From: an uncultured Chthoniobacteraceae bacterium
Lineage (GTDB): Bacteria > Verrucomicrobiota > Verrucomicrobiia > Chthoniobacterales > CAKUMP01
Length of the DNA: 64,000 nucleotides
NCBI GenBank assembly: GCA_965365475.1
Contig: CBDUBV010000002.1
Span: 51 to 64,050, forward strand
Reading direction: 5' to 3'
Below are positions 1 to 64,000 of the stretch, piece by piece; the stretch's first letter is position 1; every line of letters begins with the position of its first letter. The notes below the pieces were generated by a model that ran no database searches, had not been told where the DNA came from, and saw nothing but the letters and a program-made list of their open reading frames with translations. A program made the position numbers and the translations under genes.

Positions 1-161
1 GCATCCGTCAGCCCCATATCTTGTATTGAAAGGATGTCGACTGCACAACGTGTGGGAGGTAACCGGTGGAGGGAAACGCTCCGCCGTTTCCATGACCACG
101 CCGCAGGCGGCATTTTGCTCAGAGCGACTGTGCTATGATCCTCCAGCTTATAACAAACTGG

Positions 162-190
162 TTGACAGCTTGTTTACGGTGCAGTATTTG
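162..190 (+). promoter_or_regulatory. candidate sigma-70 promoter for the riboswitch leader (TTGACA-17nt-TATTTG)
   Basis: TTGACA at 162-167, 17-nt spacer, TATTTG at 185-190. The predicted transcript start falls a few nt before riboswitch P1 at 200. Confidence 0.5.
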
Positions 191-199
191 CATCGCCAA

Positions 200-337
200 C
201 TCTTATCAAGAGTGGCTGAGGGACTGGCCCTGTGACGCCACGGCAACCGCTCTGCGAAAGCAGGGGACCAGGTGCCAAATCCAGCTCGGAACTGTCTGCG
301 AGGTCATATTCGCAAACATCCTGAGAAAAGATGAGAG
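200..337 (+). promoter_or_regulatory. SAM-I (S-box) riboswitch aptamer
   Basis: CTCTTATCAAGAGTGGCTGAGGGACTGGCCCTGTGACGCCACGGCAACC...GGTGCCAAATCCAGC...AGATGAGAG matches the conserved S-box core. P1 is CTCTTATC (200-207) pairing with GATGAGAG (330-337) with one G-U. P4 is extended and contains an inner TGCGA/TCGCA hairpin. Confidence 0.9.
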
Positions 338-367
338 ATCCGATCAGCACCGGATTTCCATTTTTCC
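335..367 (+). terminator. candidate riboswitch expression-platform terminator
   Basis: GAGATCCG (335-342) pairs with CGGATTTC (351-358), 8 bp with one G-U, followed by CATTTTTCC. The 5' arm overlaps the 3' strand of P1. The stem is short, so this is only moderately convincing. Confidence 0.5.
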
Positions 368-410
368 TCATCCGCGCGGGATGATTCCTGGCAGAGTTAA
401 GTTCCATACT

Positions 411-1658
411 ATGCAAGCTTATTTCTCCAATTTGAAGTGTCGTGAGTGCGGGCGGCTTTACCCGAAAGAAGCGATCCACATCTGTGAGTTCGACTTTGGC
501 CCGCTGGAAGCTGCGTATGACTACGAGGCAATTGCGCGCGTGATGACGCGTTCGCTGGTCGAGTCGCGTCCGCACAGCATGTGGCGCTACCGGGAGCTGT
601 TGCCAGTGGATGGCGAGCCGACTGTCGGGACTCAAGTGGGCTTCACGCCGCTGGTGCGTGCGCGGCGTCTGGCGGAGCGGCTCGGGGTGGAAGAGTTGTA
701 TATTAAAAACGACACGGTGAATTATCCCACGCTGTCATTTAAAGATCGCGTGGTGTCCGTGGCATTGAGCCGGGCGCGCGAGCTGGATTTCAAAATCGTC
801 GCGTGTGCATCCACCGGCAATCTGGCCAATTCCGTGGCAGCCAATGCGGCTTCCGCGGGACTCAAGAGCTACGTCCTCATTCCGTCCAACCTGGAGCAGG
901 GCAAAGTGCTGGGCTCGTTGGTGTATGGAACCAATGTGATCGGAATCCATGGTGCTTACGACCAGGTGAACCGACTGTGCTCGGAGATTGCGGGCAAATA
1001 CGGTTGGGGTTTCGTGAATGTGAATCTGCGCCCTTATTATGCGGAGGGTTCGAAGTCGATGGGGTTCGAGATCGTGGAGCAACTTGGGTGGAAGACCCCG
1101 CGTCACACGGTGATTCCGATGGCCAGCGGGTCGTTGCTTACGAAAATCCATAAAGCGTATAAAGAACTGGCGATTGTCGGGCTTATCGAGGAGCAGGAAT
1201 ATTCCGTCCACGGTGCGCAGGCTACGGGGTGTTCGCCGATCAGTGCGGCTTTAAAAAAAGGGACCGACATTGTGAAGCCAGTGCCGAACCCTGAGACCAT
1301 CGTGAAATCTCTTGCGATCGGCACGCCGGCGGATGGTTATTACGCCATTCACTCCATGAGGAGCACAGGTGGTGCGTGTGAGGATGCCACGGATGCAGAG
1401 GTGATCGAAGGCATTCGATTGCTGGCGGAGACTGAGGGTATATTTTCAGAGACAGCCGGTGGGGTGACTGTGGCGTGTGCAAAAAAGCTTATCGACTCGG
1501 GTCAGATACCGCGCGATGAAAGCATCGTCATCTGCATCACCGGGCATGGTCTCAAGACACAGGAGGCCATCCAGGGCCAATGCGGCGAGCCGAGGTTGAT
1601 CAACCCGAGCTTGCGTGAATTTGAAGCTTTAGTAGCCGATGAACTGGTGTCAGCGTAG
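411..1658 (+). CDS. threonine synthase family PLP enzyme (ThrC / MetM-like)
   Basis: PLP-lysine motif LSFKDR, ASTGNLANS, and an N-terminal KCRECG...HIC zinc-ribbon-like segment as in archaeal-type ThrC. Start taken at ATG 411 (ATG 381 is also possible). The track ORF from 135 runs through the riboswitch. Confidence 0.9.
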   Translation: MQAYFSNLKCRECGRLYPKEAIHICEFDFGPLEAAYDYEAIARVMTRSLVESRPHSMWRYRELLPVDGEPTVGTQVGFTPLVRARRLAERLGVEELYIKNDTVNYPTLSFKDRVVSVALSRARELDFKIVACASTGNLANSVAANAASAGLKSYVLIPSNLEQGKVLGSLVYGTNVIGIHGAYDQVNRLCSEIAGKYGWGFVNVNLRPYYAEGSKSMGFEIVEQLGWKTPRHTVIPMASGSLLTKIHKAYKELAIVGLIEEQEYSVHGAQATGCSPISAALKKGTDIVKPVPNPETIVKSLAIGTPADGYYAIHSMRSTGGACEDATDAEVIEGIRLLAETEGIFSETAGGVTVACAKKLIDSGQIPRDESIVICITGHGLKTQEAIQGQCGEPRLINPSLREFEALVADELVSA

Positions 1659-1680
1659 TCTCGTTTAACTCTATTTTTTT

Positions 1681-1956
1681 ATGTCCACTAATGTAAGAAT
1701 TCCGGTACCGTTGCGTAAACTCACACAAGACCAGGAGGTGGTCGCCGCCCAAGGGGGCACGGTGTCTGCGGTGCTGGACGATCTGGAGGCAAACTATCCA
1801 GGGTTAAAAGAACGACTTTGCGATGAGCATGGGAAGATGCGGCGGTTTGTTAACGTATATCTCAACGACGAAGATATCCGATTTCTGAACGAGCTTGATA
1901 CCGAAGTAAAAGACGGTGATGAAATAAGCATCGTGCCTGCCATCGCCGGCGGGTAG
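1681..1956 (+). CDS. MoaD/ThiS-family ubiquitin-like sulfur-carrier protein
   Basis: 91 aa with a beta-grasp carrier pattern (...YPGLKERL...VNVYLNDEDI...DGDEISIVPAIAGG-stop) and a C-terminal Gly-Gly. It starts 22 nt after the ThrC-like gene. Confidence 0.85.
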   Translation: MSTNVRIPVPLRKLTQDQEVVAAQGGTVSAVLDDLEANYPGLKERLCDEHGKMRRFVNVYLNDEDIRFLNELDTEVKDGDEISIVPAIAGG

Positions 1957-2125
1957 AGGGTGGAGAGGTAAGCGAATCCGGTTGTCGAGCTTACAGGTTT
2001 TGTTGCGACAACCACCGGTTCTGAAGTTTGGGCTTCGAACTGTGAAACGAGACGATTGATAATGACAATGCTCAACCATTTTCATCAGCCAATCGTAGCG
2101 CTTGCGTTGCGCGGTGGGACACGGA

Positions 2126-3067
2126 ATGATCGCCCGCATGCCCAAAGATGTGTATGAACTGAATGATCTCCGCCATTGGGAGGATGTGACCAGGGAGGAA
2201 CCTGTGCCGCTGCGCCTCGCAGTAATGGGAGACCCGGTCGAACATTCGCGTTCTCCTCAGATGCATAACCCTGCGCTGGAATCCGTCGGCATAGCGGCGC
2301 GGTATGTGCGGTTGCACATTCGTCCTGAGGAATTGGAAGTGGCACTCAAGCTGTTGCCGGAGAAAAATTTTATCGGCTGCAATCTCACGATTCCCCACAA
2401 GGCGGCTGCGCTTGAGATTGTGAATCATGTAGATGGCCATGCGCGCCAGATGGGCGCGGTGAATACTGTGCTGGTGGATAACGGAGACCTTGTTGGCTAC
2501 AGCACTGACGGGCCCGGTCTCGTGCGGGCGGTGCGCGAAGAATTCTCGATGGACCTCCGGGATTTGCGTGTGATGGTGCTGGGTGCTGGCGGGGGCGCGG
2601 GCAGATCGATCGCGGTGCAGTGTGCCATGGAAGGGTGTGAACGCCTGTTGCTGGTGAATCGCACGCACGCCAAAGCAGTTGACCTAGCAAAGGAATTGCA
2701 GGGTTATTTTCAAAGCGAACGATTGCTGGGTCCGTCGGAGCGTCTGGTCGCGGTGCCTTGGGAGGATGCGATTCTGCGCCATGCTTTGATCGATGTGGAC
2801 TTGATCATTAATGCCACGTGCTTGGGGATGAAACGTTCGGACCCGCCGGTGCTGCCGATGAATGCCCTGTTGCCGCACCATCTGGTGGTGGACACGGTGT
2901 ATGCTGGCGGTCGCACTGCTCTGCTGCAAACTGCGGCTGCTGTTGGTGCTCGCGGCGTGGGCGGTCTTCCCATGCTGTTGCACCAGGGTGCGCTTTCCTT
3001 CGAGATATGGTTTAATCAGCCCGCGCCACTGTCCGCCATGCGCGCGGGTCTGCATGGTGCTGTGTGA
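2126..3067 (+). CDS. aroE: shikimate dehydrogenase
   Basis: HSRSPQMHN, NLTIPHK, AVNTV, GAGGAGRSIA Rossmann loop. ATG 2126 chosen within track ORF 2102..3067. Confidence 0.9.
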   Translation: MIARMPKDVYELNDLRHWEDVTREEPVPLRLAVMGDPVEHSRSPQMHNPALESVGIAARYVRLHIRPEELEVALKLLPEKNFIGCNLTIPHKAAALEIVNHVDGHARQMGAVNTVLVDNGDLVGYSTDGPGLVRAVREEFSMDLRDLRVMVLGAGGGAGRSIAVQCAMEGCERLLLVNRTHAKAVDLAKELQGYFQSERLLGPSERLVAVPWEDAILRHALIDVDLIINATCLGMKRSDPPVLPMNALLPHHLVVDTVYAGGRTALLQTAAAVGARGVGGLPMLLHQGALSFEIWFNQPAPLSAMRAGLHGAV

Positions 3068-3576
3068 TGAAGCCTGCGCAGCACGAACAGAACCTCTGCG
3101 GGATGTGCGGAATGTGCTGCGACGGATCGATGTTTGCCCGCGTGGTATTGCAGGAGGGGGAGCGGCTTCCGCGTGGCTCGCTGCGGGTGAAAAGACGTGG
3201 CGGTGAGACATTCTTTCCTCAACCCTGTGCTGCCCATGCGGACTGTGCATGCCGGGTTTATAATTGGCGGCCGCAGCGTTGTTCAAAGTTCGAGTGTCGG
3301 CAATTGCGGTTATGGATGCGCGGCGAGGTGGATTTCGATAGCGCAGCGGATGCGATCCGTGGGCTGCTTGCATTGCGGGATCGGGTGGGGGAATGCCTGG
3401 CCGTGCTGGGCGAGACGCGCAGTCACAAAGCCCTGGCCATGAGATGCGATGCTGCGCTGCGCGACGGCGACCCGGCAGCAGTGCAGCGTCTGCGCGCAAC
3501 TTGGTGCGAGTATGAAATTCGCCTGCGTGAAGATTTCCTGGAAGGTTCCTCGCACAGCGATGAGGAGACCTGCTGA
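3067..3576 (+). CDS. YkgJ-family cysteine-cluster protein (CxxCxxCC zinc/iron-chelating domain)
   Basis: CGMCGMCCDGSMF matches the CxxCxxCC signature, with further Cys downstream. The ATG overlaps the aroE stop (TGATG). Confidence 0.7.
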   Translation: MKPAQHEQNLCGMCGMCCDGSMFARVVLQEGERLPRGSLRVKRRGGETFFPQPCAAHADCACRVYNWRPQRCSKFECRQLRLWMRGEVDFDSAADAIRGLLALRDRVGECLAVLGETRSHKALAMRCDAALRDGDPAAVQRLRATWCEYEIRLREDFLEGSSHSDEETC

Positions 3577-3581
3577 GCAGT

Positions 3582-4550
3582 ATGCCGCTTGCAGCATACT
3601 CCTCGTACCGGGCGCCACTGGGATTCCGTAACGGCCACGTGCAAACGATTTTCCCCACGCTGTTGCGCAGAGTCCGCGCATGGACCAACGAGACCGAGCG
3701 CATCGAGCTGGAAGATGGCGACTTCCTGGATCTCGACTGGCGGCGTGGCGTGAGCACTGAGCGACTTGCGATCATCTCGCATGGGCTCGAAGGGGCTAGT
3801 CGCGACGACTACGTGCAGGCGATGGCCGCTGCGCTGGGCAGGGCAGGCTGGGATGTGTTGGCGTGGAACCTGCGCGGCTGCGGGTCGGAGCCGAATCGGT
3901 TGGTACGCTTTTATCACAGCGGCGCGACGGAGGATCTGCATGCGGTTGTGCGGCATGCGGCGGGCGGCTATCGGAAGCTGGCGTTGGTCGGCTTCAGTCT
4001 GGGTGGTAATCTGACGTTAAAATATCTTGGCGAACACGCAGACGTGCTGGATGGGCGGGTCGTGGGCGGTGTGGCATTTTCCACTCCGTGCGATCTGGCA
4101 TGCGCATCGCAACAACTCGAGTCCTGGTGGAATACGTTCTACATGCGTCGCTTTATGCGGCGGCTCAAAGCAAAAGTGCGACGCAAGATGCATTTGTTCC
4201 CGGACAAATTGAGCGATGCGGGGATTGAAAAGATGCGCACCTTTCGCGAGTTCGACGGCGCATACACCGCGCCGCTGCACGGCTTCGCGGACGCGGAGGA
4301 TTACTGGAGGAGGAGCAGTTGTCGGCAGTTTTTGGAGCGCATTACCGTGCCGACCTTGCTGGTGAACGCGCTCGATGATCCTTTTCTGGGGCCAGGTTGT
4401 TATCCGGTGGAGGAAGCCCGTGCGAGTCGGTCTTTCTACCTGGAGCAACCCCGGCATGGAGGTCACGTCGGTTTTGTGCTTTTCAACCCCGAAAACGAAT
4501 ACTGGTCCGAACAACGTGCCTGCGCTTTTCTTGATCAGGTTTGCCTGTAG
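3582..4550 (+). CDS. alpha/beta hydrolase (YheT/COG0429-like)
   Basis: Nucleophile elbow GFSLGGN. Overall pattern LDW...ISHGLEG...YHSG...DDPF...GGHVGF is typical of the abhydrolase family. Confidence 0.8.
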   Translation: MPLAAYSSYRAPLGFRNGHVQTIFPTLLRRVRAWTNETERIELEDGDFLDLDWRRGVSTERLAIISHGLEGASRDDYVQAMAAALGRAGWDVLAWNLRGCGSEPNRLVRFYHSGATEDLHAVVRHAAGGYRKLALVGFSLGGNLTLKYLGEHADVLDGRVVGGVAFSTPCDLACASQQLESWWNTFYMRRFMRRLKAKVRRKMHLFPDKLSDAGIEKMRTFREFDGAYTAPLHGFADAEDYWRRSSCRQFLERITVPTLLVNALDDPFLGPGCYPVEEARASRSFYLEQPRHGGHVGFVLFNPENEYWSEQRACAFLDQVCL

Positions 4551-4668
4551 GACAGCAGCCTGTGCTTGCGCATTTTCCGGAGCTTTTTTTCCGCACGATA
4601 AAACGCCGCATCAACCACACACTAGAGGCGGCTATCAGCAGGGTCACTATTACCATCTCCCAGTTCAT
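4483..4668 (-). CDS. FeoB-associated Cys-rich membrane protein
   Basis: Internal start MNWEMVIVTLLIAASSVWLMRRF (one TM helix) followed by KCASTGCCPTG. Its ATG overlaps the feoB stop as ATGA (4665-4668). The 3' end overlaps the convergent hydrolase gene by 68 nt. Confidence 0.6.
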   Translation of the reverse strand: MNWEMVIVTLLIAASSVWLMRRFIVRKKSSGKCASTGCCPTGKPDQEKRRHVVRTSIRFRG

Positions 4669-6884
4669 AGTATCCACGACAGCCCTTGATAAGTGAACAC
4701 CGCCGCCAGCCACGCCAGTAGCGTCATGAATGCGAATGTGCCCCACGCCCAACGCCAGTTCGTCTCCGCAGTCATGATGGCGATGGTCGCTCCACACTGC
4801 ATGCAAATGGCGAAAAACACCATCACGGCCACGGCAGTCGGCACCGTAAATACAGGCTCTCCAGCCCGAGGACCTGTTGTCCACACTTCATTTGCAAGCC
4901 GCCCGCGCAGTCCGGGCGACTCCTCGTCTTCGTCGGCACCCAGATTGTAAATGATGCCCAAGGTAGCAATGATGACTTCGCGTGCAGGGAAGCTGGCGAG
5001 GATGCCCACCGTGATCTTCCAATCGAATCCGGCTGGCTCAAAGACGGGCTGAATCCAACGCCCTGCGCGGCCGAGGTAGCTTTGCTCTACGTAGGCGCTC
5101 GCGAGCTGTGCCTGATAGATGCCGCCATACGGACTTTCGTTATCCAGCAGAACTTCCTCTGTGACACCCTGCGCACGATATTCCTCGATCAATCGCGAGC
5201 GGGTTTCCTGTTCCACAGTGTCCGGGCGCGGAAAGTATAGCAACGCCCAGATGATGATGGCCATGGTGAGAATCACAGTACCCGCGTCCGTGATAAACCG
5301 GCGTGCCCGATGCCAGATGCGCCAGTAGGTGTCGCGGAAAGTCGGGCGTCGATATGGCGGAATCTCAAGTACGAATGGCGGGGAAGGGGATCGCAGTATT
5401 TTGTTCTGCAATATCCACGCGGCGGGAAGCCCGAGAACCGGGCCGAGCAGGTGCATGGCAAACAGCACCGCCGCAGCCGCTGTTGCACCATATGCCGGCT
5501 CGATGAAAGCACCAATCATGAGCACATATACTGGCAGCCGCGCTGAGCAGGACATCCAGGGCGTGATCAAGATCGTGGTGAGCCGACTTTTCGGGTCTTC
5601 GATTGTTCGCGCAGCCATGATCGCCGGAATGGCGCATGCAAATCCGGACATGAGCGGGACGAAACTTTTCCCGCTCAGCCCACTCCAGCTCAGTGCGCGA
5701 TCTATTAAAAAAGCTGCCCGTGCGAGGTAGCCGCAATCCTCGAGCAGCGCGATCAGCAGTGTTAAAATGAGTATTTGCGGAAGAAATATGAGCACTGATC
5801 CAATGCCTGCAACGATGCCGTCCGCGACGAGACTTTGCAGCATGGGTGTGGACTCGAGGAATCCTGCGGTGAATTCCTGAATGCGCAAGGTGCCTGCCTC
5901 GATCAAGTCCATCAGCGGTGCGGCGCCGGAATACACCGAGTGGAATATGCCAAACATGAGCGCGGCAAAAATCACCAAGCCAAGGAATGGATGTATCAAT
6001 AACGAGTCGAGCCGATCGGTCCATCGCGTGGAGAGCTGGGCGGACTTCACCACGCGGCCCGCGAGCAGACTGCGGATGCGCGGGAATAGCAACACCGGCT
6101 CTGCATTGGAAGGCGCGTTGCCACCAGCAAGGATGCGGCGATGCGCCTGCGCCAGCACGTCTTTGATAGCCAGATCGTGAGGGTCCGTCTGTGGCAGCGA
6201 GTCGAACAGCAGTCGTTGAGCATGGAACTTGCGCACGCCATCGTCGGCGATATGCGGCAGTGCAGCACTCACCATCGCCACGGCTTCGCGGACGGAGTCC
6301 GGCCACGTGATCGGGCGCATGACAAGTTGTTGCTGATGACTTTTTATAATAGCTGATTTGAGTTGATCGATCCCACGCGAGCGATGCGCGATGGTGGGCA
6401 CCACTGGGATTCCCAACTCCTGCTCGAGACCAGCTAGGTCGAAAGTCCAACCTCCCGCTGTCGCTTCGTCGAAAAAATTTAAAGCCAATACCATGGGGCG
6501 ACCCAGAGCAGCGCATTGCAATGCTGGCAGCAGTGAGCGCTCCAATTTACCTGCATCCACCACACAGACGATGACGTCCGGCGTGGGGCCGATATCGGGA
6601 TGCCCAGCCAGAACTCGGACGCTGATGTGTTCGTCCATCGACAGCGCATTGAGGCTGTAGGTGCCGGGAAGGTCCAGCAGCGTGAATGCCTGGCTGCCGA
6701 GATGGCCGGTGCCTTCCTTGCGCTCGACAGTGACCCCCGGATAATTGCCCACGCGTTGGCGCATGCCAGTGAGGCGGTTGAAAATCGAGGTCTTTCCGAC
6801 ATTGGGCTGACCTACCAATGCCACTCGGATCGAGGCCGCGTCGCCGGAAATGGGGGGAGAGACGCCGACAGCCTCAAGACTCAT
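4665..6884 (-). CDS. feoB: ferrous iron transporter FeoB
   Basis: N-terminal G-domain VALVGQPNVGKTSIFN, DLPGTYSL, and a long polytopic C-terminal membrane domain. Confidence 0.95.
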   Translation of the reverse strand: MSLEAVGVSPPISGDAASIRVALVGQPNVGKTSIFNRLTGMRQRVGNYPGVTVERKEGTGHLGSQAFTLLDLPGTYSLNALSMDEHISVRVLAGHPDIGPTPDVIVCVVDAGKLERSLLPALQCAALGRPMVLALNFFDEATAGGWTFDLAGLEQELGIPVVPTIAHRSRGIDQLKSAIIKSHQQQLVMRPITWPDSVREAVAMVSAALPHIADDGVRKFHAQRLLFDSLPQTDPHDLAIKDVLAQAHRRILAGGNAPSNAEPVLLFPRIRSLLAGRVVKSAQLSTRWTDRLDSLLIHPFLGLVIFAALMFGIFHSVYSGAAPLMDLIEAGTLRIQEFTAGFLESTPMLQSLVADGIVAGIGSVLIFLPQILILTLLIALLEDCGYLARAAFLIDRALSWSGLSGKSFVPLMSGFACAIPAIMAARTIEDPKSRLTTILITPWMSCSARLPVYVLMIGAFIEPAYGATAAAAVLFAMHLLGPVLGLPAAWILQNKILRSPSPPFVLEIPPYRRPTFRDTYWRIWHRARRFITDAGTVILTMAIIIWALLYFPRPDTVEQETRSRLIEEYRAQGVTEEVLLDNESPYGGIYQAQLASAYVEQSYLGRAGRWIQPVFEPAGFDWKITVGILASFPAREVIIATLGIIYNLGADEDEESPGLRGRLANEVWTTGPRAGEPVFTVPTAVAVMVFFAICMQCGATIAIMTAETNWRWAWGTFAFMTLLAWLAAVFTYQGLSWIL

Positions 6885-7104
6885 GAGTAACCTCGACAGA
6901 GGCGGCGTCGCAGGTGCGCAGAGCGATGACGGAAGCAGACGAATGAATTTTGATCGGTCCAGCCAGTGGGGCTTGCTGGTGGCGTTCGATGGATTGGCCA
7001 GGCAGTATGCCCATGGACATGAGACGCTGTGCCAGAGCGGGATGATTGGAGCAGGAGGAGATCGAGGCCTTTTGGCCGCGGGACATTCGGGCGAGGGTAT
7101 TCAT
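6874..7104 (-). CDS. feoA: FeoA family iron transport protein
   Basis: 76 aa SH3-like FeoA pattern (LA..LMSMGILPGQSI...APLAGPIKI). It overlaps the feoB start by 11 nt. Confidence 0.85.
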   Translation of the reverse strand: MNTLARMSRGQKASISSCSNHPALAQRLMSMGILPGQSIERHQQAPLAGPIKIHSSASVIALRTCDAASVEVTHES

Positions 7105-7205
7105 CGTGCAATTGAGACTCGTTCTCTATAAGGCTTGTGGTGATAATATGCACGTCCTTTTTTACAGCATTTGATTTGCGCAAGACCCTCACTCATATTC
7201 CTGCG

Positions 7206-7835
7206 ATGTTGCAATCCACCGTGTCCGGAAATATCAGGCGCACTTTGTCGCAGGACTTGGAAGTGCTTCGTGCACGGGCGGAGCTGGGGCCATTGACGCT
7301 AGGCCAATTGGAAGCTGCTTTGCACGGACGCGGGTTCCTGGTCATGATTCTGCTGTGTTCGCTGCCATTCGTATTGCCAATTCCGATCCCCGGTTTATCC
7401 ATTCCATTCGGGTTGGTTATTTGCGTTTTGGGTTTTCGGCTGATGTTGGGACAACGCCCCTGGCTGCCGCAGCGAATGTTATCGCGGGAGTTATCGCCAG
7501 CGGTCATGGCCCGAATGCTCAATGGCGGTCTGCGCCTGGCCCGCGTGCTGGAGCGATTTGCGAGGGTGCGCCTCACGCAGATTTCGCGCTGGGCATTCAT
7601 GCGCAACTTGACGGGGGCGGCAATATTTATCGAGGGCATTGTGCTTTCCATGCCGCCGCCAATGATCAATGCCATACCCGCCATCTCCCTGGTTGCGCTG
7701 ACAGCGGGCGTGCTTGAGGAAGATGGAGTGCTTATTCTATTAGGTTACATCGCCACGTTTCTTTCGCTCATCTACCTTGCTCTGCTGGTAGCACTAGGGC
7801 GCGCGGGCATTGAAAAAGTGCTAACGTTTTTTTAA
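7206..7835 (+). CDS. ExoD-family exopolysaccharide synthesis membrane protein
   Basis: LGQLEAALHGRGFLVMILLCSLPFVLPIPIPGLSIPFG...RPWLP matches the ExoD family pattern. ATG 7206 chosen inside track ORF 7137..7835. Confidence 0.75.
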   Translation: MLQSTVSGNIRRTLSQDLEVLRARAELGPLTLGQLEAALHGRGFLVMILLCSLPFVLPIPIPGLSIPFGLVICVLGFRLMLGQRPWLPQRMLSRELSPAVMARMLNGGLRLARVLERFARVRLTQISRWAFMRNLTGAAIFIEGIVLSMPPPMINAIPAISLVALTAGVLEEDGVLILLGYIATFLSLIYLALLVALGRAGIEKVLTFF

Positions 7836-7886
7836 AATTTCTTCATTGCAGCGATCAGTGCCGTGAGGCTACAGTCACTTCTGATC

Positions 7887-8294
7887 ATGAAAATCCCAAC
7901 CTGTCTCCTCCTGACACTTTCTTTCACAGCCGTTGCATTTGCAGACATCCATGAGCCTCCAGCGGCGGATCACGGCCCGACTCGCAAATTTTCCCGCGGC
8001 ATAGCCAACATTGCTTTTGGTGCGACTGAGATTCCAAACACAATCGGTCGCCTGAACGTGCGCGAGGGCAATAATGCCGCAGCGAGTTATGGCGTGGTGA
8101 AAGGCGTGCTGCGCACGGTGGACCGCGTGAAGTATGGGGTGTACGATGTGGTCACCTTCCCGTTCCCAACATACAAGGGGAAATATACACCGCCGTACAA
8201 GAGCGATCTGGTTTGGAAACATAGCGGCTACTCAGAATTTCCCGAAGAGCTGGGTACCGAGACCAAATACACCTACGGGCGCAACAACGACTAG
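7887..8294 (+). CDS. exosortase-system-associated secreted protein (TIGR04073-like)
   Basis: Signal peptide MKIPTCLLLTLSFTAVAFA, then KFSRGIANIAFGATEIP and GVVKGV...GVYDVVTFPFP, the pattern I recall for TIGR04073. Confidence 0.65.
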   Translation: MKIPTCLLLTLSFTAVAFADIHEPPAADHGPTRKFSRGIANIAFGATEIPNTIGRLNVREGNNAAASYGVVKGVLRTVDRVKYGVYDVVTFPFPTYKGKYTPPYKSDLVWKHSGYSEFPEELGTETKYTYGRNND

Positions 8295-8604
8295 GTCGGC
8301 ACCCGCCCCGATCCTGATCCTTAGTAGGTCTGCAAGCTGGTTGGGCGCAGTCCAATTATCGCATCTAAAGCATCCAAGTTGCGGAGGGGTCGGTGGAATG
8401 GCTGCTCGACATGTTACGGCGGGCTATTGCATCGCTGATCAGGGGCCTGTGAAATGTGAATTCTGCCTCAGCATGTGCTTGTGGGTAAGGTGCGCCCCAA
8501 TGTTTGGACAGCCCCTTCGCGCACGATAGCCGCCGAGCCCGCTTCACGTTCACTCGATGCCCTGGCGCAGCCAAGCCGAGCCGGGTCGCGCCAAAATTTC
8601 CCGG

Positions 8605-9162
8605 ATGAACCTTCTTTCCTCCGAATCTGCGGTGAGACACTATATTTCTGTGAACCCGGACAAGTCTTCCATTCGCCGCAGCATGCGCGAGATGTTGCGA
8701 TCGATGTCTCCAGGTTGCATCCAGGAAAAAAGCCGCTTGCTAGTCGCAGAGATCGTGCGATCAGCCATCTGGCAGGATGCGCGCTGCGTGATGATTTTCT
8801 TGCCCATGCCGGGTGAGCCGGACGTGCGCTCGCTATGGACGCCGACGAAGAAGCTGTGCGTGCCTTGGATGGATGGGGATGAAATAAACGTCCGCCTGGT
8901 CACAATGGAAAATATGCTTTATGGGACATCATCCGCTCGCGAACAGCAATTGATCGCGCCCGATGAGCTTGATTTAATTCTCGTGCCTGGGCTGGCATTC
9001 ACACCTGCGGGCGAGCGTCTTGGGCGGGGCAAGGGACATTTCGACCGATTCCTGGCTGGCACTTCCGCCATCCGGGTGGGTGTATGTTTTACAGAACAAC
9101 TACAGACCACACTGCCCACTGAACCGCACGATATTAAGATGCACCATCTGGTGACGGCGTAG
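8605..9162 (+). CDS. 5-formyltetrahydrofolate cyclo-ligase
   Basis: LILVPGLAFTPAGERLGRGKGHFDRFL and EPHDIKM motifs. The start is uncertain (8605 chosen; track ORF starts at 8557). Confidence 0.85.
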   Translation: MNLLSSESAVRHYISVNPDKSSIRRSMREMLRSMSPGCIQEKSRLLVAEIVRSAIWQDARCVMIFLPMPGEPDVRSLWTPTKKLCVPWMDGDEINVRLVTMENMLYGTSSAREQQLIAPDELDLILVPGLAFTPAGERLGRGKGHFDRFLAGTSAIRVGVCFTEQLQTTLPTEPHDIKMHHLVTA

Positions 9163-10111
9163 CTGCGGGTTCGGGCGCAGGTTCTGCGGACTGGGGGGCG
9201 GGAGGCGCATTGCGAGCGGAAAGAGCTTCGCGTAGTTCACGAATCCATTGGCTGAAATTAGCGTGGCCGGGATAGGTCTTGATGACGGCAAACATTTCCT
9301 GCAACGCCCGGTTGGGTTGGTCGAGATGAAGGTATTCCTTGGCTCGCATCCATTGCAACTGAGGCTTCTGCACTTGCACAAAATTGGATTGATCCATGCG
9401 CCGATCGCTGGCTTCCGCGCGGCTTTGGCCAAGCGAAATACGGCGATCCCAATAGACGAGGGTTCGGGCGTCCTTGGCTTTGCGCAGCTCAGGCAACAGT
9501 ATTTTATCAAAGATGCCATCCACATTGCCGGGATTCATTTCCCATTCTTTTGCGTCTTTAAGTCGGCCCTGCAATCCAAGTGCTTTGATGAAAATACTGC
9601 GGTCCACCCCCGCCCGATCTCCCAGCCAATCCTCATGCAGCCCTTCGTTCTCGGCGAGTGTGAGCACGTCGGCGGTGTAATTTATCAAGTCCCGAGCCAG
9701 CTCATCGCGCTTCTCGCCCGCAGCCGCCCGGATGGTCAGTGCAAGATAGCGCAGATGCAGTTGCAATGAGGCTTGAAAATTTTTGTCTCGCAGCTTGTCG
9801 ATATTCTTTTTTTTCCACTCCTGAAACAAAGTGTTCTCGCGGGTGCGTCCCTGGAAATCGGTTGCTGCGACGGCTTGCTCGTAGAAAGCAATGGCATCTG
9901 TCGGAGAACTCGCTGCCGCCTGCACTTGGCGGGTGAGATTTGCAAAATCAGTGGTCAATGTTTCTTCGCGGGTCTGCTCGATCTCTTTCAAAGCCGAGAG
10001 CAGCTCAGCCAGATTCACCGGCGGTGCGTCCTGCGCAGGCAAAAGGGAGGAGCCGAGGGAGAAGAGTGCGACCAGCAGAGAGGGGAATTTCACGAAGACT
10101 GAAGAAATCAT
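9134..10111 (-). CDS. secreted hypothetical protein with Pro/Ala-rich C-terminus
   Basis: N-terminal signal peptide FPSLLVALFSLGSSLLPAQ. The body is helical and charged. No family recognised. It overlaps the convergent cyclo-ligase gene by 29 nt. Confidence 0.6.
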   Translation of the reverse strand: MISSVFVKFPSLLVALFSLGSSLLPAQDAPPVNLAELLSALKEIEQTREETLTTDFANLTRQVQAAASSPTDAIAFYEQAVAATDFQGRTRENTLFQEWKKKNIDKLRDKNFQASLQLHLRYLALTIRAAAGEKRDELARDLINYTADVLTLAENEGLHEDWLGDRAGVDRSIFIKALGLQGRLKDAKEWEMNPGNVDGIFDKILLPELRKAKDARTLVYWDRRISLGQSRAEASDRRMDQSNFVQVQKPQLQWMRAKEYLHLDQPNRALQEMFAVIKTYPGHANFSQWIRELREALSARNAPPAPQSAEPAPEPAATPSPDGAS

Positions 10112-10208
10112 CCAGGGTGCGAAAAATCAATCGCGTAGTTGAGAGGTCATTGGACAAGGAGATGGAATCGGGCAATAGTGCGGGTAAATCTCAACCAGGG
10201 AGGAAGCT

Positions 10209-10661
10209 ATGAACGTGCATTTAAATCAGATCGGGGCCGACGGTTTGCATTTGGAAGGACAAGAGGACAGCGCCATGCTCGATGTGCAGGACCCGCTTGT
10301 GAAGCCCGTGGGCCCGATCGCATACCAACTCGATGCGGGCATTTCCGGGCGAAGCTTTTTCGCCACCGGGCGATTGGAAGCGCCCGTGGACTTTGAATGC
10401 GTGAAGTGTTTGCGATGGTTTCGGCGTGCAATGATCGTCGAGGATTTTGCTGTGCAGGTCGATCTTACAGGCCCTGAAATGATAGACTTGACGCCTTACG
10501 CCCGAGAAGATATCCTCCTCGCCTTTCCGTCCCATCCGCATTGCGATTGGGATGGTCAAACCGAGTGCCCCGGAGTCGATCCGGTTCCTGCTCAAGTGCG
10601 GGAACAGGATGCCGATTCCACCACATGGGGCGCGCTCGATCAACTTAAGATTAACACCTGA
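10209..10661 (+). CDS. YceD/DUF177 family protein
   Basis: ECVKCL...[13 protein letters not shown] cysteine pattern, in the classical position immediately upstream of rpmF. GGAGG sits 6 nt before the ATG. Confidence 0.8.
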
Positions 10662-10668
10662 ACATACC

Positions 10669-10851
10669 ATGGCAGTCCCAAAACGTAGAACATCCAAAAT
10701 GCGCCAGCGCACCCGCGCAGCAGCTAGCCGCTGGAAAGCACCCGAACTCGCCAAGTGCGGGCAATGCGGCAGCAGCACCCGTTCCCATACTGCCTGTCCC
10801 TCCTGCGGCTATTACAATGGCCGTCAGGTTCTGAGCGTCGAGTCGCTCTAA
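10669..10851 (+). CDS. rpmF: 50S ribosomal protein L32
   Basis: [16 protein letters not shown]... with CGQCG...CPSCG zinc ribbon. ATG 10669 lies within track ORF 10552..10851. Confidence 0.95.
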
Positions 10852-10880
10852 CAAACTGTCCTTTTTGGATTATTCCTCGC

Positions 10881-10921
10881 AGCCGGATGTGGCCTTTATG
10901 CCCATCCGGCTACTTGTTTTT
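10881..10921 (+). terminator. rho-independent terminator after rpmF
   Basis: AGCCGGATG (10881-10889) pairs with CATCCGGCT (10903-10911), 9 bp, followed by ACTTGTTTTT. Confidence 0.6.
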
Positions 10922-10991
10922 CCTGCCCTTCGCGCTGGGACCGGTGAGCGGATGCGCTCGATTGCGTGCTGCTGTTGCGTATAGGAAAAAG

Positions 10992-11561
10992 TCAGTCCAC
11001 CGGAATCTCGCGTTCCACCATTTCGCATAGAACGTGGAGAAGAAATTTGTGCATTTCCTGGATGCGGGCTGTCAACTTTCCCGGGACGATGAATTCGACA
11101 TTTGCAAGACCCGCGCATCGTCCTCCATCTCTGCCGAGAAAAGCGATGGATTTCATCCCGAGGATGTCTGCCTCTTTCAACGCTTCGACAAGGTTCTGCG
11201 AATTGCCGCTACTGGTAAATATGATGAGCACGTCGTCCGTTTTGCCGTAAGCGCGCACCTGGCGAGCGAAAATCTCGCCAAATTCATAGTCATTACCGAT
11301 GCAGGTGAGAATGCCCCCCTCCGCAGCGAGACAGATCGCGGGGTAGGGTCGCCGCTCGCCCAGAAATCGCCCCACAAACTCACCGGCCAAATGTGCGCCA
11401 TCGCATGCGCTGCCGCCGTTGCCGCAGACCAGCATTTTATTGCCAGCGATGAGTGCCGCGCTCAGCATCTCGGCAGCCTGGTCCATGGCGTCGTGATACT
11501 TGGCAGACTCTTCCAGAAGTCTCATCAAAGCGTCTGCCGAACTTTGCATAGGGTGGCTCAT
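10992..11561 (-). CDS. gmhA: D-sedoheptulose-7-phosphate isomerase (SIS domain)
   Basis: CGNGGSACDGAHLAGEF, IGNDYEF, FTSSGNS motifs. Confidence 0.9.
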   Translation of the reverse strand: MSHPMQSSADALMRLLEESAKYHDAMDQAAEMLSAALIAGNKMLVCGNGGSACDGAHLAGEFVGRFLGERRPYPAICLAAEGGILTCIGNDYEFGEIFARQVRAYGKTDDVLIIFTSSGNSQNLVEALKEADILGMKSIAFLGRDGGRCAGLANVEFIVPGKLTARIQEMHKFLLHVLCEMVEREIPVD

Positions 11562-11776
11562 AGATTCACTCCAGTAGCAGCAAAATCAGCCAGCGTAAAA
11601 GTTAATTTCCTGACTAGACCGTATTCATCCTTCAATTGAAATCGTCGATGGATAGCCAGGCGAACTTCCTGCCAGAATACTCCAAATATACTGGCACCTG
11701 GAGAGCGACCGCGCGAAGTGCTTGGAATTCTCTTTTGCTTTGAACACGGGCCAGGGATCGGGCAACATGCCGCGTT

Positions 11777-12622
11777 ATGTGCACCGCCACCCATCGCATT
11801 CCTGCGACGTCTGCCAATCTCGGCCCCGGTTACGATTGTCTCGGCGTGGCGTTGCGTTTGTATAATGAAGTCACCGTGCGCAGCGGCGCGAGCCAGCAGT
11901 CACCACACCCCATGGCAATTGAGTCCGCGCAGGCTTTTGCACGACGTGCCGATGTGGATTTGTTCGAGTTTGATTGGTCAGTAAAAGGCGATGTGCCGAT
12001 GTCGCGCGGCCTCGGCAGCAGTGTCACGGTCCGGCTTGGGCTGCTCCACGGTTTGAATGAACTCGCGGGAAGTATTCTTGACGCCAACGATCTATACCGG
12101 CTCTGCGTAGAACTCGAAGGCCACCCCGATAATGCCGCGCCGGCAGCTTTCGGTGGCTTTACCGTGGCAGGGGCGGATGCCACATTCAGTCGCTTCAAAG
12201 TCGATCCAGCTTTGCAATTTGTAGTTTTTATTCCTGAGATGCAGATGCTTACTAAAGAAGCGCGAGCCGTCCTGCCTGCTGCCATTCCGCACGAGGACGC
12301 GGTGCGCAATGTGGCAAACGCATGCCGCATCGCAGCAGCGATGGCTGCTGGAGAGTATGAGAAACTGCGCGGCGTCTTCGATGACTTTTTACATCAACCT
12401 TACCGCGCGAGCCTCATGCCTTGTCTGCCCGAGGTGATTCGGGCGGGCGTAGCGGCTGGCGCGCTGGGTGGTTACTTAAGCGGCTCAGGTTCGTGCATGG
12501 CATGCGTGACGCTGAAGCAGGCATCGGAGGTGGGCAGCGCCATGGCGCAAGCCGCAGCGATGCCGGGCGAGCTGGTCATCCTGCAGCCTGACAATGAAGG
12601 CGTCCGCAAAATCACCATATAG
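11777..12622 (+). CDS. thrB: homoserine kinase
   Basis: IPATSANLGPGYDCLG and PMSRGLGSSV GHMP-kinase motifs. Confidence 0.9.
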   Translation: MCTATHRIPATSANLGPGYDCLGVALRLYNEVTVRSGASQQSPHPMAIESAQAFARRADVDLFEFDWSVKGDVPMSRGLGSSVTVRLGLLHGLNELAGSILDANDLYRLCVELEGHPDNAAPAAFGGFTVAGADATFSRFKVDPALQFVVFIPEMQMLTKEARAVLPAAIPHEDAVRNVANACRIAAAMAAGEYEKLRGVFDDFLHQPYRASLMPCLPEVIRAGVAAGALGGYLSGSGSCMACVTLKQASEVGSAMAQAAAMPGELVILQPDNEGVRKITI

Positions 12623-12624
12623 TC

Positions 12625-13821
12625 ATGCCACGCTGGCGCGATAGTCTTGAGCAATTTGCCGTCGAAGTCATCTTTGAAAGGCGTCTGGGCAAAAAAGCCG
12701 CCATTTTTCGCTGGTTCCTCCACGGCCTTGGTAAAATATATCAGGCTGTCGTGCAGTGCAGGAATTACCTCTACCGTGAACACATTGTGCACGATCATCA
12801 GCTCGGGTGCATGGTGCTGACCGTGGGCAACCTGACGGTCGGCGGCACGGGGAAAACTCCTGTGGTGGACAAGCTCGCGCGAGACCTGGCAGATCGTGGA
12901 CGCAAGGTTGCAATTCTGAGTCGTGGCTATAAAAGTGCGAAGCCGCCCTTGCTGCGCCGACTCAAGTTGCGTCTTACCCGGTGGGAGCCCGATCCGCCAC
13001 GCGTGGTGTCCGACGGCACCAACTTGTTGCTCGACAGTCGCACGGCAGGGGATGAGCCTTTCATGCTGGCTCGCAATTTAAAAAACGTGATCGTGATCAC
13101 AGACCCGGATCGTGTGCGAAGCGGTTTGTATGCGATTGAAAAATGGGGCGTGGACACTTTGGTGCTGGACGATGGATTTCAACACTTACGTTTAAAGCGC
13201 AGATTGGACATCGTGCTGATCGACCGTCAGGCGCCCTTTGGCAACGAGTATATGCTGCCACGCGGAACTCTGCGCGAGCCAGCGCGCAATCTGAGCAGAG
13301 CAGGACTTATCCTGATCACCAAAAGCGATGAGCATGGCAACGAGGAACTCATCAGTCGCATACGCGAGTATAACCGCACGGCCGACATCATCGAGTGCCG
13401 CCACAAGCCGCTGCACCTCGAGCATGTGTATGGTGGCGACAAACAGCCGCTTGATTACTTGTGCAATCGCTATGTGGGCAGCGTGTCGGGTATTGCGCGG
13501 CCGGAGAGTTTTGAGAATAGTCTTCGCGGGTTGGGCGCAAAATTGATCGTGACCAAGCGCTACGCAGATCACCATCGGTTCAGCGCGAAGGAAATGCAGA
13601 ACTTTATCCGGCGATGTGTGGAACGCGATCTGGACGCGATCATCACGACAGAAAAAGACGCAGTCCGCTTTCCAAAAATAAGCCACTGCGAAATTCCGAT
13701 CTATTTCCTGCGAGTGGAGATCGAGATATTGCGCGGTCAGGAATATTGGGATCGGCTAGTGGAACGCGTGTCCCAGCGGCAGTCTGTGCCGTCGGGCTCG
13801 CGTATGTTTCTCGTGCCATGA
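12625..13821 (+). CDS. lpxK: tetraacyldisaccharide 4'-kinase
   Basis: [16 protein letters not shown]-loop, SRGY, DDGFQH motifs. It starts 2 nt after the thrB stop. Confidence 0.9.
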
Positions 13822-13961
13822 CCATGAGCGCAGCACTTCTCCTAGCGGAATGTCTCGCAGGCGATTCGTGCGCGTGGAACCGCTTGCTGGACGAACACTA
13901 CGGACCAGCGGCCCGATTTGTTGCGCAGATGGCTTTCGATGCAGTGGAGACGGGTGAGTGA
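13818..13961 (+). CDS. 47-aa ORF resembling the first helices of an ECF sigma factor (region 2.1); possibly a remnant
   Basis: [40 protein letters not shown] resembles the GD..A...L...Y...v.r.a pattern. Its ATG overlaps the lpxK stop (ATGA). No regions 2.4 or 4 follow. Confidence 0.3.
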   Translation: MTMSAALLLAECLAGDSCAWNRLLDEHYGPAARFVAQMAFDAVETGE

Positions 13962-14002
13962 GCAGGCAACCGCACAGCCGTGCAAAGGCGTTCATATCGT
14001 GG

Positions 14003-15088
14003 ATGCGAATATTTTTAGCTTTATTGATCGTGTGTTCAACGACGCGAGCGGGAGAATGGAAAATCGCTCAGCCAGGCTGGCATTATGAATTTCCTCGCGA
14101 CCATGGGCCCCACCGTGGGTTCAAGACGGAGTGGTGGTACTTCACCGGCAATCTGCAGACCAAAAATGGCGAGAGATTTGGATACCAGTTGGTGTTTTTT
14201 CGACAGGAGATCGTGCCGCCTGGCAGGCGTGTCGAATCCGCTTCACGATTTGTAGTGTCGGAGGTTGGGCTGGCGCATTTCGCTGTCACGGACGCCAAGG
14301 ATGGCGGATTCTATTTTGATCAGCGACTCAGCAGAGGTGCTTTCGGTGAGGCCGGGTTTTCAACGCCAGGAGCGCAGGACAGCAGGCTGGCATGGAATGG
14401 CCAATGGGAATGTCGGCTCGATAAAGCAGGTGTTTTTTACATCCGCGCGGAGACCGAGAAATATGCGCTCGAGTTGCAGCTACAGCCGGTGAAAAAGCAC
14501 GTCGTTCATGGTGCCGACGGGGTGAGCCAGAAGTCGGCTGGCGTCGGGCGCGCATCGCATTACTATTCTTTCACGCGCATGCAAAGCAGTGGAACTCTTC
14601 GTGTGCTAAAAGATAATCTGACGGTGATGGGAGAAAGCTGGTTCGACCATGAATGGGCGACAAACCAGCTGGCTGCTGAGCAACAAGGCTGGGATTGGTT
14701 TAGCATTCAGTTTGATGATGACACCGAGCTAATGCTTTTTCAGTTGCGAAGAAAGGACGGAACTATGGATGAATATTCCGCTGGCACATTTATCCGTGCC
14801 GACGGCAGCACGCAGGCACTGAAGGCATCGGAATTCACTCTGACGCCCGTGCGCTGGTGGACAGCGGTTGGGGATGCGCGGTATCCGGTCGCATGGCGGG
14901 TGGAAGTGCCCAGTTTGCATATGGACTTGAGCGTCACCACTCCGGTGGAACACCAGGAACTATATCTTGCCCCGGTGCGGTATTGGGAAGGCATGATCGA
15001 AGCCAGCGGGGGCGGTCGCACAGGGCGCGGGTATCTTGAAATGACGGGCTATGCGGGGAGCATTCCCGGCATGCAAGCTACGGAGTAA
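14003..15088 (+). CDS. AttH/CrtC-like (hydroxyneurosporene-synthase fold, lipocalin-like) secreted protein
   Basis: Signal peptide MRIFLALLIVCSTTRAG, then FPRDHGPHRGFKTEWWYFTGNL, which is typical of the family. ATG 14003 chosen (track ORF starts with GTG at 13958). Confidence 0.75.
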   Translation: MRIFLALLIVCSTTRAGEWKIAQPGWHYEFPRDHGPHRGFKTEWWYFTGNLQTKNGERFGYQLVFFRQEIVPPGRRVESASRFVVSEVGLAHFAVTDAKDGGFYFDQRLSRGAFGEAGFSTPGAQDSRLAWNGQWECRLDKAGVFYIRAETEKYALELQLQPVKKHVVHGADGVSQKSAGVGRASHYYSFTRMQSSGTLRVLKDNLTVMGESWFDHEWATNQLAAEQQGWDWFSIQFDDDTELMLFQLRRKDGTMDEYSAGTFIRADGSTQALKASEFTLTPVRWWTAVGDARYPVAWRVEVPSLHMDLSVTTPVEHQELYLAPVRYWEGMIEASGGGRTGRGYLEMTGYAGSIPGMQATE

Positions 15089-15282
15089 AAAAAAGTCCGC
15101 CAGAGAGCCACGACAAAGAGAAGATAACTACCGTTGCTGCATTCCTGCCCTGGCGGGGTTCGTCATTTCTCAGTCCATGGTCCCTGACGGACCACGAAGT
15201 AAACACGAGCGATGGAATAAAGCAAAAACTCTTTCTATCTTCTTGCATTTTCACGGCGTGCTCGTTCTATTGTTCACGCAGT

Positions 15283-15311
15283 TTGCTTTCATTTGCGCTT
15301 GCAAATATAAT
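15283..15311 (+). promoter_or_regulatory. candidate sigma-70 promoter (TTGCTT-17nt-TATAAT)
   Basis: TTGCTT at 15283-15288, 17-nt spacer, consensus TATAAT at 15306-15311, about 75 nt upstream of the ATG at 15387. Confidence 0.4.
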
Positions 15312-15386
15312 TCCGCGTAATAAAAGGCAAATGCTCCCACGCAATATTCGAACCTTCCCTTATTCTACTTATCCCCCGTAACTCGT

Positions 15387-16172
15387 ATGGCAAAAGCTCT
15401 TCTCGGCGTCACGATAGCACTTCTTGTAGGTGCCACAGTTCTTGGATACCTTAACAAACAGAAATACGATGGCCTGAAAGCCGAAAGCGAAGGTGCCTTG
15501 TCATCCATTGACAGCCTTAAACAAAACGTCATCTCCGCTGAGACCGCTCAGAAAGCGGCTGAGGCCACACTTGCTGAGAATGCTGCGAAACTGGAGCAAG
15601 CCGCGAGTGACCTAACTCGTGCCCAGACCGAGGCTCAGACTGCTCGCACGGAACTGGCTGCTTTAAACACTCGCATAACGGAAAGCACGGCCAAGATCAC
15701 CGAGCTGGAATCTCAACTGGCTGCTGCCGCTGCCAACACTTCCCAACCCGCCGAGGCTCCCGCTGCTGATGTTGCACAGCTGGAAGCCAAGCTCAAGGAA
15801 CTCGAGGGACAAGTAGCGGCTGCCGAAGAAGAGAAAAAAATTCTCACCGAGAAGGTCACCTCCGCGCAGCAGGAAGCCGACAATCTTCGCTCTGCCGAAC
15901 AGAAGCGTGTGGGCAGCATCATGGCACAAGGCTTGCAGGGGCGCGTGGAAGCCTACAACCCGGCATACAATTTTGTGGTGCTGAATATCGGCGACCGCCA
16001 GGGTGCTGTAGCAAACGCAGAGATGGTCGTAACCCGCGGCGGCAACATGATCGGCAAGATTCGTATCGCATCCGTCTATCCGACAAATTCAGTTGCGGAT
16101 GTCGTGCGCGGCACTGTGCCGCAAGGCATTCAGATTCAGCCCGGCGACCGTGTCATTTATCCCGGTCAATAA
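15387..16172 (+). CDS. membrane-anchored coiled-coil protein with MreC-like C-terminal beta-barrel segment
   Basis: N-terminal TM helix ALLGVTIALLVGATVLGYL, about 150 aa of Ala/Glu/Gln-rich coiled coil, then GRVEAYNPAYNFVVLNIGDRQGAVANAEMVVTRGGNMIGKIRIASV. Confidence 0.7.
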   Translation: MAKALLGVTIALLVGATVLGYLNKQKYDGLKAESEGALSSIDSLKQNVISAETAQKAAEATLAENAAKLEQAASDLTRAQTEAQTARTELAALNTRITESTAKITELESQLAAAAANTSQPAEAPAADVAQLEAKLKELEGQVAAAEEEKKILTEKVTSAQQEADNLRSAEQKRVGSIMAQGLQGRVEAYNPAYNFVVLNIGDRQGAVANAEMVVTRGGNMIGKIRIASVYPTNSVADVVRGTVPQGIQIQPGDRVIYPGQ

Positions 16173-16176
16173 GCCG

Positions 16177-16368
16177 ATGCGCCTGATTACCCGACTGCTG
16201 GTTTCCAGCTTGTATCTGTGCCTGGCAACTCTGCTGCCAGCACTGTCCGGCTGTGCGACAGATTCGACGGATAGCCCGGACCAGAGTTCCATCCCATGGA
16301 ACCGACCCGAGCGGTGGGAGGGGTCTGCTGGGATCCCTGGCTTTGGCGGCGCCAACGAAGGTCGTTAA
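16177..16368 (+). CDS. small lipoprotein
   Basis: MRLITRLLVSSLYLCLATLLPALSGC carries a lipobox (LSGC). ATG 16177 is 5 nt after the upstream stop. Confidence 0.55.
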   Translation: MRLITRLLVSSLYLCLATLLPALSGCATDSTDSPDQSSIPWNRPERWEGSAGIPGFGGANEGR

Positions 16369-16374
16369 CCCGGC

Positions 16375-17322
16375 ATGGCGGGGCGAATCCTCGTCATTCG
16401 TGGCGGTGCCATCGGGGATTTTATTCTCACCCTGCCAGCCATTTCTTTGTTGCGGGAGAATTATCCCGAGGCCCACTTGGAAATATTAGGCTATCGCCAC
16501 ATTGTCGAACTCGCACGCCGACGACATTACGCGTCGGAGACTCGTTCTATCGAGTATGGTGCTTTATCGAGATTTTTTATTCCACGCAGCGATCTGCCGC
16601 CTGAGTTGATGGAATATTTCAGATCTTTCCATCAAGTGATCAGTTACCTCTTCGATCCAGACGGTTCTTTTGAGCAGAATCTCCTGCGATGCGGAGTAAA
16701 GCATGTCTTGATCGGCCCAGGCAAATTGGACGACTCAGCGCACGCATCCCAGCAGTTGGCCCGCCCTTTGGAGCGGATGGCACTGTATCTCGAAGACACA
16801 TCTGCACGGCTTTACCCGTCGGAGGTTGATCGCGCGGCAGCGCTCTCGCAGCTCGGAAGTGACTCGCGACCCATCATCACGATTCATCCCGGCAGCGGCG
16901 GCAAAGCAAAGGTGTGGGATGTGAGCAATTGGCTTGAACTCATACGTTCCGTGCAACAGCGCACAAATGCGCGAATTGTAATTGTGGGTGGAGAGGCTGA
17001 TGCCCTCGTGCTGGCATCATTGCGACATGAAATAAATGTGAGAAATGTTTTGTTCCTGGAAAACCTGCCGCTGCCCACGCTTGCAGCCGTGTTGGAACGC
17101 AGCGCGATTTTTCTTGGTCACGATAGCGGCATTTCGCACATCGCCGCTGCTGTCGGCACGCGATGCGTGTTGTTGTTTGGCCCCACGGACCCCGCAGTCT
17201 GGGCGCCGACAAACACTGCTGTGGAAGTGTTGCGAGCACCGTGTGGCTCGATGCACGGATTGTCCATCGAGCATGTGTCGGCTCGTGTTCACGAAGTGCT
17301 TGAAACGGCTGGGATTTACTGA
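16375..17322 (+). CDS. glycosyltransferase family 9 (LPS heptosyltransferase-like)
   Basis: ILVIRGGAIGDFILTLPAI, HPGSGG..K.W, and GHDSGISHIAAAVG motifs typical of GT9. Confidence 0.85.
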   Translation: MAGRILVIRGGAIGDFILTLPAISLLRENYPEAHLEILGYRHIVELARRRHYASETRSIEYGALSRFFIPRSDLPPELMEYFRSFHQVISYLFDPDGSFEQNLLRCGVKHVLIGPGKLDDSAHASQQLARPLERMALYLEDTSARLYPSEVDRAAALSQLGSDSRPIITIHPGSGGKAKVWDVSNWLELIRSVQQRTNARIVIVGGEADALVLASLRHEINVRNVLFLENLPLPTLAAVLERSAIFLGHDSGISHIAAAVGTRCVLLFGPTDPAVWAPTNTAVEVLRAPCGSMHGLSIEHVSARVHEVLETAGIY

Positions 17323-17334
17323 AAAGAAAATCGC

Positions 17335-17682
17335 ATGCCTTTCCTGCTAAAACTATTTTTAAGCGTGGCGATCATTCTCATCGTGACTGAAGTCACCAAG
17401 CGGTTTGGTGTCTGGGGTGCTCTGATCGCTTCGTTGCCTTTGATTTCAATACTCGCCATGGTCTGGATTTACGTGGACACGGGCGATACGGCCAAAATCG
17501 CTGAGTTTTCTTTGCAGGTGTTCTGGTTTGTTCTCCCCTCGCTCGGACTGTTCCTATCGCTTCCCTGGCTTCTACAGCGCATGCCATTCTACCCCGCGTT
17601 GGGTTTAGCCTCCCTCATTGCGATGGCACTGTTCGCTGTAATGTTATGGGTTCTGCGACTGTTTAACTATCGCCTTCTCTAA
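17335..17682 (+). CDS. small integral membrane protein (DUF3147-like)
   Basis: 115 aa with four predicted TM helices. The family assignment is from memory only. Confidence 0.5.
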   Translation: MPFLLKLFLSVAIILIVTEVTKRFGVWGALIASLPLISILAMVWIYVDTGDTAKIAEFSLQVFWFVLPSLGLFLSLPWLLQRMPFYPALGLASLIAMALFAVMLWVLRLFNYRLL

Positions 17683-17749
17683 ATCGTTCCGTTTGGAAAA
17701 GTCGTTCTGGATTTCTTCTCCATGGTCAAGCTAGGCTCATCTAACTCTC

Positions 17750-18343
17750 ATGAGATTTAAAACGATTCTTTTTTTCGGCGCTCCCGGCAGCGGCAAAGGC
17801 ACCCAGGGCATAACACTCGGCAACATCCCCGGTTTTTATCACTGCGCTTGCGGCGATGTATTCCGTTCCCTGGATTTGCGCACCCCGCTCGGGCAGGCAT
17901 TTCTCGACTACAGCAGCCGTGGGCAACTTGTACCGGATGAGATCACAGTGAAACTTTGGCGCGTGCGGATTCAAAGTAATGTGGAGACCCGCGAGTTCCG
18001 GCCCGATCTCGATCATCTCGTCCTGGATGGCATCCCGCGCAATGTGCACCAGGCCAAACTTATGGAGGAAATGATCGATGTGAAATGCGTGTTCCACCTT
18101 TCCTGCCCAAACCGCGAGGAGCTTGTCTCGCGCCTGAAACGCCGCGCACTGCGGGACAATCGCCTGGACGATGCGAATGAAGAAGTAATCCGGCGCCGCC
18201 TGGACACCTATGAGAATGAATCGCGGCCAGTGCTCGATTACTACGGGCCGGATAGAGTCCATGTGGTGGACGCGATGCGGGACCCGGTGGTGGTGCTGCA
18301 CGAGATCACAGGATTGATCGTGCATCACGCTTTGCAAAATTGA
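17750..18343 (+). CDS. adk: adenylate kinase (short-lid type)
   Basis: FFGAPGSGKGTQG P-loop, LDGIPRN, RLDD motifs. Confidence 0.9.
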   Translation: MRFKTILFFGAPGSGKGTQGITLGNIPGFYHCACGDVFRSLDLRTPLGQAFLDYSSRGQLVPDEITVKLWRVRIQSNVETREFRPDLDHLVLDGIPRNVHQAKLMEEMIDVKCVFHLSCPNREELVSRLKRRALRDNRLDDANEEVIRRRLDTYENESRPVLDYYGPDRVHVVDAMRDPVVVLHEITGLIVHHALQN

Positions 18344-18346
18344 ACA

Positions 18347-19300
18347 ATGCGTATCGGTGTAGTTGCGACGGGCGATATAGCACTTCCGGTTCTAACGACA
18401 CTTTTGGAATCGCAGGAGCACCATGTGCTCGCGTTGATCACGCAGCCAGATCGACCCGCAGGGCGAACTCAACAACTGCGGGCACCTGCTGTTAAAGCAC
18501 TTGCCCAACGCCATTTTGTCCCGATCTTTCAACCAGACCGCATCCGCGATCAAGCGGCAGTGGATCAAATCCGCTATCTCCGCCCGGACGTGTTGGTGGT
18601 GATGGCCTACGGGCAGATTCTTCCGCGTTCGATCCTGCGTCTGCCTGCGGTGGCCTGCTTGAATCTGCACGCATCGCTTCTGCCGCGGCATCGCGGAGCT
18701 GCTCCGATCCAGGCCGCGATCGAGGCCGGTGATCGGAAGACGGGCATTACGGTCATGTATATGGCAGAGGGTCTGGATACGGGCGATGTGTTGCTACAAA
18801 AAGAAATCACTATTCGCCGTCGAGAGACTGGGGGAAGTCTGCATGATCGACTGGCCGCGCTTGCGCCTGCCGCATTGCTCGAGGCATTGCGGGATTTGAA
18901 AAACGGAGTTGCCCCTCGCGCAGCACAGAATGAAACGGAGGCGACATATGCGGCGAAACTCACACGAGAGAGCGGGCGCATCGATTGGCATGCGGACAGC
19001 GGCCAGATAGAGCGTAAAGTTCGTGCGATGAATCCGTGGCCGGGTGCTTTCACGACCATGCCTGAGGCGAGGGGTATGAAGAAATTGAAGATTTTTTCGA
19101 CTATAAAGAGCAGCCGTAGCGGGGCTCCTGGCGAGGTGCTTGCGGCGGACCGCCATGGTGTGCTCGTGGCTTGTGGTTGCGGCGCACTGCTCCTGCGTGA
19201 GGTGCAGCTCGAAGGGCGCACCCGCTTGAGCCCAAGGGAATTCCATGCCGGACATCCCATTGCAACGGGGACGGTGATGGGTGGGGCGTCCGGAATATAA
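18347..19300 (+). CDS. fmt: methionyl-tRNA formyltransferase
   Basis: ITQPDRPAGR and NLHASLLPRHRGAAPIQAAI motifs. Confidence 0.92.
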   Translation: MRIGVVATGDIALPVLTTLLESQEHHVLALITQPDRPAGRTQQLRAPAVKALAQRHFVPIFQPDRIRDQAAVDQIRYLRPDVLVVMAYGQILPRSILRLPAVACLNLHASLLPRHRGAAPIQAAIEAGDRKTGITVMYMAEGLDTGDVLLQKEITIRRRETGGSLHDRLAALAPAALLEALRDLKNGVAPRAAQNETEATYAAKLTRESGRIDWHADSGQIERKVRAMNPWPGAFTTMPEARGMKKLKIFSTIKSSRSGAPGEVLAADRHGVLVACGCGALLLREVQLEGRTRLSPREFHAGHPIATGTVMGGASGI

Positions 19301-19372
19301 AAATCTGCCCCAGATCATATGGAGCCCACCTTTTAACTCGACTATTTACCGCGCTTAATCACTTTTTAACAA

Positions 19373-20575
19373 ATGCTCATCCGACCCAAAATTCGCGGCT
19401 TCATTTGCACCACAGCTCATCCCGAAGGATGTCTCGCTCACGTTCGTGAGCAGATTGAATACATCAAGAGCCAGCCACCCTTGCAACATGGCCCCAGGAA
19501 CGTTCTCGTGATCGGTGCATCCACTGGCTACGGACTCGCCTCGCGCATCGCCGCAGCATTTGGAAGCGGTGCCGCCACCGTCGGATTATTTTTTGAAAAA
19601 CCGCCTGCAGAAGGCAAGCCGGCGTCGGCAGGTTGGTACAACTCAGTCGCCTTTGAGCAGGAAGCCAAGGCAGCGGGCCTGTATGCAAGAAGCATCAATG
19701 GCGATGCTTTTTCCGACGAGATCAAACAACAAACGATCGACCTTATCCGTCAGGACATGGGCACGGTGGACCTCGTGGTTTACAGCCTCGCGTCGCCGCG
19801 CCGGGCTAATCCGCGCACAGGCGAAGTGGCCCGCTCGTGCTTAAAACCCATCGGCGAGTCTTACACTGCGCAGACGCTCGATACTGATCGCGAGTTGGTC
19901 TCAGAAATCACTATCGCTCCGGCTACTGAACAGGAGGTTGCGGAAACGCAGTCTGTCATGGGCGGCGAGGACTGGCAGTGGTGGATCGAAGCACTTGAGC
20001 AGGCCGGTGTTCTTGCACATGGCGCAAAGACGGTCGCTTATTCCTATATCGGACCCGAGATGACCTTTCCTGTCTATCGCCATGGCACCATCGGCAAAGC
20101 CAAGGAACATCTGGAACAGACCGCCCACGCACTGAATGATCGACTGCAACCCCACGGCGGCGGCGCCTACGTCTCAGTCAATAAAGCACTCGTCACGCAG
20201 GCCAGTTCTGCCATCCCGGTAGTCCCGCTTTACATCGCGCTGCTTTATAAAGTCATGAAAGAGCATGGCACCCACGAAGGCTGCATCGAGCAGATTCAGC
20301 GCCTGTTCGCGGAACGCATGTATGGGCAAGGTGAAGTTCCAGTAGATGAAGCCGGACGAATCCGCGTGGACGATTGGGAGATGCGTCCGGAAATCCAGGA
20401 TGCGGTGTTCGCGCTCTGGCCTCAGGTCACGACGGAAAATCTGCGCGAGATATCCGACTACGCAGGCTATCAGAAGGAATTCCTAAAACTCTTCGGGTTT
20501 GGTCTTCCAAGCGTGGACTACGAGGCAGAGGCTGATCCAGAAATGATGAACGGCAAACCCGCCGTCTTGTCTTAG
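19373..20575 (+). CDS. fabV: enoyl-[acyl-carrier-protein] reductase FabV (trans-2-enoyl-CoA reductase family)
   Basis: [30 protein letters not shown], and YSYIGPE motifs. The 400-aa length is typical. Confidence 0.92.
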
Positions 20576-20698
20576 CGCACCGCCCATCTTCACAGTAGCA
20601 ATTGGCAGGAGCAGCTTGCGGTGCTTTCGCCTATTAGCGATTGCAGACTTCTCCCGCCTCATCTGTCCGGACGTGGGCATTTATCTTCGAGCTTCCCG

Positions 20699-20727
20699 TT
20701 GACGCGCTCAACCTGAGTGGGCATAGT
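20699..20727 (+). promoter_or_regulatory. candidate sigma-70 promoter upstream of typA (TTGACG-17nt-CATAGT)
   Basis: TTGACG at 20699-20704, 17-nt spacer, CATAGT at 20722-20727. The -10 element is weak. Confidence 0.3.
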
Positions 20728-20764
20728 CCCCGCTCTTCTGAAATCAGGCACCCTTTTTTATTCC

Positions 20765-22579
20765 ATGGAACACATCCGAAACATCGCCATCATTGCACAC
20801 GTCGATCATGGCAAAACCACTCTCGTGGACCAGCTACTCAAGCAGGCTGGCACCTTTCGCACCAATCAACATGAGTTCTCCGAAGAGCGCATCATGGACT
20901 CCATGGATCTGGAGAGGGAAAAGGGTATCACCATTCGGGCAAAGAACGCGGCGTTTAAATGGCACGACTACCACGTGAACATCGTGGATACCCCGGGCCA
21001 CGCAGATTTCGGCGGGGAAGTGGAACGCATCATGAAAATGATCGACGGCGTCCTGCTTGTCGTGGATTCGCATGATGGGCCTCAAGCGCAGACTAAGTTT
21101 GTGCTGCGTAAAGCACTCGAGAACGGTGCCAAACCCATCGTGGTCATTAACAAGATCGACCGCGAAAATGCCCGGCCTCACAAAGTGTTGGACCTGGTGT
21201 TTGAGCTATTCTTATCTCTCGGCGCGAACGATCAGCAATTGGATTTCCCCGTGGTCTATGCCTCCGCACGCGATGGCTACGCAAAGATGGAGATCGATCA
21301 AGCAAGCGAAAACATGGAACCGCTCTACGAGGCGATCGTCAAACACATCCCGCCACCACCCAAGAGCGACGCGCATTTTTTTCAGTTCCTAGTTTCCAAT
21401 CTGGATTACTCCGATTATCTCGGCCGCATCGCCTACGGGCGCGTGGTCAGCGGGCGTGTCTCGGTCGGTGACTCCTGCGTGCGCATCGCTCCGGATGGCA
21501 GCCGTGAACGCGCCAACATTACTGCTATTTTTGCGCACTCGGGCCTTAGCAAAGTAGAAGTCAAACACGCCAGCGAAGGCGATATCGTGGGCATCTGTGG
21601 CTACGAAGACATTTTCATCGGGCAGACAATCACCGATAGCGAAGAGCGTATGCCGCTGCCTTTTATCGATATCGACCCACCCACCATCAGCATGAAGATA
21701 TGCATCAACGATGGGCCTCTGGTCGGACGTGAGGGCAAGCTGCTCACAGCTCGTCAGATTCGGGAGCGGCTCATCCGGGAGACACGCACCAATGTTTCCA
21801 TCATGGTGAATGACACCGACGTGGCAGGGCATTTCGAAGTCAACGCTCGTGGCGAGATGCAGATCGCAATCCTCGTCGAGCAAATGCGACGTGAAGGCTT
21901 CGAGCTGCTGGTATCGCGTCCGGAAGTGATCTTTCGACGAGCGGACGACGGCACACTGCTCGAGCCTTTGGAGACTCTTTATGTGGATGTGCCGCCGGAT
22001 AATCTCGGCGACGTGTTGCAAAGCCTTGCGGGGCGCCGGGCGGACATTGTGAATATGGAGCACCATCCTCATTCGGTGACAGTGGAAGCAGTCATTCCCA
22101 CGCGCGGTCTCATTGGATTTGAAACGGACTTGGTGAATGCCACCAAAGGCCATGGTATCATGAGTCATTTGTTCAAAGAATACGGTGCGCATAAGGGAGA
22201 TATTCCCACCCGCAACAACGGCGTGCTGGTGAGCATGGAAGGCGGAACTTCCATGGCGTATTCGCTTTCAACCATTCAGGAGCGGGGTCGTCTATTCATT
22301 GGGCCGCAAGAGGAGATTTATGAAGGCATGATCATTGGAGAAAATGCCCGGCCGGACGATTTGCCGGTCAATCCTTGCAAAGCCAAAAAGCTTACCAACA
22401 TGCGCAGTCAGGGTGATGGCAAAGGAATCCAACTTGCGCCGCCACTGAAGATGAGCCTGGAGCGAGCACTGGAGTACATCGCCAACGACGAATATGTGGA
22501 AGCCACCCCGAAATCCCTGCGGCTACGCAAAAAAATTCTTGATGGCAACGCGCGCAAACGAGCTGGAAAGATGGCTTGA
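20765..22579 (+). CDS. typA: translational GTPase TypA/BipA
   Basis: [39 protein letters not shown] 20765 lies within track ORF 20717..22579. Confidence 0.95.
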
Positions 22580-22644
22580 TTCTCAGACGCCGCCATGCCT
22601 GTGCCAGGGTGATCTGCTGCACCCGCCACTAAAAGCGCGAAGCA

Positions 22645-24081
22645 CTAACCGTGCGGCTGGCTGTCAAGGCGGCTTTGCGCCAGAGCCAAGTCCGCGACAA
22701 GCTCTGAGAACCCTTGCTCCCGTGCCGCGTCATCGGAATTCCTCAGCAGAAAGGAAGGGTGGACGGTGATCATGGTGGAAGCGCAGAATTCTGTTGCAAG
22801 AAAGCGGCCACGCTCGGCCTGAACCGGCATGGTCTGGCCGAATACCGACCGTGCTGCGGTCGATCCCAAACACACCAACACTTGCGGTGCCAACATGCCA
22901 AGTTCAGCTTTCAACCATGGCCGACATGCTTTGATTTCCAGTTCGGCTGGCTTTTTATGCAGACGTCTCTTACCTCGTTGTTCCCATTTAAAATGCTTCA
23001 CCGCATTGGTCAGATAAACGCTGTCCCGAGCGATACCTGCGGACGCAAGTGCGCGTGTAAGCAACTCCCCCGCAGGGCCCACGAAAGGACGTCCAACCAG
23101 GTCTTCCTGATCACCAGGTTGTTCACCTATCAGAACAAGTCGCGCATTGGCGGGTCCTTCACCAAAAACCACGTGCGTTGCTCGTGCATGCAGTGGGCAT
23201 GCCAGGCACTGTCTGCCTGCCTCGCGCAGACCCTGCAAATCTACCGGTGCGAGCCGGGCGATCAGCTCTGAGGCACTGTGTTCGATGCGCACAGGTAGTG
23301 GCTGAGATCTTGCCACCATGGCAGCTACGCGCTCGGGTGCTTCCTGCAAGAGGCGCGAGATATCGCCCGCTTCGGGCAGATTCTTCCAGTATTTCTTCGG
23401 CATCTGTGAGCGCATGGACTCAACCTTCACCCGGGCGGGGTTAAAAATGCTGCCGTAATAACGCCGCCATAAATCCTCGGCTTCGTCGGGAGATGCGGGT
23501 GCATGATTCGCATCCACTCCTGCGGTAAACTCCAATACCTCACCGTTCCAATGCGCACAGGTATCCGGCGTCAAAATTGACCAGCGCAACGCAGCGAGCC
23601 TGTTTCGGAAAAATTTTGCCACCTGCGGCACGACATGGTGTTCCGGTTCGAACCACGCGACCATCACTTCGTTTCCATTCGGGTCGCGCGTTGGGCGAAA
23701 CCTTACGAAAGCCTTCATCTTGTGACTATCGCGCCGCACAGACTTTTCCATGGTAAGGAGACGGTGCACATCCGCGTCCACTGTCACTTTGATCAGATGG
23801 GGTTGCTCATGGATCAATCGCCAGATTACGCGATAAAGTAGTGCCCATCGATGTGGATCACTATGGCATGAAACCGTGCGGGCAAGTTGAAGGAACCGAG
23901 CCGACACACGAGCCGTGGACGGTATCGGGGGCTGTGCTTCAGGCGCGTCCATCATGAATTCAGCCTGCAATTGATTTTTCTCCGTCCATTGCACATCCTC
24001 GGGTGCTGTTCCCGATTGCAATAGATTCCGTGCTGCTGTGCGCCAGGCATCGAATTCGGGCTGAATGCAAACTGTCTTCAC
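22645..24081 (-). CDS. DUF4130 (probable DNA metabolism protein) fused to family-4 uracil-DNA-glycosylase-like domain
   Basis: The C-terminal half has GEGP...LIGEQPGDQEDLVGRPFVGPAG...HPS, the UDG family 4 pattern. I recall the N-terminal half as TIGR03915-type. The ATG overlaps the radical-SAM stop (ATGA). Confidence 0.85.
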   Translation of the reverse strand: MKTVCIQPEFDAWRTAARNLLQSGTAPEDVQWTEKNQLQAEFMMDAPEAQPPIPSTARVSARFLQLARTVSCHSDPHRWALLYRVIWRLIHEQPHLIKVTVDADVHRLLTMEKSVRRDSHKMKAFVRFRPTRDPNGNEVMVAWFEPEHHVVPQVAKFFRNRLAALRWSILTPDTCAHWNGEVLEFTAGVDANHAPASPDEAEDLWRRYYGSIFNPARVKVESMRSQMPKKYWKNLPEAGDISRLLQEAPERVAAMVARSQPLPVRIEHSASELIARLAPVDLQGLREAGRQCLACPLHARATHVVFGEGPANARLVLIGEQPGDQEDLVGRPFVGPAGELLTRALASAGIARDSVYLTNAVKHFKWEQRGKRRLHKKPAELEIKACRPWLKAELGMLAPQVLVCLGSTAARSVFGQTMPVQAERGRFLATEFCASTMITVHPSFLLRNSDDAAREQGFSELVADLALAQSRLDSQPHG

Positions 24082-25280
24082 AGCAACACAAGCTGCTCTG
24101 GCACTGGTGTCGGCGCAGTCACGACCTGCCGCGGGTAATGATCAGCGCATTCTATAAATGGCAGCAGCCGAGCGAGCGGCACGCGGAGTCGTGTCAGATC
24201 AGCGAGTGAGATGCGGTGCCACCGGCGAATCCCAAGAATTCGATCCACTGATTTCACGCCCATGCCAGGGATTCGCAGCAGAGCCTCTCTCGGAGCATGG
24301 TTTATATCTACTGGGAAAAATTCTGGATGCCGAAGACCCCATGCCAGTTTTGGGTCGTGCGCCATGGCAAGCTCGGGGGCGGAATCGGGAAGAATCTCGT
24401 CCACTTCGAATCCATAAAATCGCAACAGCCAATCGGCTTGGTATAAACGATGTTCGCGCACGAGCGGAGGAGCGATCAGCGGCAACTTGGAAGATGCGCT
24501 GGGTATGGGACTGAATGCGGAATAATACACGCGCCGCAAACCGTGCCGACGGTAAAGTGTATCTGCCCGTGACATAATGTCGCGATCGTTTGCCGGCGTG
24601 GCGCCGACGATCATCTGTGTGGATTGCCCGGCGGGGGCAAAAGCAGGTGCCTGACGCGAAGTTTTGTGTGCGTCGCGGGCTTCGGCAATTTTTGTGCGGA
24701 TGCCCTGCATCGCGGATTCTATGCGGGCAAGATTTTTCTCTGGAGCGAGCGCATCGAGATCACGCTGGGAGGCGAGTTCTACATTGATGCTTAGTCGATC
24801 CGCCCATTTACCTGCTTCATCGATCAACTCCTGGGATGCTTCCGGGATGGTTTTGAGATGGATGTACCCGCGGAACTCATGCTCCACGCGCAGAGTCCGG
24901 GCCACTCGGATTACCTGTTCCATGGTGTAGTCCGGATTGCGGATAATGCCAGAGCTAAGGAAGAGGCCCTCGATATAGTTGCGCTTATAAAAATCCAATG
25001 TGAGCTGGACGACTTCATCGGGCGTAAACCGGGCGCGCGGCACATCGCTTGAAACCCGATTGACGCAGTATAGACAATCGTAGATGCAATAGTTGGTGAG
25101 CAGAATTTTCAGTAACGAAACGCAGCGCCCATCGGGAGTATAGCTATGGCAGATACCTGCACCGGTGGTGCTGCCCAGGCCGCCGCTGCGAGAGTCGCGC
25201 CGCATGGTGCTGCTACTTGCGCACGATGCATCGTATTTGGCTGCATCTGCAAGAATCTCGAGCTTTTTGGAAAGTTCCAT
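24078..25280 (-). CDS. putative DNA modification/repair radical SAM protein
   Basis: Radical-SAM cluster motif NYCIYDCLYCVN, an N-terminal YDASC... segment, and a C-terminal helix-hairpin-helix-like INHAPREALLRIPGMGVKSVDRI. It is the conserved partner of the UDG-like gene. Confidence 0.85.
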   Translation of the reverse strand: MELSKKLEILADAAKYDASCASSSTMRRDSRSGGLGSTTGAGICHSYTPDGRCVSLLKILLTNYCIYDCLYCVNRVSSDVPRARFTPDEVVQLTLDFYKRNYIEGLFLSSGIIRNPDYTMEQVIRVARTLRVEHEFRGYIHLKTIPEASQELIDEAGKWADRLSINVELASQRDLDALAPEKNLARIESAMQGIRTKIAEARDAHKTSRQAPAFAPAGQSTQMIVGATPANDRDIMSRADTLYRRHGLRRVYYSAFSPIPSASSKLPLIAPPLVREHRLYQADWLLRFYGFEVDEILPDSAPELAMAHDPKLAWGLRHPEFFPVDINHAPREALLRIPGMGVKSVDRILGIRRWHRISLADLTRLRVPLARLLPFIECADHYPRQVVTAPTPVPEQLVLL

Positions 25281-25345
25281 TTGCCATCATAGCATGCAGC
25301 ATGCGATGCCGCGACGCGGAGATTTGCATGTGATAATCTGTCAGA

Positions 25346-25555
25346 TCAGACTTTTTTTAATGCTGATGGTTTGTGTGCTGCTTTGGCGCCCGTCTTGGAA
25401 CTTTTCACCAGGAATTGCGGCTCATCTTTGCTAGCCTCGACTTTGTGACCTTTGATTTTCATTGGTGAAGTCACTTTTTTTTGTACTTTGCCCTTGGTTT
25501 TGCCCTGGCTGGTTTTCCATTCCACTTTGTCACCGGATTTAAGTTTTGTTCCCAT
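25346..25555 (-). CDS. DUF2945-like small basic protein
   Basis: MGTKLKSGDKVEWKTSQGKTKGKV...EASKDEPQFLVKS is a tudor/SH3-like small protein pattern. ATG 25555 chosen. Confidence 0.6.
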   Translation of the reverse strand: MGTKLKSGDKVEWKTSQGKTKGKVQKKVTSPMKIKGHKVEASKDEPQFLVKSSKTGAKAAHKPSALKKV

Positions 25556-25710
25556 GTTGATTACATCGTTTGGTAACATTCGTGTGGATGGGAAGCGAGA
25601 TATTGCAAGCGTCGGACAGTGAGCACGGCGAAGGTGACGAATATGGAGTGCACGGCGTAAAAGTAATCCCGTTGTGTTGCGTACAGGCCGACGTCATGGT
25701 AGTGGATGTG

Positions 25711-26931
25711 ATGCGTTGTCTCGCTTGCATGCTGATAGCGGTTCTGTCGAATATCGCTCTGACTCCACTAGCGGTTGGACTCATCGTTTTTGATTCGAAG
25801 ACGAGCGTGGACAATAATAAAAACGTGATCGATCCGGGCAACTCCTCCACCTTTCCATCGGGTGCAGCCAGCGGATCGCCCTGGCAGCATGTCGTTCGTT
25901 ATGGCACGAACAATTCGACCGCAGTCTATCTGGGCCATGGTTACATCCTGACCGCTCGGCACGTGACGCAGGAAAACTCCGGATTGATGATCCAGGGAGT
26001 CAACTACACGCGAGACGCGACGTTCGCGCCGCTGCCCATTACCATTCCAGGCAGTCCGAGCGATTCCGTGCTGGATATGCAGTTGCAAAAAATCGTGGGT
26101 GACCCTGCACTGCCCGTTCTGCCCATCGCAGGGCCTTCCGCCGCTGTGCTCAATAAAGCAAGCGTCCTTATAGGTTGTGGAGTGGGAAAGGGAACCGTGA
26201 TTGCTAATGAAGGTTGGAACTGGGGAGCAAACAGCACCAAGGCTTTTCGCTGGGGAACGAATGAGACTGATGGTGCCCGAGAGACGCTCACATATTCTGT
26301 CGGTGTGCCAATGAACTATCTGGGTTTGCGCGTTTATTTTAACTCCAATGCCGGGGCATCCGAAGCGGCCGGCTCTGTGGGTGATTCCGGAAGTGCGTTG
26401 TTCCAGAATTTCTCGGGCACCTGGACGCTGAGCGGACTTACCACGACGGTGTCGGAAAATGGCTCCTCCCGATATGATCGGAATACAATAATTTCCGGCG
26501 ATCAGAGTCCTGATCGCACGATCTTTGTGGATTTGGGTCAATATTCGTGGGTGCTGCGGTATAACCATTGGAAGACGCATTACGGTATCGGAACCAGCAC
26601 GGCGGACGACAACGACAGCGACGGCGACGGCATCCCGCTGCTGCTGGAGTATGCACTGGGACTCGACCCCACGAAGGTGTCTCGCGCAGGTCAACCCGTC
26701 GCGGAGGTGGTGGGATCGAATCTGGTGATTACGTTCAGCCGCCTGGCTTCCGCGACCGACATCAAGCTCGAGGTGGAGACTTCCACCACATTGGATGCTG
26801 GCTCATGGACAGTGGAAACACCTGCCATCTCTGTCGTCCAGGGCGACACGGTTTTTCAGACCGTGAAAGCGACCGTGCCCATGAATGGGGAAGAGCGAAA
26901 GTTTGTGCGGTTTAAAGTGACTAAACTGTAG
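25711..26931 (+). CDS. secreted trypsin-like serine peptidase with TSP3-like Ca-binding repeat and C-terminal beta domain
   Basis: Signal/TM segment MRCLACMLIAVLSNIALTPLAVG. His motif ILTARHV and Ser motif GDSGSALF. DNDSDGDGIPLLLEYALGLDP repeat. ATG 25711 chosen inside the track ORF. Confidence 0.7.
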   Translation: MRCLACMLIAVLSNIALTPLAVGLIVFDSKTSVDNNKNVIDPGNSSTFPSGAASGSPWQHVVRYGTNNSTAVYLGHGYILTARHVTQENSGLMIQGVNYTRDATFAPLPITIPGSPSDSVLDMQLQKIVGDPALPVLPIAGPSAAVLNKASVLIGCGVGKGTVIANEGWNWGANSTKAFRWGTNETDGARETLTYSVGVPMNYLGLRVYFNSNAGASEAAGSVGDSGSALFQNFSGTWTLSGLTTTVSENGSSRYDRNTIISGDQSPDRTIFVDLGQYSWVLRYNHWKTHYGIGTSTADDNDSDGDGIPLLLEYALGLDPTKVSRAGQPVAEVVGSNLVITFSRLASATDIKLEVETSTTLDAGSWTVETPAISVVQGDTVFQTVKATVPMNGEERKFVRFKVTKL

Positions 26932-27322
26932 GCGGGATGCGCCGCACCAATTCCAGTTCGGTGCCAGGCTGGCGTGGATGATAACAAATCTCGTCAAAAG
27001 CTTTCCGCATGAAAAATACGCCCAGCCCACCCGGACGCAGCTCATCCAGACAACGGCCCCGGATGCACTCGGGATCGACCGTGGTGCCATGGTCGCGTAT
27101 GAGGAATCGCACATGGGTCTCACTGCATTCGGCCGAGATTTCGATGGGGCGACCGGGTTCACTCGCATAAGCATGGCGAATCACATTAGTGCATGCTTCA
27201 TCCACGGCCAGCACGAGGAGTTCGCGATCATCATCGGTGAAGGCCGACTCGCGCAAGGCGGTTCGCACAAATAAGCGAATGTCGCAGAGCTGAGCGGGAT
27301 CGCTGCTGAAAACGGCGTTCAT
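26921..27322 (-). CDS. anti-sigma regulatory factor / serine protein kinase (RsbW/SpoIIAB-like HATPase)
   Basis: AVDEACTNVIRHAY (N-box), IRDHG, and GGLGVFFM (G-box). The ATG overlaps the upstream PP2C stop (ATGA). Confidence 0.8.
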   Translation of the reverse strand: MNAVFSSDPAQLCDIRLFVRTALRESAFTDDDRELLVLAVDEACTNVIRHAYASEPGRPIEISAECSETHVRFLIRDHGTTVDPECIRGRCLDELRPGGLGVFFMRKAFDEICYHPRQPGTELELVRRIPPTV

Positions 27323-28584
27323 TTTTTTACAATCGCGAGGATGGCCAGGTCGTCCGAGGGGTCTGTGTCGCGACGATGCGCAGTCTCGGCTTCCACCAGT
27401 GCTTCGACGATGGCCGTGGCGGAATGAGGTGCGCGCGCGATGGTCGAGTGAATACGCTCAGTTCCGAAAAGCTCGCGATCCGGCGAGAAGGATTCACATA
27501 GGCCGTCGCTAAAAAACACGGCAGCTTCGTCCTGATGCAAGATAATGCGGTTGGTGGGATAGACGACATCCGGGAGCACTCCCAGGGGGAGAGCGGATTC
27601 GCAGGGCAGTTTGATAGAGCACTCCGCGCGTGCAAGCACAGGCGGGTGATGCCCCGCGCTGGCATACTCCATCTCGCCTGTGAGCGGGTTGAAGCGACCG
27701 ATGATGGCGGTGACAAACATCCGTCGCAACTCGCGTTCGGCCATGGCCTGGTTCAAGCGCCGCAAAGCTTCGGAGGAAGTAAGGCCAGGCGCGAGGGCCA
27801 ATCGCAGCAGGCTGAGGGTCTGAGCCATGACCAATGCTGCGGGCACACCCTTGCCGGACACATCGCCCAGCACGAAAAATACATCTGTCGGCGAGAGGGC
27901 GATGATGTCGTAGAAATCGCCGCCGATATTCCGGGCGGGTCGATAGAAGGCTGCGTATTCCGCACCGGGATGCGCAGGCATTTTGTCAGGTAAAAAACTG
28001 AGTTGCAGCTCTGCCGCCAGCTCGAGGTCAGCGGCCAGGCGTTGTTGCTGGAGTTGCTGCTTCTCTGCACGCAGCTTGATCATCGCGGTCACAACCAGGC
28101 TGGAAAACGCTTGAAATATCTCCAGATCGGTCTCGTCGAATCCGCGTTTGTCCACGGCATTTAACACTTGCAGCACGCCGATTTTCTCCCGATCGCGCAT
28201 GAGCGGCACGCACAGAATCGAGCGCGTGGTGAAGCCGCTTTTTTGGTCCACTTCGCGATAGAACCGCGGGTCGGAATACGCATCGGGTATCAGGACGGGC
28301 TGCTCATGCTCGAGGGTCCAACCTGCGATGCCTGTTCCACGCGGGATGACGACATGCGCGTGATCGATCTCTCCATCGGGTCCGCGTGCAATGACCAACT
28401 CCAGATCGCCGGTGGATGCATTATGCAGAAACAAGGAGCTGGCTTCGGCATGCGCGACTTTGCGAGCGACCTCCAGCACGCGGGTCAGCAGCACATCATA
28501 TTCCGTGATGCTATTGATGAGATGACTGATCTCGACGAGCCCCCGATAGGCTTGCAACAAGCGTTGGAGATTCCCAGTGTCCAT
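27319..28584 (-). CDS. GAF domain-containing PP2C/SpoIIE-family phosphatase (RsbU-like)
   Basis: The N-terminal GAF region reads ...ASSLFLHN..GDLELVIARG...GIAGW.... The C-terminal SpoIIE region has GGDFYD, VLGDVSGKGVPAAL, and SDGL...DDLAIL. ATG 28584 chosen. Confidence 0.85.
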   Translation of the reverse strand: MDTGNLQRLLQAYRGLVEISHLINSITEYDVLLTRVLEVARKVAHAEASSLFLHNASTGDLELVIARGPDGEIDHAHVVIPRGTGIAGWTLEHEQPVLIPDAYSDPRFYREVDQKSGFTTRSILCVPLMRDREKIGVLQVLNAVDKRGFDETDLEIFQAFSSLVVTAMIKLRAEKQQLQQQRLAADLELAAELQLSFLPDKMPAHPGAEYAAFYRPARNIGGDFYDIIALSPTDVFFVLGDVSGKGVPAALVMAQTLSLLRLALAPGLTSSEALRRLNQAMAERELRRMFVTAIIGRFNPLTGEMEYASAGHHPPVLARAECSIKLPCESALPLGVLPDVVYPTNRIILHQDEAAVFFSDGLCESFSPDRELFGTERIHSTIARAPHSATAIVEALVEAETAHRRDTDPSDDLAILAIVKK

Positions 28585-28591
28585 GCCGGGA

Positions 28592-29350
28592 TTACTTTGG
28601 CACAATGACCAGCGCATTGCGAACGCGAGCTATCTCTCGCAGATGCAAGGGAGCCTTCGCACGGCGCACCCAGAATCCGGTGGAGGAACCGCCATCGAGG
28701 TTGAGAGCGCGTTGCACGCGAATGCCTGGAATGATGCCATCCGTTGCCAGGATGTCGCCAAGTTCAGCCAGGGTCGCACTGAAACACACACCGATTGCCC
28801 ATTGATTCTTTCCATCGGTGAGAATGAAGGATCGCCGCGCGCGACGCACATTATTCAATCCCTGGACAACTTTGCCGCGGTCCACGAGGAATGGCCCCGC
28901 TTGCACAGCTTCGAGCGTGCGTGGGCCAAGTTTAAATTCGTTCGGGCGCAGCAGATATGCGCGTTCGGCATTTGCTGCAAATACGCCCGTGAGCAGATTG
29001 GCGCGTTCCTGTGGGTGTAGGACGCGACCGCCGCTGACCACCAGCCCAACGGGCGCATTATCCGCGTGGAAATACCCTGCATTGATTGCCGCCACGCCGC
29101 CAAGACGCCGAGCCGCGTCCGCCACATCGGCAGGACCCGTTTTGTCAAAATCCACCACCCGGATGTGGTGGGAGTCCGCATGGAATCTCGCCGCATGCAA
29201 TGTGACGCGGAAACCATCCCGGGTAAGAACCCGGCGATGGAGCTGCATGCCTTTGTGGATATCGCCGGATTGGCTTTCTGCCACTTTCCATGAGGCACTG
29301 GCGGTGTGCCCCGCGATGGCTAGGAGCAGGAGGCACGCGAGACATTTCAT
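28592..29350 (-). CDS. phosphodiester glycosidase family protein (DUF2233/NAGPA-like), secreted
   Basis: Signal peptide MKCLACLLLLAIAGHTASA, plus AINAGYF, GLVVSGGRVLHP, and NLDGGSSTG motifs. The ATG overlaps the lspA stop (ATGA). Confidence 0.7.
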   Translation of the reverse strand: MKCLACLLLLAIAGHTASASWKVAESQSGDIHKGMQLHRRVLTRDGFRVTLHAARFHADSHHIRVVDFDKTGPADVADAARRLGGVAAINAGYFHADNAPVGLVVSGGRVLHPQERANLLTGVFAANAERAYLLRPNEFKLGPRTLEAVQAGPFLVDRGKVVQGLNNVRRARRSFILTDGKNQWAIGVCFSATLAELGDILATDGIIPGIRVQRALNLDGGSSTGFWVRRAKAPLHLREIARVRNALVIVPK

Positions 29351-29826
29351 GATGGAGTATTGTCTGCCACGGGGCCAGGCGCGGGAGTTTTCCAGCCTGC
29401 GATGAAGAACAATGCTGCTGCTGTGCAGATGCACATGTCGGCGACGTTGAATGCCGGCCAGTGCCAGTCTCCGCGATAGAAGTCCAGGAAATCGATGACG
29501 TGACCATGGATGAGGCGATCGGTCACGTTGCCCAGAATGCCTGTGCCCAACAGCGCAGCGGCCCAATGGTTCATGCGGCCTGGAAGTTTATTTTTCCAAC
29601 CCATCCACATGAGAAATGCACCCACGGAAAGCGACAGCACGATGAAGAAAAGATTATTTCCGCTGCCCATGCCGAACGCCGCGCCCGTGTTGCGCACATG
29701 CACGAGGTTAAAAAGCCCCGGCACCACTGGGATGGAGTGCAAATAGTCCATGTTGAGCACCACCAGCCACTTGGTGATTTGATCCAGCAGATACAGCGGG
29801 AGAATGACCAGGAGAGCGAACTTCAT
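29347..29826 (-). CDS. lspA: lipoprotein signal peptidase II
   Basis: DQITKWLV, NTGAAFG, GNVTDRL, and FNVADMCI motifs. The ATG overlaps the ileS stop (ATGA). The track ORF is over-extended to 30045. Confidence 0.9.
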   Translation of the reverse strand: MKFALLVILPLYLLDQITKWLVVLNMDYLHSIPVVPGLFNLVHVRNTGAAFGMGSGNNLFFIVLSLSVGAFLMWMGWKNKLPGRMNHWAAALLGTGILGNVTDRLIHGHVIDFLDFYRGDWHWPAFNVADMCICTAAALFFIAGWKTPAPGPVADNTPS

Positions 29827-32552
29827 GGCGTGTTGGTAGCTAAGGAAATGACCACATCGACACAGCGGTCGCAGAGTTCCGGGTGCTCGCTGTGGGTGCC
29901 TACAGAAACTCGATGGCGCCAGCAACGATCGCAGCGCGCGGCTTCCGTGCGGGCAAGTTGCGCACCCGCTGCGGAAGCGGATTCCACTTTCAAATTGCTG
30001 AGGATAAAAAATTCCTCCACTTCCTGTTGGTGCGACTCGAGCCACGACCGCAGTGCATCGTCGGGGACGGTAAGAATCACGTCGGCTTCCAGTGCGTTGC
30101 CGATGCTCTTCTGCTGGCGAGCTTTCTCGACTGCGCTGGTGATCTCTGAACGCAGATGCATGAGCTGATCGAACCGCGCGAGAGTCTCTTCATCCTCCCA
30201 TTCCGATGGTGCTTTGGGGAATTGCTCCAGATGCACGGATGCTGGTTGCCCAAGATGCTGCCAGGCTTCCTCCGCTGTGAAAGAAAGAATCGGAGCAGTC
30301 AGCGGCAGCAAAGCTTCCAACACATGACGCATGGCGGTCTGGGCAGCTCGGCGTCGCGGCGAGTCCGGTGCATCGCAATACATGCGATCCTTGGTGATGT
30401 CCACGTAGAGGCTGCTCAGGTCCACAGCGCAGAAGTGGTTGATCGCGTGATGAACCTTGTGGAACTCATACGCTTCGTAAGCATCTGTGCAAGCGCGAAT
30501 GAGCCCGTGCGTGCGCGCCAGTATCCAGCGGTCCACAAACGTCAGCGATTCCCTGGTCACGCTGTGCAAAGAGGGATCGAAGTCGCCGAGATTCGCTAGA
30601 AGAATCCGGAAGGTGTTGCGGATGCGGCGGTAGGTATCTGCCAGTCGCGTAAACATTTCCTCAGAGAACGGAACTTCATCTGTGTAGTTCACACTGCTTA
30701 CCCACAGGCGCAGGATGTCCGCGCCATATTTATTGACGAAATGTTCCGCATCCATCGGCTTCTCGTAGGAGCTGGACTTGGAAATTTTCCTGCCATCTTT
30801 GTCCACCACGAAACCATGCGTGATGACAGTCTTGTAAGGTGCGACGCCATGCAGAGCGATCGAAGTCATGAGCGAGGACTGAAACCAGCCGCGATGCTGG
30901 TCGGTGGCTTCGATATAGACATCCGCTGGGAACTGCAGATCGGGATGTTGTTTTACTACTGCTTGGTGAGACACCCCGGAGTCGATCCACACATCGAGCG
31001 TGTCGGTGCGTCGGGAGGTGCCGGGAGGCAAGCCAAGCTGCTCGGCCCACCAGGCATCATCTTTCTCGAACCACAGGTTCGTGCCATGTTCTTCCACCAT
31101 CGCCGCGACTTTGCGAGCGATCCCTGCGTCCAGCCGTGGCACTCCATCGCCATCGTAAAATACCGGCACCGGAACACCCCAGGTGCGCTGCCGCGAGATG
31201 CACCAATCCGGGCGGGATTCCACCGTGCCATGGATTCGATTGCGCCCCCAGTGGGGAAGCCAGCGGACTTGATCGATCGCAGACAAAGCGTCGTCGCGCA
31301 GTGCATCGATGCGGATGAAAAGCTGTTCGACCGCGCGGAACACCACGGGCGTCTTCGAACGCCAGCAATGCGGATACGAATGTGTGTAGGGCTCTTCATT
31401 AAACAGAGCACCACGCGAGCGCAGAAGATCGACGACCGAGGCATTTGCATCGAATACATAACGTCCGGTCCATTCCGGCATGCCGTTGTCGGCAGTGAAA
31501 CACCCACGGTCATCAACAGGGGAGAGCAACGGGAGACCGTTCGCCATACCGGCAGTGTAGTCGTCCGCACCGTGCCCAGGGGCGATGTGCACCTGGCCAG
31601 TGCCTGTATCCATGGTTACAAACTCGGCATTGATAACCCGGCTCGTGCGGTCGAGAAACGGATGTCGGGCTTCAGTTCCAACCAGCTCGCTGCCCAGATA
31701 CGTGGCCGTGACCCGCTGCACTTCGAGCCCTGTCTGTTGGGAAAAAGCACCCTGCAAAGCTGCAGCGATAAGCACTTGATCCGTGACTCCATCGTGTTGC
31801 ACTTCGCAGAGATGGTATGTCTGTCTCGGATGCAAGGCGATGCCCGTATTGGCCGGCAAGGTCCAGGGCGTAGTCGTCCATATGACGAAAGAGCCCGTGT
31901 TGGAAAAAGGCCCGGAGACCGCCGGGAATTTCACCATGATCGCGGGATCGCAGCGATCTGCATATTCGACTTCCGCCTCGGCAAGTGCCGTCTGCGCACC
32001 CGTGCTCCACAGAACAGGCTTGCGACTTTGATACACCAATCCTTTTTCCAAAAATGTGGCAAACGCGCGTAGAATGGCAGCTTCGTATTGCGGCGTCAGC
32101 GTCAGATATGGGTTTTCCCAATCGGCCAGAACTCCAAGGCGTTTAAATTGCCGACGCTGGATGTCGATAAATTTCCGCGCATAAGCTTCCGAGCGTGTGC
32201 GCACCTGGACAGGATGCAGGTCGGCGGATTCTTTTACTACTTTGAATTCGATGGGTAGCCCGTGGCAATCCCAGCCGGGAATAAAAGGCGCGCGGAAACC
32301 AGACATAGTGCGGCTTTTCACGATGATGTCTTTTAACACCTTATTGAGAGCTGTGCCCATATGAACATCCCCGTTGGCGAATGGCGGGCCATCGTGCATG
32401 ATGAAGGCCGGGCAATCGCGGCGGGCTGTTTGGATGCGATGATACAGGCCTTCCGACTCCCAGCGCGCTAGCATCCCGGGCTCGCGCCGCACCAAATCCG
32501 CCTTCATGGGGAATTCGGTTTTGGGCAGGTTCAGCGTATCTTTGTAGTTCAT
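29823..32552 (-). CDS. ileS: isoleucyl-tRNA synthetase
   Basis: MNYKDTLNLPKTEFPM start, PFANGDVHMGT (HIGH-type), KISKS (KMSKS-type), and a C-terminal CDRCW...CDRC zinc motif. ATG 32552 chosen; the track ORF is over-extended to 32756. Confidence 0.95.
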   Translation of the reverse strand: MNYKDTLNLPKTEFPMKADLVRREPGMLARWESEGLYHRIQTARRDCPAFIMHDGPPFANGDVHMGTALNKVLKDIIVKSRTMSGFRAPFIPGWDCHGLPIEFKVVKESADLHPVQVRTRSEAYARKFIDIQRRQFKRLGVLADWENPYLTLTPQYEAAILRAFATFLEKGLVYQSRKPVLWSTGAQTALAEAEVEYADRCDPAIMVKFPAVSGPFSNTGSFVIWTTTPWTLPANTGIALHPRQTYHLCEVQHDGVTDQVLIAAALQGAFSQQTGLEVQRVTATYLGSELVGTEARHPFLDRTSRVINAEFVTMDTGTGQVHIAPGHGADDYTAGMANGLPLLSPVDDRGCFTADNGMPEWTGRYVFDANASVVDLLRSRGALFNEEPYTHSYPHCWRSKTPVVFRAVEQLFIRIDALRDDALSAIDQVRWLPHWGRNRIHGTVESRPDWCISRQRTWGVPVPVFYDGDGVPRLDAGIARKVAAMVEEHGTNLWFEKDDAWWAEQLGLPPGTSRRTDTLDVWIDSGVSHQAVVKQHPDLQFPADVYIEATDQHRGWFQSSLMTSIALHGVAPYKTVITHGFVVDKDGRKISKSSSYEKPMDAEHFVNKYGADILRLWVSSVNYTDEVPFSEEMFTRLADTYRRIRNTFRILLANLGDFDPSLHSVTRESLTFVDRWILARTHGLIRACTDAYEAYEFHKVHHAINHFCAVDLSSLYVDITKDRMYCDAPDSPRRRAAQTAMRHVLEALLPLTAPILSFTAEEAWQHLGQPASVHLEQFPKAPSEWEDEETLARFDQLMHLRSEITSAVEKARQQKSIGNALEADVILTVPDDALRSWLESHQQEVEEFFILSNLKVESASAAGAQLARTEAARCDRCWRHRVSVGTHSEHPELCDRCVDVVISLATNTP

Positions 32553-32872
32553 ATAAGGGCGGGAAATGTAGAGGCCGAGGGTGGGGGCGTCAATGGGAAC
32601 AAGCGCTTCGGGAGGGCTATCGCAGCGTAGAAGCCTGACGAGTATGCGCAGATTTTTCAGTAGCGCGTCCGGATCGACAAGCCAGAGCCCGGCTCGCAGG
32701 GGCGGGGAGAAATGCACAAAAAGCGCGCGGGCTGTCAGTCCGCCATTTTCCTGCATGAAAGTTTCCGGACTAACACTATTTGCTACCGGAGCAGTGCGGG
32801 GATAGGCGAGGTGTGTTTTTTCTTGTGCTGTGCGGGTTCGCGATATAGGATTCCGCTCCTTTTTTCGAAATT

Positions 32873-33103
32873 ATGAAACCAAACATCCATCCTGACTATT
32901 CCGAGGCGGTCATTGCTTGCGCTTGCGGTGCTGTCTATAAAACCCGCTCGACCCGCCGTGAAATCAAGATCGGTATCTGTTCTGCGTGCCATCCATTTTT
33001 TACAGGTGAACAAAAGTTCGTCGATACAGCTGGGCGAGTGGAGAAATTCTCCCGACGCTACGGCACGACCAGGGTGTCGCGTGCTTCCAAAGCGAACGCT
33101 TAG
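32873..33103 (+). CDS. rpmE: 50S ribosomal protein L31
   Basis: MKPNIHPDY...CACG...CSACHPFFTG. Confidence 0.95.
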   Translation: MKPNIHPDYSEAVIACACGAVYKTRSTRREIKIGICSACHPFFTGEQKFVDTAGRVEKFSRRYGTTRVSRASKANA

Positions 33104-33201
33104 ATTTTTTCCATTCACTAAGCGGTGACCTGTGGCCGCCTCTCTGCCAAATGGGCAGCTCGGAGGAACCACTGCTGGGTCACCGCTTTTTGTTTGCTTG
33201 T

Positions 33202-34293
33202 ATGGACGTCGCACCCCTCATCGCGCGCAAAGAAGACCGCTTCCGTGAACTGGAAGCGGAGATCGCTTCTTCGGCTCTCTTTGATCATCCGCGCAAAGCC
33301 CGCGCGGTGATGCAGGAGCATGCTCGCACCCGGGAGCTTCTCGAGTTGTGGACTTTGGCAGAAAAAAAACGCGCCGATCTTGAAGGCAATCGCGATTTGT
33401 TGCGCGGCGGTGATGAGGAAATGGCGACACTGGCCCGCGAAGAAATCCCAACTCTGGAAGCGGAGATCGCGAAGATGGATCGTGAGCTGCTCTTGCTTCT
33501 CCTGCCTCCGGATGAAAATGAAAACCGGGATGCGATCATGGAGATTCGCGCTGGCGCGGGCGGCAATGAAGCTGCTCTATTTGCAGCAGACCTTTATCGC
33601 ATGTATTGCCGGTTCGCGGACTCGTGCGGTCTGCGCACGGAACAACTCGAAGCCAGCGCGGCGGAACTGGGGGGATTTCGCGAGGTCATTTTTAAAGTAA
33701 GCGGACAGGGAGTCTTTCGCAGACTGAGATTTGAAAGCGGAGTGCACCGGGTGCAGCGAGTGCCCGCGACGGAAGCACAGGGTCGCATTCACACATCCAC
33801 CGCCACGGTTGCGGTGCTCCCGGAGGCAGAGGAGGTGGACTTGGAATTGAAGAGTGAAGACATCCGAGTGGAAGTGTGTCGCGCGGGCGGGCCTGGCGGG
33901 CAGGGGGTGAACACGACCGACTCGGCAGTTCAGGTCATGCATATCCCTACGGGCATGATCGTGCGCTGTCAGGACGGGCGCAGTCAGCAGAAGAACAAGG
34001 AAAAGGCGTTGAACATCCTGCGGTCCCGCCTGCTTGAAATCAAGCAGCGCGAAGAAGCAGAGAAATATGCCGCTGAGCGCAAAAGCCAGGTGGGCACGGG
34101 TGAACGCAATGAGCGGATACGGACATATAATTTTCCACAGAACCGGATCACGGATCATCGCATCGAGCTGACGCTCTATAATCTGGATCGGTTTATCGAG
34201 GGAGATTTGATGGAGGTGATCAGTGCACTGCAAGCAGCGGAACTGGAGCGAAAGCTCGAAGCGGCGCGGGCGGCCGTGCTGCAGCCTTATTGA
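33202..34293 (+). CDS. prfA: peptide chain release factor 1
   Basis: PATEAQGRIHTS (PxT tripeptide of RF1) and GPGGQGVNTTDSAV (GGQ). ATG 33202 chosen. Confidence 0.95.
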   Translation: MDVAPLIARKEDRFRELEAEIASSALFDHPRKARAVMQEHARTRELLELWTLAEKKRADLEGNRDLLRGGDEEMATLAREEIPTLEAEIAKMDRELLLLLLPPDENENRDAIMEIRAGAGGNEAALFAADLYRMYCRFADSCGLRTEQLEASAAELGGFREVIFKVSGQGVFRRLRFESGVHRVQRVPATEAQGRIHTSTATVAVLPEAEEVDLELKSEDIRVEVCRAGGPGGQGVNTTDSAVQVMHIPTGMIVRCQDGRSQQKNKEKALNILRSRLLEIKQREEAEKYAAERKSQVGTGERNERIRTYNFPQNRITDHRIELTLYNLDRFIEGDLMEVISALQAAELERKLEAARAAVLQPY

Positions 34294-35132
34294 TGATGAA
34301 AAGCGTGCTGGATGTCATTCAGGCCACCAAGGGGTATCTTGAGAAGCACGCGATAAGCAACGCACGATTGAACGCCGAGCATCTGCTGGCGCATGTACTG
34401 GAGTGCAGACGCATGGAGCTGTATCTCATGTTCGACAGGGTGCTGGTGGATGCTGAGTTGGACTCGATGCGTGAGTTGGTGCGGAAGCGTGGGAGTGGAG
34501 TGCCGTTGCAGCATCTGCTTGGAACCGTGGAGTTCCACGGCGCGGAATACTTTTGCGATGGCAGAGCATTGATTCCACGGCCCGAGACGGAGGAGCTGGT
34601 GGCATGGCTGGTGCGGAGTGCGTCGGCTGCTCCGAGGTCCATCGTGGATGTGGGCACTGGAAGTGGCGTTATCGCGTGCAGTCTGGCGAGGGCTTTCCCC
34701 GAAGCTGGAGTGCTGGGCGTGGACGTCTCGCCTGACGCGCTGGCATTGGCAGAGAAAAATCGCGATCACCATGCATTGCAGGATCGGGTGATGCTTCAGC
34801 AGAGTGATTTATTATCGCAAATCGTAGGGCCGTTTGAATGGGCAATTGCGAATCTGCCATACATTGAAACGGACACCATCCCACAGCTTGCCCGCGAGGT
34901 TCGGCACGATCCCGTGCTGGCACTGGATGGCGGCGCGGATGGGCTCGATCTTATCCGACGTCTGGTCCCGGAAGCCGCGCAAAAGTTGCAACCCGGTGGC
35001 ATGCTCGCGCTGGAGATTGGTATGGGGCAGGATGTTGCGGTTATCCAGCTTATGAAAGATGCCGGATTCCACCGCGTGGAATCGGTTCGAGATTTGCAGA
35101 ATGTCTCACGTTTTATACTAGGTTATCTATGA
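34290..35132 (+). CDS. prmC: release factor glutamine N5-methyltransferase
   Basis: VDVGTGSGVIA SAM-binding motif and ANLPYI (NPPY-type). It overlaps the prfA stop and the murA start by 4 nt each. Confidence 0.9.
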   Translation: MMMKSVLDVIQATKGYLEKHAISNARLNAEHLLAHVLECRRMELYLMFDRVLVDAELDSMRELVRKRGSGVPLQHLLGTVEFHGAEYFCDGRALIPRPETEELVAWLVRSASAAPRSIVDVGTGSGVIACSLARAFPEAGVLGVDVSPDALALAEKNRDHHALQDRVMLQQSDLLSQIVGPFEWAIANLPYIETDTIPQLAREVRHDPVLALDGGADGLDLIRRLVPEAAQKLQPGGMLALEIGMGQDVAVIQLMKDAGFHRVESVRDLQNVSRFILGYL

Positions 35133-36388
35133 ACAAAATACTCGTCCATGGCGGTTCCCGCCTCTCAGGCAACATCCGCATCAGCGGCTCCAAGAACTCC
35201 GCACTTCCGATCCTGGCTGCATGCCTGCTGACCAAGGAGGAATGCGTGATCAGCCGTGTGCCGGACTTGAGCGACGTGCACTACATGTTGCAAATTCTGT
35301 CCAGCCTGGGTGCCAGCGTGGAGAGGGCCAGCGGCACCGTGACCATCCGGGCGGAGAATATTGCGACTGAAGCTCCCTACGAGATCGTGCGTAAAATGCG
35401 CGCCTCGGTCTGCGTGCTGGGCCCGCTGCTCGGGCGGATGAATGAGGCCACGGTTTCCCTCCCGGGTGGATGCGTGATTGGTGATCGCCCCATCGACCTG
35501 CATTTGCGTGGGTTCGAGGCACTGGGCGCGGCGGTAAAAGTGCATTCCGGCAATGTGAAAGTTCTGGCTCCGGAACTGCGCGGGTGCAGTGTGTCGTTGC
35601 GCGGGCCGCACGGCACGACAGTGCTTGGAACGGACAACGTGATGATGGCCGCTGTGCTGGCCGAGGGTGTGACCGTCATCGAAGGCGCGGCGACAGAGCC
35701 TGAGGTGGTGGACTTGGCAGATTTTCTCAACAAGATGGGCGCGAAGATCGAAGGCGCAGGCACGAACCGCATTGTGATCGAAGGCGTGAAAGATCTGGGC
35801 GGTGCATCGCACGAAGTGATCGCGGACCGTATCGAGGCGGGCACATTTCTTATTGCTGGTGCTATCTGCGGCGACGATCTCACGCTGCAGCGTGCTGTGC
35901 CTGAGCATCTGCAGGTGCTTATTGATCTCTTGAAAAGAAGTGGGTTTCCGGTCGAGGTCGAGGGCTCGAGCGTGCGCATCAGATCGTGTGAGCACCCGCA
36001 GCCTGTGGATTTCACCACCGAACCCTATCCGGGCTTTCCCACGGACATGCAGGCACAGATGTGTGCTCTGCTGAGCTGTGTGAAGGGCACGAGCCGGGTC
36101 ACGGAGAAGGTGTTTCCGCAGCGGTTCATGCACGTGTCGGAATTGAAGCGCATGGGAGCGGACATCCATCTGGACGGATCGACCGCATGCATCCAAGGCG
36201 TGGACATGCTGAGCGGTGCGCCCGTGATGGCCAGCGATTTGCGAGCTTCGGCTGCATTGGTGCTCGCGGCGTTGCGGGCGGATGGCGTGACGGAAGTAAA
36301 CCGCGTGTATCACATCGACCGTGGTTACGAGCAGATCGATGACAAGCTGGTGGGGGTGGGAGCACACATCGAGCGGGTCAAAGCATAG
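35129..36388 (+). CDS. murA: UDP-N-acetylglucosamine 1-carboxyvinyltransferase
   Basis: GSKNSALPILAA, CVIGDRPIDLH, and the overall EPSP/MurA fold pattern. Confidence 0.95.
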   Translation: MNKILVHGGSRLSGNIRISGSKNSALPILAACLLTKEECVISRVPDLSDVHYMLQILSSLGASVERASGTVTIRAENIATEAPYEIVRKMRASVCVLGPLLGRMNEATVSLPGGCVIGDRPIDLHLRGFEALGAAVKVHSGNVKVLAPELRGCSVSLRGPHGTTVLGTDNVMMAAVLAEGVTVIEGAATEPEVVDLADFLNKMGAKIEGAGTNRIVIEGVKDLGGASHEVIADRIEAGTFLIAGAICGDDLTLQRAVPEHLQVLIDLLKRSGFPVEVEGSSVRIRSCEHPQPVDFTTEPYPGFPTDMQAQMCALLSCVKGTSRVTEKVFPQRFMHVSELKRMGADIHLDGSTACIQGVDMLSGAPVMASDLRASAALVLAALRADGVTEVNRVYHIDRGYEQIDDKLVGVGAHIERVKA

Positions 36389-36493
36389 TTGAACAACGGC
36401 GCACCCGGCGAGAATTGGTAGCGCACAGAAACCACTTGACCGCATTAGTCGTTCCGCGATTATCTCCGGCTTTCAGCTTTTTCCACGCACGCG

Positions 36494-38017
36494 ATGTTAT
36501 TTAATTACGCCGACATACTGGCCACGGCTATCTATTGCTCCATACTGGCTGGTCTGGCCATTTTTGGGCTGCACCGGTATTTTATTCTCTATCTGTATTG
36601 GAAGCACAAAAGGACACGATTTGAGGCGAGGGAGAACTTCGCCGAACTGCCTCGGGTCACGGTTCAGCTTCCTATCTTTAATGAAATTCATGTGCTGGAA
36701 CGGCTGGTTCGATCTGTCGCCGCGCTGAAATACCCGAAGGACAAGCTGGAGATACAAATCCTGGACGACTCCACGGATGAAACTCGCGACATGGCGGCTG
36801 ATCTTGCCAGTGATTTCCGGGCGCGAGGATTCGACATGGTGCACATCCACCGGACGGACCGCACGGGATTCAAAGCTGGCGCACTGGAGCACGGCCTTCA
36901 GTTTTGCAAAGGCGAATTTATTCTCATCCTGGATGCAGACTTTATGCCGCCTGCAGACTTGCTGGAGAAGACGATTCCGTTCTTCACCGATGGTCAGGTG
37001 GGAATGATCCAGACGCGATGGGGCCATATCAACCGCAAGTATTCTTTTCTCACACGTGTGCAGGCGATGTTTCTGGATGGGCACCTGCTGTTGGAACAGA
37101 CCGCGCGAAGTCGAAGCGGACGTTTTTTTAATTTTAATGGCACGGCGGGTCTTTGGCGTAAAACCTGTATTGAAGATGCAGGCGGCTGGCAGCACGATAC
37201 GCTGACCGAGGATTTGGACCTGAGTTACCGCGCGCAGTTAAAAGGATGGCGATTCGTTTTTCTTCCCGAAGTGGTCACTCCTGCTGAGCTGCCTGTGGAG
37301 ATGAATGGGTTCAAGGCCCAACAGCACCGCTGGACGAAAGGCTCGATTCAGACATTTAAAAAACTTCTTCCACGCATCTGGCGCAGTCCTTTGCCTTTGG
37401 CCATCAAGGTGGAAGCGACTTTCCATCTCACATCGAACTTTGTGTATCTGTTTGTCGCGGTGCTGTGCGTGTTTTTACTGCTGGGTGGAAATAAATCCGG
37501 CGCAGGCGGGTCGGCCCTCTTACAGTCCATGCTGCATGTCCCTGTATTCCTCGCAGCCTCACTGTCAGCGATTATCTACTACATCTGCGCGCAGCGTGAG
37601 CTTTACCGAAACTCGTGGAAAAAAGACCTTTGCCTGCTCCCTCTGCTGCTTGCGGTGGGCATCGGGCTCTCGTTGAATAACACGCGGGCTGTTCTGGAAG
37701 CATTGTTCAATCATCAAAGCGGTTTCACGCGCACGCCGAAATACGGCATCCATTCACGTCGGCAAACATGGCGGACTGGCAAGTATCTGCCTATTCGGTC
37801 TGTTGTGACGGTGATTGAGTTGGTGTTTGCAGTGGCGTTCACATGGTTTCTCGGGGCTGCCTTTTTAAAGGGCGCGTTTTTTAGCCTGCCTTTCCTCGCC
37901 TTGTTTGCTGTAGGGTTCAGTTTTGTGGGCTTGTCTTCATTGCATCTGCGGCTGCCGCGATTTTTTGACCGCGATGATCGACCTGCGGAGAGTTCCGACG
38001 GGGCATTGGCAACATGA
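36494..38017 (+). CDS. processive family-2 glycosyltransferase (cellulose/glucomannan-synthase-like membrane enzyme)
   Basis: LPIFNE, ILDDSTD, ILDADF, TEDLDLS, and QQHRWTKG (QxxRW), with flanking TM helices. No PilZ domain seen. Confidence 0.85.
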   Translation: MLFNYADILATAIYCSILAGLAIFGLHRYFILYLYWKHKRTRFEARENFAELPRVTVQLPIFNEIHVLERLVRSVAALKYPKDKLEIQILDDSTDETRDMAADLASDFRARGFDMVHIHRTDRTGFKAGALEHGLQFCKGEFILILDADFMPPADLLEKTIPFFTDGQVGMIQTRWGHINRKYSFLTRVQAMFLDGHLLLEQTARSRSGRFFNFNGTAGLWRKTCIEDAGGWQHDTLTEDLDLSYRAQLKGWRFVFLPEVVTPAELPVEMNGFKAQQHRWTKGSIQTFKKLLPRIWRSPLPLAIKVEATFHLTSNFVYLFVAVLCVFLLLGGNKSGAGGSALLQSMLHVPVFLAASLSAIIYYICAQRELYRNSWKKDLCLLPLLLAVGIGLSLNNTRAVLEALFNHQSGFTRTPKYGIHSRRQTWRTGKYLPIRSVVTVIELVFAVAFTWFLGAAFLKGAFFSLPFLALFAVGFSFVGLSSLHLRLPRFFDRDDRPAESSDGALAT

Positions 38018-38568
38018 TGAAAAGTTGTCTTTGGCTTGCAGTGCTCGGGCTCGCAGGCTGTGTGGCTCCGGACCGTGACCATGTTCTGATCGTGAGCGTG
38101 CCCGATCAGGAGATGTTAGTCCTGCGCAAGGGAACACCCGTGGCACGCTATCCCGTGTCCACTTCGAAATATGGACTTGGAGACCGCCCGGGTAGCAACG
38201 CGACACCGCTTGGGAAAATGGAAATCGCCAAAAAAGTGGGGCGCGGGGCGGTGCCAGGAACCGTTTTTAAAAGTCGAAAGAAGACCGGCGAGATTATCCC
38301 GGTGGACGCTCCAGGGCGCGATCCCATCGTGACGCGCATCCTTTGGCTGCGGGGTTTGGAAGAGCAAAACGCGCGCGCATTTGACCGGCATATTTACATC
38401 CATGGCACACCGGAAGAGCGCAATCTCGGACTGCCGGTGAGCTATGGTTGCATTCGAATGGCATCGCGGGATGTGGTCGATCTTTACGACATGGTGGGCA
38501 AAGGAGCACGTGTAGAAGTGACCGAGCGACCACTGTCGGAGATTCGACCTGTGCCGCGGGACGGATAA
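38014..38568 (+). CDS. L,D-transpeptidase (YkuD domain) lipoprotein
   Basis: Lipobox LGLAGC and catalytic motif IHGT...SYGCIRM. The ATG overlaps the GT2 stop (ATGA). Confidence 0.85.
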   Translation: MMKSCLWLAVLGLAGCVAPDRDHVLIVSVPDQEMLVLRKGTPVARYPVSTSKYGLGDRPGSNATPLGKMEIAKKVGRGAVPGTVFKSRKKTGEIIPVDAPGRDPIVTRILWLRGLEEQNARAFDRHIYIHGTPEERNLGLPVSYGCIRMASRDVVDLYDMVGKGARVEVTERPLSEIRPVPRDG

Positions 38569-38569
38569 G

Positions 38570-39445
38570 CTAGGGTCTGGGTGCGAATCCCAATTCGTCG
38601 AGGTAAGCTTCCAAGCCTTCGGTCCAATGAGCGAGGCGATAGCCGAGAAGGTTCTCCGCGTGCGAAGGATCGAGCACAGAGTAATCGGGGCGCGCTCCCT
38701 TTCCATCGAGCAGCTTTTTAAACGGCACAGGGCGAAGTGATTTGCAGGCTGGTTCGCATCCGCGTGAGACGAGAGAAGCAAGAGCGTAGGCGGCGAACTC
38801 CTCCCATGAGGCGGTGCCGCGATGCACAAGGTTCACGAGACCGGTGGTTTGTTTCTCGATCAAGTCGAGCACTGCTCGTGCGCCCAGCGCTGCGTGGAGG
38901 CAACTACCCTTCTTGCCAGCAGCAATCGTGAGTTCTGTCTGGCCCATGAGAAGGCCGGGTAACATGCTCATAAACGTGCGTCCGTGGATTCCAAACAACC
39001 AGGCTACGCGAAGTAGTAAGACATTCGGCATATCCGCCAGCAGATGCTCCGTAGCAGCTTTGTGCTCCCCATAAACACACAACGGATGTGTCGCGTCTTG
39101 CTCGGTGTAGGGTGTCGCGGAGAGCCCGTCGAACACATAGTCCGAGCTGAAATGAATGAACCGGATGCCGCGCTCGTTGCACATGGTGGCCCACCACGCC
39201 GGAGCGTCGCGGTTGGTTTTTGCAGACGCTGCGGGGTCGCGCTGGCACGCGTCGAAGCTGCAGAGAGCAGCAGCATTTATCACCACATCGGGTCGCGTGT
39301 CTCTGAGTGCATCGAGCGAGGAAGCGTTGTGGCAAATATCAAGCTCCGAGCGAGTAAGTGCCGCGTGAGAGATGTCGCGCTTCCTCATTTCGGAGACCAA
39401 ATATTTGCCGATAAGACCGTCGGCACCTGTCAGTAATATTTTCAC
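38570..39445 (-). CDS. dTDP-4-dehydrorhamnose reductase family (RmlD-like NAD(P)-dependent sugar reductase)
   Basis: KILLTGADGLIGKYL, INAAA, SSDYVFDG, YGEHK. GTG start at 39445 chosen. Confidence 0.8.
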   Translation of the reverse strand: MKILLTGADGLIGKYLVSEMRKRDISHAALTRSELDICHNASSLDALRDTRPDVVINAAALCSFDACQRDPAASAKTNRDAPAWWATMCNERGIRFIHFSSDYVFDGLSATPYTEQDATHPLCVYGEHKAATEHLLADMPNVLLLRVAWLFGIHGRTFMSMLPGLLMGQTELTIAAGKKGSCLHAALGARAVLDLIEKQTTGLVNLVHRGTASWEEFAAYALASLVSRGCEPACKSLRPVPFKKLLDGKGARPDYSVLDPSHAENLLGYRLAHWTEGLEAYLDELGFAPRP

Positions 39446-39482
39446 AAAGTTTCGCTCAGATTGTTGGACCGACGGCTTGCAT

Positions 39483-40535
39483 TCAAGCATTGAGAAGCTG
39501 AAGCAGCTTCTTTTCGACGCTGTCGGGGGAGACATCCTGAAGGCATAAAATGCGAGGTTGCAAACAGACATCCACGCACGGATGAAAACGACACGGTGCG
39601 GGGCCTATCGAGTTCTCTGCACGGCCCCCGGGCGAGAACCAGTCCGGGTTTCCTGAGCCGAAGATGGCGAGCACTTTTTTACCGTGAGCTGCTGCGAGAT
39701 GTCCGGCCAGAGAGTCGTTGCAGAGCACGATGTCTGCACGACCGGTGAGATCGATCAGCTCTTCGAGCGTGGCGCAGTTCACGCGGCGTTGATGACTTGC
39801 GACCGGTTCCGGGCAGGGTTCGTTCGGTCCGGACACAAGCCAGATGTCCAGCTCCGTGCTTCGCGCGAGTGCGCCTGCGAGGAGCTGCTGGAAGTAGGCG
39901 AGCGGCCAGCGCTTGGTGGGCAGGCGTCCGCCTGTATGAATGAGCAAAGTCCGACGGCTGGGGACTTGGGGACTCTGGGGAAACCAAGGTGCTTGCGTGT
40001 GATACGGCGCGTTGAGAACGGAAGCGATCTGCGCATGCGAATCCAGATGATGCTGAGTCATGGATCGGCGGTCCAGTGGATGAGTCAATAGCCGCCGACG
40101 CGTAGCCAGTGCGCCGACCATGGCAAGCACCTGTCCGCGTCGCAATTGCGCACGGCGCCATGCAGCATTTATCGCATAGTAGTTCATGGCGTTCATGGGA
40201 AATCCCACGCGGACGGGTATGTCGCTCAGTGCCATCATCGTGTGAACCCGGCTGTCTGCCCACACGCACGACACGGCATCAAATGCGCCTGCGGCCCAAC
40301 GTCTGCTTTCCTCTCGCATCTCGCTCCATGCACGCAGGAGCCCGACTCGGCTGTCTTCATGCCAGGGCGGTGACCATGGGTGGATGCGATCCTGCGCGAG
40401 CAGTCGTTGGAAGATCGGCACGCTGCCGGGCCGACAGCAGACGTGCACCTCGCCAATGGCCTCGACAGCACGCACAAATGGCAGCGCCATGACCGCGTCG
40501 CCCAGATGATGCAACTCCACGACGAGAAGTTTCAT
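39483..40535 (-). CDS. glycosyltransferase family 9 (heptosyltransferase-like)
   Basis: MKLLVVELHHLGDAVMALPFVRA...IHTGGRLPTKRWP...CNDSLAGHLAAAHG. The ATG overlaps the upstream GT2 stop (ATGA). Confidence 0.8.
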   Translation of the reverse strand: MKLLVVELHHLGDAVMALPFVRAVEAIGEVHVCCRPGSVPIFQRLLAQDRIHPWSPPWHEDSRVGLLRAWSEMREESRRWAAGAFDAVSCVWADSRVHTMMALSDIPVRVGFPMNAMNYYAINAAWRRAQLRRGQVLAMVGALATRRRLLTHPLDRRSMTQHHLDSHAQIASVLNAPYHTQAPWFPQSPQVPSRRTLLIHTGGRLPTKRWPLAYFQQLLAGALARSTELDIWLVSGPNEPCPEPVASHQRRVNCATLEELIDLTGRADIVLCNDSLAGHLAAAHGKKVLAIFGSGNPDWFSPGGRAENSIGPAPCRFHPCVDVCLQPRILCLQDVSPDSVEKKLLQLLNA

Positions 40536-41317
40536 GGCTGGTTTTTCCGTCTGCCCAGCCATTGAAAAAAAGCTCGTTTCATCCGGTAAAAATGATGTCC
40601 GTAAAGTTGCATACGCAACGCACTGAGCCTCGCATGCGGCAGATCGTGGTAGCGGCGCTGCATCGCGGCGGATTCCCACCACATCGCAACGAGCTGTGAG
40701 CAAGTCTTGGAATCGCTATGCAGACGCATGGTCGCGAGAGGTTGCGGCAGGTAGCTCCAGACTGTTCCCTCGGAAATCCTCAACCAATATTCATGGTCGA
40801 GACAATAGCGCAACGAAGTGTCGAGTCCGCCATATCGCTCATACACCCGACGCCGCCAGAACGTTGCAGGTTGTGAAATGAAATTGCCGCGAAGCAATCG
40901 TTCGCGAGACCAGGGCCCGGCCTTTTTGAGCCGCTTCCATCCTGAATCGCCTTCCAGGAAAAAGTAATCTCCGTACACAACATCGACAGCCGCATCTCGC
41001 TCAAAAATTTCAAGGGCATGCGCGACATTATCTGCCTCGAAAAGATCGTCACTGCACAAGTAGCAGAAAATATCGCCCGATGCCGCCCGCCATCCTTGAT
41101 TGATCGCGTCCGCCTGACCCTGGTCGCTGGTGCTTGTCCACTGAGCGAACTGCTGGTCTTGCAGTATCGCGATGGAGCCATCGGTAGAGCCGCCGTCCCG
41201 CACGATGTGTTCCACCGTGTGTGGACGGATGAGAGCCGCAGTATGCCGGACACTCTCCAGCGTAGCTGGCAAAAATTGCGCCTGATTAAGAGACGGCGTG
41301 ATGACCGAGAGCTTCAT
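40532..41317 (-). CDS. glycosyltransferase family 2
   Basis: MKLSVITPSLNQ...IVRDGGSTDGS...CSDDL motifs. ATG 41317 chosen. Confidence 0.8.
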   Translation of the reverse strand: MKLSVITPSLNQAQFLPATLESVRHTAALIRPHTVEHIVRDGGSTDGSIAILQDQQFAQWTSTSDQGQADAINQGWRAASGDIFCYLCSDDLFEADNVAHALEIFERDAAVDVVYGDYFFLEGDSGWKRLKKAGPWSRERLLRGNFISQPATFWRRRVYERYGGLDTSLRYCLDHEYWLRISEGTVWSYLPQPLATMRLHSDSKTCSQLVAMWWESAAMQRRYHDLPHARLSALRMQLYGHHFYRMKRAFFQWLGRRKNQP

Positions 41318-43259
41318 TCGCTTGCTGATGGCTGGAAGGCACAAATGGCGGAATCATTTCCTGGAAGATTGTTTCGTAGCGATCCGTGACCTTTTCCCAA
41401 CTGTAGTATGTCCGCACGCGTTCCTGGGCCATCCGGCCAAGACGCGTTGTGGTCTCACGATCGCCAGCCAGTTCATCGATTTTTTCTTTCAAAGCTTCCG
41501 CTCCACGATCTGAGTTGAAAGCCATGCCCGCTTCTCCGATGACTTCGCGAGTGGCAGCCGATTCGCGGAAAAGTATGGCATTGCCAAAGCTCATTTGATC
41601 GAGGAGCACCAGGCGCGTGGCCTCAATGGCCGAGGGAAGAACGAAGAACCGACAATGCAAGCTCAGTTCCCGGTAGCTTTCGCCGTATTGAGCGCCGGTG
41701 AACACGACGCGTGAATCAGCAAGGTTTTTGAGACGTTTATAGTAGCGGGTCTCGTACCCCGCTGAGCCCACCACGACAAGCGGCAGAGATGTGCTGGTGC
41801 TGGCATAGGCTTCCAGCAGAGTATGCGCCTCATTCTCCGGAGACAATCGGGATACGAACAGGATGTATTCTCCAGGCCTAAGGTTGAATTGCTGAAGCTC
41901 ACGAGGCGCGGGTTTCTCTGTGATGATATTGGCTCCGTAACTCAGGTGTAATGGAGTCGCATCGTGATTGGTCTGATAGTGTCGAACCACTTGCTCATTG
42001 TCCGCAATGAGAGTGTTGGCAAAGCGAACCGCCCAACTCTCGCTTTTATACAACCACCACCGCGCAAATCCGCTCCATTTGCTGCGCTTGAAGTCAATGC
42101 CATCCACGTTGACGATCACCTTTTTTCCAAATAGTCGCAGACTCCATGCCAGGCAGGAATTCCCCACGCCGCAGAGATATACGACATCGTAAGGCTGTGG
42201 AAGTGCATGGAACATCGCCAGCGTAGTGTGCAGGATTGTCTCCAGACTACGCGTCATGAAAGTCGGCAGATAGATCACCGCCATGCCACGGTGTGTCTTC
42301 GGGCGTTCGCGATAGTGATTGCTGCGGTTATATACCGTGACTTCATGCCCTCGTGCCGCAAGCCGCGAGCCGAGTTCTTCGACCACAGTTTCAAATCCCG
42401 CGTAGCGCGCGGGCACGCCGCGAGCACCGAGGAATGCGATTCGCAACACGCCGCTGCGCCGCGGTGCCTGGTGATCTCTGGTGACGAATAACTTTTCAGC
42501 CAGGAGCTGAAGCAGAAACAAACTGTTGTATTTAAAATATCTGGGCCACAAACGTCCGGGCTCTTGCAGCAGTCGATACAGCCAGGTGAGTCCCCACCGT
42601 TGCAGAATCTCCGGCGCAAACGGTCGGTGCCCGGCGATCAGTTCGAAAGCGTCGCCTACGGCGAAAAAGACACCGCGCTTGAATCGATGCTGATTGCGGA
42701 TGATCCATCGCTCCTGACGTTCGCCTCCCAGCGCGACCCAGATAAAATCGGGATCATGCTCCTGGATGTCCTGTGCGAACTTCGCTTCCAGTGCTTCGTC
42801 CCAGTTTCCGAAAGGTGGAGAACATTTTCCCACGATCTGGATGTCTGGGTTGAGTCGGCGGGCAGCGAGTTCCAGATTTTTCAGACACGTTTCCGAGCCC
42901 CCGAAGAAATAGTGTTTCCACGGTGCACCCGCATGTTCCAACGCGTAGCGCATAAAATACGGACCATACACGCGGTCTGGCAAACCAGCGCCGCGATGAT
43001 TCATGAGCCATTTGAGCGGCGTGCTATCGGGAAATATGAGATCGAATCCGGCCATGACCGCGCCGAAGTCCGCGAGCTGGCGGGCGGTGGCTACGATATG
43101 TGTATTGCAGGCGGAAACCGCAGCGGGCTTATCGAGCTGGGCAAACAATTTCACCAGCGATAGTGCCGACTCATACGTCACGCACGCCAGCGGCATACCC
43201 AATATCGGGATGATGTCTGGCAAGTGGTCTGGGGAAACTGGATTGTCGCCGGGCGGCAT
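41286..43259 (-). CDS. bifunctional glycosyltransferase: WecG/TagA/CpsF (GT26) N-terminal domain fused to GT4 (DUF1972 + glycosyl transferase group 1) domain
   Basis: The N-terminal part has ILGMPLACVTYESAL...NTHIV...FFGGSE...VALGGERQERW (GT26). The C-terminal part has LRIAFLGARGVPARYAGFETVVEELG...VVVGSAGYE...PSAIEATRLVLLDQMSFGNAIL (GT4). Confidence 0.8.
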   Translation of the reverse strand: MPPGDNPVSPDHLPDIIPILGMPLACVTYESALSLVKLFAQLDKPAAVSACNTHIVATARQLADFGAVMAGFDLIFPDSTPLKWLMNHRGAGLPDRVYGPYFMRYALEHAGAPWKHYFFGGSETCLKNLELAARRLNPDIQIVGKCSPPFGNWDEALEAKFAQDIQEHDPDFIWVALGGERQERWIIRNQHRFKRGVFFAVGDAFELIAGHRPFAPEILQRWGLTWLYRLLQEPGRLWPRYFKYNSLFLLQLLAEKLFVTRDHQAPRRSGVLRIAFLGARGVPARYAGFETVVEELGSRLAARGHEVTVYNRSNHYRERPKTHRGMAVIYLPTFMTRSLETILHTTLAMFHALPQPYDVVYLCGVGNSCLAWSLRLFGKKVIVNVDGIDFKRSKWSGFARWWLYKSESWAVRFANTLIADNEQVVRHYQTNHDATPLHLSYGANIITEKPAPRELQQFNLRPGEYILFVSRLSPENEAHTLLEAYASTSTSLPLVVVGSAGYETRYYKRLKNLADSRVVFTGAQYGESYRELSLHCRFFVLPSAIEATRLVLLDQMSFGNAILFRESAATREVIGEAGMAFNSDRGAEALKEKIDELAGDRETTTRLGRMAQERVRTYYSWEKVTDRYETIFQEMIPPFVPSSHQQANEALGHHAVS

Positions 43260-43328
43260 GGCGCGAAACCATACGCCATGAAGACGCGGATTCCAAAGCT
43301 CAAAAAAATCTCCCTCCGTGCGGGGGCG

Positions 43329-44033
43329 TTACTCTCCTTCGTAAAGGATGCGCCCGCAGTTCCCACAGCATTCCATTTCCTTGCCTGCCCGAACCTTGTG
43401 AGCAGTCTGCGTGGTCACTTTCATGTGGCAACCCATGCACACTTCGTGTTCTACAGCCACCACAGCCGCATCGCCTTTGCTGCGCAGAATCCGATCATAC
43501 AGCGACAGGATTTCCTCATCGATCTGGCTGGCGAGTTGCGTGCGCTCGAGCGAGAGTTCTTCGAGTCGAGCTTGAATCGTGGCGGTCTTATGCTCCAGAT
43601 CGCTGATCTGCTTGCGAGCGAGTGCCTCCGTGTCCTGCAAAGATTTACTGGCCGTTGCCGTCTCCGCTTTTGCAGATTCGTAGGATTCCATCAACTCCAG
43701 CTCACTGTCTTCAATGGCTGAAATATCGCGCTCGTATCGGGCAATCTCGCCCGCCAATGCCTGGAACTCTTCGTTCTTGCGCGTCTGCGCTTGCTGCGTC
43801 TTAAAACGCGCGATGGAAGCGCGCTTGGAATCCGCATCCAGTTCCAGCTTTTTGCGTTCGACTTCGACCTGTTGGCCTTTGAGTTTGACGCTTTCAAATT
43901 CTGCCTGCGCGGATTTTATTTTCTCCTCCAGCATCCTGCGTTGAGATGGAGCGGCTTTAAGCTCCGACTGAATGGCGCGGATTTTTCGATCACGATCCTG
44001 CACGACGAGAAGCTTTTCGATCACTGGCAACAT
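43329..44033 (-). CDS. coiled-coil protein with C-terminal C4 zinc ribbon (COG1579-like)
   Basis: Long coiled coil followed by CMGCHMKV...CGNCGRILY. ATG 44033 chosen. Confidence 0.7.
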   Translation of the reverse strand: MLPVIEKLLVVQDRDRKIRAIQSELKAAPSQRRMLEEKIKSAQAEFESVKLKGQQVEVERKKLELDADSKRASIARFKTQQAQTRKNEEFQALAGEIARYERDISAIEDSELELMESYESAKAETATASKSLQDTEALARKQISDLEHKTATIQARLEELSLERTQLASQIDEEILSLYDRILRSKGDAAVVAVEHEVCMGCHMKVTTQTAHKVRAGKEMECCGNCGRILYEGE

Positions 44034-44174
44034 GTGGACGAGTGCAACAGATAATCTGCACGCACGCAACACCGTTTGCCGCTGGCGGATTGGGCCCCGC
44101 ACACAACTCCGCACTCAGGGTGCTGACAATTTCCTATTGATTGACCCTTCGCTGATGATAAGGATGGTGCTTTG

Positions 44175-45203
44175 ATGAAAATCGCACTTGATGCCATGGG
44201 CGGCGACTTCGCGCCCTGCAATACTGTCGAAGGTGGAGTCATGGCTCTTCGCGCTTACCCGCATATAGAAAAATTATTTCTCGTGGGCGACGAAGCGCGT
44301 GTGAAAGCGGAGCTGGATCGATTAAAATACTCTTCCGCGCGCATTGAGATAGTGCATGCCTCGCAGGTTGTCGAAATGAGCGATGGCGCAGTGGAGTCGG
44401 TCCGCCGCAAAAAGGATTCGTCAGTAAGCCGGGCTATCGATCTGGTGAAACAAGGCGCAGCCGAGGCAATCGTGAGCGCAGGTCACACGGGCGCCGCAGT
44501 GGCTGCCGCGTCCATTAAACTCCGCAACCTTCCAGGAGTGGAGCGGCCTGGCATCGCCACGCTACTGCCCACCGAAACCAATGTCTGCGTGTTAATCGAT
44601 GCCGGCGCAAATGTAGATGCAAAGCCATACCATCTGCTTCAATACGCGATGATGGGTGCGGTCTATTCGCGCCATGTGTTAAAATATGAGAACCCCACCA
44701 TCGGCCTCATGTCGATCGGCGGGGAGGATGTGAAAGGCAGCGATTTCACAAAAGACGTCTTCAAACTTCTGCGGGCGAGCAACCTGAACTTTCGAGGCAA
44801 TATCGAAGGGCACGATATATTTGCCAAACCTGTGGAGGTAATCGTCTGCGATGGATTTACCGGCAATGTGGTGTTGAAATCCTGCGAGGCTACAGCGCAC
44901 GCCATTTTCACATGGCTTAAACATGAGCTGAAACAAAATCCGCTGCGGCTTGCCGGTGCATACGTCGCGAAAGGCGCATTCAAAGCGATCAAAAAGAAAA
45001 CCAATTACGAAGAATATGGGGGGAGCCCCTTGCTCGGAGTGAACGGCATCTGCATCATCGCGCATGGGTCCAGCTCTGCATACGCGGTGCAAAACGCCAT
45101 CCGTGTTGCGGCAGAATCCATCCAGCAACAGGTAAATCCCCACATCGTTTCCGATATCCAACATTATGCTGACAAAACGCCAGCCCAGCCGGTCGCACTT
45201 TGA
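44175..45203 (+). CDS. plsX: phosphate acyltransferase PlsX
   Basis: MKIALDAMGGDFAP, SAGHTGA, GFTGNV motifs. Confidence 0.95.
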   Translation: MKIALDAMGGDFAPCNTVEGGVMALRAYPHIEKLFLVGDEARVKAELDRLKYSSARIEIVHASQVVEMSDGAVESVRRKKDSSVSRAIDLVKQGAAEAIVSAGHTGAAVAAASIKLRNLPGVERPGIATLLPTETNVCVLIDAGANVDAKPYHLLQYAMMGAVYSRHVLKYENPTIGLMSIGGEDVKGSDFTKDVFKLLRASNLNFRGNIEGHDIFAKPVEVIVCDGFTGNVVLKSCEATAHAIFTWLKHELKQNPLRLAGAYVAKGAFKAIKKKTNYEEYGGSPLLGVNGICIIAHGSSSAYAVQNAIRVAAESIQQQVNPHIVSDIQHYADKTPAQPVAL

Positions 45204-46191
45204 TAAACCCAAACGCACCGCATCCATCGTAGGAACGGGCAGCTACATCCCGGATCGAGTTCTCACAAACGGAGACCTCGAACGTATGGTGGATACCAGC
45301 GACGAGTGGATCACAGCTCGCACGGGCATCCGCGAAAGGCGCATCGCTGCGGATGACGAGTTCACCAGCGACATGGCGGCCAAAGCAGCAAGCAACGCGA
45401 TCGATAACGCGAAAATCTCTGCAGCAGACATCGATCTGATCATTGTTGCGACGGTGACTCCTGACATGTTCTTTCCTTCGACAGCCTGTTTCGTGCAGCA
45501 GAAAATCGGAGCGAAAAAAGCTGCGTGTTTTGATGTCTCGGCAGCTTGCTCCGGATTCCTCTACGGATTGGAAATCGCGCAACAATTCATTACCAGCCAG
45601 ACATACAGCACGGTGCTGGTGATCGGTGCGGAGAAGCTGTCGTCCATCGTGGATTGGACGGATCGGAATACGTGCGTGCTGTTTGGAGACGGCGCTGGAG
45701 CTGCGATTTTGCGTAATCGCGAGGGTGCGCATGGCGTGATTACAACCTATATGGGGAGCGATGGCGCGTTCTCGGAAATTTTGAATATCCCCGGTGGCGG
45801 TTGTCGCACGCCGATTGGACCGCACAACTTCGATCAGCGATTGAACACAATCCAGATGAATGGCAAAGAGACCTACAAGCAGGCTGTCACGGCCATGATG
45901 ACGGCTGCGCGGGAGGCTTTAAAACAATCTGGCCTGGAACCCGATGACATCGCCTGCTTTATCCCGCACCAAGCCAACCTACGCATCATCGAAGCAGTGG
46001 CCTCGCGTCTCCATGTGCCGATGGACCGCTTCATGATCAACCTGGATCGATTCGGCAATACAAGCGCGGCAGCAGTGGCGATCGCGCTGGATGAAGCCAA
46101 TCGGACTGGGCGCATGAGCGTGGGTGACTATGTGTTGCTCATGGTCTTTGGGGGAGGGCTCACATGGGCAAGCTCCGTCATCCAATGGTGA
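45166..46191 (+). CDS. fabH: 3-oxoacyl-ACP synthase III
   Basis: GTGSYIPDRVLTN, AACSGFLYGL (active Cys), HQANLRI, GNTSAA. The start is uncertain and would overlap plsX by 38 nt. Confidence 0.9.
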   Translation: MLTKRQPSRSHFDKPKRTASIVGTGSYIPDRVLTNGDLERMVDTSDEWITARTGIRERRIAADDEFTSDMAAKAASNAIDNAKISAADIDLIIVATVTPDMFFPSTACFVQQKIGAKKAACFDVSAACSGFLYGLEIAQQFITSQTYSTVLVIGAEKLSSIVDWTDRNTCVLFGDGAGAAILRNREGAHGVITTYMGSDGAFSEILNIPGGGCRTPIGPHNFDQRLNTIQMNGKETYKQAVTAMMTAAREALKQSGLEPDDIACFIPHQANLRIIEAVASRLHVPMDRFMINLDRFGNTSAAAVAIALDEANRTGRMSVGDYVLLMVFGGGLTWASSVIQW

Positions 46192-46754
46192 AACGCATCG
46201 GCCTATTTGGAGGCTCGTTCGACCCTGTCCATCACGGACATCTCATCATTGCGTGTCATGCTCTGGAGGAACTCGAGCTGGATGAAGTCCGCCTGCTACC
46301 TGCTGCCGCCTCGCCTTTTAAAAACAATCACGCGTATGCTCCAGCCCCGTTGCGATTGGCGATGCTGCAAGCAGCAGTGCAAGGCGAGCGAGGATTGATC
46401 GTCGATGATCGGGAGCTACACCGGTCGCCGCCTTCGTTCACGATCGATACCGTGGACGAGCTGCGGGGAGAATTTCCGGATGCCGAGTTCTTATACCTCA
46501 TCGGTGAAGACAATGTATGCGGGCTTCCCAACTGGCATCGCAGCACACGATTACAGGAGGAGGTGGAGTTCGTTGTTTTTCGCAGAGGCCCACAGGCAGC
46601 ACTCAATCACTCTTTGCGCATCATTACAAAGATGGTCGATATTTCCGCCACGGAAATACGGACCCGGATAGCACAAGGAAGCTCCATCCGATACCTCGTG
46701 CCGGAATGCGTGAGAGAGATTATTTTTAAGGAAAATGTGTATGGAGGAAAATAA
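46185..46754 (+). CDS. nadD: nicotinate-nucleotide adenylyltransferase
   Basis: IGLFGGSFDPVHHGHL and ISATEIR motifs. ATG 46185 chosen. Confidence 0.9.
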   Translation: MVKRIGLFGGSFDPVHHGHLIIACHALEELELDEVRLLPAAASPFKNNHAYAPAPLRLAMLQAAVQGERGLIVDDRELHRSPPSFTIDTVDELRGEFPDAEFLYLIGEDNVCGLPNWHRSTRLQEEVEFVVFRRGPQAALNHSLRIITKMVDISATEIRTRIAQGSSIRYLVPECVREIIFKENVYGGK

Positions 46755-46793
46755 ATGTTGTGCTTGTCAATTATGAGCAGTAAAGTGATCCGT

Positions 46794-47261
46794 ATGAAAC
46801 ATAGCAAAAAAACCCAACGAAGCCTCATCGTGCAGAGCTACCTTCCTGATGCCGCAGAAACATCGCGAATCATGGAAGGGTACGGCGACCGCCCAATGAG
46901 CGATGTGGTGGAGAGCGTGCGCGATGGTTTGCTATTTGCAGAGTTTGAGGCTCTGGCCGAGCTGCTGCAGATGCCCGAAGATGCGCTGGCTGCCGCGTTG
47001 AACATTCCGCGTGCGACACTGCACCGCCGCAAAAAAATGGGCCAGCTTGCCAAGGACGAGAGCGAACGCGTGGTGCGATTTGCACGCGTGTTTGGCGAGG
47101 CGGTAAATCTTTTCGGAACAGCGGAGGCAGCTCGCGAATGGCTGCGGGAGCCTGCCATTGCGTTTGGGGATCAGACTCCGCTTGCGTATATGGACACGGA
47201 GGTCGGTGCCCGGCGAGTGGAAGAATTGCTCGGCAAGATCGCCCACGGTGTATTCGCCTGA
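46794..47261 (+). CDS. Xre/MbcA/ParS-type antitoxin (DUF2384 toxin-binding domain)
   Basis: C-terminal ERVVRFARVFGEAVNLFG..EAAREWL..P..AFGDQTPLAYMDTEVGARRVEELLGKI. The start is ambiguous (ATGs at 46755, 46773, 46794). Confidence 0.8.
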   Translation: MKHSKKTQRSLIVQSYLPDAAETSRIMEGYGDRPMSDVVESVRDGLLFAEFEALAELLQMPEDALAAALNIPRATLHRRKKMGQLAKDESERVVRFARVFGEAVNLFGTAEAAREWLREPAIAFGDQTPLAYMDTEVGARRVEELLGKIAHGVFA

Positions 47262-47278
47262 GTTTGCGGATGTGACAC

Positions 47279-47746
47279 ATGCCAAGTCTGTCGTTATTTC
47301 GACTTGTCTCCATGGCGTACGCCACGACTGCTCTGAGCGGAGAGGGTGCCCGGCTCCATGGTGGAAGATGGAATCCGCCCGGACTGGCATGCGTGTATCT
47401 GGCGGAATCGCGGGCATTGGCGGCGTTGGAGTTGCTGGTTCATCTGACGCCTGGGACTCGCAATCTGCCGCTGACTCTGATCGAATGTTCTGTGGATGCC
47501 GACCTTTGCCGCACGGTCGCTATGTTGCCGCGTGGTTGGGATGCTTTGCCGGAATCTGCCGACGCGCGGCGCATGGGAAGTGAGTGGTTGAAAGCGCGCA
47601 CTTCATTACTTTTGAGAGTCCCTTCCGTCTTTATGCCCGAAGAGAGCAATTTGCTTTTTAATCCGTATCATCCGAAAGCTGGACAGCTCAGAATCGTGGG
47701 CTCGCGACCGTTTCGATTCGACCGAAGATTGGTGACATACCAATGA
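47279..47746 (+). CDS. RES-domain toxin (NAD+-targeting RES family)
   Basis: GARLHGGRWNPPG...YLAESRALAALELLVH...VPSVFMPEESNLLFNP contains the R-E-S signature residues in their usual context. Confidence 0.85.
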   Translation: MPSLSLFRLVSMAYATTALSGEGARLHGGRWNPPGLACVYLAESRALAALELLVHLTPGTRNLPLTLIECSVDADLCRTVAMLPRGWDALPESADARRMGSEWLKARTSLLLRVPSVFMPEESNLLFNPYHPKAGQLRIVGSRPFRFDRRLVTYQ

Positions 47747-49479
47747 AGATTCTGGGTATCGACGGGGGTGGCACAAAGACTGCGTGGTGTTTGTTTTCCA
47801 GCGCTGATGGCGCGCTGCGAGAGACAAGGAAGGGGATGTTGGGTGGAAGCAATATTCGCCTTTGCAGCGATGCCGAATTGATATTGTTGTTTCGGTCGAT
47901 GCCTGCCGATGCTGACCGGGTGGGGGTTTACCTCGCGGGCTGCGTGTCGGAGAAAGATCGGTCTCGATTGGAGAATTTGTCCCGCTTGGTCTGGCCGGGA
48001 GCAGGCCGTGTGGTCGGTAGCGATCGGGAATCCTCGATGGCTGCTGCTTTGGGCAGCCGGGAGGATGGAATCGTGGTGATTTGTGGGACGGGGTCTTCTG
48101 TTACCGGACGCAATGGCGAGCAAATTGAGCGAGTGGGCGGGTGGGGGCATCTACTGGGAGATCGCGGGGGCGGCTACAACCTCGCAGTGCGCGGATTGCG
48201 ATTGGTATTGCGCTCTTTTGATTTGGAACAACGCCTCACTAGCCTTGCACAAACTGTGCTGCGCGAATTGGCGCTGGAGAATCTGCCGGCATTGGTGAGT
48301 TGGGCTCAGGCTGCTGATAAAATGGAAATCGCAAGTCTGGCGCCGGTTTTTTTCCGTGCCGCAGAAGAAGGCGATGAACAGATGCGCGAGCTTCTTCGCG
48401 ACGGTGCGTGCGTGCTTGCGCAGTATGCTGCGAGCGTGGGCAGGCGACTCGGGCTTGCTGATCCCGCGATCCGGTTGATGGGTGGGATTTTTCGCAACCA
48501 GGCGATGTATCGGTTATATTTCCGTGAAGCGATTGAGAGGGAGCTGCCGCACGCGAGGATCGAGCTGGCGGTAAAACGCGCGGTGGAGGGTGCAGCGGTG
48601 CTTGCAATGGAAGCCAGGCCGGAATGCTGCAGCGAGATTGCAAGCGCAACTGCGACGGAGTTGTCGCACGCGATCACAGAACAACGCAATCCGCGATCGT
48701 TCGATTTGGACCGTCTCTCGGCGCGAGAATTTGTTGCGCTGTTTGTTCGGGAAGAACGCTACGTGCAGCAAGCCCTGGCTGAGGCCAGTCCGGCATTGAT
48801 CGAGGCGGTGACGCTGGTTGGAGATGCGATGGCTGATGGCGGACGGCTGTTCTATTTCGGAGCAGGCACCAGTGGCCGCCTGGGCGTGGTGGACGCGAGT
48901 GAGATTCCTCCGACTTTTCGTGCGGCACCGGAGCTAGTCCAAGGGGTGCTGGCGGGCGGCGACGAGGCCATGTTCCGCGCGGTGGAAGGTGTGGAAGATG
49001 ATCGGGATGCCGGAGCGCACGCTGTGCAAGCCCGAGGTGTCCGCGATGCGGATGTGGTGTGTGGAATCGCGGCGAGCGGGAGGACACCTTTTGTCCTGGG
49101 CGCTTTGGGGCAGGCTCGCGCAGTTGGCGCCCGCACGATTTTTCTTACGTGCAATCCCAACCGCGATACGGGCACTGCGGTTGCGGATGTGGAAATCGAT
49201 CTTGCGGTGGGTCCGGAACTGCTTACGGGGTCAACCCGGTTAAAATCCGGGACGGTGACCAAAGTTGTTTTAAACATGCTTTCCACGGGCGCGATGATTC
49301 GTTTGGGGAAAGTGCGCGGCAACATGATGATCGATGTTCATCCGACAAATGAAAAACTTCGCGACCGGGCCACGCGGATTGTGATGTCTCTCACGGGCAT
49401 GGGTTACGATGCAGCCGCTCAGCAACTCGAGCTTTGTAGTTGGAACGTGCGGGACGCTGTGGACCGCGTTAGGAAGTAA
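47743..49479 (+). CDS. fusion protein: BadF/BadG/BcrA/BcrD-type sugar kinase (GlcNAc/MurNAc kinase-like) + N-acetylmuramic acid 6-phosphate etherase MurQ
   Basis: The N-terminal part has MKILGIDGGGTKTAW...ICGTGS...GWGHLLGD.GGG. The C-terminal part has TEQRNPRS...FYFGAGTSGRLGVVDASEIPPTF...GIAASGRTPF (SIS/MurQ). The ATG overlaps the RES toxin stop (ATGA). Confidence 0.85.
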   Translation: MKILGIDGGGTKTAWCLFSSADGALRETRKGMLGGSNIRLCSDAELILLFRSMPADADRVGVYLAGCVSEKDRSRLENLSRLVWPGAGRVVGSDRESSMAAALGSREDGIVVICGTGSSVTGRNGEQIERVGGWGHLLGDRGGGYNLAVRGLRLVLRSFDLEQRLTSLAQTVLRELALENLPALVSWAQAADKMEIASLAPVFFRAAEEGDEQMRELLRDGACVLAQYAASVGRRLGLADPAIRLMGGIFRNQAMYRLYFREAIERELPHARIELAVKRAVEGAAVLAMEARPECCSEIASATATELSHAITEQRNPRSFDLDRLSAREFVALFVREERYVQQALAEASPALIEAVTLVGDAMADGGRLFYFGAGTSGRLGVVDASEIPPTFRAAPELVQGVLAGGDEAMFRAVEGVEDDRDAGAHAVQARGVRDADVVCGIAASGRTPFVLGALGQARAVGARTIFLTCNPNRDTGTAVADVEIDLAVGPELLTGSTRLKSGTVTKVVLNMLSTGAMIRLGKVRGNMMIDVHPTNEKLRDRATRIVMSLTGMGYDAAAQQLELCSWNVRDAVDRVRK

Positions 49480-51199
49480 GCTTGGAAGCGATAGCTGCAT
49501 CCAATGCTTTATCCATAAGCGCGGATGCCAGCTCTTGCGTGCCAGCGTCGAGTGCTTGGTTGGCTTTCAGAAGTCCGTGGAGATCGCCCTTTTCCATCGC
49601 GTCTTCCACCGCACAAGTTAGCGCTCGGACGCATGCGACAGTCTCCGGAGGCGGATTGAGTGATTGGATCGCCTTTTCCACAGCACGAAGCATCTCCTGA
49701 CTTTTCAATTTGGTTTCTTCGAACCTTCGCTGCGTCATATCGTCCAATGCAAACTCCACGGACTCTGCGATCATTTGTTCCACGCGCTCATCGCTGACAT
49801 CGACCGCGCTGCTGAGTTGCCGCTCCATTTGCTGTCCGGTGACAGTATCGCGGGCGAGCACATGAAGAATGCCATCGGCATCGATCTCGAATTGCACACC
49901 GACCCGCGCCTGACCTTTGGGTGCTGGTTGAAAAGGAATGTCGAAATCTCCGAGTGGCCAATTGTCTTTGGCTAGTTCGCGTTCACCTTGCAACACACGG
50001 ATACGCATCTCCTGCTGACCGCTGACTGCGTTGGTAAACAGCTCTCCTGCTTTTGTCGGGATGGTTGTGTTGCGGGGAATGATCACGTTCATCAAGCCGC
50101 CGAAAGTTTCGATTCCCAGCGAGAGAGGCGTGACATCGAGCAACACCACATCGCGTACCTGGCCAGAGAGGATGCCTCCCTGGATGACCGCCCCCATGGC
50201 AACCGCTTCGTCGGGATTGTGTGCGGTAAGCGGCTCGCGCTGGAAGAAGTCAGATACAAAGTCGCGCACGATCGGCATGCGGGTGGAACCGCCGACCAGA
50301 AGAATTTCATTCAGCGAATCGGCCTGAATACGGGCGTCCGCGAGAGCGCGGAGACAGCATGCACGGGTGCGTGCGATCCATGGTTGTGCGAGTCGATCGA
50401 GTTCGGCACGTGAGAGCACGGCGTGATGGTGACCATCGCGGGAGAACGGGATTTGTATCTCCGCAGTAAGCGACGTGGATAGTTTATGTTTTGCGACGAC
50501 TGCTGCTTCGCGGATGCGGGCCAGCAGGGTGGCATCAGGAGCATCGAGTTGCCACTTATTTAATAGCCACTCAACCAGTGCCTGGTCGATATCATCACCG
50601 CCAAGGCGGGTATCGCCGCCGGTGGCAAGCACATGAAAAATCCCATCGCGCCGCTCAAGAATGGTGATGTCGAAAGTCCCTCCACCCAAGTCATAGACGG
50701 CCACGCGTGCCTGGGCTTTGCATTTGTCGAGTCCGCATGCGAGCGCGGCAGCGGTGGGTTCGTTCAATATGCGCTCCACGGCAAAGCCTGCCGCCTCGCC
50801 CGCAGCTTTGGTTGCAGCACGCTGCGAGTCGTTAAAATATGCGGGCACGGTGATGACGGCGCGGTGAACGCCAGTCTCCAAAGCACTCTCCGCGATCGTT
50901 CGCAGATGCTTGAGTATGGCAGCGGAGACCGCAGTGGGCGCGACTGTATGAAGAATTGGCGGGGCGGATGGATCAAGCTCACGTCCCATCCAGCGTTTGA
51001 CCGAGCTAACGGTGCGTTCGGGATGCAATGCGGACAGGCGTTGCGCTTCGCGGCCGACGATGGGCTCGCCGTGCTCGGGAAAATGCACGACGGAGGGCGT
51101 GAGACGGTGGCCGTGCGCATCTGCCAGAAGGATCGGGAAACCTGAATCCATCACTCCGATCAGAGAATTTGTAGTGCCGAGATCGATGCCTGCAATCAT
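49469..51199 (-). CDS. hscA: Hsp70-family Fe-S cluster chaperone HscA
   Basis: GIDLGTTNS, DLGGGTFD, VGGSTRMP. Sits in iscA-hscB context. ATG 51199 chosen. Confidence 0.85.
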   Translation of the reverse strand: MIAGIDLGTTNSLIGVMDSGFPILLADAHGHRLTPSVVHFPEHGEPIVGREAQRLSALHPERTVSSVKRWMGRELDPSAPPILHTVAPTAVSAAILKHLRTIAESALETGVHRAVITVPAYFNDSQRAATKAAGEAAGFAVERILNEPTAAALACGLDKCKAQARVAVYDLGGGTFDITILERRDGIFHVLATGGDTRLGGDDIDQALVEWLLNKWQLDAPDATLLARIREAAVVAKHKLSTSLTAEIQIPFSRDGHHHAVLSRAELDRLAQPWIARTRACCLRALADARIQADSLNEILLVGGSTRMPIVRDFVSDFFQREPLTAHNPDEAVAMGAVIQGGILSGQVRDVVLLDVTPLSLGIETFGGLMNVIIPRNTTIPTKAGELFTNAVSGQQEMRIRVLQGERELAKDNWPLGDFDIPFQPAPKGQARVGVQFEIDADGILHVLARDTVTGQQMERQLSSAVDVSDERVEQMIAESVEFALDDMTQRRFEETKLKSQEMLRAVEKAIQSLNPPPETVACVRALTCAVEDAMEKGDLHGLLKANQALDAGTQELASALMDKALDAAIASKLTS

Positions 51200-51765
51200 G
51201 AGATGAGCAGTAAAAGTTTTTCCTGCACCTGCGATTTCCATTTTTGAAGATATGTGAACGCATCTGCCAATTGAGCCAGATCGGCCAAAGCGCACTGCCC
51301 GTTCACCCAGAGCTGATCAGCATGAATCAATGCCTGCTGCACCTGTTGCTCCATGTCTGCGAGCTGGCGCAGAATTTCCTGCAATTGGTCCTGCACGGTT
51401 AATGCCTCGTCCGCAATGAGTGCTTTGGCCAAAGCACCCGGAGCATTTTCTTTGCGGCGGATGACATCTGTGGCGTTGGACAGAGCTTGAGAGACTGAAG
51501 CGAACGCATCTGCCAGAGCATCGGGAACGGCATGTGTGGCTGCAATTTGCCCATCCGATTCCAGCGCGATCAAGGCCCGCAATCGCAGAGCTGGTTCGAG
51601 AAGCGTGGTGCGCGCATCGTTTAGGGCGGTGAAAAGTGCAACATCGCCTTGAGGGCCGTCGGGATGCGCGGCGGCAGCAAGATTCTGGAACGTAGTAGTG
51701 ACGGATTCCAGCGCAGGCAGTGGGCGTCGCTCCATGCCCAGCAAGGTGAAAGGGTCGCTCATCAC
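51196..51765 (-). CDS. hscB: J-type co-chaperone HscB-like
   Basis: DPFTLLGM...AAAHPDG contains the HPD tripeptide, followed by a helical C-terminal half. It lies between iscA and hscA with ATGA overlaps on both sides. Confidence 0.55.
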   Translation of the reverse strand: MMSDPFTLLGMERRPLPALESVTTTFQNLAAAAHPDGPQGDVALFTALNDARTTLLEPALRLRALIALESDGQIAATHAVPDALADAFASVSQALSNATDVIRRKENAPGALAKALIADEALTVQDQLQEILRQLADMEQQVQQALIHADQLWVNGQCALADLAQLADAFTYLQKWKSQVQEKLLLLIS

Positions 51766-52124
51766 GCTGCGAAGCTTTCGCCGCAGGAGCAGTGAGCGAC
51801 CGCATTGGGGTTGGTGACTTTAAAACCTCCGTGCTGGAGATCGTCGCTATACTCCAGCTCGGAGCCGCTTACAAACAGCGCACTTTTCGGATCGATCACC
51901 ACGCGCACGCCTGTGCTCTCCACCAGGATGTCGCGGTTGGCGGGACCATCGACGAGGTCCATTTTGTACTGGAGTCCTGAACACCCACCGCCGATGACGG
52001 CTATACGCAGTGACCCCTGCGGACGACCTTGCCGCGTGAGTAGAGAGATAAGCTTCTGTGCAGCCGCTTCGCGCACCTTGATAAGACGTTCGTTGCCCAG
52101 CCGGTAATTGATCTGCTCACTCAT
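51762..52124 (-). CDS. iron-sulfur cluster insertion protein (IscA/ErpA, HesB family)
   Basis: GGGCSGLQY and a C-terminal CSCGESF motif. Confidence 0.9.
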   Translation of the reverse strand: MSEQINYRLGNERLIKVREAAAQKLISLLTRQGRPQGSLRIAVIGGGCSGLQYKMDLVDGPANRDILVESTGVRVVIDPKSALFVSGSELEYSDDLQHGGFKVTNPNAVAHCSCGESFAA

Positions 52125-52136
52125 GTCGGGGAGAAG

Positions 52137-52943
52137 TTACGACTGCGGCGGTGGTGAATCAAGGCTGCGCTCGATATCCTCTGGTGTCGCTTGAAAGCGT
52201 GCGCCGCATCGCGGACACGTGACGAGAAGGTATTCGTCGGAGGCAAACATTTCATCCCGAACCAGCTTGCTCAATGACGCCAGGCTGCGTACGATTTTTG
52301 GCAGCGTGCATTCACATCCGAAGCGGACGGGACGGGTGACCATGTGTTGAAGCTCCTCATGTCGGTCGAGCTGCTCTACCTTGTCCGATGTGAGCGCGGC
52401 GATCCACGCGGCATCACAACCGGGCATGGCCACGACAAGAGCGATGTCCTCCGCGTCCTGGAGTCGGAAATAGCGTGCGGGAATCTGCTGGCTTTGCCGG
52501 TAAAACTCTTCCGCGACGGACAGGAAATCGGTGCTGTGAACAGGGACGACGCTTTGCCTGGCAGGTTCGTTGCCGCGCAAGGTCTGGGCAAAAAATAACG
52601 AGTCAGCCTGCTTCTTCACGTCTTCGGTGAAGACGCGCCCGGTCACCGTGCCGGTCCGATTGTTGGCCGTGGCGAAGAGATTGAGCAGAGGCTCTTGAAA
52701 CCCGACTGTCCACGCGCTGATCTCATCGGGCGGGCGTGACACCATATGCAACGTGATTGCAGCGAGCGCGTCTTTGAGCATGGCATCATGCTGCGGCGCG
52801 TTACGGATGCCATGCTGCATGAGGTGCAGATAGTAGTCGGTGTAAAGAGCTGTGAAATGACTTCGCACGCATAGTGCATCGCGTCCCCGCACGAAATGGC
52901 TTGAGACCATGAGCGGCTCATCATCTGGGCTGTGCGGCATCAC
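52137..52943 (-). CDS. Hsp33-like redox-regulated chaperone
   Basis: C-terminal zinc centre pattern FGCECTLPKIV...VTCPRCGARF (CxC...CxxC), plus central EEFYRQSQQIPARYF resembling the Hsp33 EDYF..SEQLP.R.F motif. Confidence 0.6.
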   Translation of the reverse strand: MMPHSPDDEPLMVSSHFVRGRDALCVRSHFTALYTDYYLHLMQHGIRNAPQHDAMLKDALAAITLHMVSRPPDEISAWTVGFQEPLLNLFATANNRTGTVTGRVFTEDVKKQADSLFFAQTLRGNEPARQSVVPVHSTDFLSVAEEFYRQSQQIPARYFRLQDAEDIALVVAMPGCDAAWIAALTSDKVEQLDRHEELQHMVTRPVRFGCECTLPKIVRSLASLSKLVRDEMFASDEYLLVTCPRCGARFQATPEDIERSLDSPPPQS

Positions 52944-54763
52944 GCGAGCAGCTCTTCCAGTTCGTCCACGCGGCGGTTGAATAATGCCAGCGCATCGCTG
53001 ATGGGCTGGGGACTTGTCATATCCACACCCGCCGTTTTCAAAGTGTCAAGTGGCTCTCGTGAGCCGCCTGATTTTAGAAATGCGAGGTAATCCTCCGTCT
53101 CTTTCTGACCGCCGGACAGCACTCTATGAGCGAGACTGATCGCGGCAGATATGCCGGTGGCGTATTTATAGACATAGAACGCCGAATAGAAATGCGGGAT
53201 CCGCAAGCACTCCAGTTCGAGCACTTCGTCTATGACGAAATCAGGCCCGAAGTAAGCATCCAGGAGCTTTCGGTATTCGCTGCGCAACGTGGAAAGGGTG
53301 GGGGACTCACCACTCTCTTCGATGTTGTGAATGATCGTCTCGAACTCTGCAAACATGGTTTGGCGAAAGAGCGTGCCGCGAATGTCATCGATCTGACGAT
53401 TGATGAGAAACGCGCGCATCGCGCGGTCGGTTGTGTTTTTTAAAAGATGATGCGTGAGCAATTCCTCATTGAACGTGGAGGCCACTTCCGCCGTGAAGAT
53501 GGGGTAATCGTAATCCTGAAATGTCTGGTGGTTTTGAGCAAACCATGAATGCATCGAGTGCCCCGCTTCGTGAGCCATCGTGTAAACATCGGAGAAAACA
53601 TCCGCTTTATAGTTCATCAGGATGTAAGGCGGATTGCCGTAACTGGATGAGGAGAAAGCTCCGCTGCGTTTGCCTTTGGTCTCGTAGCGATCGCACCAGC
53701 GACCGCGCAAACCCTGCTCAAGCATTGAGGTGTACTCCGTGCCGAGTGGCGCAAGCGACGCGATGATCTGGTCCACTGCCCGATCCCAAGACGTCACGGT
53801 CTGAGCTTCGGCAACGAGCGGGACATAGGTGTCGTAGTGGTGCAGCGTGTCCAAACCAAGCAGACGCTTGCGGAGATCCAGATAGCGATGAAGCGCAGGG
53901 AGATGATCTCGCACGGTTGAGACCAGATTGTTATAGACTGTCACCGGCACATTGTCGGGGAACAGTGCCGCCTCACGCGCAGACTGGTAGTTGCGAGCGC
54001 GTGCGCGGAAGACATCGGCCTTCACCGACCCTGCCAGCGATGCGGCGAGCGTATATTTGTGCTCCTCAAACTCGCGGTAGTATTGGTGGAAAGCATTCTT
54101 GCGAAGCTCACGGTTCTGCTTGTTGAGGAAGGAGGAGAATGATCCGTGTGTCAGCTCCACTTCATTTCCTTTCTCATCGCGGAGTGTGCCGAAGTGCATG
54201 TCCACATTGGTAAGCTGCGAAAAAATCTCCCGTGCTGCGCCGGTGGAAGCGGCACCCAGCGCGAGGAGTCGCTCTTCCTGCTGAGTGAGAGTATGCGGCT
54301 TGAAGCGGCGAATCTTCCGCAGTTTGGTCTTCCACTCGACCAGGGCCGGGTCCTGCATGAAGGCGTGAAAAGTATCGTCATCGATGGCCTGAATGCCCGG
54401 CGTGAAGAAGGACGTTAGATCGCCGATGCGAGTGAGCAAGTTCTGCAATCTGCCGATACGTTGTAGATTAGCGTCGTCCGACGAGTCCTCGCTCGCACGC
54501 AGGCTTGCGAAGTGGTAGAGCCGCTCGGTGAGCTGATCCAGCTCCTTGTCGAATTCCAGTAGATCGCGTAAAGCTTCCGCTGATTTTTGCATGGAGTCCT
54601 TGTAGTTGGCATATGCAGGATAGCGTTGCGTCAACTCCTGGAAGGCACTCTCCCATGCGGCGGCATCAGGAAAAAGCAGGGACAAATCCCATGTGTCTTC
54701 CACGGGAATTTCAGATCGGGAAGATGGCGAGGAAACTGGTGAAAGGGATGAATCCATAAACAA
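52940..54763 (-). CDS. pepF: oligoendopeptidase F (M3B)
   Basis: HEAGHSMH zinc motif, about 600 aa, M3 family pattern. Confidence 0.9.
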   Translation of the reverse strand: MFMDSSLSPVSSPSSRSEIPVEDTWDLSLLFPDAAAWESAFQELTQRYPAYANYKDSMQKSAEALRDLLEFDKELDQLTERLYHFASLRASEDSSDDANLQRIGRLQNLLTRIGDLTSFFTPGIQAIDDDTFHAFMQDPALVEWKTKLRKIRRFKPHTLTQQEERLLALGAASTGAAREIFSQLTNVDMHFGTLRDEKGNEVELTHGSFSSFLNKQNRELRKNAFHQYYREFEEHKYTLAASLAGSVKADVFRARARNYQSAREAALFPDNVPVTVYNNLVSTVRDHLPALHRYLDLRKRLLGLDTLHHYDTYVPLVAEAQTVTSWDRAVDQIIASLAPLGTEYTSMLEQGLRGRWCDRYETKGKRSGAFSSSSYGNPPYILMNYKADVFSDVYTMAHEAGHSMHSWFAQNHQTFQDYDYPIFTAEVASTFNEELLTHHLLKNTTDRAMRAFLINRQIDDIRGTLFRQTMFAEFETIIHNIEESGESPTLSTLRSEYRKLLDAYFGPDFVIDEVLELECLRIPHFYSAFYVYKYATGISAAISLAHRVLSGGQKETEDYLAFLKSGGSREPLDTLKTAGVDMTSPQPISDALALFNRRVDELEELLA

Positions 54764-54887
54764 ACCAACAAAAGCGTTAAAACGACCTAGTGCAATCGGA
54801 AAGAACCTGAGTAAAAGCGAAATTACTACCCTAACATAAGTAAATCTTATTTTAGATTGTATTGGCTACTATTTTAATTCTTAAAGT

Positions 54888-54903
54888 TGGCACGCTCATT
54901 GCT
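54888..54903 (+). promoter_or_regulatory. sigma-54 (RpoN) -24/-12 promoter
   Basis: TTGGCACGCTCATTGCTA. TGGCAC is at 54888-54893, a 5-nt spacer follows, and TTGC is at 54899-54902. This is a near-perfect match to YTGGCACG-N4-TTGCW, about 50 nt upstream of ATG 54953 in an AT-rich intergenic region. Confidence 0.7.
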
Positions 54904-54952
54904 ATTTACGTTTTTAAGAAGCTTGCTGCTTCCCAAACTTAAATACAATCAA

Positions 54953-55813
54953 ATGAAAAAATCGTTTATATTCAGTTCGACCATGGCTCTATCATTGTTT
55001 GCGGCGGCAAGTCTGCATGCAGCACCATTGGTTAATTTCACGCTCAGTTTGGACACTGGAGTGGATCCGGGCAGCCAATACACCAACTTTTTCGCTGGTG
55101 GCTCTGGAAGCGCCTCGCGGTTCGCCATCGGCTTTCAATTAACCCTTCACACTGTGGATGGGGCACCGGTCAATATTGGACCAATCGCTGCTTTTTGCAG
55201 TGAGATTGCCGAGCCGATCGGCACGCAATCCTATACTTTTCAGGCAGCGCATCTCGCGGAGATAGCAGCGGGACAGGCAGGATTCAGTGCATCCGCAAGT
55301 GCCGGAATACCAGTTGGCGGTATTGGCGCATTGCGCGCAGCACGCGTGGCGTATCTTTTTGATAAGTATTATATCTCCGACAAACTCACCGCATGGAATT
55401 ACAGTAATACGAATCCGACCACGCATGCATTTCAGCTTGCGCTATGGGAGTTGACCCACGACACCGACATGAATCTATCCAATACCTCGGGATTTCTTTA
55501 TTTGGGGAACCAAGGTGGAAATGCGCTGCGGGAAGCTGGTGTGAACATTGCACAGAACATGCTGAATGATGTCAATGGCGCCAATCTCGATGAAAGTTAC
55601 GCTTCATCTAAGTTTAAAATCTGGGCTTTGGTGGACACGAACGGAGCCGGTACCACTGGTTGGCAGGATGTGGTGGTGGCAGTGCCGCTGGGCAGTGTGG
55701 AAGAGCAGCGGCTCAGCCCGCTCATGCCCGCTCCCGAGCCGACCACAGCCACGTTGTTCTTTCTCTCGGCAGGTGCTTTCCTGCTTGGCCATAGAGTTCG
55801 CAGGAAACCGTAG
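54953..55813 (+). CDS. PEP-CTERM sorting-domain secreted protein
   Basis: Signal peptide MKKSFIFSSTMALSLFAAASLHA. C-terminal PAPEPTTATLFFLSAGAFLLGHRVRRKP gives a PEP motif, a TM helix and a basic tail. Confidence 0.8.
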   Translation: MKKSFIFSSTMALSLFAAASLHAAPLVNFTLSLDTGVDPGSQYTNFFAGGSGSASRFAIGFQLTLHTVDGAPVNIGPIAAFCSEIAEPIGTQSYTFQAAHLAEIAAGQAGFSASASAGIPVGGIGALRAARVAYLFDKYYISDKLTAWNYSNTNPTTHAFQLALWELTHDTDMNLSNTSGFLYLGNQGGNALREAGVNIAQNMLNDVNGANLDESYASSKFKIWALVDTNGAGTTGWQDVVVAVPLGSVEEQRLSPLMPAPEPTTATLFFLSAGAFLLGHRVRRKP

Positions 55814-55833
55814 TGGGCGAATGAGGCAACTGA

Positions 55834-55871
55834 ACAGGCCTGTCTTCAATGAAAGACAGGCCTGTTTTCTT
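55834..55871 (+). terminator. rho-independent terminator
   Basis: ACAGGCCTGTCTT (55834-55846) pairs perfectly with AAGACAGGCCTGT (55853-55865), 13 bp, followed by TTTCTT. A second GC hairpin plus T-run follows at about 55881-55915. Confidence 0.8.
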
Positions 55872-55924
55872 ATATATCCTGCCCGCCGCTGTTACCGGGC
55901 GGGACATTTTCACTTTTTAGTGAC

Positions 55925-58210
55925 TCACAATCCGTAATCCCGTGAGTAATCCGAGCCGAGGCTTTTAGCGTATGGCACCGATACTCCAGATATTTCGCAG
56001 CCGGTCCTCGGGCCTTCGCCATCCGTGAAGCTTCGGTTGAGCATCATTTCCGAAATGACCCAACCTTTCGCAGCGATGTCACCGAGGGCCGCAGCCACAG
56101 CAGACATGATCTGTGTCGCGCCGCAACCGCTGCCTGCGAGCGGGCCCGTGGGATCGATCTCCACGCGGAATCGGTCCACATCCCGCTTCTCAAAATCGCA
56201 CATGGTCGGATAAATCTCCGTGCCCCGGCTTGTAATGCGAGTAAGATGAAATCCCCGGGCTTTGAGAATGGGTGCTAGCTCGGCTGCGCGCACGCGGTAG
56301 AATGCTTGTACAAGCTGGATGCTTGCACGGTCGAATGAGGTCAATTTTTCCACGGCATCCTGGAGTCTTGTCTGAAGCAATTGCGTGCTGAACCGCGCTG
56401 CAAATGCCGAACCGGTTTCGAGGTGGGATAGCGCATCGCCCAGACTGAGTTTGCCTGCCTGGGGGTCGGCCTCCATGTGCGCACTGAGCATCCGCGCGGC
56501 ATACTGCCCGAAGCTGCGAACGGATTGAATGCTGCCCGCCTTCCCCTCATCGAAAAGAGTCTTGATGTCGATCTCAGAGACACTTTCGAATTCGGCTGCA
56601 ACGAAGGGGTCAATTTCTGTGCCAGCCTCGTCCACTGTTCCATCTGGGGCAAATCGCACTTTCATTCCGGAATCGTCAACAAACAGATCGAACCCGATGA
56701 CTTTCGACTGAGCCCTTACAGGGTTCGGCGGAATGTTGCGGCACAGGTGGCTTTTCCAACTCGAGCTTCCCGTCTCCATGTCCCTGGCAAACTGCTCATA
56801 GGAGCGCAGAACCCGCACGAAAAGCGGCTTCACCTCGGGATCGGCACGGTTCACCGCGATTTGCTTGATCGTTTGTGAAGGATGCGCGGTTTTCAGCTCC
56901 TTGAGCCGGGCGATGTTGGAGACAATTTTATCTGCGAACTCCCGTGTGCCGAGTTTTTCCTTCCCTCGTGCTTCCTGATACGGACCTCGGCGGATGTCCC
57001 CCACGTACCAGCCCTCGGCAAGTACCCCCAGGACTGCGGTCTTGATCAATTCCGCCGCCAGGATGTTTTCATTGCCACCGATGTGAAGGAGCATCTCTGC
57101 GGCTGCATCGATCAACGCCACGGGATTTGCCTTGTTCTGCCCCGCGATATCATCCGCCGTGCCGCCCATGGTCTCAAACATGGAGACCGCATTCGGGTTG
57201 TTGGGATTGGTGTTGTTGCTACTCACCAAGCCCACACCGCCTGTCACCTTCGCCGCGATGTCGGAGCCGATATCTCCAAACATGTTCGTCGTGACAACCA
57301 CATCAAATGTCTGCGGCGCTGCAGCAATTGCGGCGAGACCATCGTCGATGATCATAAAATTGGCTTGAATGCCGCGTTCCCCCAGCATGTCCGCACTGTA
57401 GTCCTTGGCGACTTTTAAAAAGCTTTCCTTAAAGAGCCCGCCGGTGATTTTCAAAATATTGGGCTTCTCCAGCGCGGTGACTTTCTTGCGTCCGTCGCGC
57501 AATGCGGCTTCGAAAGCGGCGCGGCAGATCAGTTCGCACCCCTCCGGCGTTTGGTGCCGCAACGCCTGTGGATAGTTGCGCCCAAGTCGGTGCTCAATCG
57601 AAGCATAGAGGTCCTCGACATTTTCACGGACGAACAGGATGTCTGCTCCTGGAATCCCGGGCGCGATGGGATCGAGTGTCACGCACCGGCGGATGTTGGC
57701 ATACTGTTCGAAGGCCTTGCGGATGGTAACATTTCGGCTGGGTTCATCGCCTTCATCCAGCGTGCGAAGCGCTCCTTTTAACACCGCCGATGCACGAGCG
57801 GCGTCCAGCAGCGTCTGCTTTTCCAGGTCGGCAACCAATGTTTTGATGGCTCGTAACACCTCGGGCTGCAACTTCGATAGAAGTTTTTTGTAAAAGTCGT
57901 TGATGTCTCCTCCCGCTTGAGCCTCCTGCCGGGCTTCCTTTTCCATACGTGCAGCAACTGCTCCGGCATCCTCAGTTCCGAACTGACTCGCATAGACCTC
58001 CGGAGCGTGGGAATTAAGCAATGGAAAAAGCTGAGCCGCATCCGGGTAGCCGAGGCTGCCTTCTATGGTGTTCATCGGAATGCCCGTTGCAGCCAATACT
58101 CTCAAGGTGGCTTCGATGCACTCGGGCCCAATGCCTTGGCCTCTGACTAATAGAATAGTATTTCCCGACTTCAGTTTCTGATCTTGTGGTGCAATGGGCG
58201 ATGGACTCAT
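55925..58210 (-). CDS. isocitrate/isopropylmalate dehydrogenase-family protein with ~320-aa C-terminal extension of unknown function
   Basis: The first ~440 aa have VRGQGIGPE, KGALRT...PSRNVTIRK (compare E. coli Icd KGPLTTP...SLNVALR), NIRR, VRENVEDLY, and TNMFGDIGSD. The rest matched no family I recognise. Confidence 0.8.
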   Translation of the reverse strand: MSPSPIAPQDQKLKSGNTILLVRGQGIGPECIEATLRVLAATGIPMNTIEGSLGYPDAAQLFPLLNSHAPEVYASQFGTEDAGAVAARMEKEARQEAQAGGDINDFYKKLLSKLQPEVLRAIKTLVADLEKQTLLDAARASAVLKGALRTLDEGDEPSRNVTIRKAFEQYANIRRCVTLDPIAPGIPGADILFVRENVEDLYASIEHRLGRNYPQALRHQTPEGCELICRAAFEAALRDGRKKVTALEKPNILKITGGLFKESFLKVAKDYSADMLGERGIQANFMIIDDGLAAIAAAPQTFDVVVTTNMFGDIGSDIAAKVTGGVGLVSSNNTNPNNPNAVSMFETMGGTADDIAGQNKANPVALIDAAAEMLLHIGGNENILAAELIKTAVLGVLAEGWYVGDIRRGPYQEARGKEKLGTREFADKIVSNIARLKELKTAHPSQTIKQIAVNRADPEVKPLFVRVLRSYEQFARDMETGSSSWKSHLCRNIPPNPVRAQSKVIGFDLFVDDSGMKVRFAPDGTVDEAGTEIDPFVAAEFESVSEIDIKTLFDEGKAGSIQSVRSFGQYAARMLSAHMEADPQAGKLSLGDALSHLETGSAFAARFSTQLLQTRLQDAVEKLTSFDRASIQLVQAFYRVRAAELAPILKARGFHLTRITSRGTEIYPTMCDFEKRDVDRFRVEIDPTGPLAGSGCGATQIMSAVAAALGDIAAKGWVISEMMLNRSFTDGEGPRTGCEISGVSVPYAKSLGSDYSRDYGL

Positions 58211-58373
58211 AAAAATGTCACCCGATCAAACGAGCTTGGCGTTCATACACAGGTTTCTGCCCGCTGTAAATCGGGACTTCTCACTGACGCCAGCCGCTGA
58301 AGGCTGATCCGATGTTTTAGCTCCGTCTGGTGCATTTTTCACCTGCTCATCGCGGTTTTTTCTGGAGTGTAGC

Positions 58374-58402
58374 TTGACTGCGTGGGCAGCGGTCGCTATT
58401 CT
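58374..58402 (+). promoter_or_regulatory. candidate sigma-70 promoter for the glycolytic operon (TTGACT-17nt-TATTCT)
   Basis: TTGACT at 58374-58379, 17-nt spacer, TATTCT at 58397-58402, about 55 nt upstream of the gap ATG. Confidence 0.4.
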
Positions 58403-58446
58403 ACCGCCGTTTTCTCCCCGAACGGACCCAAAATAACACCTACTAA

Positions 58447-59460
<1,014 letters not shown>

Positions 59461-59472
59461 TTTCCATTTCCC

Positions 59473-60711
59473 GTGCCTAAAAAAAGCATCCGCGATACCG
59501 ATCTCTCCGGTAAGCGTGTCCTGGTGCGCGTTGATTTTAACGTGCCCCAGGACAAGGCTACTGGAGCCATCACCAATACGCAGCGCATCACTGCCGCGCT
59601 TCCCACGATCCGGTTTATTCTGGATCAAGGCGCGTCAGTTGTGCTGATGAGCCATCTAGGACGTCCCAACGGTGAGGTGACGCCCAAGTTCACTTTGCAA
59701 CCTGTGGCGGACAAGCTCAGCGAACTCCTTGCCAAGCCGGTTGAGTTTCTCTCCGACTGCGTGGGCAACGAAGTAGAGTCCCGCTGTGCTGCTCTCAAGC
59801 CCGGTGAGGTGGTGCTGCTGGAGAATCTGCGTTTCCATATCGAAGAGGAAGGCAAAGCCAAACTCGAGGACGGCTCGTCCAAAAAAGCAGACCCTGAAGC
59901 GGTGGCCGCATTTCGCGCGAGCCTTACCAAGCTCGGCGATGTGTATGTGAACGATGCATTCGGCACTGCACACCGTGCGCATTCCTCCGTGGTCGGAGTC
60001 GATTTACCGGAGAAGCTTGCCGGGTTCCTCATGCAGAAAGAGCTGGATGCTTTTGCCAAAGTGCTCGATGAGCCCGCGCGGCCTCTGCTCGCAATTCTCG
60101 GCGGCGCCAAGATAGCAGACAAGATTCCGCTTATTCGCAATCTGCTCGACATCGCGGACGAGATCATCATTGGCGGGGGCATGGCTTATACATTTAAAAA
60201 AGTCCTCGAAGGCATGGAGATTGGCGACAGTCTCTTCGATGAAGAGGGCGCAAAAATTGTTCAAGAACTGGCGGATAAAGCCAAAGAGCGCGGCGTGAAG
60301 CTGCACCTGCCCGTGGACTTTGTGTGCGCGGATGCCTTCGCACCCGATGCCAAAACGCAGATCACGGAGAACACCATTCCTGCCGGATGGATGGGACTGG
60401 ACGGCGGACCGAAATCGCGCGGCATATATCGTGAGGCGATCCTGCGCGCGAAAACAATCATTTGGAACGGGCCTTGCGGGGTGTTCGAGTTTGACGCGTT
60501 TGCTGAAGGCACCAAAGACATGGCACTCGCTGTGGCCGAGGCTACGGAGAACGGCGCGATTAGCGTAGTGGGCGGCGGCGACACGGCTACTGCTGCCAAG
60601 AAATTCGGAGTGGACGACAAGGTCACCCATTGCTCGACCGGCGGCGGTGCTTCGCTGGAATTGCTGGAAGGCAAAACTCTTCCCGGCGTGGCCGCGTTGT
60701 CAGAAAATTAA
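59473..60711 (+). CDS. pgk: phosphoglycerate kinase
   Basis: RVDFNVP, SHLGRP, GGGDTA motifs. GTG start. Confidence 0.95.
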
Positions 60712-60723
60712 TCCTCTATTTAT

Positions 60724-61494
60724 ATGCGTAAAAAAATCATTGCAGCCAACTGGAAGATGAACATGACGCTCGCGGAAGCCGAATTGTTCCTCGCCAATTT
60801 CACACTTGAAGTTGGCGATTCCACCGACGTTGAGATGGTGATCGCTCCGCCTTTCACTGCCATCGCCAAAGTATCCGACCTCTTAAGTCGCAATCAAAAC
60901 ATCAAGCTTGGGGCGCAGAACATGCATCCCGCGACCAACGGTGCTTACACCGGCGAGATCAGCATCGGCATGTTGCGCGAACTCTATGTCCGCTATGTCA
61001 TTCTGGGCCATAGCGAACGACGCAGTATTTTTGGCGAAACGGACGCGTTCATTAATGAAAAAGTGAAAGCCGCCCTCGCAGGGCAACTCCGTCCGATTCT
61101 GTGCGTGGGCGAAACACTCGAACAACGCGATGCGAACGAGGTGGAATCCGTCCTGGAGCGACAGCTTACAGGCGGGCTTGCCGGGATCGATGCGGAACAC
61201 GTGCACGACGTGGTGATCGCGTATGAGCCTGTGTGGGCCATCGGCACGGGACGCACTGCGAGCCCTGAGCAGGCGCAGAGCGCACACGCCCACATTCGCA
61301 AAGTGCTGGGCACGATCGCAGGCGAGGCAGTCGCTGCCAAAATCCGCATTCAATATGGCGGAAGTGTGAAGCCTGACAACACCGAGGCACTCATGAGCCA
61401 GCCGGATATCGACGGTGCGCTCGTCGGTGGCGCGAGCCTCGATGCGCGCAGCTTCAGCGAGATCGTCAAGGCTACCGCTCGGCTTTTACAATAA
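60724..61494 (+). CDS. tpiA: triose-phosphate isomerase
   Basis: AANWKMN, GHSERR, AYEPVWAIGTG. Confidence 0.95.
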   Translation: MRKKIIAANWKMNMTLAEAELFLANFTLEVGDSTDVEMVIAPPFTAIAKVSDLLSRNQNIKLGAQNMHPATNGAYTGEISIGMLRELYVRYVILGHSERRSIFGETDAFINEKVKAALAGQLRPILCVGETLEQRDANEVESVLERQLTGGLAGIDAEHVHDVVIAYEPVWAIGTGRTASPEQAQSAHAHIRKVLGTIAGEAVAAKIRIQYGGSVKPDNTEALMSQPDIDGALVGGASLDARSFSEIVKATARLLQ

Positions 61495-61504
61495 CCCGAG
61501 AGCC

Positions 61505-63046
61505 ATGAGCGACCGTCAACCAGTCGTGCTCATCATCCGCGACGGATGGGGCATCAACCCCTCCGGCATCGATGGAGCTGAAAAAGATGGCAACGCCACG
61601 CTCCTGGCGCGCACTCCATTCCACGAACGATTGTATGCCGAATATCCCGGCTCGCACTTGAGTGCCAGCGGATTGGATGTCGGTCTGCCCGAAGGTCAGA
61701 TGGGCAACAGCGAAGTGGGCCACTTGAATCTCGGTGCCGGGCGTATTGTTTATCAGGACCTCACGCGCATTAATAAAGCGATTCTGGACGGCGAGTTCAC
61801 CAGCAACACCGTGTTGCAGGAAGCGTTTGCCAAAGCGGCTGGGGGTCGCCTGCATCTGCTCGGGCTGGTCTCCGATGGCGGCGTGCACAGCCATCAGGAC
61901 CATCTCATCGCACTGGTGAAAGCCGCGCATGCTGCGGGGGTGGGGGAGATTCTCATTCACGCGATCACTGACGGCCGGGACACGTCGCCTACGGGCGGAG
62001 CGGACTACATCACTCGCGTGAGCAAAGGCATCTCCGGCACGGGAGCGGTGATCGCCACAGCGATCGGACGCTACTTTGCCATGGATCGCGATCGGCGTTG
62101 GGAGCGCAACAAACTTGCGTGGGATGCCATCGTGCTGGGTCGTGGAACCGTCACGTCCGACTCCCCAGCAGCCGCGATTCGTGCACAATATGCCGAGGGT
62201 AAAACGGACGAATTCCTTCCGCCGTTGATCTTTTCAAATGCTGATGAGCAGCGAGTTCGCGACGGCGATGTGGTGTTGTTCTTTAACTTCCGAGCGGATC
62301 GCACGCGGCAGCTTTCCGAAGCCATCCTGCTCAATGATTTCGCAGGCTTCGATCGGGAGGTCACGCCGGTGGTGCACTACGTGACGCTTACGGAATATGA
62401 TCGCACGTACTCCAGCCCATGTGTTTTCCTGCCTGCAACGCTCGATAACATTCTGGGGAAAGTGGTGTCCGACGCCGGCTTGCGGCAACTGCGAATTGCC
62501 GAGACGGAGAAATACCCTCACGTCACGTATTTCTTCAATGGCGGTGTAGAGACGCCCTATCCTGGTGAAGAGCGGATCATCGTGCCATCGCCCAAAGTGG
62601 CCACCTACGATTTGCAACCAGAGATGAGTGCGGACCAGGTGACAAGTGAGCTGCTGCCGCGACTGCGGGAGTTCGATCTGGTGATATTGAATTTCGCGAA
62701 TCCGGATATGGTGGGGCATACCGGGGTGGTGGAAGCGGCTGTGCGAGCGGTGGAAAAGATCGATGAATGTGTGGGCAAAGTGGTGACCGAAGTGTTGCGG
62801 CTGGGCGGGAAAGCATTGGTCACTGCGGACCACGGGAACTGCGATCTCATGCGCAACGCGGATGGATCGCCAAACACAGCGCATACCACCAATCTAGTGC
62901 ATTTCATTTACGTGGCTGCCGATGCTGCGCAGCACGAGGTGCGGGATGGCATTCTGGCGGATGTGGCACCTACCATCCTCGCGCTGCTGGGCCTGCCGCA
63001 GCCGGAGGAGATGACCGGGATCAATCTGGTGCTGGCAAAAGGCTAA
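61505..63046 (+). CDS. gpmI: 2,3-bisphosphoglycerate-independent phosphoglycerate mutase
   Basis: VLIIRDGWG, NSEVGHLNLGAGR, DGGVHSH, ADHGN. ATG 61505 chosen within track ORF 61415..63046. Confidence 0.95.
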   Translation: MSDRQPVVLIIRDGWGINPSGIDGAEKDGNATLLARTPFHERLYAEYPGSHLSASGLDVGLPEGQMGNSEVGHLNLGAGRIVYQDLTRINKAILDGEFTSNTVLQEAFAKAAGGRLHLLGLVSDGGVHSHQDHLIALVKAAHAAGVGEILIHAITDGRDTSPTGGADYITRVSKGISGTGAVIATAIGRYFAMDRDRRWERNKLAWDAIVLGRGTVTSDSPAAAIRAQYAEGKTDEFLPPLIFSNADEQRVRDGDVVLFFNFRADRTRQLSEAILLNDFAGFDREVTPVVHYVTLTEYDRTYSSPCVFLPATLDNILGKVVSDAGLRQLRIAETEKYPHVTYFFNGGVETPYPGEERIIVPSPKVATYDLQPEMSADQVTSELLPRLREFDLVILNFANPDMVGHTGVVEAAVRAVEKIDECVGKVVTEVLRLGGKALVTADHGNCDLMRNADGSPNTAHTTNLVHFIYVAADAAQHEVRDGILADVAPTILALLGLPQPEEMTGINLVLAKG

Positions 63047-63100
63047 GGCACCGCGATGGTGAATTTGGTAGCCGAGAAGTGCAAAGCTCCCCGGGGAGCG

Positions 63101-63116
63101 GCGGTTTCGAAACCGC
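63101..63116. promoter_or_regulatory. perfect 16-nt palindrome GCGGTTTCGAAACCGC (candidate operator, or weak hairpin)
   Basis: The sequence is self-complementary over all 16 nt. It lies 55 nt after the gpmI stop and 36 nt before ATG 63152. No U-tract follows, so it is not a classical terminator. Confidence 0.3.
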
Positions 63117-63151
63117 AGCCACGCGTGGAATCACAGCCGATTAAGAAAAAT

Positions 63152-63316
63152 ATGAACACACAAAAATCCGCAGACATTGCATCGAAAGCACCTCGCAATT
63201 TTCTCGCCCGGCTTTTCGAGAAGCTGGACCATTCTCTGAAACAGAAAGCGGAGGAAAAAGCGAAGCAGAGCGGTTGTTGCAGCGGGGATAAAGGCAAGGG
63301 CGGCAAATGCTGCTGA
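63152..63316 (+). CDS. small Cys-rich protein (54 aa) ending [13 protein letters not shown]
   Basis: [54 protein letters not shown]. One amphipathic helix plus two CC pairs. Its stop overlaps the start of the following permease by 10 nt. Confidence 0.5.
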
Positions 63317-64000
63317 AGCTCACTGAGCTTGTAATCTACGGCTGGTTTGGTCTCGACGCGGACTCGCGCCTGGGCGGTGCGGTGCATTTTTTCGTTTACG
63401 ATTCCATCAAGATTTTTGCTCTGCTTGCGGTGATGATTTTCGCAATCGGAGTGGTGCGCACATGGATGCCGGAACAATCACTCCGGCAATGGATGGGGCG
63501 CGGTGGCATCGGTGCCAACATGATCGCTGCGCTCTTCGGTGCGATCACTCCGTTTTGCTCCTGCTCTTCCATTCCGATCTTTATCACGTTGCTGAAAGCC
63601 AATGTGCCGCTCGGTGTCACCTTTTCGTTTCTGATCACCTCGCCGATCATTAACGAGTATCTGGTCATCCTCATGGCGGGAGAGTTTGGTGTGCCGATCA
63701 CGCTGGCCTATGTCGCGAGTGGGTTGTGCATAGGCACTCTCGCGGGTGCGCTGCTCGGGCGTATGCGCCTGGAGCATCATCTGGAGCGCGATATTATTGA
63801 GTCGCACCAACAAGGGTTCGAGTCGGTGCAGCACACGTGGAAGTCGCGCATTCGCTTTGGCTGGAACGAAGCGATGGATGTGATCCGACAGATCTGGTTG
63901 TGGGTGCTTGTCGGAGTGGCTGCTGGCGCACTCATACACAACTATGTCCCGCAAGAGACCATCCATGGGCTCATGGATGCCACGGGCGTTTTCTCAGTGC
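63307..64000 (+). CDS. permease (DUF318/ArsP-like family), 3'-truncated by the window edge
   Basis: Hand translation from ATG 63307 gives [55 protein letters not shown]...[22 protein letters not shown]...[12 protein letters not shown]. It is multi-TM with the family's PFCSCSS motif. It is absent from the ORF track because no stop lies in the window. Confidence 0.8.

Follow-up and report, generated by a model that had tools for sequence, protein, structure and literature searches.

A SAM-I riboswitch-linked MetM/MetO-like gene pair with a probable role in homocysteine synthesis in a Chthoniobacterales soil bacterium

The window analysed here, a 64-kb stretch of DNA from a soil bacterium of the Chthoniobacterales (Verrucomicrobiota), carries at positions 162-1956 of its plus strand a two-gene operon, which encodes a PLP enzyme of the threonine synthase (ThrC) family and a small sulfur carrier and is preceded by a SAM-I riboswitch aptamer. 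Judged from its sequence, this operon probably makes homocysteine, the precursor of methionine, by means of a MetM-type enzyme and its carrier, and would be repressed by SAM. The locus is an added example of the known MetM/MetO system and not a new type of system, with homocysteine synthesis as its most likely function.

According to the proposed mechanism, a sigma-70-type promoter would drive the synthesis of a leader RNA that is predicted to fold as a SAM-I aptamer, and at high SAM levels the SAM-bound aptamer would turn the operon down. The MetM-type enzyme, a PLP-dependent paralogue of threonine synthase, would use O-phospho-L-homoserine, supplied by ThrB from a gene located 10 kb from the operon, and eliminate its phosphate. 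Where ThrC adds water, the MetM-type enzyme would accept the sulfur that the carrier bears as a C-terminal thiocarboxylate. A MetO/CysO-type beta-grasp protein with a Gly-Gly end is thus the putative sulfur donor, the homocysteine formed would feed into methionine, and adenylation and sulfuration of the carrier would need a ThiF/MoeZ-type E1, whose gene would have to lie in another part of the genome.

Among the closest known systems is that of Streptomyces albulus, in which MetM, MetO, MoeZ and Mec convert O-phosphohomoserine to homocysteine (Hasebe 2024, as summarized in 10.1101/2024.10.14.618325). As summarized there and in PMC12172450, this system (Hasebe et al. 2024, Appl Environ Microbiol 90:e01247-24) resembles the window in that a small GG carrier comes after a PLP enzyme homologous to ThrC, a SAM riboswitch lies upstream and a homoserine kinase is present to provide the substrate. 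The name threonine synthase is often given to MetM in error (10.1101/2024.10.14.618325); S. albulus MetM and the window enzyme are alike in being annotated everywhere under this name, which the window gene bears in every public record seen. The window differs from S. albulus in belonging to the Verrucomicrobiota (Chthoniobacterales), in having no MoeZ-type E1 or Mec/JAMM gene within 64 kb, in a carrier that ends directly in GG, and in an Asp in place of the fourth zinc-ribbon cysteine of the enzyme. The initial annotation had regarded SAM-riboswitch control of such a pair as a useful functional anchor and thereby overstated its novelty, since a SAM riboswitch upstream of metM already forms part of the Streptomyces description, in the account given by PMC12172450. 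Given this match to the published S. albulus MetM/MetO pathway with its SAM riboswitch, the novelty of the locus is modest and consists in an added Chthoniobacterales member.

Besides MetM/MetO (10.1101/2024.10.14.618325, PMC12172450), the precedents named in the initial annotation, CysO-CysM (PDB 3dwg) and HcyS-MetY (PMC5764234), are real as these sources present them. The CysO-CysM-Mec-MoeZ system of Mycobacterium tuberculosis (PDB 3dwg) has in common with the window a carrier closely homologous to CysO and the underlying logic, in which sulfur passes from a protein thiocarboxylate to a PLP enzyme whose substrate is a phosphorylated hydroxy-amino acid. The PLP enzyme of the window, however, is of the ThrC family and not CysM/CysK, and its expected substrate would be O-phosphohomoserine instead of O-phosphoserine, with homocysteine as the predicted product. 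HcyS-MetY of Wolinella succinogenes, which operates with HcyD and HcyF (Krishnamoorthy and Begley 2011, as cited in PMC5764234), likewise uses the thiocarboxylate of a ubiquitin-like carrier as the sulfide donor for homocysteine. MetY, however, is an O-acetylhomoserine sulfhydrylase of fold type I that takes an acylated homoserine, unlike a ThrC paralogue with phosphohomoserine as its substrate.

The leader starts with a promoter-like site at 162-190, which can be read from the sequence as a -35 box TTGACA (162-167), a 17-nt spacer and a -10 box TATTTG (185-190). A consensus scan missed this site because its -10 box matches at only three of six positions; nevertheless, the Chthoniobacterales relatives L002-L006 and L010, in which the sequence flanking the boxes has diverged, have a TTGAC box with a -10 box resembling TAnnnT at the same distance 5' of their aptamers. 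Conservation supports the promoter proposed by the initial annotation as a probable one. The S-box aptamer that had been placed at 200-337 was recovered with identical coordinates by the RF00162 covariance model, in a match that spans the full model (1-108) and scores 77.2 bits (E 2e-16; gathering score 44.4). Its P1 is formed by 200-207 and 330-337, and P4 contains a 31-nt insert. Compensatory changes were found in P1, P2 and P3 in an alignment of eight leaders, where both sides had changed in 6 of the 22 predicted P1-P3 pairs; P4 aligned poorly and was left out of this assessment.

The aptamer would be coupled to expression through the sequence that follows it, for which the initial annotation had named a terminator at 335-367. 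The sequence itself is present, as an 8-bp stem (335-342/351-358) followed by CAUUUUUCC, and the hairpin at 335-358 folds at -10.3 kcal/mol in isolation, its stem sharing 3 nt with the 3' strand of P1. As a regulator, however, it is marginal: terminator-like sites occur at chance frequency (2 found versus 2.4 expected from shuffled sequence), and minimum-free-energy and partial folds of the leader contained no antiterminator or other structure excluding the hairpin, the 3' strand of P1 pairing instead with either CUCAUCC (367-373) or the U run. The hairpin is consequently a weak candidate for a regulatory terminator and expression platform. Textbook terminator/antiterminator pairs occur in the leaders of more distant relatives. 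A possible, unproven alternative-pairing element spans 367-384, where CUCAUCC is complementary both to GAUGAG in the 3' strand of P1 (330-335) and to GGAUGA (379-384), which includes ATG 381; the two duplexes would form at -8.5 and -7.5 kcal/mol, and a CUCRUCC-like element is also found in L002 and L005. Sequestration of the start codon around ATG 381 is possible and would matter only if translation began there, which is itself doubtful; the model is weakened by the relatives, which indicate a start near 411.

The association of the riboswitch with this gene pair extends well beyond the window. It was followed in the best 80 related loci from a scan of genome contigs, all of them at least 56% identical and together representing more than ten phyla, with no Streptomyces among them. 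Of these 80 loci, 24 have a SAM-I aptamer directly upstream on the same strand, with L002 as one more, and 18 of the 24 aptamer-positive loci had been absent from model building; the lineages that combine the pair with a SAM-I riboswitch come from at least six phyla. No further SAM-I aptamer was detected elsewhere in the 858 kb searched. The carrier gene directly follows the enzyme gene in 77 of the best 80 loci, and the surrounding genes frequently include a ThiF-type E1 in 22 loci, a Prok-JAB/JAMM protein in 13 and a CysM-like PLP enzyme in 17. This conservation across phyla, often together with a SAM riboswitch, agrees with the thiocarboxylate-type enzyme-carrier pair that had been predicted from the window. 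Further neighbours in related loci are a cysteine desulfurase, a sulfite reductase and a PAPS reductase. In 31 of the 81 related loci, a NIL-domain protein is encoded beside MetO or fused to it. This protein might be a third pathway component that has so far escaped notice, such as a sensor of methionine or a relay for sulfur.

The metM-like gene itself occupies 411-1658 of the plus strand. The initial annotation had described a 416-aa ThrC-family enzyme with an SFKDR motif; the family and the motif hold, whereas the 416 codons include the stop, so that the protein has 415 aa. The public gene call begins at ATG 381 and yields 425 aa. In relatives the gene starts 2-4 codons upstream of the site that corresponds to 411, and 411 is therefore favoured over 381. 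A longer open reading frame (135-1658, 507 aa) was rejected as the gene, since it would cross the riboswitch and the starts of homologues lie close to 411. The protein matches PF00291 at 222 bits and carries SFKDR at residues 109-113, with its PLP lysine K111 aligning with K61 of Thermus ThrC. Its N-terminus forms a zinc-ribbon-like segment (C10, C13, C25, D28), the fourth cysteine being replaced by Asp in the lineage of the window enzyme.

With canonical threonine synthases, represented by the structures from Thermus (1uim), Aquifex (2zsj), B. subtilis (6cgq) and M. tuberculosis (2d1f), the window enzyme shares the fold type II PLP domain, SFKDR, the ASTGN loop and, presumably, the substrate. 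This raises the question of whether it is an ordinary or the sole threonine synthase of the bacterium, perhaps a bifunctional one, beside a carrier that serves another pathway. Such a reading can draw on the uniform public annotation, on the finding of no other thrC within the 64 kb, and on the thrC equivalog model TIGR00260, which the enzyme passes with 277.3 bits against a cut-off of 167.1; this model, however, evidently does not tell MetM from ThrC. It can also draw on a homologue from Microcystis aeruginosa, 51.6% identical to MetM, for which weak threonine synthase and weak threonine deaminase activities in vitro and no clear MetM function were reported (PMC12172450).

Phylogeny points in the opposite direction. 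A neighbour-joining tree built with bona fide ThrCs, the type of comparison that the initial annotation had suggested, separates the canonical ThrCs from all MetM-like proteins in 100 of 100 bootstraps and places the window enzyme in the MetM-like group; its identity to characterised threonine synthases is only 34-37%. The solved ThrC structures align with it from residue ~55 onwards and at only 158-180 bits, while a second ThrC paralogue encoded in the Nitrospirota locus L061 reaches 450-520 bits against the same structures. Compared with canonical ThrC, the window enzyme has an additional N-terminal Cys-rich segment of ~55 aa, and its motifs are altered, with NLRPYYAEGSK in place of NPYRxEGQK and ASGSL in place of the PLP loop GNAGN, the latter change being typical of its family. 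The positions that bind the substrate phosphate in Thermus ThrC also differ in the MetM-like family (T88 to L138, R160 to Y210), where an invariant R207 lies nearby. In short, the enzyme belongs to a clade of its own, is SAM-regulated by prediction and is linked to a sulfur carrier.

Coexistence with a canonical enzyme provides a second line of evidence. In three loci (L024, L027 and the Nitrospirota locus L061), metM-metO is followed by a canonical thrC together with genes for a HomK-like protein and an aspartokinase. Nonomuraea gerenzanensis, used as a stand-in for Streptomyces and found by tblastn of PLSDB, where its complete chromosome is listed among the plasmids, carries a SAM-I aptamer (L083) with a MetM-like gene and MetO, its canonical thrC being separate and 9.3 Mb away. 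The matches listed for a profile of two actinobacterial homologues came from Micromonosporaceae and Acidimicrobiia, with no Streptomyces among them. The window enzyme is 53% identical to the riboswitch-linked Nonomuraea homologue and 60% identical to a Microcystis homologue, and it would be connected to characterised MetM indirectly, through conserved gene order, the riboswitch and this chain of similarity. Together with the SAM-I control and the carrier linkage among the best 80 loci, the tree and the separate thrC of other genomes sustain the earlier suggestion that the enzyme is probably not the housekeeping threonine synthase, and we regard the threonine synthase reading as unlikely. A variant in which the MetM-like protein is the only ThrC-family enzyme of the lineage and makes both threonine and homocysteine, so that the SAM riboswitch would gate threonine as well, appears similarly improbable.

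The second gene of the pair, metO-like, follows at 1681-1956 of the plus strand after a gap of 22 nt and encodes, exactly as initially annotated, a 91-aa beta-grasp protein ending in AIAGG. It is a sulfur carrier of the ThiS/MoaD fold (PF02597, 72 bits), and among solved structures it is closest to CysO from Mycobacterium (3dwg_C, a full-length match with E 1e-25) and to 4n6e_B (E 2e-23). A GG followed directly by the stop is found in 56 of 76 carrier homologues, and the same end in the window carrier implies that C-terminal trimming should be unneeded. Such a protein might also be a MoaD or ThiS of molybdopterin or thiamin synthesis that stands beside a PLP enzyme by chance, as its Pfam ThiS family match and a passing score with the NCBIfam model moaD_arch (53.5 bits, cut-off 49.5) would allow. 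The bacterial MoaD models TIGR01682 (16.7 versus 66.15) and NF008347 (17.8 versus 94) and the ThiS model TIGR01683 (17.4 versus 37.45) nevertheless score far below their cut-offs, and open reading frame scans revealed no moaE anywhere in the window and no thiG or thiF near the carrier. Clustering of the carrier with a MoaD next to moaE, which had been named as evidence against a MetO function, was seen in none of the best 80 loci. With the enzyme adjacent in nearly all of these loci across phyla, a molybdopterin or thiamin role is very hard to credit.

The resemblance of the carrier to CysO leads to a further alternative, in which the product is cysteine and a CysO-CysM-like system employs a ThrC-like enzyme on O-phosphoserine. 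SAM-I riboswitches control cysteine genes too in some bacteria, and cysteate synthase is a ThrC paralogue with a common N-terminal segment that uses O-phosphoserine; the window enzyme matches the cysteate synthase family TIGR03844 with E 6e-19. Against cysteine stands the separate CysM-like PLP enzyme that accompanies carrier and MetM-like gene in the 17 loci mentioned above, which suggests two enzymes for two products. The Nitrospirota clusters, moreover, pair the gene with functions of the homoserine branch (the HomK-like gene, thrC and aspartokinase), and the characterised family member uses O-phosphohomoserine, as summarized in 10.1101/2024.10.14.618325. Cysteine as the product is accordingly quite improbable, and the riboswitch, the clade separate from ThrC, the CysO-like carrier and the conserved pair jointly favour the MetM/MetO-type homocysteine synthase of the initial annotation.

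For homocysteine synthesis, the required phosphohomoserine could be provided from within the window. The homoserine kinase noted earlier at 11777 was confirmed as thrB (11777-12622, plus strand) by TIGR00191, at 184.5 bits against a cut-off of 168.25; it lies outside the operon, with genes on both strands between metO and thrB, and forms a unit with lpxK. Neither E1 nor JAMM genes were detected in the 64-kb window of the 68.6-kb contig by open reading frame scans and six-frame tblastn, as the initial annotation had also reported, and both are presumably located elsewhere in the genome, given their presence near the pair in related loci. The window likewise holds no NIL-domain or sulfur-assimilation genes and, in the same 64 kb of the contig, no second thrC and no metA, metX, metY or metB. 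The operon itself appears complete: the left edge of the window had been thought to cut the locus, but the contig starts only 50 nt before the window and the genes upstream of the operon in relatives are unrelated to it, indicating that the operon is not truncated.

Should the enzyme be a homocysteine synthase, this would correct the metabolic reconstruction of Chthoniobacterales and of many other soil and aquatic phyla, in which the current threonine synthase label creates either the apparent lack of a methionine route or a redundant thrC. The adjacency of the two genes in 77 of 80 loci and the riboswitches in at least six phyla lend independent support to the 2024 discovery in Streptomyces and indicate that the pathway is widespread.

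According to Hasebe et al. 2024, as summarised in the GapMind 2026 preprint (10.1101/2024.10.14.618325), Streptomyces albulus converts O-phosphohomoserine to homocysteine via MetM and the thiocarboxylate of MetO; MoeZ serves as the sulfur ligase and Mec as the hydrolase. PMC12172450 places a SAM riboswitch upstream of S. albulus metM, reports MetM homologues in cyanobacteria, and describes a Microcystis aeruginosa homologue, 51.6% identical to MetM, with an adjoining metO-like gene. The window enzyme is 60% identical to a Microcystis homologue, and its proposed orthology to S. albulus MetM rests on gene order, the common riboswitch and this chain of similarity.

The enzyme gene (411-1658, +) comprises 416 codons from ATG 411 including the stop, and thus encodes 415 aa with SFKDR at residues 109-113; the initial annotation had family and motif right, while its length of 416 aa counted the stop. 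Public gene calls place the start at ATG 381 (425 aa). In relatives the start lies 2-4 codons upstream of the equivalent of 411, which makes ATG 411 the more likely start. A PALP domain is present (PF00291, 222 bits). The protein also exceeds the cut-off of the NCBIfam thrC equivalog model (277 bits vs 167), and is therefore named threonine synthase in every record. That it is the housekeeping or sole ThrC of the organism is a less likely reading, disfavoured by phylogeny, altered residues, the riboswitch, carrier linkage and the coexistence of canonical thrC elsewhere. In a neighbour-joining tree of 43 sequences, where four PDB ThrCs and three Nitrospirota paralogues form the canonical group, canonical ThrCs split from all MetM-like proteins, the window enzyme included, in 100/100 bootstraps, in support of the first reading that it is probably not the housekeeping enzyme. 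It shares 34-37% identity with the canonical group and 57-86% with the MetM-like proteins of the best 80 loci. Against the solved ThrCs of Aquifex (2zsj), Thermus (1uim), B. subtilis (6cgq) and M. tuberculosis (2d1f) it scores 158-180 bits, from residue ~55 only; residues 1 to ~55 are Cys-rich and zinc-ribbon-like (C10, C13, C25) and absent from those proteins. Compared with Thermus ThrC, K61 corresponds to K111 and the ASTGN loop is retained, whereas T88 is replaced by L138, R160 by Y210 (R207, three residues before it, is invariant in the family), and the GNAGN loop by ASGSL. Judged by its sequence, the enzyme is a ThrC paralogue, atypical as a ThrC. The closest homologues, at 82-86% identity, belong to MAGs of Chthoniobacterales/Terrimicrobiaceae and to one of Chthoniobacter flavus, which confirms the PVC-type genome first proposed.

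The N-terminal CxxC...CxxC of the enzyme family (residues 10-28 in the window enzyme) varies. The fourth Cys is Asp (CEFDFGPLE) in all Verrucomicrobiota loci and several Planctomycetota, and this or a variant motif was noted in the window and in the numbered related loci L002-L013, L021, L023, L029, L033, L057 and L068, also L055, L063 and L069. The first CxxC is missing in Microcystis-type proteins (SKEGG), and canonical ThrC lacks the zinc-ribbon-like segment.

The carrier gene (1681-1956, +) follows after a 22-nt gap and encodes 91 aa ending in AIAGG. The protein belongs to the ThiS/MoaD family (PF02597, 72 bits). Among solved structures it comes closest to CysO from the CysO-CysM complex of M. 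tuberculosis (3dwg_C, E 1e-25, full length) and to 4n6e_B, a related protein. A role as MoaD or ThiS is not supported: the bacterial MoaD and ThiS models score it far under their cut-offs and moaE was not found in the window. Of 76 carrier homologues, 56 have their stop right after a terminal GG; the other 20 are extended, several of them fused to a NIL domain. JAMM genes occur close to 10 of these 20 vs 3 of the 56 ending in GG. As the window carrier ends in GG, it would need no trimming.

NIL domains bind methionine in the MetN transporter. At 31 of 81 loci from several phyla, a gene for a small NIL-domain protein (~80 aa, PF09383) directly follows the carrier gene or is fused to its 3' end, beyond the GG; the gene lies at 11636-11881 in L002, recurs in L004-L006, L008, L011-L014 and L018, and is fused in L016, L017, L019, L022, L026 and L031. 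Most Verrucomicrobiota loci have it; the window carries none. NIL domains have been tied to homocysteine synthesis in methanogens (PMC5764234), and the NIL protein could be an unrecognised partner in the pathway.

Searching one genome from each GTDB species with a family alignment yielded more than 600 loci, the best 80 of which (56-86% identity) were analysed. Among the phyla of these best 80 are Verrucomicrobiota, Kiritimatiellae, Planctomycetota, Thermodesulfobacteriota/Deltaproteobacteria, Nitrospirota, Nitrospinota, Cyanobacteria (including Microcystis and Nostoc), Actinomycetota, Acidobacteriota, Methylomirabilota and Omnitrophota. In 77 of the 80, the next gene after that of the enzyme encodes a carrier homologue. 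By a covariance model built from eight of their leaders, the enzyme gene is immediately preceded by a same-strand SAM-I aptamer at 24 of the 80 loci (18 outside model training), and the model matches nowhere else in 858 kb. These 24 include ten Verrucomicrobiota, Kiritimatiellae, six Planctomycetota, a deltaproteobacterium, Ca. Acidulodesulfobacterium, an acidobacterium and an actinomycete; none was found at the Cyanobacteria or Nitrospirota loci of this set, and at four loci an Rrf2 regulator occupies the upstream position instead. In the complete genome of a relative (L002), SAM-I, enzyme and carrier follow in this order.

In the window, Rfam RF00162 (SAM-I) matches 200-337 (+) over the full model (77.2 bits vs a gathering score of 44.4, E 2e-16), coordinates identical to those first annotated. 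The promoter proposed at 162-190 (TTGACA 162-167, 17-nt spacer, TATTTG 185-190, +) was not called by a consensus scan because its -10 matches only 3/6 of the consensus; however, a TTGAC box and a TAnnnT-like -10 occur at equal distance from the aptamer in Chthoniobacterales relatives with otherwise diverged leaders, and 162-190 is likely the operon promoter. The short terminator proposed at 335-367 fares less well. A terminator scan does find a hairpin at 335-358 (+) followed by CAUUUUUCC downstream of the aptamer, but with 2 terminator-like sites found vs 2.4 expected by chance it is no better than chance; it shares G335-G337 with P1, which when fully formed leaves 5 bp of it, and folding of the leader found no antiterminator for it. 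Once released, the 3' strand of P1 is paired in the folds with either the U run or CUCAUCC 367-373, the latter alternatively complementary to GGAUGA 379-384, which spans ATG 381. Pairing with GGAUGA would be a translational switch only if ATG 381 is the start, which is doubtful, as relatives begin near the 411 equivalent. More distant relatives (L017, L026, L020, L031, L082, L009, L012, L013) carry textbook terminators, with a 5' arm that can pair with the P1 3' strand. The expression platform in this lineage is the weak point of the reading; for the family as a whole, SAM-dependent repression is well supported.

Neighbouring genes at related loci encode ThiF-type E1 (22), Prok-JAB/JAMM (13), CysM-like PLP enzymes (17), NIL domains (31), class V aminotransferase/cysteine desulfurase (7), sulfite-reductase-like proteins (3) and PAPS reductase (3). 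That the pair makes cysteine and not homocysteine is disfavoured by the separate CysM-like gene at 17 loci and by the homoserine-branch context. The CysM/CysK-like enzyme stands beside carrier and MetM-like gene, often with E1 and JAMM (L016, L017, L019, L022, L025, L026, L031, L034, L035, L041, L047, L053, L066, L073-L076), which suggests that one carrier serves both cysteine and homocysteine synthesis there. At nine cyanobacterial loci (L032, L037, L038, L044, L051, L054, L064, L071, L072), the MetO-like gene downstream is accompanied by a second, more distant member of the ThiS/MoaD family. Its gene lies ~0.8 kb upstream of the metM-like one, and its 88-aa product ends in SGG.

Three Nitrospirota loci carry a second ThrC-family gene just after the carrier gene: enzyme and carrier are followed by canonical thrC, then a HomK-like phosphomutase-family gene and aspartokinase. 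This arrangement links the pair to the homoserine branch and shows the coexistence of the two ThrC paralogues. Scored against the solved ThrCs, the L061 copy of thrC reaches 450-520 bits. In these Nitrospirota/Thermodesulfovibrio same-strand clusters (L024 6001-8941, L027 178-3268, L061 145-6032), metM-like, metO-like and thrC genes lie together, so that both uses of O-phosphohomoserine are encoded side by side. The Nonomuraea gerenzanensis chromosome has a SAM-I aptamer (68.7 bits), a homologue sharing 53% identity with the window enzyme and a 91-aa carrier ending AVAGG, with a separate canonical thrC 9.3 Mb from this locus. Its record (NZ_LT559118.1, L083; 11.85 Mb, 10 features annotated), PLSDB 'plasmid I', is evidently a chromosome.

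The homoserine kinase gene thrB (11777-12622, +; TIGR00191, 184.5 bits vs 168.25), initially put forward as the substrate source, holds up by this score; it forms a unit with lpxK, has genes of both strands between it and the carrier, and is not co-transcribed with the latter. Transcription of the operon would start near 197, and the SAM-bound aptamer would lower its expression. The enzyme would perform a PLP-dependent gamma-replacement on its presumed substrate O-phosphohomoserine, supplied by ThrB, with the carrier's C-terminal thiocarboxylate as putative nucleophile and homocysteine as predicted product. An E1 would load the carrier; ORF scans and six-frame tblastn found no E1 gene in the window, in agreement with the first reading. 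The earlier claim that the left edge cuts the locus does not stand: the contig (ENA ERZ23498675 scaffold_129, 68,577 bp) begins 50 nt left of the window and the upstream gene in the complete relative genome is unrelated, so the locus is not truncated.

Elsewhere, the window encodes a bacterial small SRP RNA (15095-15189, -; RF00169, 55.6 bits, gathering score 40). At 22645-25280 (-), a radical-SAM protein (TIGR03916, 576 bits) precedes a fused TIGR03915/UdgX-family uracil-DNA-binding protein (TIGR03914); NCBIfam assigns both proteins a putative role in DNA repair or modification. A type II RES/Xre (ParS/ParT-like) toxin-antitoxin pair (46755-47746, +) lies between nadD and a murQ-containing gene (47743-49479, +), whose 578-aa product is an apparent fusion of N-acetylglucosamine-kinase-like residues 99-253 and a MurQ N-acetylmuramic acid 6-phosphate etherase (306-574). 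In a 761-aa ORF (55925-58210, -), isocitrate/isopropylmalate dehydrogenase homology is confined to residues ~125-450, and the long flanks have no NCBIfam match at E 1e-10.

Taken together, the evidence supports the window pair as a new Verrucomicrobiota member of the MetM/MetO kind described in 2024. Its value lies in annotation and in documenting how far the pathway has spread; it does not amount to a system of a new kind.
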